A stretch of DNA of 29,933 nucleotides, taken from positions 1 through 29,933 of the forward strand of contig JBPCTC010000076.1 in the NCBI GenBank assembly GCA_051006535.1, written 5' to 3'. Source of the DNA: Minisyncoccia bacterium (GTDB lineage: Bacteria > Patescibacteriota > Minisyncoccia > Phycocordibacterales > UBA9973). The position numbers were made by a program, and so were the translations under genes. The notes under the pieces are model-generated. The model searched no databases. It saw only the letters and a program-made list of their open reading frames with translations, and was not told where the DNA came from. Each line of letters starts with the position of its first letter. The stretch's first letter is position 1. Shown here in pieces: positions 1 through 29,933 of the stretch.

Positions 1-19
1 ATCAACCAGTTCAATAAGT

Positions 20-268
20 ATGACAAATCAAAATCTATTAAAATTCTTTCAAGACCCCGAATGGCATTTAGTTGAAGAAATGCTGTCCAAAAAAACAGAA
101 CCATTGCGTGATGTTAGTACAATAGATATAAGCCAAAGTGCAGAAACCATAAAGGCTATTATTGCAGGTAGGCAAGAAACGTTAAAGTTAATTGACGACT
201 TCAAACAAGAAGTTGAATTAACAAAAACCATTAACAATAACAACAAAACCCCAACAAGTTTTGCATAA
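20..268 (+). CDS. Hypothetical head-region protein (82 aa)
   Basis: ATG 2 nt after an upstream stop (TAA 15-17, probably the end of a truncated gene such as the portal); helical, charged; position upstream of scaffold/MCP. Confidence 0.7.
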   Translation: MTNQNLLKFFQDPEWHLVEEMLSKKTEPLRDVSTIDISQSAETIKAIIAGRQETLKLIDDFKQEVELTKTINNNNKTPTSFA

Positions 269-271
269 AAT

Positions 272-469
272 ATGACAGTATCAAGAAAATCACCAGGTGA
301 TTATAAAGATAATTACCAAGCAGAAGAAGACTTTGAAATGACTGAAACTGATTATTTAGCAGATAAACGTGCTTGCCAAGATAGAAGTGGTTATGCACCA
401 ATCTCTGATGAACAATTAGAACAAAAAGCAGTTGATGAAAAGTTACCAATGGGTTCGCAGTCTTATTAA
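272..469 (+). CDS. Small acidic, probably disordered protein (65 aa)
   Basis: Tightly packed after the previous stop; D/E-rich with no hydrophobic core. Confidence 0.65.
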   Translation: MTVSRKSPGDYKDNYQAEEDFEMTETDYLADKRACQDRSGYAPISDEQLEQKAVDEKLPMGSQSY

Positions 470-484
470 CAAATTAAAAAAAGT

Positions 485-685
485 ATGAATACATCACAAA
501 ATAAATCACCAAGTAACGAAATTGGAAGTTACCAATCACCAGTTCTTGCAAAAGAATATGGCGAAATAAACAAAGCCTTTGTAGTATCAGAATTGCCAAC
601 AAATGCTAATTCTACAAAGCAAGCAGCACCTACATTATCAGCTAGTCAAGACTCACCTGCTAAAGTAGGTAATCTAAGTTGCTAA
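485..685 (+). CDS. Small S/T/N-rich, probably disordered protein (66 aa)
   Basis: In tandem with its neighbours; N-terminal KSP..YQ motif resembles that of 272..469. Confidence 0.6.
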   Translation: MNTSQNKSPSNEIGSYQSPVLAKEYGEINKAFVVSELPTNANSTKQAAPTLSASQDSPAKVGNLSC

Positions 686-687
686 AT

Positions 688-918
688 ATGGAACAATATC
701 AAAAAACACCACTTGTAGGACCTACTAATGGCTACAATGACGGACAAATAAGTGTAGAAAATGCTAATGCTTCACAAGGGATAACAGAACCTGGTTATGT
801 ATCAGCTAAAAAAGATACTTATTCAGTGGACGGACAACACGAAAGTTCAGGAATAATGGGTATTAAAAAAGAAAATTCAATGGAAGGTTACCTACAAAGT
901 AACAATCCAGCTTACTAA
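688..918 (+). CDS. Small G/S/N-rich, probably disordered protein (76 aa)
   Basis: ATG at 688, 2 nt after the previous stop, preferred over the track start at 679. Confidence 0.6.
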   Translation: MEQYQKTPLVGPTNGYNDGQISVENANASQGITEPGYVSAKKDTYSVDGQHESSGIMGIKKENSMEGYLQSNNPAY

Positions 919-976
919 AATGTGGGGGTTGCGTCCCTTTAACGCAAAAATTATAAATTAGTACCAAACTATTAAA

Positions 977-1456
977 ATGGAAAATGAAATCGAGATTATC
1001 GACTCTACAAACGATACACAAGAAGAAACTACAGAAACAACACTTACTGTTGATGACTACAATAAGTTACTAGAAGAAAAGAAAGCTTTAGAAGAAGCAA
1101 ATAAGAAATTATATGCTCGCGTTAAAAAGTCATCGGAAAACAAACCGTTAGTGAATAATCAACCGACTCAAGATAATTCACAAGTTACCCAAGAACTCGC
1201 AAGACTAAAACTTAGAGTTGAACACGGTATTTCTGACCCAGAAGCCATAGACTTCATTATGAAGAATGGCGGAGAAAAAGCACTAGAAAACCCTTATATT
1301 AAAGGTACTGTAGATGCTATGGTTTCTCAAAAGACAACAGAAAAAGCTGTTGTTTCAGAAGAGTCAGGTTACTCTACAATGGACAAGAAATATTCTAATG
1401 ATGAACTTAAGAATATGTCTAGCGATGACTTAGAAAAACTACTACCTCACGCTTAG
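977..1456 (+). CDS. Putative capsid scaffolding protein
   Basis: Acidic N-terminus, coiled-coil (YNKLLEEKKALEEANKKLYARVKK), directly upstream of the MCP. Confidence 0.7.
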   Translation: MENEIEIIDSTNDTQEETTETTLTVDDYNKLLEEKKALEEANKKLYARVKKSSENKPLVNNQPTQDNSQVTQELARLKLRVEHGISDPEAIDFIMKNGGEKALENPYIKGTVDAMVSQKTTEKAVVSEESGYSTMDKKYSNDELKNMSSDDLEKLLPHA

Positions 1457-1497
1457 ATTATCATTATTATTAACAACTAAGTGTGTGGTGAAATTAT

Positions 1498-2415
1498 ATG
1501 GCAGCTCAATCAACAACCACAACACTATCACAGCAAATGAGTATATTCTACGACAAGGTTTTCCTTGAACGTGCAATGCTATCTCTACGCTATGACTTCG
1601 GTGCTACAAAGAAAACAATGCCTTTGAATTCTGGTAAAACCATCTACTTCAACCGTATGACTCCTTTGGCAGTACAAACAACAGCACTAACAGAAGGTAC
1701 AACACCAAGTGCAATATCAATGTCTTCAACAATCGTTTCAGCAACTGTTGCACAATACGGTACATACACCGCAGTGTCAGATATGTTCGCTCTAACATCT
1801 ATTGACGTAGGATTGAAAGAACACGTTTCTGTTATGGCTCAAAACGCAGGTGAAACTATCGATACACTTATAGCAGCAGAACTTTCTGCAAACGGTACAA
1901 CACAATTAGCAGGTGCTAAATCAAACATCACTGCAATCGCAGCTACTGACACACTAACAGGTGCAGAAGTTCGTAAAGCAGTTCGTACTTTGAAGAAAAA
2001 CAAAGCTCGTATGTTCCCAGAAGGAATGTTCCGTGCTATCGTTCCTGCTTCTGCAGCGTATGACCTACGTGGAAACACAGAATGGCAAAACTCATTGATA
2101 TATACAGATGCTTCTGACTACAAGAAAGGTGTGCTTGGTTCAATCCACGGCGTACGTTTCGTAGAAACAAACAATGAAGTATTTGAAGCTTCTACTGTAA
2201 GTGTTTACCACACATATATTTTCGGAGACGGTGCTTATGCAATGTTGAACCTAGAAGGACAACCTGCACAACACATCTTCTACAAGATACCTGGTGCAAA
2301 TGACACAAGTAACCCATTGAACCTTTACTCAACAGTCGGATGGGTGGCATACTTCGTTGCGAAGATGCTAAACAGCAACTGGTGTATAATCGTAAAAACT
2401 GGTGTAACTGCATAG
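1498..2415 (+). CDS. Major capsid protein, N4-gp56-like family
   Basis: 305 aa; FYDKVFLERA, MPLNSGKTIYFNR, LTEGTTP, QYGTY, GSIHGVRFVET and DPLN-like NPLNLYSTVGW motifs are typical of this family; strongly biased codon usage; followed by a terminator. Confidence 0.9.
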   Translation: MAAQSTTTTLSQQMSIFYDKVFLERAMLSLRYDFGATKKTMPLNSGKTIYFNRMTPLAVQTTALTEGTTPSAISMSSTIVSATVAQYGTYTAVSDMFALTSIDVGLKEHVSVMAQNAGETIDTLIAAELSANGTTQLAGAKSNITAIAATDTLTGAEVRKAVRTLKKNKARMFPEGMFRAIVPASAAYDLRGNTEWQNSLIYTDASDYKKGVLGSIHGVRFVETNNEVFEASTVSVYHTYIFGDGAYAMLNLEGQPAQHIFYKIPGANDTSNPLNLYSTVGWVAYFVAKMLNSNWCIIVKTGVTA

Positions 2416-2431
2416 TTATAACACTAACAAT

Positions 2432-2458
2432 AGTCCCCTTACGGGGGCTTTTGTTTTT
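2432..2458 (+). terminator. Rho-independent terminator after MCP
   Basis: AGTCCCC-TTAC-GGGGGCT hairpin followed by TTTGTTTTT. Confidence 0.85.
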
Positions 2459-2473
2459 AAATATTAAAAATAG

Positions 2474-2501
2474 TTGCATCTATTTATCTAAGTAGTATAA
2501 T
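2474..2501 (+). promoter_or_regulatory. Sigma70-type promoter, leaderless, for the glycosylation cassette
   Basis: TTGCAT(2474-79)-N16-TATAAT(2496-2501); ATG at 2508, 6 nt downstream. Confidence 0.7.
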
Positions 2502-2507
2502 TATAGT

Positions 2508-2864
2508 ATGACTAATCAAGAATTTGAATTGTATTTACAAAAAGAAATAAGCCCTGAAATTAACTTTCGTCAGAACTCTGGTAACTTAGATATTAAAAGT
2601 ATTTATTATGGTGATGTTTACACGGAAACAGCTATTCCGTCTGGTGATATAAACGAAGAACGTATGCCAAATTATTGTGATAACTTCGGTTACCCACACA
2701 GGGGTTCAAAAGAAGCTACAGAACGTGTTAAGACATTTATAGAACGTTTTAATACTGATATAGAATTTAAGAATGATGTACTTGGTATAGAAATAACAGA
2801 AGAAGTACCTTCTGGTACAGTTGATGTTGAATATAAAACAGATGAAAGTTCTCTTCCAAAATAG
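2508..2864 (+). CDS. Hypothetical acidic protein (118 aa), first gene of the cassette
   Basis: ORF begins at the predicted transcription start; no family recognised. Confidence 0.7.
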   Translation: MTNQEFELYLQKEISPEINFRQNSGNLDIKSIYYGDVYTETAIPSGDINEERMPNYCDNFGYPHRGSKEATERVKTFIERFNTDIEFKNDVLGIEITEEVPSGTVDVEYKTDESSLPK

Positions 2865-3747
2865 AAAAAAAGCTTGGTGGACAGGCGGTGATTACATACA
2901 AATGGAAAACACTGCCAATGCTTTACGCAAAATTGGCGTTGAAATTGATATTTCAGAAGATATGGTAGTACCACCTGATGTTATATCTAAGTATGACATA
3001 GTTCATTTGTGGAACTTTTCTATGAATTGGACTAAATATCAGTTATGGGTAGCACGTAAACATAGAAAACCAGTTGTCTGTTCTATGATTTATCACGAGA
3101 GCGACCAGTTTATACCGTACAATTTCCAGCAAATAATGTTAAATGAGCTTTCAATGCAGATATACTTAACAGAAAGTGAAAAAGAACGAGTAAAACGTCA
3201 TTTAGAAATCAATACCCCAACAGTTGTTATACCTAACGGAATTGATGACTTTTGGTTTAGACCAGTAAATATATCAAAAGACAATATAGTTCTCTCTGTG
3301 GGGCGTATAGAGCCAAATAAAGGGCAATTAGAAGTCGCTCGTGCTTGTAAAAAGCTTGGTATTCCATTTTATTGTGCAGGTGAATGTAACGATGAAGAGT
3401 ATAAAACACAATTATTAGAGAATGATGCAATTTTACTTGGTAAGTTAGAACCTAAAGAACTAATAAACTGGTACGAAAGAGCGAAAGTTGTTGCCCTTGT
3501 AAGTAAAGCAGAGATATTTCCATTAGTTGTTATGGAAGCGATGGCACAAAACTGTCAAATTGTTCTGACAACCACAAGTGAATGGAAACCAGATGTACAT
3601 TATGCAGAATACGGAAACACATTAAGTATATCTAAGGCAATATCTAAGGCTATGAAAGATAACAAAGATTATAAGAGTTTTATAAGCCAGTTTAAGTGGA
3701 ATGATGTAGCTTTAAAAATAAAAAAAATATATGAAGGAATTAGATAA
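2842..3747 (+). CDS. Glycosyltransferase, GT4 / GT-B fold
   Basis: Probable start MKVLFQNR (2842); GGD..QM, DIVHLWN, VIPNGID, VGRIEPNKGQ and the E-X7-E motif EIFPLVVME-AMA. Confidence 0.9.
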   Translation: MKVLFQNRKKAWWTGGDYIQMENTANALRKIGVEIDISEDMVVPPDVISKYDIVHLWNFSMNWTKYQLWVARKHRKPVVCSMIYHESDQFIPYNFQQIMLNELSMQIYLTESEKERVKRHLEINTPTVVIPNGIDDFWFRPVNISKDNIVLSVGRIEPNKGQLEVARACKKLGIPFYCAGECNDEEYKTQLLENDAILLGKLEPKELINWYERAKVVALVSKAEIFPLVVMEAMAQNCQIVLTTTSEWKPDVHYAEYGNTLSISKAISKAMKDNKDYKSFISQFKWNDVALKIKKIYEGIR

Positions 3748-3988
3748 CAAAATCTTAGAACAATTTAAAATAAAGTCCTGCCAATCTGTAAGACACTTAA
3801 TACATAAAGATGTTATGTATGCTGTGTTTATCACTAATAGATTTAGAAAAATAGGATGGATGGCACAAGTAGGTGAAAAATACTACGGGAATATAGCAAA
3901 AATGTCTTTAAAAGAAAAAGACGATATTATTGACTATTATGTTTCTATAGATAAAAATGCTAAAGACAGTATCGAACAACTAATATGA
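3731..3988 (+). CDS. Hypothetical protein (85 aa) within the GT cassette
   Basis: Overlaps both neighbours (ATGA coupling at 3985). Confidence 0.65.
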   Translation: MKELDNKILEQFKIKSCQSVRHLIHKDVMYAVFITNRFRKIGWMAQVGEKYYGNIAKMSLKEKDDIIDYYVSIDKNAKDSIEQLI

Positions 3989-4629
3989 AATTCTCAATCA
4001 TAATGCCGACATTTAATAGACCAGAGTTTATAAATCGTGCTATTAATGGTGTTTTAAATCAGACATATCAGAACTGGGAACTTATCATACAGAATGGTGG
4101 TGATAGTATTTTAGATATTATACCTAAAGACCCTAGAATAATCTTATTTGAAGAAAAAGATGCAGGTATAACTGATGCAATGAATAAAGGACTAAAGAAA
4201 GCAACAGGTGATGTCTTTAATTGGCAGAATGATGACGATTGTTTAAGGTCAGATGCACTTGAAACTGTCTTTAATAGTATTGGCGATAGACAATGGGTTT
4301 ATGGTTTTATCTGTATGCAGGGAAATGGTGGAAATCAAGTGTGGGGTCAGAATTGGGAAGGACTAACAAAATTAAAACAAGCTAATCACGTACCGCAACC
4401 TAGTGTTTTTTGGACAAGAAAAGCTTTAAATGAAGTTGGTTTTATGTGTGAAGAAGAAGACCTTGTTTCTGACTACGAGTATTGGTTAAGACTTGGTTCT
4501 ATTTTTGAACCATTGTTTATAAACAAAGTTTTAGCTGATTATTATATACACGGAAATCAAATAACAGTTAAACAAATGGACGAACAACTAGCTCAAGCAA
4601 AAAGAACCTCGAAAAAATATGATAAGTAG
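3985..4629 (+). CDS. Glycosyltransferase, GT2 / GT-A fold
   Basis: MKFSIIMPTFNRPEFI, NQTYQNWELII, GITDAMNKG, DXD-type NDDD, QPSVFW, DYEYWLR. Confidence 0.92.
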   Translation: MKFSIIMPTFNRPEFINRAINGVLNQTYQNWELIIQNGGDSILDIIPKDPRIILFEEKDAGITDAMNKGLKKATGDVFNWQNDDDCLRSDALETVFNSIGDRQWVYGFICMQGNGGNQVWGQNWEGLTKLKQANHVPQPSVFWTRKALNEVGFMCEEEDLVSDYEYWLRLGSIFEPLFINKVLADYYIHGNQITVKQMDEQLAQAKRTSKKYDK

Positions 4630-5209
4630 GGAAGACTTCGACAAAATAATAAAAGACAATATAGGACAAAATGGTGTCTTTGTTGAAATAGGTGCTTATG
4701 ATGGTGAAACTTTGTCCAATACTTGTCATTTAGCAGATAATGGGTGGGAAGGTCATTATTACGAACCTATAAAAGAATATGCAAATAAATGTTCTGTTCG
4801 TCATAAAGATAATAATGTTAAGGTATATAATTTTGGTATAGGAAAATTAGGAAAAGTTATTATGGGTAAATCTGGTATGTTGTCTACAGTAAAAGACAAA
4901 AACTATCAAGATAAAGTTAGTAAATTGCCTTGGTTTAAAGACACATATTTTGAAGCAATAGAAGTAGATATGAAAGATGTCTCTGTTATCCCAGAGTGTG
5001 ATTTATTAGTCATTGATACAGAAGGCTCTGAATATGATATAATAACAGAGTTACGAATACGACCTAAGGTTCTAATGATTGAATTACACGAACAATCAGG
5101 TGAGTGGCAAGATATTATAAACACTAAAAGTTTAACAAAAATAATAGAAGATATGGGTTACTCAAAAATATACTTTGATGATGTAGACACTATCTTTGTA
5201 AAAATATGA
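4619..5209 (+). CDS. FkbM-family SAM-dependent methyltransferase
   Basis: FVEIGAYDG..SNT, WEG...EP, LLVIDTEGSEYDII, MIELH. Confidence 0.85.
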   Translation: MISREDFDKIIKDNIGQNGVFVEIGAYDGETLSNTCHLADNGWEGHYYEPIKEYANKCSVRHKDNNVKVYNFGIGKLGKVIMGKSGMLSTVKDKNYQDKVSKLPWFKDTYFEAIEVDMKDVSVIPECDLLVIDTEGSEYDIITELRIRPKVLMIELHEQSGEWQDIINTKSLTKIIEDMGYSKIYFDDVDTIFVKI

Positions 5210-6345
5210 AAATAGCATTAATTGGTACAGATTGGAATTCTAATGAAACAAGGAAGAATACTAACGACTATGGTGGTGTAACATATTATCGCTTAATAAA
5301 ACCACTAATGGAATTAGGAAGTGATAAATATGAGTTCACATATCACGGGGCAGACCTTTCCAAAGAAGCAGAAAGTAAAAGTGTTATAGATTTTTGGAGT
5401 GATTTTGTTGATAGATATGATTTGTTTATCGTGAAACATATAGATAACGAAGAAGCTTGTTCTAATCTTCTATTTTTTGTTAGACGTGCTGGTAAAAAGA
5501 TAATACTGGACTTAGATGATAACCTATTTGAAGTTAAAAAAGACCAACCTGCTTATGAATACTATGCACAAGGCAAACCTAAGAGAGCTGTTGTGTCTGC
5601 TCTTATATCTTTAGTGGATGGTTTATTTGTTTCTACTCAACCACTTGCTGATTACTACACTAAACACGTAAAAGATATATTTAATATAGATTTAAAAGTG
5701 TTTGTATTACCAAACTATAATGACAAAAATGATTTTAGTTTTACTAAAACAGAAAAAGACAGCGATAAAATAGTTATAGGGTGGGCAGGTTCAACTACAC
5801 ATTTTGAAGACTTAAAAATAGCTATACCAGCAATAGAAAAACTGCTTAAAGAATACCCTAATTTATACTTTGATTTGATAGGTGGATTGACACACGAAGA
5901 TGCACCTAGACTATTTGAAAACGTTAGTGAAAAAGTTTTGGACAGAGTTTTTGTTGGAAGTGGAACAGAGTCTTGGACAGGATACCCTGAGATGTTATCA
6001 AAACTTAAATGGGACATAGGAATTGCACCACTTACTGATGATGAGTTTAATCGTGGTAAAAGTCATATAAAATGGATGGAGTACGCTTGTTATCAAATAC
6101 CTTGTGTAGCTAGTAAAGTATACCCATACTATATGCCTATATTAGGTCAGAATACTATTGAAGATAATGTTACTGGTATGCTTTGCGAAAAGAAAGACTG
6201 GTATAAAGCATTAAAAACCTTAATAGAAAATAAGGAAATGAGAGAACAAATTGGTAAAAATGCTCAACAATATGTTTTTGAAAATCTACAGTATAAAGAC
6301 CATAGATATTTATGGATTAATGCACTGTCTAGTTTCTGCGAGTAA
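5206..6345 (+). CDS. Glycosyltransferase, GT-B (GT4-like)
   Basis: GGVTYYRLIKP, ILDLDDNLF, IGWAGSTTH, DIGIAPL....FNRGKSHIKWMEYA, PCVAS. Confidence 0.85.
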   Translation: MKIALIGTDWNSNETRKNTNDYGGVTYYRLIKPLMELGSDKYEFTYHGADLSKEAESKSVIDFWSDFVDRYDLFIVKHIDNEEACSNLLFFVRRAGKKIILDLDDNLFEVKKDQPAYEYYAQGKPKRAVVSALISLVDGLFVSTQPLADYYTKHVKDIFNIDLKVFVLPNYNDKNDFSFTKTEKDSDKIVIGWAGSTTHFEDLKIAIPAIEKLLKEYPNLYFDLIGGLTHEDAPRLFENVSEKVLDRVFVGSGTESWTGYPEMLSKLKWDIGIAPLTDDEFNRGKSHIKWMEYACYQIPCVASKVYPYYMPILGQNTIEDNVTGMLCEKKDWYKALKTLIENKEMREQIGKNAQQYVFENLQYKDHRYLWINALSSFCE

Positions 6346-6359
6346 AATGTTAAGTGCCA

Positions 6360-6365
6360 TATAAT
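6360..6365 (+). promoter_or_regulatory. -10 element, leaderless start of the head-completion/tail module
   Basis: TATAAT 6360-65 with ATG at 6372 (6 nt gap); no good -35. Confidence 0.5.
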
Positions 6366-6371
6366 ATAATT

Positions 6372-7106
6372 ATGGTATTTAGTGATACAACAAACAGACA
6401 AGGAATAGTACAGGAGATAGACTTCTTGGTTAATTCGGATAATAACTCTTATCCAATAGAAGATAAAACCCGTAATGTTAATCGTGCTTATGATAAAGCA
6501 GTGTCTTTGATATTACAAGCAGACGGAAGATGGGAATTTGATGACCAAAATGCTACAGATTTACCTATAGCAACAACCGACTTGGTATCAGGTCAGCAAG
6601 ATTATTCTTTTGACCCTACCTTCCTTATTGTTTCACGTGTAGAAGTAAAAGACAGTAATGGAAACTGGACTGCTCTATCACCCTTTTCACAAGCTGATAT
6701 AGTTCGTGGTGGTATTCCTGGCTATATTCCTAGTCAATCGCTTACAGACTTTTTATCACAACCTGGTATTCCTCAATACTATGATAAGTTAGCAAATTCT
6801 ATATTTCTTTACCCAAAACCAAGTTATAGTCAAGACGCTTCTTTGAAAGTGTATTTTCAACGTAATGTTTCATACTTCACGCCAACTGACACAACAAAAC
6901 AGCCTGGTTTCTCTAATATGTTCCATAGACTTCTTTCAATGTCTGCTGCAATGGACTATGCACAGGCTAAAAACTTAGATTTATTAAGAAATCAGCCTTT
7001 CGTCTTAGAACTAGCACAAATGTGGGCTGACTTACAGTCATATTATACAAGAAAAGCAAAAGACGAGAACTTAAATATGCATATTCGTAAATGGAAATGG
7101 AATTAA
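6372..7106 (+). CDS. Putative head-tail adaptor / connector protein
   Basis: Probable start MVFSDTT (6372); NRAYDK, TTDLVSGQQDYSF, PQYY..LANSIFLYPKP and HRLLSM-type motifs seen in podophage adaptors; synteny. Confidence 0.6.
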   Translation: MVFSDTTNRQGIVQEIDFLVNSDNNSYPIEDKTRNVNRAYDKAVSLILQADGRWEFDDQNATDLPIATTDLVSGQQDYSFDPTFLIVSRVEVKDSNGNWTALSPFSQADIVRGGIPGYIPSQSLTDFLSQPGIPQYYDKLANSIFLYPKPSYSQDASLKVYFQRNVSYFTPTDTTKQPGFSNMFHRLLSMSAAMDYAQAKNLDLLRNQPFVLELAQMWADLQSYYTRKAKDENLNMHIRKWKWN

Positions 7107-7109
7107 GAT

Positions 7110-7277
7110 ATGGCAAACCCTTCACCTACACAATGGCGTACTCAGTATAAGAACCCAATACAATATCTTTTGTGTGAAAATGGAGATTTTCTGGCACAAG
7201 AAGACGGGACATCATTATTAGTATTAGAACAAACTGGTCAATCAACATCATTATGGACAGACCAAACATTACATTAA
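7110..7277 (+). CDS. Small virion-associated protein (55 aa; not in ORF track)
   Basis: MANPSPTQW...YLLCENGDFLAQEDGTSLLVLEQ...TLH; the LLxExGxxLxxEDG pattern recurs in phage tail-region proteins; fills the intergenic gap exactly. Confidence 0.7.
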   Translation: MANPSPTQWRTQYKNPIQYLLCENGDFLAQEDGTSLLVLEQTGQSTSLWTDQTLH

Positions 7278-7290
7278 TTATTAAAACACT

Positions 7291-8583
7291 ATGGGAAACT
7301 TAAAAATATCAGATTTAACTGCATACACAACACCAGTTTCGGCTGATGTATTACCTATTGTAGATACATCAAACGCCACTACAAAGAAAGTAACAATGGC
7401 GAGTTTATTCAATATACTTTCTTCACTATTTACTATTAAAGATAGTTCTGACACTACAAAGAAAGTTGCTTTCAATGTTTCAGGTGTTACAACAGCAACT
7501 ACTCGTACTGTAACAATACCAGATGCTAATACTACAATGGTTGGTACTGACACTTCACAGACTCTGACTAATAAAACCATAGGTACAGGTACAAAAATAA
7601 ACACAAGTGGTGCAGATGCTACAGGTTCTATGTACTACAGAGATGCTAGTGGAAATCTAACAGCTATTTCAGGTACAACTAGTGAAATAGTATCTTTAGA
7701 TGTTTCAGGTATACCAGAGTTTATACCAAACCCAAGTGCAGCAGATGCAACTTATTCTACAAAAGGTGTTCGTGTACTAGATGCTGATGTTGTCTATTAT
7801 GGCGTAGACTCTGGCTCAACTGATGCTTATGCTATAACCCTATCTCCTGCACCTACTGCCTATGTAGCAGGTCAAAGATTTTCTTTTAAAGCAAATACTG
7901 TAAACACAGGTACAGCTACACTTAATGTAAATGGTCTTGGTGCTAAAACAATAGTAAAAGGAGTAAATACTACACTTGCAGACGGTGATATTGCAACAGG
8001 TGAAATACATACTGTAATTTATGATGGTACAAACTTTGTACTTCAAAGTCCAGTCGCTACTGTTGCATCAGGAACAGCTGGAAACAAAATGTTATTCCAA
8101 TCAAGCACAACATTAACTTCTGATACTTCAACAACATCTGAAACAACACTTTTAACAAAAACAATACCAGGCGGAACATTGGGAACGGGCAATGTATTAA
8201 GAGTTAATTTAAAAGGAAACTATAATGACCAAGGTTCTACTGCTGTTCTAACACTTAAGTTTAAATATGGTTCTACAACACTAACAACTTCTACAATAAC
8301 AGGTATAAACGATGGCAGTACAAATCATTTCTTTGATGCATCTTTTGATATATACGCCACTGGTTCTGTTAGTTCACAAAAAGGGCTATTACAATTCTTT
8401 GCTTTCAGAGAAAGAACCACATTAGGAACAGCTAACCCTGTGTATCTTCGTCTAGCAGGTTCTGGCACAGCAACAGAAAACAGTGCTAACGATTTGTCTT
8501 TTACAATAACAACACAATACAATACAACTGGTGGTGCAACTATAGAAATATACGAATATACAATAGAACGACTAGCACAATAA
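7291..8583 (+). CDS. Tail fibre/spike-like structural protein
   Basis: N-terminal KISDLTAYT....DVLPIVD....TKKVT fibre motif; DAYAITLSPAPTAYVAG...NTGTATLNVNGLGAK module; Thr-rich. Confidence 0.7.
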   Translation: MGNLKISDLTAYTTPVSADVLPIVDTSNATTKKVTMASLFNILSSLFTIKDSSDTTKKVAFNVSGVTTATTRTVTIPDANTTMVGTDTSQTLTNKTIGTGTKINTSGADATGSMYYRDASGNLTAISGTTSEIVSLDVSGIPEFIPNPSAADATYSTKGVRVLDADVVYYGVDSGSTDAYAITLSPAPTAYVAGQRFSFKANTVNTGTATLNVNGLGAKTIVKGVNTTLADGDIATGEIHTVIYDGTNFVLQSPVATVASGTAGNKMLFQSSTTLTSDTSTTSETTLLTKTIPGGTLGTGNVLRVNLKGNYNDQGSTAVLTLKFKYGSTTLTTSTITGINDGSTNHFFDASFDIYATGSVSSQKGLLQFFAFRERTTLGTANPVYLRLAGSGTATENSANDLSFTITTQYNTTGGATIEIYEYTIERLAQ

Positions 8584-8584
8584 T

Positions 8585-10063
8585 ATGTCTCAATCAAATC
8601 CAATTACAATAGATAACTTTCAAGCAGGTGTTGGTGCATCACCTTATGTTGGGTTTGGTAAAATGGTAGGTTTAGACATATTTAATAAACCAGGAATAAT
8701 ACAATCTGGTCCTAGACTTGATAATACTGGAACAACTTTCTCTGGACTTGTTACTGCACAAGCTATATCTACTAACGGAACTCTATTTCAAGGAACATTC
8801 GATGGGAAGTTATATAAAAATGGCATATTGTTACAATCTGGTCTTGGAAGTGTACACGACCTAGCAATAATACAAGACTATCTAATTATATCTAAAAATG
8901 GCTCAACACTAGACCTATACGGTCCTATTTCTTCAGGTTCTTCATACGTAAGTAATTGGCAAACTGGTTTAGAAAACTCTGTATATGGTAAAAAGAAAAT
9001 GGTTGTGGGTAAAGATAACGTGGTTTACATAGGTAATGAAACAAAACTCGCTTCTATTACAGGTTTTAGTGCTGGTACAGGAACATTGAATACACAAATA
9101 CTTTTAACAGGTATCTTTAATGATAAGTCAGTACAAACAATATGTGAATATAATAGATACATAGCAATAATGACTGGTTCTGGTGGTTCAAGTTACGGAA
9201 ACTCAACTCTATATTTTATGGACAGAGGTACTGTAGATGTATCACAGGTTACTTTTTCTGTTGGTATAGGTATAGATATTCCAGAAAGAAACGTTACTCA
9301 AATGATAACTAATAATAACAAGTTATATTTCTTTGGTGGCGACACAGGAACTTTATATCAAACAAACCAAGTAACATATACAGCTGTCGCTATGCTTCCT
9401 AATAGATTAGCTTTGCAAACTTATTCAACGTATTGTAACGCAATTTCTTTGGTTAATAATCAAATATTAATTGGTGTTGGTGGAGACCACAACGATGCTT
9501 TTGATGTTGTATACGGTATATATGCTTTTAGAGGTAATGCTTTGGTATGCAAGAGTTTGATTTCTTCTGGTGGTTACGGACAGACAAATGCTATTTCTAT
9601 TGGTTCTATAATAGCAGGTGGTGGTGTAGATACTTATTTTGCATCTTGGCAAGACGGTTCTTCTGTTGGAGTAGACCAATCTAGTTTTAGACTTGGAACT
9701 AACTATAACGTATATTTTGAAAGTCCTTTTTATGAAACTGGTACTGCTATAAAGCCAAGAACATTTCAAACAGTTCAATTTAATTTTGCAAATAATTTAG
9801 TTTCTAGTCAGTCTTTACGCTTAAAATATAGAATAGCATCTAATGCAAGCTGGACTACATTTGCTACATATTCATATTCAGGAAACACACTAACAATGAC
9901 TTTTGCTGATGGTAGCGTGTCTTCACAAACAGGATTGTTTAATACATTTCATAGTAAATTTCCAGTAACCAACACAACAAATATGCAAGTGAGAGTAGAA
10001 TACAATACTGGAACTGCTACATATGGAACAAATATAGAATTACAATCAATAACACTAATTTAA
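8585..10063 (+). CDS. Putative tail nozzle / DNA-stabilisation protein (beta-propeller-like)
   Basis: 492 aa beta-rich; C-terminal YFESPFYETG...RTFQTVQF resembles P22 gp10/T7 gp12-like proteins; synteny. Confidence 0.55.
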   Translation: MSQSNPITIDNFQAGVGASPYVGFGKMVGLDIFNKPGIIQSGPRLDNTGTTFSGLVTAQAISTNGTLFQGTFDGKLYKNGILLQSGLGSVHDLAIIQDYLIISKNGSTLDLYGPISSGSSYVSNWQTGLENSVYGKKKMVVGKDNVVYIGNETKLASITGFSAGTGTLNTQILLTGIFNDKSVQTICEYNRYIAIMTGSGGSSYGNSTLYFMDRGTVDVSQVTFSVGIGIDIPERNVTQMITNNNKLYFFGGDTGTLYQTNQVTYTAVAMLPNRLALQTYSTYCNAISLVNNQILIGVGGDHNDAFDVVYGIYAFRGNALVCKSLISSGGYGQTNAISIGSIIAGGGVDTYFASWQDGSSVGVDQSSFRLGTNYNVYFESPFYETGTAIKPRTFQTVQFNFANNLVSSQSLRLKYRIASNASWTTFATYSYSGNTLTMTFADGSVSSQTGLFNTFHSKFPVTNTTNMQVRVEYNTGTATYGTNIELQSITLI

Positions 10064-10305
10064 TGACAATAGAACAACAAATACAACAAGAAATTCAAAG
10101 AATTGTACCTGCTATGATTGATGAAGCAGTAAGTTCTCACGACCATACACCTGGTAATTCACAAACAATACAAGGTTCAAGTTTATCACAAGCACCACAA
10201 CCTGCGGTTACTTTGCCGACTGGTGGTGCAGTAGTAGACTCACAATCACGAACGGCTATAGGAAGTATAGTGTCTAAATTACAAGCTTTAGGTCTATTAA
10301 ACTAG
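10063..10305 (+). CDS. Small structural protein (head-fibre-like C-terminus)
   Basis: PTGGAVVDSQSRTAIGSIVSKLQALGLL resembles a recurrent phage fibre motif; TAATG coupling. Confidence 0.55.
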   Translation: MTIEQQIQQEIQRIVPAMIDEAVSSHDHTPGNSQTIQGSSLSQAPQPAVTLPTGGAVVDSQSRTAIGSIVSKLQALGLLN

Positions 10306-10311
10306 TATAAT
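10306..10311 (+). promoter_or_regulatory. -10 element, leaderless start of ejection-protein genes
   Basis: AGTATAAT with ATG at 10318 (6 nt gap). Confidence 0.55.
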
Positions 10312-10317
10312 TTATTT

Positions 10318-12255
10318 ATGAAAGAAACTTTAGCTAATTCTCAAACTGCTTTTAATCAAGGTTCTAGTGTGCCGTTTATTAACTATTCTATTGACCCTAC
10401 ATTTTCATCTAAGGTTAAACCAAACAGCACAATTAACGCAGATAAAGTTTTTAGTAGCAATAATACATCACCTGTATTACCACCTAAACCAAAAACAAAT
10501 TCATTTATAGATACATTGCAAGTAGGAGACAAGTCAATGGGATTGTCTTCTGCCGAAGGTTTACAAAAAGATGTAACAACAGCACAAGGTTCTGTAGACG
10601 ACACAACTGCTGAAATAAAAAAGCTATTAGGACAACTTGGTTATCAAGCTGACGATGTTGCTAAAATGCAAAGTCAGGCAGATATTGTTGGTAAACAGGG
10701 TTCTCTTACAGACCTAAATACACAATATGCACAAAAGCGTGCTGACTATCTAAAGAAAGAAAATGCTATAACAGGACAAGGCATAGCAACTCCTTTTAAA
10801 CAAGGTCAATTAGCACTAGAACGAGTACAGGCACAAACAGAACTAGGTTCTTTGGCAGCACAAATTCAAGCTGCACAAGGTAATCTTGAAACTGCTTTTT
10901 CTACAATAGACCAGACTATAAAACAAAAATATACTCCAATACAAGACCAGTTAAATACACAGTTGAAGTATTACGAACTAAATAAAGATAAGTTAAGTTC
11001 TGCACAGAAAGCACTTGCTGATAGACAAGTTTCATACCTAGAAGCTCGTAAAGACCAAGTAAAGAGTGAACAGAAGGTATTTGAGGATGCGTATTCTAGT
11101 ATAAATCAAGCTATAAAAGACGGAACAGTAGACTCAACTGTTGGCTTCAAAGCCTTAGGTGAAATGTTAAACGGAAAACTTCCTAGTGAAGTCTTAAGTA
11201 GTCTTGGAATACAAACAAATGCACAAGCAAGTAACTTAGCATCTGCTATTTCTTCGGTAGAAAGTTCAGGTAATTATCAAGCTGTTGGTAGAACATTGAC
11301 CAAAGGAGAAAATGCAGGTTATGCAGCATTAGGTAAATACCAAATTATGCCAAATATATGGTTTGCTTCTATAGGACTTGACCCTAACAGTGAAGCTGAC
11401 AAAAACAAATTCTTAAATACACCCGAATTGCAAGAACAACTATTCACACATATAATTGAAACTCTACAAAAACAATATGGTGGAGATAATGCTAAAGCTG
11501 TAGCTGCTTACTTCGGTGGTGCAGATGCTGCTAAAGCATACGGAACATCAGCTGGTGATAAAATGACAGACGGAAATATGTCAGTAAATGAATACGTTAA
11601 TAGTGTTCTAGGTAAAATTCCAAAAGACTACTCTAATATAATAAATGTTGTTAAGAATATGGAAACTACTGTAGCTGGTAAAAATTCTGTACAGAAAGAA
11701 CTTACAAAATCTTTACAACAAGGAGATTATAAAACTGCATACAATCAGATTTTAAATACTGTAGAAAATAGTATTACTGGTGAAGCAAAACAACGCTTTT
11801 CAAACGCTAGAACTGATGCACAAGTTATGCTTGGTCTTAAGAATGCAATACAAAAATACTCTGATAATGGAGGTGATATGGGGTTATTGAAAGGAACAGC
11901 AGAACAAATTGAAAGAAAACTTGGTCAGGTTAAAAATCCTGCTCTTGCAACATTAGCTGTTCAACTACAACGTGAATTCCAAACTTATCGTAACACAATG
12001 ACAGGTGCTGCTTTTGGACCAGATGAGTCAAGAGAATATGCATCTGTAAACCCTACAACAAATAAATCACTAGACTTAAACCTTGCTGTTATAAATGGTG
12101 CATTAAATCAATTAAACAATAGAATAGACTCAACTGTGGACTCACGTGTAACAGGTGTGTCAGAAATAAGACAGAAAGCACAGCAAACAGGTTCTGAAAC
12201 AAGCACGGAAGGTTTTCAAGTATCACCTGGTGGATTAAAATTTAAAATCTTATAA
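10318..12255 (+). CDS. Putative internal virion/ejection protein with lytic transglycosylase-like domain
   Basis: Q/A-rich helical 645 aa; central AISSVESSGNYQA...ALGKYQIMP...AVAAYFGG fits a lysozyme/SLT-like catalytic pattern. Confidence 0.7.
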   Translation: MKETLANSQTAFNQGSSVPFINYSIDPTFSSKVKPNSTINADKVFSSNNTSPVLPPKPKTNSFIDTLQVGDKSMGLSSAEGLQKDVTTAQGSVDDTTAEIKKLLGQLGYQADDVAKMQSQADIVGKQGSLTDLNTQYAQKRADYLKKENAITGQGIATPFKQGQLALERVQAQTELGSLAAQIQAAQGNLETAFSTIDQTIKQKYTPIQDQLNTQLKYYELNKDKLSSAQKALADRQVSYLEARKDQVKSEQKVFEDAYSSINQAIKDGTVDSTVGFKALGEMLNGKLPSEVLSSLGIQTNAQASNLASAISSVESSGNYQAVGRTLTKGENAGYAALGKYQIMPNIWFASIGLDPNSEADKNKFLNTPELQEQLFTHIIETLQKQYGGDNAKAVAAYFGGADAAKAYGTSAGDKMTDGNMSVNEYVNSVLGKIPKDYSNIINVVKNMETTVAGKNSVQKELTKSLQQGDYKTAYNQILNTVENSITGEAKQRFSNARTDAQVMLGLKNAIQKYSDNGGDMGLLKGTAEQIERKLGQVKNPALATLAVQLQREFQTYRNTMTGAAFGPDESREYASVNPTTNKSLDLNLAVINGALNQLNNRIDSTVDSRVTGVSEIRQKAQQTGSETSTEGFQVSPGGLKFKIL

Positions 12256-12257
12256 CT

Positions 12258-13889
12258 ATGGCAATAATTCAATTTGAAGACGGTACAAAAGTGGAAGTTC
12301 AAGGTACACCAACACCTGCTGATATTGACTACATATATAGTCAAATAAAAAGACCACAAGAAACACTAGAAAGTAAACTAGCATCTCAAGATACTGGTTT
12401 CTTTAGTGGTTTAGGTGCGAGAACCGCACAAGAACAACTAGCTGGAGCTAAACACATTAAGGAAACATTTCAAAAAGGTGTATCTAATATGGAAGAAGGT
12501 GCATCAAAAGGAACGTTTGGTGGGAAAATACAACAATTAAAAGGTGCTGCACAAACAGTGTTTGGTGGTATATCAGGAGCTGCACAGGCTCTATTTGCAC
12601 CTGCCACAGCAGTTGTAAACCCTATATTAAAAAAAGTAGCTCCTGTAGCAGAAAAACTTCAACCTTATACACAAATTGTTTCTGACCCAATTAAGGGTTT
12701 AGTAATGGCAAAATTAGACCCGATTTTAAAAGAAAAAATTACTCCCAAAATACAAGAATTATTAGACAAAAACCCAGACAATACGCAATTGGTTGGTGAT
12801 ATAGTAAATACACTGTTACTTGGTGTTGGTGGAGAGTCAAAATCAGTTACTAATGCTTTGAAAGAAGGAACATCAAAAGAAGCTTTGAAGTTAAGTGCAC
12901 AATCTATTAAAGAAATACCTGATACCTTTCTTAAGACAGCTTCAAAAGTTGAAAATGTATTTACTCCTGCTACGTTTGAACAAAATCTTAACAAAGCAAT
13001 TCCTGTTCTTAAAAAAGATATAACTAACTTACCTCAAAAAGTTAGTAGTGCAAAAGTTGCTCTAACTGATATAGCAAAGAATAAAGAAAGTATTGGATTA
13101 GTAGATAAAAATGGAGCACCTAGAAACCCAGAGAACTTTATAGAAACAGTAGAAGCACAACAGAAACGTAAACCAGAAATATACAAAGAATATACAGATA
13201 AGCTTTCAGAAGTAGACAAACCAAAATTTGAAGCAGACATCTCCAACAGCATAAAAGACCAAATAAAAAACGTTGAAGACAAGCTCGTGGTAGAAAATTC
13301 TATAGATAACAGACGTGCCTTAAATAAGATTAAAGGTGAACTTTCTACATTAAGAGATATATCACCTAAAGGTATACAAGATTATATACAGACTATAAAT
13401 CAAAAAGTTAAACCACTTGCACCAGGTGGCTCTCTAACACCCGAACAAATACAATATGCAAACTTAGGTGGCGACTTAAGAAAACTACTTGATAGTTCTA
13501 TTGAAAAAATAGATGGTACTGGTTACCAAGATGTTAGAAATGTTTATTCTGCACATAAAAATATAGAGTCCCAATTATTAATGGCGGCTAAAAAAGAAAT
13601 GAACGCAATACCAGGCTTTACAGAAAAATTAGGCAATGTTGGTTTAACATTAGAAGGACTAGATTTCTTACTTACACATAACCCTAAATCACTTGTTATT
13701 GGTGGTGGTATAAAAGGTATATCTAAGCTAGTTACGTGGTTAAATAGCCCACAAAGAGCTTTGAAAAACCTATTTAAGGAAGTAGAAACTCAAATTAAAC
13801 CTAGTTTGTCTAGTCCCCAAGCTACAAATACTATAGCTAATACTGTTAAAATTAATCCCATATCTAAAAGTGTACCATTAAAGAAGTAA
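12258..13889 (+). CDS. Putative second ejection protein
   Basis: 543 aa helical, K/E/A/G-rich; N-terminal IQFEDGTKVEVQGTPTPADID motif; synteny. Confidence 0.55.
   Translation: MAIIQFEDGTKVEVQGTPTPADIDYIYSQIKRPQETLESKLASQDTGFFSGLGARTAQEQLAGAKHIKETFQKGVSNMEEGASKGTFGGKIQQLKGAAQTVFGGISGAAQALFAPATAVVNPILKKVAPVAEKLQPYTQIVSDPIKGLVMAKLDPILKEKITPKIQELLDKNPDNTQLVGDIVNTLLLGVGGESKSVTNALKEGTSKEALKLSAQSIKEIPDTFLKTASKVENVFTPATFEQNLNKAIPVLKKDITNLPQKVSSAKVALTDIAKNKESIGLVDKNGAPRNPENFIETVEAQQKRKPEIYKEYTDKLSEVDKPKFEADISNSIKDQIKNVEDKLVVENSIDNRRALNKIKGELSTLRDISPKGIQDYIQTINQKVKPLAPGGSLTPEQIQYANLGGDLRKLLDSSIEKIDGTGYQDVRNVYSAHKNIESQLLMAAKKEMNAIPGFTEKLGNVGLTLEGLDFLLTHNPKSLVIGGGIKGISKLVTWLNSPQRALKNLFKEVETQIKPSLSSPQATNTIANTVKINPISKSVPLKK
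13790..13861 (-). CDS. Antisense single-TM micropeptide MGLILTVLAIVFVAWGLDKLGLI (23 aa; not in ORF track)
   Basis: Clean ATG..TGA on the minus strand; hydrophobic; own putative promoter TTTACG-N17-TACACT with TG extension, 7 nt before the ATG. Confidence 0.5.
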   Translation of the reverse strand: MGLILTVLAIVFVAWGLDKLGLI

Positions 13890-13897
13890 AACGTAAA
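13869..13897 (-). promoter_or_regulatory. Putative leftward promoter for the antisense micropeptide
   Basis: Minus strand: TTTACG (13897-92), 17 nt spacer, TGG-TACACT (13874-69). Confidence 0.45.
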
Positions 13898-13904
13898 CTA
13901 TCAG

Positions 13905-13910
13905 TATAAT
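13905..13910 (+). promoter_or_regulatory. -10 element, leaderless start of the fibre module
   Basis: AGTATAAT with ATG at 13917 (6 nt gap). Confidence 0.55.
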
Positions 13911-13916
13911 ATACAT

Positions 13917-15464
13917 ATGACACCACAAGAAAAACTACTAGAACTATTGCAGAAGCAAAAGAAAGATAAGGAAATGCAAAGTCCTAGTGGTCTTATCGAT
14001 GCTTTAGTAAAAAATGTACAGATGTTAAAAGGTGAACAAGGTATACAAGGTGAACGTGGAGAAAAGGGAGACAAAGGTGATAAGGGAGATAAAGGAGAAA
14101 AGGGAGATAAAGGTGATAATGGTAAAGACGGTAAAAACGGTAAAGATGGTAAAAACGGAATTGATGGTAAAAATGGAAAAGACGGAAATGATGGTATTGA
14201 CGGCAAAGACGGTAAGGATGGAATAAACGGTTCACCTGATACATCAGAAGACATAAGAAATAAACTTGAACTATTAGCAGGTGATGACCGTCTAAAATTA
14301 GATGCTCTTTCAGGTGTAGAAAAGTTTAGGAATAATCTTTTGGAAGTAATGAACCAAGGATTAATGTCTTTAGACAATTTTAAAGGTACTGGTGTAGCAT
14401 TAAATGGTGTAAAAATAGGAAATGCAAATGAAATAAACTTTATAGGTTCTGTTTCTGTTGTAAATAATTCAAACCAAGGTGTAGATGTATCTATTTCAGG
14501 TGGTACTGGCGGAAGTTTAACACTCCAAACAAATGGTACTCCTAACGGTTCTCAAACACTCCTAAACCTAGCATCTACTTCACCTATAAGTGTTGCAGAC
14601 AATGGAACTGGAACTGTTACTATTGGTATTGCTACTGCCGATACTGCAACAACAGGTGCTTTGACCTCTATAGATTGGAATACATTTAATAATAAGGTAA
14701 CTTCTGTATCAGGTACAGTAGGTGAAATAAACGTAACAGGTACTACACAATCACCTGTCGTTGGACTTGCTACCACAGCAGTAACTCCTGGTTCATACAC
14801 TAACGCAAACATAACCGTAGACGCTTACGGACGCATTACACTAGCGTCTAACGGTACTGGTGGTACAGCTACACTAACAGCGACTTATGCTGGTTATGGT
14901 GATGGTACAAATAATCTTACAGGTAACGCAGACTACATATATGACATAAACAACAACTATTTTAAAGTAGGATTTGCTACTAAAAAATACCTTGAACTAG
15001 ATAAAACAAACAACCTATACCAAATAGGTGATTTAGATATTTCTAATAATGGTACATACTTCAAAGTAGATGATGCTACACAGAAATATACACTAAATAA
15101 ACTCCCAAGTAGTACAGTAACATTTAATGGGTTCGTAACTACAGACTCTAGTGGCGTGCTAGGCGTAGATACAAACAGATACTATACTCGTTCAACAACA
15201 GTAACCAATATAAGTTTATCTGCAGGTTCAAATACATATACAGATTACAAATACATTTGTACTACAACACTTACTCTTACACTACCAGACCCAACAACTA
15301 TCACGCAAAATCACTACACTATCGCAACTAACGGTTCAGGTACAATACTAGTAGATACTGTAGCAGGTCTTATCAATGGGTCGTCCACTTATTCACTTAA
15401 CGGTTCACTATATGAAGTCATAACAGTAATGTCAGACGGACTAGGTAACTATGTAATTATATAA
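13917..15464 (+). CDS. Collagen-like-repeat fibre protein
   Basis: 23 Gly-X-Y triplets followed by T/S/G/N-rich fibre segments (GSYTNANITVDAYGRITLASNG). Confidence 0.8.
   Translation: MTPQEKLLELLQKQKKDKEMQSPSGLIDALVKNVQMLKGEQGIQGERGEKGDKGDKGDKGEKGDKGDNGKDGKNGKDGKNGIDGKNGKDGNDGIDGKDGKDGINGSPDTSEDIRNKLELLAGDDRLKLDALSGVEKFRNNLLEVMNQGLMSLDNFKGTGVALNGVKIGNANEINFIGSVSVVNNSNQGVDVSISGGTGGSLTLQTNGTPNGSQTLLNLASTSPISVADNGTGTVTIGIATADTATTGALTSIDWNTFNNKVTSVSGTVGEINVTGTTQSPVVGLATTAVTPGSYTNANITVDAYGRITLASNGTGGTATLTATYAGYGDGTNNLTGNADYIYDINNNYFKVGFATKKYLELDKTNNLYQIGDLDISNNGTYFKVDDATQKYTLNKLPSSTVTFNGFVTTDSSGVLGVDTNRYYTRSTTVTNISLSAGSNTYTDYKYICTTTLTLTLPDPTTITQNHYTIATNGSGTILVDTVAGLINGSSTYSLNGSLYEVITVMSDGLGNYVII
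14031..14237 (+). repeat. Gly-X-Y collagen-like repeat (GDK/GKD/GKN)
   Basis: GEQ GIQ GER GEK GDK ... GIN GSP, 9-nt periodic repeat. Confidence 0.95.
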
Positions 15465-15465
15465 T

Positions 15466-17526
15466 ATGTCAGCAAATAGTAATGCAATTAAAATAGGGGA
15501 AAAAATCATTTATTCCGACTCGGGGACAGATGCAGTTTTAACTGTAAAAGCACAAACAGCAGTAAACACTAAAGGACACGATATGTACTACTTTGGTGGC
15601 GATGGAAATGGAACTGGTATAGGGGGTAACTTTATGATACAGGCAGGTTCTGGTACAAATGGTGGACACTCTTATCTTATGGGAGGTGTACCAACAGCAG
15701 GGGCTGGAGGGGATGTATACTTTGAAGCAACAGATGCAGTAGGTGGGAATAATAACGGTGGTAATGCAAAATTCTATGCAGGACGCAAGTCAGGTTCAGG
15801 TGTAAACGGACAATTCCAATTCTACCCTTACGGTGGTTTTGGTGGTGGTATCGGTATACTAGACTTTGATTTACTTGGTTCTACAAACAGAACTTACACT
15901 TTCCCAGATGCAAGTGGAACAATAGCTCTAACATCTTCACTTTCAGGTTATGTACCTTATACAAGTGCAACAACAGACTTAGACTTAAACGCAAAATCAT
16001 TTAAAAACTTCTTCATCTCTAAAACTGCAGATGTAACAGCTAAGTTTGCATTTGATGTGTCTGCTCTAAGTACAGCAACTACACGAACACTTACAGTGCC
16101 TAACCGTTCTCTAACACTAGATAACATCACAACTTCAACGACTTCAAATGGTACAGGTTTTGTAAAGGCAAATGGTACAAGTATTACTTTTGATAATTCT
16201 ACATATTTAACAAGTGCAGTAACATCTATAGCAACAGCAGGTCTTATCTCTGGCGGTACTATCACTTCTACAGGTACAATAACAACTTCAATGGCTACAG
16301 GTAAACTTGTAGGTCGTGGTACAGCAGGTACAGGTGTAATGGAAGAAATAACCATTGGTTCTGGTCTTACACTTACAGGTACAACACTATCAGCAAGTGG
16401 TGGTGGCTCTAGTGCTATATCAGGTCTTACTGCAGCAAGTGCTACAAACACAATAGACAACACAAACTATGCACAGGAATGGCAGTGGTCTACTTTAGCA
16501 GGTGCAAGTGCTTTGAAACTTTCTTCTACTTCAACAGCTGCTGCAAGTAATACACAGAAATTATTTGAACTAGCCCTTTCAGGTGCTAACGGAACATCAT
16601 CACAAACTACATACGCACAATATGTAACAAACACCCATACAGGTACATCAAGTACAAACGTAGCAGGTTATTTCTCTGCTAGTGGTGGTACAACAAACTA
16701 CGCTCTACACGCTCGCACACAAGTAACATCTACAAGTGCTGTAGCTCCTGTAATGATAATAAACGCAGACTCAACAGGTACAACATCAGCAGGTTTTGGT
16801 GGAAGTCTAGCTTTTAGAGCAAGATTAAACACAACTTCTGACTCTGACTTAGGTAACATTTCTTATGAAGTAGACGGTACTGGTTTCGGTGGTTCAGGAA
16901 AACTAAAGTTCAATGTGCTTCGTAACGGTGCAGTTAATACATATCTAACAATATCAGGTAACGGTTCAGGTACATCTCAATTCGCAGGTGTTATAAATGT
17001 AGACGGTATGGCAAGTAACTTCTCACGTTTTGGTTACGATAGTAACAACTATATGAAACTTAGTAGTACATCTTCTGCTCAGATAACGTTTGACGTACAA
17101 AACAATACGGGTACACCATCATATAACTTTGCAAACGCTAACTTTGGTATTGGTACAGGTACAACAGTATCAGCTAAACTTCACGTTATAAAGACTACAG
17201 AACAGATACGTTCTGGTTACGATGCAAGTAACTATATGTCTATAACGACAGGCTCTACAGGCTCAACTACATTCGCTCTTACAGGTACAAATGCAGAATT
17301 TACTTTCTCACAGAAAACAAACTTTACTGGTGCAGTTGTATTAGGAAATACAATAACATTAAAAGCATATACCGTTGCTACACTTCCTATTGCTCCAGCA
17401 GTAGGTATGGAATGTTATGTTACAGATGCACTAGCACCTGCAATGGGAGCAACTGTAGCTGGTGGCGGTGCTGCGTACGCTAAGGTATGGTACAACAACG
17501 CAAACTGGACTGTAACAGGAGTATAA
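15466..17526 (+). CDS. Long tail fibre / receptor-binding protein
   Basis: 686 aa, very G/T/S-rich; C-terminal AYTVATLP...CYVTDA...GGG...WYNNANW fibre motif. Confidence 0.7.
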   Translation: MSANSNAIKIGEKIIYSDSGTDAVLTVKAQTAVNTKGHDMYYFGGDGNGTGIGGNFMIQAGSGTNGGHSYLMGGVPTAGAGGDVYFEATDAVGGNNNGGNAKFYAGRKSGSGVNGQFQFYPYGGFGGGIGILDFDLLGSTNRTYTFPDASGTIALTSSLSGYVPYTSATTDLDLNAKSFKNFFISKTADVTAKFAFDVSALSTATTRTLTVPNRSLTLDNITTSTTSNGTGFVKANGTSITFDNSTYLTSAVTSIATAGLISGGTITSTGTITTSMATGKLVGRGTAGTGVMEEITIGSGLTLTGTTLSASGGGSSAISGLTAASATNTIDNTNYAQEWQWSTLAGASALKLSSTSTAAASNTQKLFELALSGANGTSSQTTYAQYVTNTHTGTSSTNVAGYFSASGGTTNYALHARTQVTSTSAVAPVMIINADSTGTTSAGFGGSLAFRARLNTTSDSDLGNISYEVDGTGFGGSGKLKFNVLRNGAVNTYLTISGNGSGTSQFAGVINVDGMASNFSRFGYDSNNYMKLSSTSSAQITFDVQNNTGTPSYNFANANFGIGTGTTVSAKLHVIKTTEQIRSGYDASNYMSITTGSTGSTTFALTGTNAEFTFSQKTNFTGAVVLGNTITLKAYTVATLPIAPAVGMECYVTDALAPAMGATVAGGGAAYAKVWYNNANWTVTGV

Positions 17527-17548
17527 TTATAATTAACAATAAAAATAT

Positions 17549-17761
17549 ATGGAAAACAATATACAAAAATATAGTGAAACAGAAATAGCAGTGTACCCAG
17601 AAGTACAACCTATTGTTTATTCAAAAGACTTTTTAATACAAAAAATATCAAGTATTGAAAATGGTATACTAGAACAGACAGAAGAAAAAGCTAAGTGGGA
17701 AACACTACTAGCAAAGGCAGTGGAATTAGAAGTTAAAACGTTAGAAGAAATCAATGGATAA
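17549..17761 (+). CDS. Hypothetical protein (70 aa), possible fibre chaperone
   Basis: Directly after the fibre gene; coiled-coil C-terminus. Confidence 0.6.
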   Translation: MENNIQKYSETEIAVYPEVQPIVYSKDFLIQKISSIENGILEQTEEKAKWETLLAKAVELEVKTLEEING

Positions 17762-18152
17762 TTCGCACGAACCTGTAACTAAAGAAATGTGGTATCAAGC
17801 CAACGTTAATATGAAAGACACTATAAAAGAGTTTGGAAATGATATAAAAGACTTACGAACAGATGTCCGTACTATTTCCGATACTCTGGGTAAAGTTTTA
17901 GTACAAACTACTACTACTAATGGGCGTGTAAATAAATTAGATGATTGGTCTATAGAAGCTAAAACACTAATGGAAGCACATAGTACACAACTATCAGAAA
18001 ACAAAACACAGTTTTCTCGTATATGGGGTGGCGTTGCAGTTCTTATGGTTGTAGGTGGTGCGATAATAACATTGTCAATAATGGCAATAAATAATAAAAT
18101 AAAAGAAGGCATACATGACGCATTATCAACATATAATATAGAAGTAAAATGA
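17754..18152 (+). CDS. Coiled-coil plus C-terminal TM protein (holin-like)
   Basis: TNGRVNKLDDW motif; TM segment IWGGVAVLMVVGGAIITLSIMAI; start of the lysis region. Confidence 0.55.
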   Translation: MDNSHEPVTKEMWYQANVNMKDTIKEFGNDIKDLRTDVRTISDTLGKVLVQTTTTNGRVNKLDDWSIEAKTLMEAHSTQLSENKTQFSRIWGGVAVLMVVGGAIITLSIMAINNKIKEGIHDALSTYNIEVK

Positions 18153-18244
18153 AAACAATAACACTAACTAAAAAACCAAAGAAAACAATAATCTTAACAA
18201 AGAAAGTTCCAAAGATTAAAGTATCAGGTAAAAAATATGCCTAA
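18149..18244 (+). CDS. Lysine-rich micropeptide (31 aa; not in ORF track)
   Basis: MKTITLTKKPKKTIILTKKVPKIKVSGKKYA; ATGA overlap with the upstream stop and 8-nt overlap with the downstream ORF. Confidence 0.65.
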   Translation: MKTITLTKKPKKTIILTKKVPKIKVSGKKYA

Positions 18245-18470
18245 AGACTTACCAAAACTAACTAAATTACACGCTACTCGTAAAGAACTAATGGTAGAGG
18301 CATTGGCTAAACAAGCATACGAAGAAAAGAAAGCAAAAGTGTTATCTCGTTGGCTAGAAAAAGCGACTGCACAAATGGACACGCCAACAATACGCAAACA
18401 AGCCAAAAAGATGTTTGAAAAGAACTACCCTAAGTTTGATTACAAGTTTGGTGATAAAATAACACAATGA
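18237..18470 (+). CDS. Basic hypothetical protein (77 aa)
   Basis: Coupled to the endolysin gene by an ATGA overlap. Confidence 0.65.
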   Translation: MPKDLPKLTKLHATRKELMVEALAKQAYEEKKAKVLSRWLEKATAQMDTPTIRKQAKKMFEKNYPKFDYKFGDKITQ

Positions 18471-19357
18471 AATACACTGTATTAAATAATACAAATGTAG
18501 ATATAACAGATGACTTGCAAAAAGTTACAGATTTTTTCAAGTCTAAAGGTTGGGAAATAACTTTTGAAACAAAAAAGACTAACTACCCAATACCTAAAAT
18601 AACAGCTCGTGGTAAAGACAATGGTCAAACACAATGGGTTGTATTCCCTGACATAAAAGTACAAGATAAAACTATTTTTATGTTCAATGGTGAAGATATA
18701 AAAGTATCTGACGGCTATCTAACAAGCACAACTGTAGATAAAGACTTGATTTCACTTCTGTATACTAAGAATAACGATAATACAGGGTGGTTGTGGACAT
18801 CTATATCGCACGAGATAATGCACACACTATTCAAAGAGTTATCTTCAAGGGGGTTACCTGTGTATGACTGTATGGACTTTGGACAATTCTTAATAGACGG
18901 TAAATATCAACCTAAAACTTATTACAAAAACGATGACCCATATGCTACTGACGGAAATTACGCAGAAGCATTTAAAAGACTAGAGCCATATAAAACATTA
19001 TTTATGAAACAAACATACAGGTATTTTAAAGATAGTGAAATCATCGGTTTAAAGCCCGAATTAGTGGCTTTATTAGATAAAGCGAGAGGTATATCAGGTG
19101 TGCCGTTTAGTATCTCTAGCGGGCTTCGTACGCCCGTACAGAACGAATTAGCTGGTGGTGTAGAAAACTCTGCCCATTTGCTAGGGAAAGCTGTAGATAT
19201 ACACTGCCCTAGTAGTATAAATAGACTAAAAATGGTTAAAGCACTACTAGATGTTGGGTTTACACGAATAGGTATCGGCAAGGACTTTGTCCACGTTGAT
19301 ATAGGGAACAGTTCAGATAACTTGCCTGAAAATGTTATGTGGACATATTATAAATAA
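18467..19357 (+). CDS. Endolysin: C-terminal peptidase M15 domain plus N-terminal HExxH domain
   Basis: SSGLRTPVQNELAGGVENSAHLLGKAVDI...FVHVD (M15 Zn ligands); HEIMH at 18809-18823. Confidence 0.8.
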   Translation: MKYTVLNNTNVDITDDLQKVTDFFKSKGWEITFETKKTNYPIPKITARGKDNGQTQWVVFPDIKVQDKTIFMFNGEDIKVSDGYLTSTTVDKDLISLLYTKNNDNTGWLWTSISHEIMHTLFKELSSRGLPVYDCMDFGQFLIDGKYQPKTYYKNDDPYATDGNYAEAFKRLEPYKTLFMKQTYRYFKDSEIIGLKPELVALLDKARGISGVPFSISSGLRTPVQNELAGGVENSAHLLGKAVDIHCPSSINRLKMVKALLDVGFTRIGIGKDFVHVDIGNSSDNLPENVMWTYYK

Positions 19358-19370
19358 CAATAAAAATATA

Positions 19371-19601
19371 ATGGAACATTACGAAGTAACAAACAAAATA
19401 ACATCAGAAAAAAAAGAAGTGGCACAAATGTTTGAACACTATGATGCTCAACACGACAAGACCACAGTAGAGGTTATAACAGTAGACCCTTACACAGTTA
19501 TATTTGATAAAGACGCAGACGGTAATTTAACTAATGATGACTGGACTATAGCACTTGTCCCTGGAATTGCACCAGAAGTAGCTCCTGAACTAGAGCAATA
19601 A
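19371..19601 (+). CDS. Acidic hypothetical protein (76 aa)
   Basis: ATG 19371 (MEHYEVT) preferred over the track start at 19332. Confidence 0.65.
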   Translation: MEHYEVTNKITSEKKEVAQMFEHYDAQHDKTTVEVITVDPYTVIFDKDADGNLTNDDWTIALVPGIAPEVAPELEQ

Positions 19602-19602
19602 C

Positions 19603-19645
19603 TGTGGAAAAAGTATTTACATTATGAAAAGTAATTTAGTATAAT
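19603..19645 (+). promoter_or_regulatory. DnaA-box-like 9-mer plus leaderless promoter
   Basis: TGTGGAAAA (19603-11), TTTACA (19616-21), N18, TATAAT (19640-45), ATG at 19652. Confidence 0.6.
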
Positions 19646-19651
19646 TAAGGT

Positions 19652-19867
19652 ATGAAACAAATTAAATCAGCAATAATTTCAGCACTACTTGTAGCGATTA
19701 TAGCCACATTAGGTTATATAACTACTGTTGGTAGTATATGGAAAATAGACTGGCGAGTTATAATAGATGTTGGTGTTATGTCATTAACAACTGGCTTAGC
19801 GTCAATTCTAAAAAACTTGCTAACAACTGGTAATGGGAAATTCCTAGGAATAATCAAACACCAATAA
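19652..19867 (+). CDS. Putative holin (2 TM, 71 aa)
   Basis: Two hydrophobic helices and a basic C-terminus. Confidence 0.6.
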   Translation: MKQIKSAIISALLVAIIATLGYITTVGSIWKIDWRVIIDVGVMSLTTGLASILKNLLTTGNGKFLGIIKHQ

Positions 19868-19904
19868 ATACCTATTTGGCTTTGGTAGTGAGAACTACCG
19901 ACAA

Positions 19905-20327
19905 ATGAAAACATTACACAAATTATTTATGTCAGTAGTAGTTGTGCCACTGTCGTTGCTCTGCTCACCAGTAACCAACCAACCACAACCTACAGATGTA
20001 AACATAACTATAAACGACGTTTCTGTTAAAGAAATGATTAAATGTGTTGTGCCTGCTTTTTATCACAACCCACAAGAAATAAGCACAGTAGTGCAAATGG
20101 AGAGTGGTTATAATATAAATGCAGTTCACGATGGTGGTTCAGGTAAAGGAATAACTGGCTTTCACAAAGATACTTTCGATAGGTGGAATAAACAGTCAGG
20201 ACTAAACCTAAACTACGATAGCTCTATGGACCAAATAAAACTGATGGCGTGGGCTTTTGACCAAGGGAAAAGCTATAAAGATGACTGGACTACTTGGCAA
20301 CGTTTGCACAAGAAGGGTATTTATTAG
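19905..20327 (+). CDS. Secreted/anchored lytic transglycosylase-like protein
   Basis: N-terminal hydrophobic signal; VVQMESGYNINAVHDGGSGKGITGF...TF SLT-like motif. Confidence 0.7.
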   Translation: MKTLHKLFMSVVVVPLSLLCSPVTNQPQPTDVNITINDVSVKEMIKCVVPAFYHNPQEISTVVQMESGYNINAVHDGGSGKGITGFHKDTFDRWNKQSGLNLNYDSSMDQIKLMAWAFDQGKSYKDDWTTWQRLHKKGIY

Positions 20328-20373
20328 ATAATATAATAGCGATATATCGATTATCGTAAATTTTGTCCAACAT

Positions 20374-20408
20374 AAAAAACACCACCTTATTACGGGTGGT
20401 GTTGTTGG
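20374..20408. terminator. Terminator between convergent units (probably bidirectional)
   Basis: AACACCACC(20378-86)/GGTGGTGTT(20395-403) stem; A6 run on the left gives a U tail on the minus strand. Confidence 0.75.
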
Positions 20409-20437
20409 TTTAGGGGGTAGTTTCTGCACCTACCCAC

Positions 20438-20755
20438 CTAACGACTTCCTTTTAAAGATGCCTTGATTGCGATAGTACGTTCAACTAAACGCACGACTTC
20501 TAATAAAGGGAGGTTTTTGAATAGGAGTTTCCATTGTGGAGTTTCCTTGTGCTTATGCCAATACCTGTGCATATCGTACACAATTTCGTCTAACGTATGG
20601 TTAAAGAAAATTGCGTGGTAAGCACTGTGTTTATCTCGCCACAGGTGTAACTTGTTAGAAGGACAGTTCATTTTCTTATGACTAGAACATCGTACTTTAG
20701 GTGTAATGTGATGGGTTGTCATAAAGGTGTTGCGGTGGGGGTGTTTGATACACAT
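20438..20755 (-). CDS. HNH-like His-rich protein
   Basis: THHITPKVR...NCPSNKLHLWRDKHSAYHAIF matches the HH-x-P...N...H...H pattern. Confidence 0.55.
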   Translation of the reverse strand: MCIKHPHRNTFMTTHHITPKVRCSSHKKMNCPSNKLHLWRDKHSAYHAIFFNHTLDEIVYDMHRYWHKHKETPQWKLLFKNLPLLEVVRLVERTIAIKASLKGSR

Positions 20756-20756
20756 T

Positions 20757-20993
20757 TTAATTTAGTTTAGGGGGTTCGTGTTGCTTTTGTGATACGTCTA
20801 AAGTTTCATAACCTTTGATAGTTATTTGTTCATAATTTTGTAGCTCTATTTTAAACGAAATTAGCTCTCTGTTACCACACATAACACAACTACACTGTGC
20901 AAGACAAATTTCGTTCATTTGAGTAAGAATGTTGTCAATGTACCAACTACGCATAGTCGCACATTTTGGGCAGTTAGCGTGTAGTTTTCTCAT
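20757..20993 (-). CDS. Cys-rich zinc-ribbon protein
   Basis: CPKC and CSCVMC; 1 nt from the next gene. Confidence 0.65.
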   Translation of the reverse strand: MRKLHANCPKCATMRSWYIDNILTQMNEICLAQCSCVMCGNRELISFKIELQNYEQITIKGYETLDVSQKQHEPPKLN

Positions 20994-20995
20994 AA

Positions 20996-21211
20996 CTAAT
21001 GGTGTTCGTTAGGTTCGTGGTGTTCTTCGTCTAAAAGTAACTGTGTTTGTGTTAGGACTTTCCTGTAAAGTAGTTCTGTTTTGTAACGAGTTGTAGTAAC
21101 TGCAAAGCAATTATTACAACGTGCTTCAATAAGCATAACGCCTTTAGCGTGGATTTGTTCTAAGACTTCGTGGTGATGTTCACCTTGGCAATTTTGGCAG
21201 AAAGTATACAT
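20996..21211 (-). CDS. Zinc-ribbon protein with His-rich tail
   Basis: CQNC...CNNC; C-terminal EEHHEPNEHH. Confidence 0.65.
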   Translation of the reverse strand: MYTFCQNCQGEHHHEVLEQIHAKGVMLIEARCNNCFAVTTTRYKTELLYRKVLTQTQLLLDEEHHEPNEHH

Positions 21212-21236
21212 AATTTAAAGAATTAGGGTTTACTTA

Positions 21237-21259
21237 ATTATACAACATTATGATATAAT
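21237..21259. promoter_or_regulatory. Back-to-back -10 elements (divergent promoters)
   Basis: Minus-strand TATAAT (21242-37); plus-strand extended TGA-TATAAT (21251-59). Confidence 0.55.
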
Positions 21260-21278
21260 AAAATAGTCGCAACGAATT

Positions 21279-21395
21279 ATGTGGACAGAATACTCGACAC
21301 AACTTAATTACATACTAAATTTCATAACAAAATCTAATAGGTTGCTTTCTGTCTGTGTTTTACCGTCAGGGCATACTGAACCCGCACAAATGTAG
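21279..21395 (+). CDS. Possible 38-aa ORF (MWTEYSTQLNY...PAQM)
   Basis: Lies between an extended -10 and a hairpin/U-tract (21373-21413); may instead be non-coding. Confidence 0.3.
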   Translation: MWTEYSTQLNYILNFITKSNRLLSVCVLPSGHTEPAQM

Positions 21396-21549
21396 TGCGG
21401 TTTAAGTATTTGTTGTATAATATAAGTACCTTGACCACGTTGGGAGTTGGGGTATTAGCTCTTTGGGGTATCGTCTTAACTAAATAAAAAAATGCAACAT
21501 TGATATGAAAGATTTTGGATTGTTTTCGACTTATTCTCCCCAGCCTAAG

Positions 21550-21570
21550 AAACGCTACTAAGCGTTTTTT
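21550..21570 (+). terminator. Rho-independent terminator
   Basis: AAACGCT-ACTA-AGCGTTT followed by TTT. Confidence 0.7.
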
Positions 21571-21578
21571 ATGTTTGG

Positions 21579-21587
21579 TGGTATAAT
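21579..21587 (+). promoter_or_regulatory. Extended -10 promoter, leaderless
   Basis: TGG-TATAAT (21579-87); ATG at 21594 (6 nt gap). Confidence 0.65.
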
Positions 21588-21593
21588 ATTATT

Positions 21594-21926
21594 ATGAACA
21601 ATGTACCTAAAGAACTAAAAGACAAGTGGCAATCAAACCCTGCTAAGAAATGTCTTAGAGCAGATGAAGGTGATTGTAAAGGAAGACTTACCAAAGAACA
21701 TGTTTTAACTTGGAAAGGTAAACAGATACAAGAAGACTGGAACATACTTGATATATGTGCATATCACCATGCAGTAGACCAATACCAAGACTGTGGAAAA
21801 ATGAATAAAGAAAAACATATATGGCTTGCACTTAATAGATGTCCTACAGAACGTCTTATAGAATTAAGTAAAGCAGAAAATTATATATTAAAAAAAGAAC
21901 TTTTAAATAAAAAATATGGAAGATAA
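21594..21926 (+). CDS. HNH-like/NinG-like zinc-binding nuclease-fold protein
   Basis: C...C.G.LTKEH...W....ICAYHH pattern; adjacent to RusA. Confidence 0.55.
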   Translation: MNNVPKELKDKWQSNPAKKCLRADEGDCKGRLTKEHVLTWKGKQIQEDWNILDICAYHHAVDQYQDCGKMNKEKHIWLALNRCPTERLIELSKAENYILKKELLNKKYGR

Positions 21927-22263
21927 AGAAATTACAATTTATGGTAGAGTGCCTAGTAAGAAAAATTCTCGTATAACTACACGAAGTGGTAGAAGTTTCC
22001 CTAGTGCTAAATATACTGAATGGCACAAAGATGCTAGTTTACAACTAATAGGTAAACCAAAAATAGAAACTGATTATTTAGAAATACATTTTTATTTCCC
22101 AGATAATAGACGTTGCGACTTAACAAATAAGGCAGAAAGTATAATGGACTTACTTGTAGATAATGGATTGTTGGAAGACGATAGTTGGCAAGTAATTCCA
22201 AACCTAAGATTAAAGTTTGAAGCAGTAGATAAAGACAATCCGAGATGTATTATTATTTGGTAA
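21916..22263 (+). CDS. rusA: RusA-family Holliday junction resolvase
   Basis: GRVPSKKNS N-terminus; DNRRCDLTNKAESIMDLLVDNGLLEDDS catalytic motif; DKDNPR. Confidence 0.85.
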   Translation: MEDKEITIYGRVPSKKNSRITTRSGRSFPSAKYTEWHKDASLQLIGKPKIETDYLEIHFYFPDNRRCDLTNKAESIMDLLVDNGLLEDDSWQVIPNLRLKFEAVDKDNPRCIIIW

Positions 22264-22276
22264 ATTACAACACAAC

Positions 22277-22305
22277 TTGCCAAGTATAAAGAAATAATGT
22301 AATAT
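22277..22305 (+). promoter_or_regulatory. Sigma70 promoter for the intergenic structured RNA
   Basis: TTGCCA(22277-82)-N17-TAATAT(22300-05). Confidence 0.6.
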
Positions 22306-22311
22306 ATAAAC

Positions 22312-22548
22312 ATGGTGTTCGTCATCATATCTGTAGCCTATGGCTAACTAACCCATTTTATACCTTTGGAAATAGAAAAGGTTTTGTATATACACGACAA
22401 CAATAACTTTGCTTTATGCAAGGTTTTTGTTATACTTGATAAAGCCACATCTTTTTTACAAAGTTATATGTGGCGTTGGTTTCAACCTTTGGTAGTTAAA
22501 CCACAATAAAGCACCCACGGTTTTAACCTTTCTATGGGTGTTTTATTT
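22312..22548 (+). ncRNA. Candidate multi-hairpin ncRNA (~235 nt)
   Basis: No long ORF; at least 5 hairpins; ends in a GCACCCA/TGGGTGT stem plus U-tract. Confidence 0.45.
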
Positions 22549-22594
22549 ATCCACAGTTTAAACAGTTGGTACTTGTAAAACATAATAGTATAAT
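22547..22594 (+). promoter_or_regulatory. Perfect DnaA box plus promoter of the replication operon
   Basis: TTATCCACA (22547-55); TTGGTA(22566-71)-N17-TATAAT(22589-94). Confidence 0.65.
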
Positions 22595-22696
22595 GTATAA
22601 AGTTACGGTATCGAGCCGTAACGATATTAAAAATTAGCTTGGATTATCTAGCCTTGCCATACTTCCAAGCGTGGCAGGACTAGATAATAAATTATT

Positions 22697-23491
22697 ATGG
22701 CAAATCACAGAATGTTCAGTAATAGAATTGCAAACTCGGCAAAGTTTTTACAGATGCCTTCAGAGTCGCAATTATTATATTTTCACATGGTATTAAGGGC
22801 AGATGACGATGGTGTTGTTGAAGCATACCCACTTGTAAAATTATTAAGTGTAGCACCTGATAGTTTTAAGGTATTATTAGCAAAAAATTTCATAAAACAA
22901 TTAAATGAAGACCAGGTAATAGTGGTTATTGACTGGTTAGAACATAACACAATAAGAGCAGATAGAAAAGTTGATAGTATATATAAACAATTACTACTAG
23001 ATACAATACCAGACATAAAACTAATAGAGCCAAAACCTCGTTCAGATGTTGAAGATAACAGTAAAAGAATTGGTGGACTGTCCATGGTCAGCTTAAGTAA
23101 AGGTAAGTTAAGTAAAGATAATATAAATAATATACCACATAAAAAATACGGGGAGTATAAACATGTTCTTTTAACTGATATAGAGAAACAAAAACTAAAG
23201 GATAGGTTCGGTGCTGTAAAAGCAAAACAACTGGTAACTACACTAGATGAAGGTATAGAGTTAAAAGGTTATAAATATAAAAACCACTACCTAGCTATTC
23301 TTAAATGGGAGAGTTCAGAGAATAAAAAATTACCAAAAAATATAAACATATACGATAAGGCAAAAAAATTAGATAAGATACAAGAAGAAAAGGAAGAAGA
23401 AAACTATAGAAAACAAAATGAAATAAATAATGATAATTTAAAAAAAATAAATTCTCTTACTCAAACATTAAAAGAAAATATGTCTATATGA
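22697..23491 (+). CDS. Phage replication initiator (replisome-organiser-like)
   Basis: MANHRMFS..I..S.KFLQMP..SQLLYFH....ADDDG N-terminus; C-terminal YGEYKHVLLT...YKNHYLAILKW. Confidence 0.8.
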   Translation: MANHRMFSNRIANSAKFLQMPSESQLLYFHMVLRADDDGVVEAYPLVKLLSVAPDSFKVLLAKNFIKQLNEDQVIVVIDWLEHNTIRADRKVDSIYKQLLLDTIPDIKLIEPKPRSDVEDNSKRIGGLSMVSLSKGKLSKDNINNIPHKKYGEYKHVLLTDIEKQKLKDRFGAVKAKQLVTTLDEGIELKGYKYKNHYLAILKWESSENKKLPKNINIYDKAKKLDKIQEEKEEENYRKQNEINNDNLKKINSLTQTLKENMSI

Positions 23492-24039
23492 AAAATAAAT
23501 ATAAAATAATATATGCTGACCCACCGTGGAGTTATTACAACGACTCAACAGCTAAACCAAATTGCACCACAATTAAAGGGATGAGAAGACCACCATATCC
23601 AGTGATGAGTTCCAAGAGTATTAAAAGATTAAAAGTTAAAGATATTTCTGCCGAAAATTGCATATTATTTATTTGGACTACTGATTATCACCTAGAAAAA
23701 TGTTTAGAAGTTATTAAATCGTGGGGATTTGATTATAAGACAGTCGGTTTTGTTTGGAATAAGAAATGTTGTTTTATGGGTGCTTATACAATGAAAAGTG
23801 GTGTTGAATTATGCTTATTGGCAACAAAAGGGAAGGACGCACACAAATTAGTAAAAAAACACAACATAAAATCTTTGATAGAACAGAAACGGACTAAACA
23901 CAGCGAGAAACCAAACGAAGCTAGAAACAGAATTGTTGAGTTATTAGGTGATTTACCAAGAATAGAGCTATTTGCTAGAGAAAAAACAGAAGGTTGGGAT
24001 GTTTTTGGAAATGAAGTAATAAGTGATATAGAATTATAA
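23488..24039 (+). CDS. MT-A70-family adenine methyltransferase
   Basis: YKIIYADPPWSY, LFIWTT, WGFDYKT, ELCLLA, HSEKP, RIELFAR. Confidence 0.92.
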   Translation: MKNKYKIIYADPPWSYYNDSTAKPNCTTIKGMRRPPYPVMSSKSIKRLKVKDISAENCILFIWTTDYHLEKCLEVIKSWGFDYKTVGFVWNKKCCFMGAYTMKSGVELCLLATKGKDAHKLVKKHNIKSLIEQKRTKHSEKPNEARNRIVELLGDLPRIELFAREKTEGWDVFGNEVISDIEL

Positions 24040-24040
24040 A

Positions 24041-24328
24041 ATGATAAAACATCTACAACAAACAAAGCTACTAAATAAAGCACTTCTAAAAGCACAAGAC
24101 AATGGTTACAGACTAGACCTATTCTTTGAACCTGAATTTAATGAAATAATGTATGTAGATGAATACGACAAACTAACTGTAATGAACAAGTACGAAATAC
24201 TATGCGACCAAGACTTCGCACGAGCATTGTGGGGTACTAAATGGGCACACTACCTAGTTATAATGATTTTACAAGATGACCCGTTTACTTGGTTAGATAG
24301 ACAAATAAAGGGTGAATTTAACTATTAA
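24041..24328 (+). CDS. Hypothetical protein (95 aa)
   Basis: Between the two MTases; DFARALWG...HYL..M motif. Confidence 0.65.
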   Translation: MIKHLQQTKLLNKALLKAQDNGYRLDLFFEPEFNEIMYVDEYDKLTVMNKYEILCDQDFARALWGTKWAHYLVIMILQDDPFTWLDRQIKGEFNY

Positions 24329-24332
24329 AAAT

Positions 24333-25034
24333 ATGGAAAACAAAGTTATACAAGGTGATTGTTTAGAAGTAATGAAAGATATACCTGATAAAAGTATTGA
24401 TATGATACTTACTGACCCTCCTTATTTATTTATTAAAGGTGGAATGAAATCTAAAACTTTTAATGTTGGAAAAAATAAACCAGATAGCTTTATGGTAAAT
24501 AAAATGAGTGATTTTGGAGAAAAAGAAATAATATATTTTTTAGATTCAACTAAACCAAAACTTAAAACTATAAATTATTTTATTTTTTGTTCAAAATTAC
24601 AACTAATATTTTATCTATCTTGGGCTAATAATAATAAATTAAATTATGATATATGTATATGGGATAAAATGAGTGGTTCATTAAAATCAAAAAAGTTCTT
24701 AAAACCATGTGATTATATAATCAGAATATATGGAAAAGGTTCAGGTTTAAAATATAATTTAAATAATATTTTTTATGAAAAAATTAAAAGATATAAAAGT
24801 CCTAATAAATATCATCAAGCAGAAAAACCAGTAGAATTGATTGAAGATTTATTATTTATTACAACTATGGAAGGAAACACAGTACTTGACCCATTTGCAG
24901 GAAGTGGAACAACAGGAGTAGCGTGTAAGAACCTAAATAGAAACTACATACTTATAGAAAAAGAACCAGAATACATAGACATTATAAACAAAAGATTAGC
25001 ACATAAAACAATAACACAAGAAAGTTTATTCTAA
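24333..25034 (+). CDS. N4-C/N6-A DNA methyltransferase (beta class)
   Basis: Start MENKVIQGDCLEVMK; DMILTDPPY, HQAEKP, VLDPFAGSGTTG, YILIEKE. Confidence 0.92.
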   Translation: MENKVIQGDCLEVMKDIPDKSIDMILTDPPYLFIKGGMKSKTFNVGKNKPDSFMVNKMSDFGEKEIIYFLDSTKPKLKTINYFIFCSKLQLIFYLSWANNNKLNYDICIWDKMSGSLKSKKFLKPCDYIIRIYGKGSGLKYNLNNIFYEKIKRYKSPNKYHQAEKPVELIEDLLFITTMEGNTVLDPFAGSGTTGVACKNLNRNYILIEKEPEYIDIINKRLAHKTITQESLF

Positions 25035-25036
25035 AG

Positions 25037-25091
25037 TTTTCCACAGTTTTGTATTTGCACACTTGCATATAAAATATGGTAGATATATAAT
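25037..25091 (+). promoter_or_regulatory. DnaA-box-like 9-mer plus sigma70 promoter
   Basis: TTTTCCACA (25037-45); TTGCAT(25063-68)-N17-TATAAT(25086-91). Confidence 0.65.
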
Positions 25092-25136
25092 GTAGATATA
25101 GACAAGAAAGGTTAATAATAAAAAGTCTATGAATAT

Positions 25137-25214
25137 ATGAGAACAGAAAAAGAAATGTTTATAGTATCTCTAGTCTTGGTCGGTTTAATACTAATAGGTA
25201 TAGCAATAATGTAA
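25137..25214 (+). CDS. Single-TM micropeptide (25 aa; not in ORF track)
   Basis: MRTEKEMFIVSLVLVGLILIGIAIM; TAATG coupling to the next gene. Confidence 0.65.
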   Translation: MRTEKEMFIVSLVLVGLILIGIAIM

Positions 25215-25441
25215 TGACAACAGAAGAACTTATAGAAAACAATTTAGAAACACTTGAAACATACTTTATGAAAAATGACGACATAGGTATGATGTGCAAT
25301 AAAGATAACATAGAAGATTACTTTAGTTCGTGGCTAGAAAATCAAGACGATAAAACCTTAAAAGAAATAATAGACAACGAACAATTTTACTGTAAATTCT
25401 GTGGAACACATTATCAACAAGAATGTAAATGTAATTATTAA
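25214..25441 (+). CDS. Acidic protein with C-terminal Cys cluster
   Basis: CKFC....ECKC. Confidence 0.65.
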   Translation: MTTEELIENNLETLETYFMKNDDIGMMCNKDNIEDYFSSWLENQDDKTLKEIIDNEQFYCKFCGTHYQQECKCNY

Positions 25442-25442
25442 A

Positions 25443-25649
25443 ATGAAAACAATAGAACTAACAGAACAAGAAGTAGACAACCTAAAAATAATACTTGAAG
25501 CACAAAGAATAGACGATAGTTATGACGCAACAACAAACTTAATAATAAATAACATTATTAAAAAACTACAGGACACAGACTTTGAAGAACCTACAGGTTA
25601 CCCAGACAGTTTTACAAGCGAAGAACAACAAAAAACAAATGAGCGATAA
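25443..25649 (+). CDS. Hypothetical protein
   Basis: Start MKTIELTEQE (25443), just after the previous stop. Confidence 0.6.
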   Translation: MKTIELTEQEVDNLKIILEAQRIDDSYDATTNLIINNIIKKLQDTDFEEPTGYPDSFTSEEQQKTNER

Positions 25650-25812
25650 AGATTTCAATAAGTTCCTAGACCGATACCTAACCGAAGAAGTTTGTAATGC
25701 AGACGACTACCAAACACTAACCCAAGAACAAATGTTTGTAATACAAACCATTAAAAGAGCATTTAAACGAATAAGAGCAAAATATGAAAACAATATACAA
25801 ATCACTAGCTGA
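25639..25812 (+). CDS. Hypothetical protein
   Basis: Start MSDKDFNKF (25639). Confidence 0.55.
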   Translation: MSDKDFNKFLDRYLTEEVCNADDYQTLTQEQMFVIQTIKRAFKRIRAKYENNIQITS

Positions 25813-26233
25813 TTTACAACAAGAAGTACCAGTTATTTTAAAAGATACATCAGGGTTCGGTTATAAGTATGCAGACTTACCAGCGATACTTGAAACAATA
25901 AACCCATTACTTAAAAAGTATAGTCTAGGTTTCACACAACTTATAAATGGAACTAAACTTAAAACAATACTATTTCATATAGAAAGTGGCGAAACAATAG
26001 AAAGTGAAACAGATATGCCAGTAGATAGTTTAGTTTACGAATTAAACGAAAAAGGAAAGTCAGTTCTAAAAGGTTTTGAAGGTATGAACAAAGCACAAGC
26101 GATAGGTTCACTTATAACTTACTTTAGACGCTATGCACTATCTTCAATGCTTGGTTTAGTAACTGATAAAGATACAGACGGAACAAAGGCAAAAAACATT
26201 ATAAACGATGAAGAAGACATTAATTTTGATTAA
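25784..26233 (+). CDS. erf: ERF-family single-strand annealing protein
   Basis: GYKYADLPAILETINPLL..YSLGFTQ; QAIGSLITYFRRYALSSMLGL..D.DTDG. Confidence 0.9.
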   Translation: MKTIYKSLADLQQEVPVILKDTSGFGYKYADLPAILETINPLLKKYSLGFTQLINGTKLKTILFHIESGETIESETDMPVDSLVYELNEKGKSVLKGFEGMNKAQAIGSLITYFRRYALSSMLGLVTDKDTDGTKAKNIINDEEDINFD

Positions 26234-26237
26234 AACT

Positions 26238-26519
26238 ATGGAAAAAATATTTGCAGACGGGTTTCATTTCGACTTACCCAACGAAACAACAAAAGAAAAA
26301 GCACCTTTCATAAAAGGTAAAATAAGCATAAAAGTTTCAGAGGCCATTGAGTTTCTAAAGAAACACGAAAATCTAGGCGGTTATGTAAACCTAGACTTAA
26401 AGAAAAGTCAAAAAGGCACACTTTACCTTGAGTTAAATCAATACAAAAAACCTGAACCACCTAAAACACCGACTATAGACCCCGATACTGGGATTGACGT
26501 TAATCAGATGGAATTTTAA
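26238..26519 (+). CDS. Putative ssDNA-binding protein
   Basis: Follows erf; beta-rich core (YVNLDLKKSQKG.LYLELN) and acidic ...QMEF tail. Confidence 0.55.
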   Translation: MEKIFADGFHFDLPNETTKEKAPFIKGKISIKVSEAIEFLKKHENLGGYVNLDLKKSQKGTLYLELNQYKKPEPPKTPTIDPDTGIDVNQMEF

Positions 26520-26530
26520 GAATTAACAAT

Positions 26531-26821
26531 ATGAATATAGAAGAAAAAAGATTAAAAGCTCGTGCAGACGCTAGACCAAAGAAAGTAATGACTATAAATG
26601 GAACTGATATATTTGTGGAAGAAAGAAACTATATTATTAAAAAAGGAAATAAGGTGCGTTATTTCTCTGACTTAACATCAGCTTTAGTAGATATATCTGA
26701 CGAATTAGAGAAATCTTTAATTAAAGAAAATCTACTAGAAACTATTAAATGGTTAAAAGAAGGTAGAAAGGAATATTTAAAGGCTATTTCTAGTGCCGTA
26801 CACAGCCTAGAACGCAAGTAA
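26531..26821 (+). CDS. Hypothetical protein (96 aa)
   Basis: Operonic packing. Confidence 0.65.
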   Translation: MNIEEKRLKARADARPKKVMTINGTDIFVEERNYIIKKGNKVRYFSDLTSALVDISDELEKSLIKENLLETIKWLKEGRKEYLKAISSAVHSLERK

Positions 26822-26830
26822 ACTAATAAA

Positions 26831-27184
26831 ATGATAAATGATACACCTAAGCCAAAAAGGACTTTAAAACAGAACAAATCTATACACAGTCTTTTTAAAA
26901 TACTGTCAGATGACTTAAATACTCTAGGTCTAGATATGAAAGTAGTTTTAAAGCCAAGTTATCAAATATGGTGGACACCTGAAAGCGTTAAAGAACATTT
27001 ATGGAAACCTTTACAAAAGGCTATGTATCAAAAAGAAAGTACCACAGAATTAAATACAGCAGAAGTAAGTAAGGTATACGAACAGTTGGCACATATACTA
27101 GGTGAAAAGTTTGGTGCAGAAGTAGAGTTTCCAAATTATCAACAAACTAAAGAGTTCATTGAAACCTATGACCAGACCAATTAA
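26831..27184 (+). CDS. ninB: NinB-like recombination protein
   Basis: RTLKQNKSIH, WTPESVKEHLWK, STTELNTAEVS. Confidence 0.65.
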   Translation: MINDTPKPKRTLKQNKSIHSLFKILSDDLNTLGLDMKVVLKPSYQIWWTPESVKEHLWKPLQKAMYQKESTTELNTAEVSKVYEQLAHILGEKFGAEVEFPNYQQTKEFIETYDQTN

Positions 27185-27347
27185 AGCATACGCAGTATTA
27201 AAAAAACCGTTATTAAAACTAAGTGCAAACGAAATCTACAAAGATATACCAATGTTATGTAAAGACGAAGTCCTTGTAGAAGTAGAAATTAAACTATATG
27301 AAAGAAATACTACTAAAATACCTAAACGAACACGAAGGGTGGCATAA
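27168..27347 (+). CDS. Hypothetical protein
   Basis: CCTATG start at 27168 (MTRPIKAYAV). Confidence 0.5.
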   Translation: MTRPIKAYAVLKKPLLKLSANEIYKDIPMLCKDEVLVEVEIKLYERNTTKIPKRTRRVA

Positions 27348-27600
27348 AAAAGTAAACTTGTACTTGGTGGCAGATAATGAAGACTACAGTCCAGAAAGTG
27401 CAGGAAGAGCCTTGAGAACATTAGCAGAAGATAATGAAATACTCGTAGATTATTACAAAGGCAAACGTAAACAGAAACTAGCACGATATTCAAGGAACGG
27501 AACACCAGTAATAAAGTCTAAGAGAATAGAGTACACGATAGAAGACAGGCCAGACGGAACAAGAGTCGCAAGAATTATAAACCCAGAAATACTAAATTAA
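27298..27600 (+). CDS. Putative winged-helix DNA-binding protein
   Basis: YSPESAGRALRTLAEDNEI recognition-helix-like segment followed by beta strands. Confidence 0.5.
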   Translation: MKEILLKYLNEHEGWHKKVNLYLVADNEDYSPESAGRALRTLAEDNEILVDYYKGKRKQKLARYSRNGTPVIKSKRIEYTIEDRPDGTRVARIINPEILN

Positions 27601-27780
27601 ATGACAAAAGACAAAGAAAAAAAGATATTAAAGTTACTAGAAATAGGACTAAATAACTCACAGATAGCAAACAGATTAAAACTTTCAAGGTTTCAAGTGT
27701 CATGGTTTCTAAAAGGTAACCAAGATGCTGACATAGCAAAGGCAAAGTATATAACAATGATTAAAAGTATTATTAGTTAA
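27601..27780 (+). CDS. HTH protein (59 aa; not in ORF track)
   Basis: KILKLLEIGLNNSQIANRLKLSRFQVSWFL is a classic HTH pattern. Confidence 0.7.
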   Translation: MTKDKEKKILKLLEIGLNNSQIANRLKLSRFQVSWFLKGNQDADIAKAKYITMIKSIIS

Positions 27781-27788
27781 GTTTAACT

Positions 27789-27860
27789 GGTGTATCGTTT
27801 CCTAGAGATTGAAGAGATGCTTTGAATTTGAACTCCCTCAATCCTAGGTAACGGTACATC
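27789..27860 (+). other. Long imperfect intergenic hairpin (72 nt)
   Basis: GGTGTATCGTT/AACGGTACATC (11 bp, 2 G-U), CCTAG/CTAGG, GATTGA/TCAATC, GAG/CTC. Confidence 0.7.
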
Positions 27861-27869
27861 AAAAAAAAT

Positions 27870-28052
27870 ATGCGAAACAAATTTAAAGGTAAATGTGAAA
27901 ATTGTGGTTGTGAAGTTGCTCCAAAACAAGGTTATTGGCGACTTGTACCAAAACAAACTCGTGATTTTACTGGTTTAAGGTGTAAAAAATGTGGAGTAAC
28001 ATATAAAAGCCATATAAAAGAAATTGAACAAAGGAAATTAGTAGTTAGTTAA
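27870..28052 (+). CDS. Zinc-ribbon protein (60 aa)
   Basis: CENC...CKKC. Confidence 0.7.
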   Translation: MRNKFKGKCENCGCEVAPKQGYWRLVPKQTRDFTGLRCKKCGVTYKSHIKEIEQRKLVVS

Positions 28053-28071
28053 TCAAGGCTCATATCCTACT

Positions 28072-28287
28072 ATGGAATATAAAATGATAATAACAATAAT
28101 AGGAATTTTATTACAGGTATTAGTAGCTTATATATGGTATAAAATAGGTTACAATACTTTTAAAAGTAAATCAAAAGAAGCTTCAATAACATATAGCCAA
28201 TACAATAAACCTGTTGCTTTCTCTGAATGGGTAAATGATAAATTAGAAATTACAGTTTATGATGAAAAAGTAGTTAAATTGAAATAA
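28072..28287 (+). CDS. Membrane-anchored hypothetical protein
   Basis: N-terminal TM IITIIGILLQVLVAYIWY. Confidence 0.65.
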   Translation: MEYKMIITIIGILLQVLVAYIWYKIGYNTFKSKSKEASITYSQYNKPVAFSEWVNDKLEITVYDEKVVKLK

Positions 28288-28292
28288 ATCCT

Positions 28293-28451
28293 ATGAAAAA
28301 GAAAACAACAAAAAAAGAACTTAAAAAGCAGATAGTAGAAATACATATCTATGTGCATCAGAATAATGGTATTTATGTAACACCAAATGGAGGTGGCAGT
28401 GGAACAACACCAATAAATCCTTGTAATCCACCTTATTATGTAACTTGCTAA
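28293..28451 (+). CDS. Small protein (52 aa; not in ORF track)
   Basis: MKKKTTKKELKKQIVEIHIYVH...PYYVTC; starts at a TAAATCCTATG boundary motif. Confidence 0.65.
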   Translation: MKKKTTKKELKKQIVEIHIYVHQNNGIYVTPNGGGSGTTPINPCNPPYYVTC

Positions 28452-28456
28452 ATCCT

Positions 28457-28690
28457 ATGAAAGAACAAGAAATAAGAGAAAAATGGAAAGAATTTTCTGA
28501 AACACCTATGTGGCAAAATCAAGATGAGTTTACTAATAATATCGCCGACTTCTTCCTCTCCCTCCGCAAATCTGAACTTAATTCTATAATGGAGGAAATT
28601 GAAAAAGAAAAAACTAGATGTAGTGATGTTCTTCATAAAGAATGTTGTGACGACATTATCAAAATCCTAACCTCCCATATTGGGGAATAA
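28457..28690 (+). CDS. Hypothetical protein
   Basis: Start MKEQEIREKW at a TAAATCCTATG motif. Confidence 0.65.
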   Translation: MKEQEIREKWKEFSETPMWQNQDEFTNNIADFFLSLRKSELNSIMEEIEKEKTRCSDVLHKECCDDIIKILTSHIGE

Positions 28691-28693
28691 CCT

Positions 28694-28879
28694 ATGACAC
28701 AAGAAGAATTAGAACTTATAAAGAGAATACGAAACTATTTGCCTTATAATGGAGGTGCTATGGTAAATAACGCAGTATATATTAGCCCCGCACAACAGTT
28801 AAGAAATTCAGCAGATAGAATGGAAGAACAACAACGTGATGAACAATTATTAGACGAACTTATTAAGAAGTATTCATAA
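28694..28879 (+). CDS. Hypothetical protein (61 aa)
   Basis: CCTATG start; operonic packing. Confidence 0.65.
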   Translation: MTQEELELIKRIRNYLPYNGGAMVNNAVYISPAQQLRNSADRMEEQQRDEQLLDELIKKYS

Positions 28880-28883
28880 CCCT

Positions 28884-29165
28884 ATGACACACACAGATAA
28901 AATACTAGCAGAGTTTGATGAGAAGTTTGCTAAAAATGGATTAGTAGAAGAAGATATAGATAATCCGTATTCATCTGAAATTATCAAATCCTTCATCACC
29001 CAAGCACTTAAAGACCAAGTGAATGAGATTGGGGAGAAGATTGAGAAACTGCAAAAATATAATGGTATATATTATATAGATGAAGACACTGGAATTAAAA
29101 TATATACCTTAGATGGTGGTGTAACTACAACTGATATTAAAAATTTATTAGAAGAATATAAATAA
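28884..29165 (+). CDS. Hypothetical protein (93 aa)
   Basis: CCTATG start; ILAEFDEKF...IKSFITQAL motif. Confidence 0.65.
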   Translation: MTHTDKILAEFDEKFAKNGLVEEDIDNPYSSEIIKSFITQALKDQVNEIGEKIEKLQKYNGIYYIDEDTGIKIYTLDGGVTTTDIKNLLEEYK

Positions 29166-29168
29166 GAT

Positions 29169-29528
29169 ATGACAAGAGAAATAAAATTTAGGGCATGGGA
29201 TGGATTAAAGATGATTGATAATCCTAAAATTGGAGCTATGGAAGGTGTATATAATTATAGTATAAATAATGAATTTGCAAATCCAGAAGATAATACAGTT
29301 TTTATGCAATACACAGGACTCCACGATAAAAATGGAAAGGAAATTTTTGAAGGGGATGTTGCTGAAATATGCAATAGTGAATATAGGGTCATGGAATGTA
29401 TTTATGAAGCCCCATGTTTTTACTGGAAATCAGAAAATGACAGCTACTCGGGTGAATGGAAAGGAGAAGATGTAAAAGTCATCGGCAATGTACAATCTAA
29501 CCCCGAATTATTAGAACAACAGTCGTAA
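29169..29528 (+). CDS. yopX: YopX-family protein
   Basis: REIKFRAWD; MQYTGLHDKNGKEIFEGDV; VIGNVQSNPELL. Confidence 0.9.
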   Translation: MTREIKFRAWDGLKMIDNPKIGAMEGVYNYSINNEFANPEDNTVFMQYTGLHDKNGKEIFEGDVAEICNSEYRVMECIYEAPCFYWKSENDSYSGEWKGEDVKVIGNVQSNPELLEQQS

Positions 29529-29539
29529 ACTTATCAACT

Positions 29540-29648
29540 TAATGGTGGAGTTCGTTCACTCTTGGCTCATCAGAAATAAAGCGAATGATGAGAGGAAGCA
29601 AAAGAACACCAAGTGAAAGACTTGGAGGGTGAGCAAGCTCCATCATTA
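29540..29648 (+). ncRNA. Candidate three-way-junction structured RNA
   Basis: P1 13+9 bp with several G-U pairs, P2 CTCATCA/TGATGAG, P3 CCAAGT/ACTTGG with a GAAAG loop. Confidence 0.6.
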
Positions 29649-29679
29649 CAATCCCATTATCAAGTAAATAAATAACATT

Positions 29680-29814
29680 ATGGAAACAATAATATGTAAA
29701 CAATGTGGGTCTAAAGCAACAAAAGGAAAATATAAAGATGGTGTCATTGATTATTTATGTGCCAAGTGTAATATTACTTTCCTAGATAACGAAGAACAAA
29801 CAATTATTAGTTAG
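29680..29814 (+). CDS. Zinc-ribbon micro-protein (44 aa; not in ORF track)
   Basis: METIICKQCG...YLCAKC. Confidence 0.7.
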   Translation: METIICKQCGSKATKGKYKDGVIDYLCAKCNITFLDNEEQTIIS

Positions 29815-29826
29815 TTAAATAACATT

Positions 29827-29933
29827 ATGACAGGAGAAAACACAGGCAAAAAAGTAGTTAAGTGTCCAATTTGTGGAAAAAGATACATTTCAGATACACA
29901 AGAATATGTAAATCATCTACAAATTGAGAAGTT
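29827..29933 (+). CDS. Partial zinc-finger-like protein (runs off the window)
   Basis: MTGENTGKKVVKCPICGK.Y......NH. Confidence 0.6.
   Translation, partial: MTGENTGKKVVKCPICGKRYISDTQEYVNHLQIEK

What the first reader, a model, noticed from the sequence alone, without database searches (positions are those of the whole stretch)
2474..6345. Self-contained glycosylation and O-methylation cassette placed directly behind the major capsid gene
Seen: after the MCP terminator a new promoter drives a coupled run of hypothetical, GT4, hypothetical, GT2, FkbM methyltransferase and a second GT-B enzyme, and a further -10 starts the tail module right after. Established: GT2/GT4 enzymes build oligosaccharides from nucleotide sugars, FkbM-family enzymes methylate small substrates including sugars, and some mycobacteriophages glycosylate their virions using GTs encoded among structural genes. 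Inference: a three-GT plus methyltransferase pathway building a methyl-capped glycan on the virion. Alternatives are host-surface conversion or DNA glycosylation, though no base-hydroxymethylase is visible in this window. The two unknown ORFs (2508, 3731) are candidate adaptors that target the enzymes. This is the best candidate for a little-described system here.
Basis: partly seen in the sequence, partly recalled or inferred. Interest (0 to 1): 0.75.

Follow-up and report, generated by a model that had tools for sequence, protein, structure and literature searches.

The report
Capsid-adjacent variable glycan island in phage
An uncultured short-tailed phage carries a six-gene sugar-transferase and methyltransferase operon between its capsid gene and its head-tail adaptor gene; its two end genes are fixed and its middle is swapped among hundreds of related phages, so it most likely coats the virus particle with a variable methylated sugar, though the target is not proven.

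Summary
After the terminator of the N4-gp56-type capsid gene, a TATAAT-N6-ATG promoter starts six overlapping genes. These are an unknown 118-aa protein (h118), a GT4, an unknown 85-aa protein (h85), a GT2, an FkbM methyltransferase and a second GT-B enzyme (GTB2). A second TATAAT-N6-ATG then starts the SU10-type adaptor gene.

The position is not random.
- All 10 close relatives found through the capsid protein keep capsid, h118, GT4, a variable middle, GTB2 and adaptor in that order.
- A search anchored on GTB2 found at least 537 viral stretches. Of 78 new loci, 73 have this capsid gene upstream, 64 have h118 and 49 have the adaptor just downstream.
- The stretch between h118 and GTB2 is 0 to 5.8 kb. 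It holds sugar dehydratases, aminotransferases, other GTs and at least six unrelated methyltransferase families.
- The best 120 GTB2 relatives all lie on contigs of 41.5 kb or less, so GTB2 looks like a phage lineage gene.

All six proteins are soluble. No DNA hydroxymethylating enzyme, integrase or Gtr-type membrane protein was found.

Best reading (about 0.55): glycosylation of a virion protein, primed by GTB2 with h118. The acceptor is unproven. Both unknown proteins fold confidently but match no known fold.

This scan has noted similar cassettes on other DNA. It is a new variant of a known kind.

The parts
1498..2415 (+). Major capsid protein, N4-gp56 family. It is the upstream anchor of the island.
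   Evidence: TIGR04387 at 172 bits against a cutoff of 60; Phage_capsid_4; phrog_1357 at 6.6e-54.
2432..2459 (+). Intrinsic-terminator-like hairpin with a T-tract after the capsid gene.
   Evidence: Comparable hairpins follow the capsid gene in relatives L003, L004 and L116.
2474..2501 (+). Promoter-like TTGCAT-N16-TATAAT. The -10 box lies 6 nt before the ATG, so the mRNA would be leaderless.
   Evidence: Sequence read. TATAAT-N6-ATG is enriched, 6 against 0.89 expected. The motif is conserved in L003.
2508..2864 (+). h118: a small acidic protein of an unnamed family, always placed directly after the capsid gene and upstream of GTB2. It is a candidate partner or acceptor of GTB2.
   Evidence: No Pfam, PHROG or NCBIfam hit. 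The family has 98 representative clusters. The model has pLDDT 86 and no fold match.
2842..3747 (+). GT4-type GT-B glycosyltransferase. The listed ORF starts at TTG 2821; the likely start is ATG 2842.
   Evidence: Glycos_transf_1 at 9.5e-16 and Glyco_transf_4 at 1.8e-7. An EX7E-like motif is visible in the translation. Relatives align from residue 8-9.
3731..3988 (+). h85: a small unknown protein found only in the closest subclade.
   Evidence: No family hit. Homologues occur only in L003, L004 and L005. The model has pLDDT 85 and only generic alpha-beta4-alpha matches with Z of 6.9 or less.
3985..4629 (+). GT2 (GT-A fold) glycosyltransferase with an NDDD motif.
   Evidence: Glycos_transf_2 at 1.4e-20. 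The nearest solved relatives are the chondroitin synthase GT2 domain, TarP and GalT1.
4619..5209 (+). FkbM-family SAM-dependent methyltransferase, presumably a sugar O-methyltransferase.
   Evidence: Methyltransf_21 at 50.8 bits against a cutoff of 22.7. TIGR01444 scores 29.8 bits, below its cutoff of 37.7. No homologue in any related locus.
5206..6345 (+). GTB2: a GT-B glycosyltransferase found only on phage-sized contigs. It is the conserved downstream anchor of the island and the proposed priming enzyme.
   Evidence: phrog_7162 at 2e-37. Glycos_transf_1 matches the C-terminal half only. Invariant D102/D104/D105, H199, K285, K289 and E292 across 29-71% identity. 407 homologue clusters; the best 120 are all on contigs of 41.5 kb or less.
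6360..6374 (+). TATAAT-N6-ATG that starts the tail module.
6372..7106 (+). SU10-type head-tail adaptor. It is the downstream flank of the island.
   Evidence: SU10_adaptor at 4.1e-8. It directly follows GTB2 in 49 of 78 related loci.

Best explanation
The cassette is a late, self-contained operon of the virion structural module. It builds a short methyl-capped glycan on a phage structural protein in the host cytoplasm, using host nucleotide sugars. The proposed order is inferred. GTB2 is the conserved, phage-specific GT-B enzyme with a divergent N-terminal (acceptor-side) domain. It adds the first sugar, working with or on the small protein h118. The GT4 and GT2 enzymes extend the chain and the FkbM enzyme O-methylates it. 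Across the phage lineage the two anchors (h118 next to the capsid gene, GTB2 next to the adaptor gene) stay fixed, while the genes between them are exchanged. Related phages would therefore display different glycans, much as a bacterial O-antigen locus or flagellin glycosylation island varies. What is shown: the gene identities, the operon structure, the fixed site, the variable content, the solubility of the proteins, and the restriction of GTB2 to phage-sized contigs. What is inferred: the acceptor, the order of reactions, the role of h118 and the biological benefit.
For: 1. Operon anatomy: a terminator, then a TATAAT-N6-ATG promoter, six overlapping genes, and the next promoter.
2. Enzyme families.
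3. Close relatives: all 10 relatives found through the capsid protein with 67-93% capsid identity keep capsid, h118, GT4, a variable middle, GTB2 and adaptor.
4. GTB2-anchored scan of IMG/VR: at least 537 relatives. Of 78 new loci, 73 have the capsid gene upstream, 64 have h118 and 49 have the adaptor within 1.1 kb. The island is 0 to 5.8 kb long.
5. Island contents are sugar chemistry: NDP-sugar 4,6-dehydratase/epimerase, DegT aminotransferase, TOD1/MUCI70, GT2, GT4, cytidylyltransferase, PhyH and several methyltransferase families.
6. The best 120 GTB2 homologues all sit on contigs of 41.5 kb or less, so GTB2 is inherited with the structural module rather than recently taken from a host.
7. 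Catalytic-type residues of GTB2 are invariant.
8. None of the six proteins has a transmembrane segment.
9. Precedents: cluster O mycobacteriophages carry three tandem GTs next to an O-methyltransferase that modify capsid and tail tube (PMC11600133, citing Freeman 2023). The glycans sit at subunit C-termini (PMC12619734). Chlorovirus A064R and A061L add and methylate the terminal rhamnose of the capsid glycan (PMC9614988).
Against: No acceptor is shown. The capsid protein has no C-terminal extension: it ends ...KTGVTA, as in relatives without a cassette, unlike the mycobacteriophage case. The nearest named families of the GT4 and GT2 (PglH/I/J, Agl16, TuaC/G, WcaA, EpsE) act on lipid-linked oligosaccharides, although all these scores are far below the family cutoffs. 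The TATAAT-N6-ATG motif also heads non-structural units at 19652 and 21594, so late timing rests on position alone. GTB2 has no detectable homologue among the listed mycobacteriophage hits. The contig is incomplete: terminase and portal are missing and were not found elsewhere in the bin.
Confidence: 0.55

Rival explanations
1. Host envelope remodelling. The soluble GTs act at the cytoplasmic face on the host's lipid-linked glycan intermediates or glycolipids. This would change cell-wall or surface glycans during infection, for example to block superinfection or to prevent progeny phage from re-adsorbing to lysed cells.
For: The nearest named GT4 and GT2 families work on undecaprenyl- or dolichyl-linked acceptors. 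The GT2 resembles TarP, a prophage-encoded wall teichoic acid GT. One GTB2 homologue carries an automatic name as a diacylglycerol glucosyltransferase. Published work on pelagimyophages interprets GTs in their hypervariable region this way (PMC7029224).
Against: There is no flippase, polymerase, initiating phosphoglycosyl transferase or Gtr-type membrane protein, and no transmembrane segment. No integrase or repressor was found. GTB2 and h118 occur only on phage-sized contigs, at a fixed site inside the capsid-to-adaptor junction, across capsid identities from about 93% down to about 30%. That is the pattern of a core morphogenesis gene, not of a moron. All GT family scores are far below the equivalog cutoffs.
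Confidence: 0.22
2. DNA hypermodification. The GTs and the methyltransferase decorate hydroxymethylated bases of phage DNA with a short methylated glycan to evade restriction.
For: Phage GT arrays that build glycans on 5hmC DNA are known (bioRxiv 10.1101/2023.12.21.572611; PMC13326640). The window encodes two DNA methyltransferases.
Against: The two methyltransferases are MT-A70 and N6/N4 types, not C5 types. No TET/5mYOX enzyme, dCMP/dUMP hydroxymethylase or thymidylate-synthase-like enzyme is present in 29.9 kb. The parts of the complete 40-kb relative MW202801.1 that were read, positions 1-36216, list none either. The cassette lies in the structural module, not the replication module.
Confidence: 0.05
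3. Glycosylation of a non-virion target. The target could be a host protein such as a pilin or S-layer protein, or a free oligosaccharide or small molecule made late in infection. h118 might be the carrier.
For: The acceptor is unknown. h118 has conserved polar residues (E7, D28, Y33, P44, Y56, D58, H64, R65) that would fit a binding or carrier role. Island content resembles natural-product sugar tailoring: DegT, a C-methyltransferase and PhyH.
Against: This does not explain the strict placement between the capsid and adaptor genes. No export or regulatory genes are present.
Confidence: 0.1

Closest known systems
Mycobacteriophage virion glycosylation (Che8 and cluster O Corndog-type phages; Freeman et al. 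2023, seen here only as cited in PMC11600133 and PMC12619734)
   Same: The phage encodes tandem glycosyltransferases plus an O-methyltransferase, associated with virion genes. The enzymes are soluble. The presumed result is a glycan coat on structural proteins.
   Different: Those phages are siphoviruses of Actinobacteria, and their glycans sit on C-terminal tails of the capsid and tail-tube subunits. Here the phage is a podovirus-type with an N4-gp56 capsid and an SU10 adaptor, and the capsid protein has no C-terminal tail. The island sits at a fixed capsid-adaptor junction, with a conserved h118 and GTB2 pair and a hypervariable middle. GTB2 gave no mycobacteriophage among the listed hits. 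Nothing here is experimentally shown.
Chlorovirus PBCV-1 capsid glycan enzymes A064R (two rhamnosyltransferase domains plus a methyltransferase domain) and A061L (methyltransferase) (PMC9614988)
   Same: The virus encodes soluble GTs together with sugar O-methyltransferases that finish a capsid glycan with a methylated terminal sugar. Glycan variants define antigenic classes.
   Different: That is a eukaryotic giant virus with N-linked glycans, multidomain enzymes and genes not placed beside the capsid gene. No sequence relationship was tested.
Bacterial flagellin glycosylation islands (PMC4875605)
   Same: A variable cassette of GTs, FkbM and other methyltransferases and sugar-synthesis genes lies directly beside the gene for the polymerising structural protein it modifies. 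Content varies between strains.
   Different: Those are cellular loci whose acceptor is flagellin. Homology of GTB2 to Maf or FlmG-type enzymes was not tested here.
Uncultured podovirus MW202801.1 (Manatee Spring, 40,140 bp, circular)
   Same: The gene order is terminase, portal, capsid protein, a sugar cassette (radical SAM, GT, PhyH, methyltransferase, NodB-like, and a GTB2 homologue at E 3e-32), then tail genes.
   Different: Its capsid protein is only about 27% identical. No h118 was detected there with the blast and h118 profile searches used. The enzyme set differs. It is annotated but not studied.
GtfA/GtfB two-component O-GlcNAc transferase of serine-rich-repeat adhesins (from my own knowledge, not checked here)
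   Same: A GT-B catalytic enzyme needs a separate partner protein that recognises the protein acceptor. This is a conceptual precedent for h118 acting with GTB2.
   Different: GtfB is itself a large GT-B-fold protein, whereas h118 is about 98 aa with a small alpha-beta fold. No homology is apparent.

Membership tests
Phage-encoded virion glycosylation system (mycobacteriophage type) | Phage-encoded GTs, with or without an O-methyltransferase, placed within or next to the virion structural genes | tested here: met
   Three GTs and an FkbM methyltransferase lie between the capsid and adaptor genes. The site is conserved in relatives.
Phage-encoded virion glycosylation system (mycobacteriophage type) | Glycans demonstrated on capsid or tail subunits by mass spectrometry or staining | not testable with these tools
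   The phage is uncultured and no protein data exist. No RNA run holds the stretch.
Phage-encoded virion glycosylation system (mycobacteriophage type) | C-terminal acceptor tail on the capsid or tail-tube subunit | tested here: not met
   The capsid protein is 305 aa and ends ...KTGVTA. Its C-terminus is collinear with and conserved in relatives without a cassette. A podovirus has no tail tube.
Phage-encoded virion glycosylation system (mycobacteriophage type) | Sequence homology of the GTs to the characterised mycobacteriophage enzymes | tested here: inconclusive
   A tblastn search with GTB2 against 50,697 phage records hit Escherichia, Klebsiella, Arthrobacter and Streptomyces phages. No Mycobacterium phage appeared among the named groups. 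GT4 and GT2 were not searched this way.
CAZy GT4-like / Pfam Glycos_transf_1 (GT-B) | A Pfam score above the gathering threshold and an EX7E-type C-terminal motif | tested here: met
   2842-3747 scores 58.2 bits against 26.4, with the motif E-IFPLVVM-E. 5206-6345 scores 32.6 bits against 26.4, with invariant K285, K289 and E292.
CAZy GT2-like / Pfam Glycos_transf_2 (GT-A) | A Pfam score above the gathering threshold and a DXD motif | tested here: met
   74.3 bits against 23.3. An NDDD motif lies near residue 83.
FkbM methyltransferase family (PF05050 / TIGR01444) | A family model score above the curated cutoff | tested here: inconclusive
   The Pfam score is 50.8 bits against a cutoff of 22.7, which is met. 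The NCBIfam TIGR01444 score is 29.8 bits against a cutoff of 37.7, which is not met. The substrate is unknown.
N4-gp56 family major capsid protein (TIGR04387) | An equivalog model score above the cutoff | tested here: met
   172.4 bits against a cutoff of 60, covering residues 6-302.
Gtr-type O-antigen/serotype conversion (GtrA, GtrB, Gtr-type-specific) | A membrane flippase, a membrane-anchored bactoprenol GT and a polytopic serotype-specific GT, usually in a temperate phage | tested here: not met
   No hydrophobic 19-residue window above 1.7 in any cassette protein. The only link is a weak N-terminal match to phrog_22739. No integrase was found.
Phage DNA glycosylation / hypermodification | An enzyme that creates the hydroxymethyl or hydroxy pyrimidine acceptor (dCMP/dUMP hydroxymethylase, or C5-methyltransferase plus TET/5mYOX) encoded with the GTs | tested here: not met
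   Only MT-A70 and N6_N4 methyltransferases were found. No such enzyme was found among the window ORFs that were scanned, which include every ORF long enough to encode one. The window lacks about 5-10 kb of the genome.

The most novel reading that the evidence does not exclude
h118 plus GTB2 is a previously undescribed, phage-specific two-component protein glycosyltransferase. It primes the N4-gp56-type capsid protein (or h118 itself as a decoration protein). The island between the two genes acts as a 'virion serotype' locus, exchanged by recombination across a very large clade of uncultured freshwater and sediment podoviruses. Some of these may infect ultra-small Patescibacteria. Virion glycan diversity would then be a major and overlooked axis of phage variation.
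Probability: 0.3. Interest if true: 0.75.

Novelty: new variant of a known kind. Interest (0 to 1): 0.55.

Why it matters
Virion glycosylation by phage-encoded enzymes has been shown only for a few actinobacteriophages and, among other viruses, for giant algal viruses. Here a fixed-site, content-variable sugar island marks a whole lineage of environmental podoviruses: at least 537 IMG/VR stretches and 407 protein clusters. If these glycans sit on the particle, they would affect adsorption, stability, aggregation, grazing and recognition by hosts. The h118 and GTB2 pair would be a new protein-glycosylation tool. The possible link to ultra-small bacteria also matters, because almost nothing is known about their phages.

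Tried and rejected
- Folds of the two unknown ORFs. Both models are confident (pLDDT 86 and 85). PDB Foldseek was run for h118 only; VIA-align wide and AFDB clusters were run for both. They gave only generic small alpha/beta matches. For h118 the best were Z 4.7 (HicA-like) and TfoX_N at E 2.6e-3. For h85 the best was Z 6.9 (roadblock, profilin or chaperone-like). No function can be read from them.
- ESM Atlas look-ups for both gave nothing usable.
- h118 is not homologous to the small ORFs that follow the capsid gene in relatives without a cassette: hhalign probability about 0.1%. It has no match in 50,697 GenBank phage records.
- Host link. Capsid relatives occur in only 1 of 300 other genomes of the bin's order. 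The FkbM gene has no close homologue there. Terminase and portal are not elsewhere in the bin, and the window is the bin's most deviant contig by tetranucleotide use (r = 0.927). Host assignment therefore stays tentative. The only support is that relative L034 is binned in a Paceibacterota MAG and that distant capsid relatives are prophages in Saccharibacteria.
- Acceptor sites in the capsid protein. Three clade-specific Ser/Thr positions were found (T68, T123, S130). The contrast is confounded by phylogeny and I give it no weight.
- Generality across the capsid family. The cassette is not a general trait of N4-gp56-type capsids. With home-made GT profiles, none of the roughly 70 Bacillota and Saccharibacteria loci show GTs near the capsid gene. 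Those profiles have limited sensitivity.
- PDB sequence searches gave no close solved relative for GTB2 or the FkbM enzyme.
- The Freeman 2023 paper itself is not held. It is cited only through other papers.

Full report
**What the window is.**
- The window is the whole of contig C76, 29,933 bp. It is the largest contig of a 526-kb, 90-contig MAG that is 91% complete.
- Genomes of the same order are 0.5-0.9 Mb even when about 100% complete, so the bin is an ultra-small-genome bacterium of the Patescibacteria type.
- The contig itself is a phage fragment. It runs from small ORFs and a scaffold-like ORF through the capsid protein, the cassette, an SU10-type adaptor and fibre-like proteins (one with collagen repeats). 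Then come an SLT-domain protein, an M15 peptidase, and an early region with MT-A70 and N6/N4 DNA methyltransferases, an ERF recombinase and YopX.
- It has no terminal repeats and no tRNA genes. Terminase and portal are missing and are not elsewhere in the bin.
- C76 is the bin's most deviant contig by tetranucleotide use.
- The DNA occurs in freshwater sediment metagenomes.

**Checking the observation.**
- The capsid gene (1498-2415) is followed by a GC-rich hairpin and T-tract at 2432-2459.
- TTGCAT-N16-TATAAT lies at 2474-2501, and its -10 box is 6 nt before the ATG at 2508.
- TATAAT-N6-ATG occurs six times in the window against 0.89 expected, and 0 of 100 shuffles reach six. All six are on the + strand and at gene starts: 2508, 6372, 10318, 13917, 19652 and 21594. 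This confirms the leaderless-promoter note e1-5315627. It also delimits the cassette as its own transcription unit between the capsid terminator and the adaptor promoter.
- The six ORFs overlap at every junction by 23, 17, 4, 11 and 4 nt.
- Pfam, PHROG and NCBIfam assign a GT4-like GT-B enzyme, a GT2, an FkbM methyltransferase and a second GT-B enzyme (phrog_7162). The 118-aa and 85-aa ORFs have no family.
- The capsid protein passes the N4-gp56 equivalog model at 172 bits against a cutoff of 60.
- There are two small corrections. The GT4 probably starts at ATG 2842 (MKVLFQN...), because relatives align from residue 8-9. The adaptor probably starts at ATG 6372.

**Is the position random among relatives?** No.
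- A capsid-anchored scan of IMG/VR gave 31 loci.
- Nine of them have 67-93% capsid identity (L003-L011). All nine carry h118 and GT4 straight after the capsid gene. Those with enough sequence continue through a variable middle to GTB2 and the adaptor.
- In a scan of species-representative genomes, the closest hit with downstream sequence (L034, binned in a Paceibacterota MAG) has the minimal form: capsid, h118, GT4, GTB2.
- The middle differs between close relatives.
  - L003 has an unrelated GT2 plus a Methyltransf_23 enzyme.
  - L004 has another GT2.
  - L005 has an NDP-sugar dehydratase/epimerase, a GT2-like protein and a Nucleotid_trans GT.
  - L009 has a Methyltransf_11 enzyme and an epimerase.
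  - L010 has an epimerase.
- The window's GT2 is about 50% identical to the GT2 of the subclade with 67% capsid identity. It is not detectably similar to the GT2s of the phages with 92-93% capsid identity. The window's FkbM gene has no homologue in any relative. Both points indicate exchange within the island.

**The h118 and GTB2 core.**
- A profile of h118 finds 98 representative clusters among 1.84 billion proteins. All are about 95-110 aa.
- Six of these were traced to contigs. Their capsid proteins are 50-59% identical to the window's. Every contig with enough sequence shows capsid, h118, 0-2 small ORFs, then GTB2. The two long contigs (L116, L118) continue into the adaptor.
- I then anchored a scan on GTB2 alone (alignment A7). 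At least 597 IMG/VR stretches matched the patterns, 537 were confirmed, and 78 new loci were kept.
- I mapped these with my own HMMs. 73 of 78 have the N4-gp56-type capsid gene upstream. 64 of 78 have h118 directly after it. 49 of 78 have the SU10-type adaptor within 1.1 kb after GTB2.
- The distance from h118 to GTB2 is bimodal: 443 bp or less in 26 loci, and 2.2-5.8 kb in 38 loci.
- Representatives of the island gene clusters are mostly sugar enzymes:

| Island gene cluster | Loci |
|---|---|
| NDP-sugar 4,6-dehydratase/epimerase | 28 |
| DegT/DnrJ/EryC1 aminotransferase | 23 |
| TOD1/MUCI70 GT-like protein (separate, or fused to GTB2) | 21 |
| Unknown protein, about 271 aa | 16 |
| GT2 | 13 |
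| GT4 | 10 |
| Methyltransf_24, _11 and _23 | several each |
| Cytidylyltransferase | 6 |
| Unknown protein, about 284 aa | 6 |
| Unknown protein, about 166 aa | 5 |
| PhyH dioxygenase | 2 |
| Homing endonucleases | 2 each |
| NDP-hexose C-methyltransferase | 1 |

- A protein search found 407 GTB2 clusters. The best 120 all lie on contigs of 41.5 kb or less, and many are 32-41 kb, the size of a phage genome. GTB2 is therefore a lineage gene of these phages, not a recent host acquisition.
- Its N-terminal acidic cluster (D102, D104, D105) and its C-terminal H199, K285, K289 and E292 are invariant across 29-71% identity. This indicates an active enzyme.

**Outside this lineage.**
- More distant capsid relatives (45% identity or less) mostly go from the capsid gene through a small unrelated ORF straight to the adaptor. 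The Saccharibacteria prophages have siphovirus-like tails and no cassette.
- With my limited GT profiles, no GT is seen near the capsid gene in about 70 Bacillota loci.
- Other sugar cassettes do occur at the same junction:
  - MW202801.1 from a Florida spring has radical SAM, GT, PhyH, methyltransferase, NodB-like and GTB2-like genes.
  - L018 and L019 have a GroES-like gene plus a GTB2-TOD1 fusion.
  - L044 has Cpn60, an epimerase, a nucleotidyltransferase, a methyltransferase and an SDR.

**The unknown ORFs.**
- The h118 model (pLDDT 86) is an alpha-beta3-alpha2 fold with a disordered acidic tail. It has no significant structural match: best Z 4.7, and TfoX_N at E 2.6e-3.
- The family conserves E7, D28, Y33, P44, Y56, D58, G61, H64 and R65.
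- h118 is not related to the post-capsid ORFs of relatives without a cassette. It is absent from GenBank phages.
- The h85 model (pLDDT 85) is an alpha-beta4-alpha fold with only generic matches. Homologues occur only in the closest subclade.
- The strict linkage of h118 to the capsid gene and GTB2 fits either a targeting partner or an acceptor. I cannot tell which.

**Mechanism and rivals.**
- All six proteins lack transmembrane segments.
- There is no flippase, polymerase, initiating transferase or Gtr-type protein. No integrase or repressor was found.
- No enzyme makes hydroxymethyl-pyrimidines, either here or in the parts of the complete relative MW202801.1 that were read, positions 1-36216.
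- These results, with the fixed place inside the morphogenesis module, make virion-protein glycosylation the best reading (about 0.55). I propose GTB2 (with h118) as the priming step, GT4 and GT2 as extenders, and FkbM as the cap.
- Non-homologous methyltransferases recur across islands (FkbM, Methyltransf_11, _23, _24, _13/14). This suggests that methylated sugars are a selected feature, as in chlorovirus capsid glycans (PMC9614988) and in cluster O mycobacteriophages, which combine three GTs with an O-methyltransferase (PMC11600133).
- Points against the main reading: no acceptor is shown. The capsid protein has no C-terminal tail of the kind glycosylated in mycobacteriophages (PMC12619734). 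The nearest named GT families act on lipid-linked glycans, at scores far below their cutoffs.
- Rival confidences: host-envelope remodelling about 0.22, a non-virion target about 0.1, and DNA glycosylation about 0.05.

**Comparison and novelty.**
- The kind of system is known: virion glycosylation by phage-encoded enzymes, and more loosely a glycosylation island placed beside the gene for the structural protein it modifies (flagellin islands, PMC4875605).
- Published metagenomic work has noted GTs near capsid genes in archaeal viruses (PMC11706807).
- Targeted literature searches found no description of this architecture: an N4-gp56 capsid gene, h118, a hypervariable island, GTB2 and an SU10 adaptor.
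- Within this scan, similar capsid-adaptor GT cassettes have been noted repeatedly on other DNA. 82 notes match the search words, among them e1-3265993, e1-3294535 and e1-3668328.
- I rate this a new variant of a known kind, of moderate interest. The main open point is experimental proof of the acceptor.

Noticed in passing
window 2496, 6360, 10306, 13905, 19640, 21582: TATAAT lies exactly 6 nt before the ATG at six gene or module starts, all on the + strand. The count is 6 against 0.89 expected by shuffling. This suggests leaderless mRNAs for each module.
   Followed up: partly
L018:3953-4222, L019:5632-5901, L044:11971-13500: Related phages encode a GroES-like protein (judged by eye; L018's copy gave no Pfam hit and L019's was not scanned) or a Cpn60-family chaperonin (PF00118, 6.6e-48) close downstream of the capsid gene (directly after it in L018 and L019, about 2 kb downstream in L044), next to sugar genes.
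   Followed up: no
L022:11267-12088: An SU10-type adaptor homologue carries a type I dockerin domain (PF00404, 1.4e-8), which is unusual for a head-tail adaptor.
   Followed up: no
L150:6218-6838, L168:5948-6454: Homing-endonuclease-type genes (NUMOD3; HNH plus AP2) sit inside the glycan islands of some relatives. They could help exchange of island content.
   Followed up: no
L018:4436-6184 and L177-L202 (GT-B ORFs of about 1.7 kb); L158:7261-8004: In L018 GTB2 is fused to a C-terminal TOD1/MUCI70 GT-like domain (Pfam). Similar GT-B ORFs of about 1.7 kb in many distant relatives probably are too, but were not scanned. In other loci the same domain is a separate gene immediately upstream of GTB2. 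This is a fusion-type link between two transferases.
   Followed up: partly
window 13917-15464: A fibre-like protein carries collagen triple-helix repeats (PF01391, 1.2e-14) and 14 N-x-S/T sequons. It is a possible alternative glycan acceptor.
   Followed up: no
L038-L043, L072 (for example CAURZF010000001.1, a 714-kb contig): Capsid proteins 42-45% identical to the window's lie inside long Saccharibacteria (TM7) contigs, next to siphovirus-type tail genes. They are probably integrated prophages of Patescibacteria that share this capsid lineage.
   Followed up: partly
L027, L031, L033 and many Clostridia loci (L060-L113): Capsid matches in many Bacillota-associated relatives span about 1150-1200 nt instead of about 915 nt, or are split into two blocks. 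This suggests an inserted domain in the capsid protein.
   Followed up: no
G000 contig C76 compared with the rest of the bin: The phage contig is the largest contig of the bin and its most atypical by tetranucleotide use (r = 0.927 against 0.945-0.993). Its terminase and portal genes are not in the bin. The contig may be mis-binned rather than host-linked.
   Followed up: partly

What the first reader, a model, noticed from the sequence alone, without database searches (positions are those of the whole stretch)
29540..29648. Three-way-junction RNA with extensive G-U pairing downstream of yopX
Seen: P1a TAATGGTGGAGTT(29540-52)/AGCTCCATCATTA(29636-48), 13 bp with 2 G-U; P1b GTTCACTCT(29554-62)/AGGGTGAGC(29626-34), 9 bp with 2 G-U; P2 CTCATCA(29566-72)/TGATGAG(29586-92); a purine-rich 16-nt junction AGGAAGCAAAAGAACA; and P3 CCAAGT(29609-14)/ACTTGG(29620-25) with a GAAAG loop stacked on P1. 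It is GC-rich relative to its surroundings and flanked by TTATCAA on both sides. Wobble pairs indicate selection on RNA rather than DNA symmetry. I cannot match it to tRNA, hammerhead or a riboswitch I recognise. Inference: a possibly novel phage ncRNA motif (ribozyme, protein-binding or regulatory element).
Basis: partly seen in the sequence, partly recalled or inferred. Interest (0 to 1): 0.68.

Follow-up and report, generated by a model that had tools for sequence, protein, structure and literature searches.

The report
Anticodon-less tRNA-shaped phage RNA on stalk
A phage of ultra-small bacteria carries, between two accessory genes, a strongly folded 109-base RNA whose core is laid out like a transfer RNA without an anticodon arm, held in a long double-stranded stalk; it matches no catalogued RNA family, I found no second copy, and its job (most likely a tRNA mimic cut out of the operon transcript) is untested.

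Summary
The fold is real and as described: z -6.2 on the + strand, -0.9 on the other; no shuffled window gave such a stalk (0/267). A loose tRNA-frame descriptor over 3.1 Mb hit 25 true tRNAs and this element only; structure-preserving shuffles give p about 1e-5 (post hoc). It is not a decoding tRNA: no anticodon arm, no G18G19, no TψC. The acceptor is extended by 15 more pairs that mask the 3' end. Best reading: a tRNA-derived mimic released by RNase III, then RNase P. The RNase III sequence fit is not significant (p 0.19). No Rfam match, no ribozyme core, and no homologue in any search, so covariation is untested. Two look-alike stalked T-loop RNAs occur in one related phage (homology not shown). 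The scan has noted other stalked, anticodon-less tRNA-like phage RNAs on unrelated DNA.

The parts
29169..29528 (+). yopX gene (119 aa), upstream neighbour in the accessory operon; stop codon 11 nt before the element
   Evidence: PF09643 E 1.4e-19
29540..29555 (+). 5' strand of the outer stalk (extension of the acceptor stem); C29553 is the mismatch; 29554-55 are tRNA positions -2, -1
   Evidence: MFE and centroid; shuffle test
29556..29562 (+). acceptor-like stem, 5' strand (positions 1-7, U1)
29563..29569 (+). TGGCTCA in the register of tRNA U8-A14
   Evidence: p 1.8e-4 against a matrix of 23 host tRNAs; 5e-4 in structure-preserving shuffles
29566..29592 (+). P2: 7-bp helix with a 13-nt A-rich loop, in place of the D arm (no G18G19)
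   Evidence: ARAGORN-type cloverleaf alternative is far less stable, -9.1 vs -21.7 kcal/mol
29593..29608 (+). 16-nt purine-rich linker in place of anticodon and variable arms
   Evidence: unpaired in the ensemble
29609..29625 (+). T-arm-like hairpin: 5 bp closed by G53-C61, loop UGAAAGA (YGNRA T-loop plus 2 nt), stacked on the acceptor with no linker
   Evidence: only such hairpin in the window; 7 in 508 kb of related loci; T-loop consensus from 10.1101/2022.12.26.521914
29626..29636 (+). acceptor 3' strand (66-72), discriminator G73 (29633) and C-A-A (29634-36), as in the host's tRNA-Asn and tRNA-Gln genes
29633..29648 (+). 3' strand of the outer stalk, masking positions 73-76; predicted RNase III cuts at 29550/51 and 29639/40 (inferred)
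29542..29616 (+). 24-codon ORF starting in the stalk and stopping in the T loop; probably incidental
   Evidence: read; no equivalent in L305
29680..29814 (+). 44-aa zinc-ribbon ORF, downstream neighbour; its relatives do not carry this RNA upstream

Best explanation
A tRNA-derived, anticodon-less tRNA mimic embedded in the phage's early/accessory operon transcript. Shown: the fold, and a tRNA skeleton (acceptor 7 bp + T-arm 5 bp coaxial stack, U8-A14, G73-CAA) whose acceptor is extended by 15 more positions that mask the 3' end. Inferred: host RNase III cuts the 22-bp stalk (about 29550/51 and 29639/40), which splits the operon mRNA and frees a pre-tRNA-like RNA; RNase P then cuts at 29555/56, the 3' end is trimmed to G73 and CCA is added, giving an 81-nt RNA. 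Inferred, weakest step: lacking an anticodon it cannot decode, so it acts through its acceptor/elbow surface as a decoy or partner for a tRNA-recognising protein (for example a defence toxin that attacks tRNA 3' ends). My odds: tRNA skeleton is real about 0.75; nuclease release about 0.5; trans-acting decoy about 0.3.
For: Fold z -6.2, + strand only; 0/267 shuffles. Positions 8-14 p 1.8e-4, 73-76 p 0.016, 53-61 p 0.025 against host tRNA matrices. Joint p 1.5e-5 for 8-14 plus T loop in 400,000 structure-preserving shuffles. A loose tRNA-frame descriptor found 25 ARAGORN-called tRNAs and this element only in 3.14 Mb; relaxed ARAGORN picks the same acceptor and T-arm frame, as a possible pseudogene. 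The T loop has moved to UGAAA, the commonest non-tRNA T-loop, while both stems stay fully paired. The bin encodes an intact RNase III, RNase P RNA and a CCA/poly(A)-polymerase-family gene, and its tRNA-Ile(UAU) sits in a similar extended stalk. 22 bp is the ideal RNase III substrate length (PMC3867540); a 7-bp acceptor is a main RNase P determinant (PMC4201824).
Against: No homologue, so no covariation and no proof of selection (61/69, 104, 105, 137); the closest complete relative (92% capsid identity) lacks it. The tRNA tests were designed after seeing the element. No G18G19, no TψC, and A at position 60 can pair with U54, which the energy model prefers (-21.7 vs -18.8); FMN/cobalamin T-loops prefer a pyrimidine there. 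RNase III consensus match is 12/16 but p 0.19. No promoter-like site of its own. The bin is not proven to be the host. No partner protein identified.
Confidence: 0.45

Rival explanations
1. A cis-acting mRNA processing signal only: RNase III (and perhaps RNase P on the tRNA-like cap) cuts the long accessory-operon transcript to set the stability or translation of the flanking genes, as at phage T7 or lambda RNase III sites and in mascRNA-type punctuation (own knowledge); the released piece has no job.
For: Lies on the sense strand between closely packed co-oriented genes with no promoter-like site of its own; 22-bp stalk; host RNase III; other long stalks with one 1x1 mismatch in related phages (L305, L306, L217).
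Against: A plain hairpin would do; it does not explain the tRNA register of positions 8-14 and 73-76. Consensus fit not significant. Relatives of the downstream gene lack the element directly upstream.
Confidence: 0.24
2. A relic: a decayed tRNA gene or a miniature mobile inverted-repeat element (TA-flanked, Correia/ERIC/RUP-like) carried in as a cassette, with no present function.
For: Single copy, absent from close relatives; TA at both ends; all five non-Watson-Crick stalk positions are transitions; relaxed ARAGORN labels it a possible pseudogene; TTATCAA on both sides.
Against: No second copy in the bin or about 900 related genomes; decay should not leave acceptor and T stems intact, build a perfect new 7-bp helix and land on an alternative T-loop consensus; direct repeats are not flush with the inverted repeat.
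Confidence: 0.13
3. A regulatory switch on the mRNA (uORF-coupled, protein-binding or antitermination element) for the downstream genes.
For: An ATG at 29542 sits where the next gene start would be expected and its frame stops in the T loop; alternative pairing of 29556-65 with P3 is possible during transcription.
Against: No terminator on the + strand; no start codon behind the GGAGG in the 3' strand; the final fold dominates the ensemble; next gene starts 32 nt past the stalk; no loop-loop complementarity; no Rfam riboswitch.
Confidence: 0.08
4. An intrinsic terminator for antisense transcription: P3 followed by the U-rich complement of the purine linker.
For: The only terminator-like hit in 27500-29933 is P3 on the minus strand.
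Against: One hit is what shuffles give (mean 0.9); the minus strand does not fold significantly; it leaves P1 and P2 unexplained.
Confidence: 0.04
5. A self-cleaving ribozyme of a new class.
For: Compact three-way junction with a long purine-rich linker, in a phage accessory region.
Against: No Rfam ribozyme match; no pseudoknot pairing between loops; by inspection no hammerhead, twister, pistol, hatchet, hairpin or HDV core.
Confidence: 0.03
6. Chance folding.
For: Singleton.
Against: z -6.2; 0/267 window shuffles reach the stalk score.
Confidence: 0.02

Closest known systems
Canonical tRNA (Rfam RF00005), especially the binned host's CCA-less tRNA-Asn and tRNA-Gln genes
   Same: 7-bp acceptor with U1-A72, G73 then CAA, U8-A14, 5-bp/7-nt T arm with G53-C61, U54, R57, A58, similar length (78 nt to position 73).
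   Different: No anticodon arm, no G18G19, loop UGAAAGA instead of UUCRANY, D region re-paired as a 7-bp helix; no tRNA call by ARAGORN at default or by Rfam.
Bacterial Y RNAs YrlA/Yrn1 (Rfam RF02553; PMC4201824)
   Same: A tRNA-like domain on a long stem formed by the 5' and 3' ends; found in phages; M. smegmatis YrlA is cut by RNase P and gets CCA.
   Different: YrlA is circularly permuted (acceptor closed between T and D loops); here the order is that of normal tRNA and the long stem extends the acceptor. No GNCGAA motif; no Ro60/TROVE gene found in the contig or bin.
RNase III processing stalks (T7 R1.1, rRNA operon stems; PMC1540722, PMC3867540)
   Same: 22-bp helix, G-U pairs, one mismatch, no G-C pair next to the predicted cut.
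   Different: Closes a tRNA-like three-way junction; consensus fit 12/16 is not above chance (p 0.19); cleavage untested.
tmRNA tRNA-like domain and mascRNA (own knowledge, not tested by alignment)
   Same: Acceptor plus T arm without a proper anticodon arm, matured by RNase P.
   Different: No G3-U70/A73 alanine identity, no tag reading frame, no tmRNA call; mascRNA is eukaryotic and has no stalk.
T4 RNA C and RNA D (PMC3014915)
   Same: Small phage RNAs tied to tRNA biology with unknown role.
   Different: They lie in a tRNA gene cluster; this contig has no tRNA genes; no Rfam or sequence match.

Membership tests
canonical tRNA | 7-bp acceptor stem with discriminator and (encoded or added) CCA | tested here: met
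   29556-62/29626-32, G73, CAA as in host genes
canonical tRNA | U8, R9, G10, Y11, A14 | tested here: met
   TGGCTCA, p 1.8e-4
canonical tRNA | D loop with G18G19 | tested here: not met
   no GG in the P2 loop
canonical tRNA | 5-bp anticodon stem with 7-nt loop, U33, R37 | tested here: not met
   only a 3-4-pair irregular stem can be drawn; cloverleaf -9.1 vs -21.7 kcal/mol
canonical tRNA | T arm 5 bp + 7 nt with G53-C61, U54, R57, A58 | tested here: met
   29609-25
canonical tRNA | U55 (pseudouridine) and C56 | tested here: not met
   G55, A56
YrlA-type Y RNA | GNCGAA(N)G motif near the 5' end | tested here: not met
   absent from the 5' strand
YrlA-type Y RNA | Ro60/Rsr gene adjacent | tested here: not met
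   PF05731 not found in the bin, 91% complete; contig lacks about 5 kb of the phage
YrlA-type Y RNA | permuted T-acceptor-D order; Rfam RF02553 match | tested here: not met
   normal order; no Rfam hit
RNase III substrate | about 22-bp near-regular helix | tested here: met
   22 pairs plus one mismatch (PMC3867540)
RNase III substrate | proximal/distal box sequence preferences | tested here: inconclusive
   12/16 consensus positions, p 0.19
RNase III substrate | staggered cleavage with 2-nt 3' overhang | not testable with these tools
   needs an in vitro or RNA-end experiment
tmRNA | G3-U70, A73, tag ORF; ARAGORN/Rfam call | tested here: not met
   A3-U70, G73; no call
catalogued ribozymes and riboswitches | match to an Rfam covariance model | tested here: not met
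   best E about 6
miniature inverted-repeat element | multiple copies and flush target-site duplication | tested here: not met
   single copy in the bin; repeats 2 and 8 nt off the ends; a TA duplication cannot be excluded

The most novel reading that the evidence does not exclude
Small phages of ultra-small (CPR-type) bacteria carry exchangeable RNA cassettes in which a tRNA has been remodelled into an anticodon-less mimic with a riboswitch-type UGAAA T-loop; the stalk keeps its 3' end masked until RNase III cuts, and the released, CCA-ended RNA sponges a host defence enzyme that attacks tRNA ends.
Probability: 0.15. Interest if true: 0.82.

Novelty: new variant of a known kind. Interest (0 to 1): 0.5.

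Why it matters
Phage tRNA genes are thought to offset host tRNA destruction, but RNAs that keep the tRNA shape and drop the anticodon point to a different use: acting on tRNA-handling enzymes rather than decoding. This one is invisible to ARAGORN and Rfam because its T loop has switched to the UGAAA type, so a class of such mimics could be systematically missed. It is small and makes exact, cheap predictions (RNase III, RNase P and CCA-addition sites). The value is limited for now by its being a singleton with no covariation and no known partner.

Tried and rejected
Homologue searches, all negative: exact-pattern scans of viral contigs, metagenomes (76 hits, all chance by alignment and fold) and GTDB genomes; BLAST of phages and plasmids; single-sequence covariance model R1 on capsid- and ERF-related phage loci and full records and on 450 genome slots of the bin's family, order and phylum (weak hits rejected); BLAST of 460 related genome slots; pattern scans (chance level; 137, own only). 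R1 is built from one sequence, so distant homologues could be missed. The neighbouring proteins are singletons in the protein collection. Homology to the L305 look-alike was tested and is not significant (stalk p 0.16, inner part p 0.71). RNase III consensus not significant. Kissing loops or pseudoknots: none possible. From memory and by inspection I considered and dropped SRP helix 8, hammerhead (CUGAUGAG lies on the non-folding strand and has no stem II), twister, c-di-GMP-I, glnA, phi29 pRNA, attC, retron msr-msd (no reverse transcriptase among the ORFs scanned) and ERIC. The minus-strand 54-aa ORF gave no usable Atlas hit. Literature searches found no YopX-linked RNA motif.

Full report
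Context. The window is a whole 29.9-kb contig in a 526-kb, 91%-complete bin; small genome sizes across its order suggest a CPR-type bacterium (inference). The contig is a phage: capsid, lytic, methyltransferase and ERF genes. A relative with 92% capsid identity is a complete 35.4-kb genome, so about 5 kb is probably missing here. The element lies on the sense strand of a dense run of small accessory genes, 11 nt after the yopX stop (PF09643) and 32 nt before a 44-aa zinc-ribbon ORF. No tRNA gene is called on the contig. That the bin is the phage's host is not proven.

Observation. The + strand folds at -44.8 kcal/mol, z -6.17, with MFE equal to centroid; the - strand gives z -0.94; as DNA the fold is weaker (z -2.7). 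The 22-pair stalk was never matched in 267 block-shuffled windows. No loop-loop pairing is possible and no alternative fold competes once the 3' strand is made. The G-U argument alone is weak: the five non-Watson-Crick positions are all transitions, four wobbling on + and one on -. Rfam gives nothing better than E about 6.

What it is. P3 can be read as 5 bp closed by G-C with a 7-nt loop UGAAAGA, that is a YGNRA T-loop plus two bulged bases, the form found in FMN and cobalamin riboswitches (10.1101/2022.12.26.521914). It is the only such hairpin in the window. It joins the 3' strand of P1 with no linker, as a T arm joins an acceptor stem. Numbering from there as in tRNA, positions 66-72 pair with 29556-62 (U1-A72), position 73 is G and 74-76 read CAA; the bin's tRNA genes mostly lack CCA and end N-CAA, and its tRNA-Asn and tRNA-Gln begin with U1-A72 and end G-CAA. 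The seven bases after the acceptor 5' strand are TGGCTCA, the U8-A14 consensus (p 1.8e-4 against 23 host tRNAs; 73-76 p 0.016; 53-61 p 0.025). Shuffling pairs and loop letters while keeping the fold gave positions 8-14 and the T-loop together in 1.5 of 100,000 trials. A loose descriptor for this frame, run on 3.14 Mb of fetched loci and the bin, returned 25 ARAGORN-called tRNAs and this element, nothing else. These tests were designed after I saw the pattern, so the numbers overstate; the margin is still large. It is not a decoding tRNA: there is no anticodon arm, no G18G19, positions 55-56 are G-A, and the best cloverleaf is 12 kcal/mol worse than the P2 fold. A at position 60 could pair with U54, which the energy model prefers and which departs from the riboswitch T-loop consensus; probing must decide.

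The stalk. The acceptor is extended by 15 further positions, so that U-1 pairs with G73, G-2 with C74, and C-3 faces A75. The 3' end is thus masked. Total helix length equals the two-turn ideal RNase III substrate (PMC3867540), with no G-C pair at the positions where such pairs block E. coli RNase III in my register (PMC1540722). The best fit to the weak E. coli consensus (PMC4357697) is 12 of 16 positions and places cuts at 29550/51 and 29639/40, but shuffled pairs do as well 19% of the time. The bin encodes an intact RNase III, RNase P RNA and a CCA/poly(A)-polymerase-family protein. One of its own tRNA genes, tRNA-Ile(UAU), sits in a similar extended acceptor stalk.

Relatives. No homologue was found by pattern, BLAST or covariance-model searches of viral, metagenome, plasmid, phage and about 900 related genomes (calls listed under Tried and rejected). 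The complete close relative lacks the element, so it is accessory. Following relatives of the downstream zinc-ribbon gene led to one phage with two look-alikes: L305:2250-2346, a 13+8-bp stalk with the same C.A mismatch, a T-loop-like UGCGA hairpin and U-CAA in the same register, just behind a sigma-70-type promoter; and L306:749-853, a 14+9-bp stalk enclosing a canonical T arm. A 'stalk plus T-loop hairpin' descriptor found these two, this element, the host tRNA-Ile and two plain repeats in 3.14 Mb. Sequence similarity between this element and L305 is not significant and L305 lacks the 8-14 motif, so they are analogues at most.

Mechanism. Most likely the operon transcript folds the stalk, RNase III cuts it, RNase P and 3' trimming give a 78-nt RNA that receives CCA, and the product presents a tRNA-like acceptor/elbow surface with no anticodon. 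Aminoacylation is unlikely for synthetases that read the anticodon, and alanine identity (G3-U70) is absent (own knowledge). A decoy or partner for a tRNA-recognising protein is the role I favour; nothing here identifies the protein. The main rival is that the cut itself, splitting the mRNA, is the function; a functionless relic is third.

Comparison. It works like bacterial tRNA mimics (YrlA, which in M. smegmatis is cut by RNase P and gets CCA; PMC4201824) but fails Y RNA membership: normal domain order, no GNCGAA motif, no Ro60 gene found. It fails tRNA and tmRNA membership. Earlier notes of this scan describe stalked or anticodon-less tRNA-like RNAs in other phages; I did not check them, no look-alike sequence was returned, and I reached both the stalk and the tRNA readings before seeing the respective notes.

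Verdict. A real, uncatalogued, tRNA-derived-looking RNA element; a new variant of the tRNA-mimic kind; single sequence, function inferred. Interest 0.5.

Noticed in passing
L305:2250-2346 (+): Stalked three-way-junction RNA (z -5.3) right behind a TTGACA-N17-TATAAT promoter and before a DNA methyltransferase gene in another small phage; no Rfam match, no BLAST match in 301 related genomes or GenBank phages.
   Followed up: partly
L306:749-853 (+): 23-bp stalk enclosing a canonical T arm stacked on a short acceptor-like helix, without D or anticodon arm; same phage as L305; no Rfam match.
   Followed up: partly
L353 (G000:C2:88-192): The bin's tRNA-Ile with the rare UAU anticodon is the only one of its tRNAs whose acceptor is extended into a 22-bp-plus stalk; the tRNA-Ile(UAU) of another genome of the order (L250) has none.
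   Followed up: partly
L217:3411-3515 (+): 26-bp stalk with one A.C mismatch just upstream of the scaffold-capsid genes of a related phage.
   Followed up: no
window:1-29933: No GATC at all in the contig, against 419 in the other 496 kb of the bin.
   Followed up: no
window:22601-22720, 20321-20480, 1241-1360: Other strongly folding non-coding stretches (z about -8, -5, -5) in a coarse scan.
   Followed up: no
L311:4789-4825 (+): abiF RNA (RF03085, above gathering score) in a phage carrying a relative of the downstream zinc-ribbon gene.
   Followed up: no
L204:1005-1196: GC-rich, apparently structured stretch just after an HNH-like gene in the closest complete relative.
   Followed up: no
window:29531-29537, 29657-29679, 29803-29826: Short repeated intergenic motifs (TTATCAA; TAAATAACATT before ATG) precede successive small genes, as if genes and the RNA were exchanged as cassettes.
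   Followed up: no
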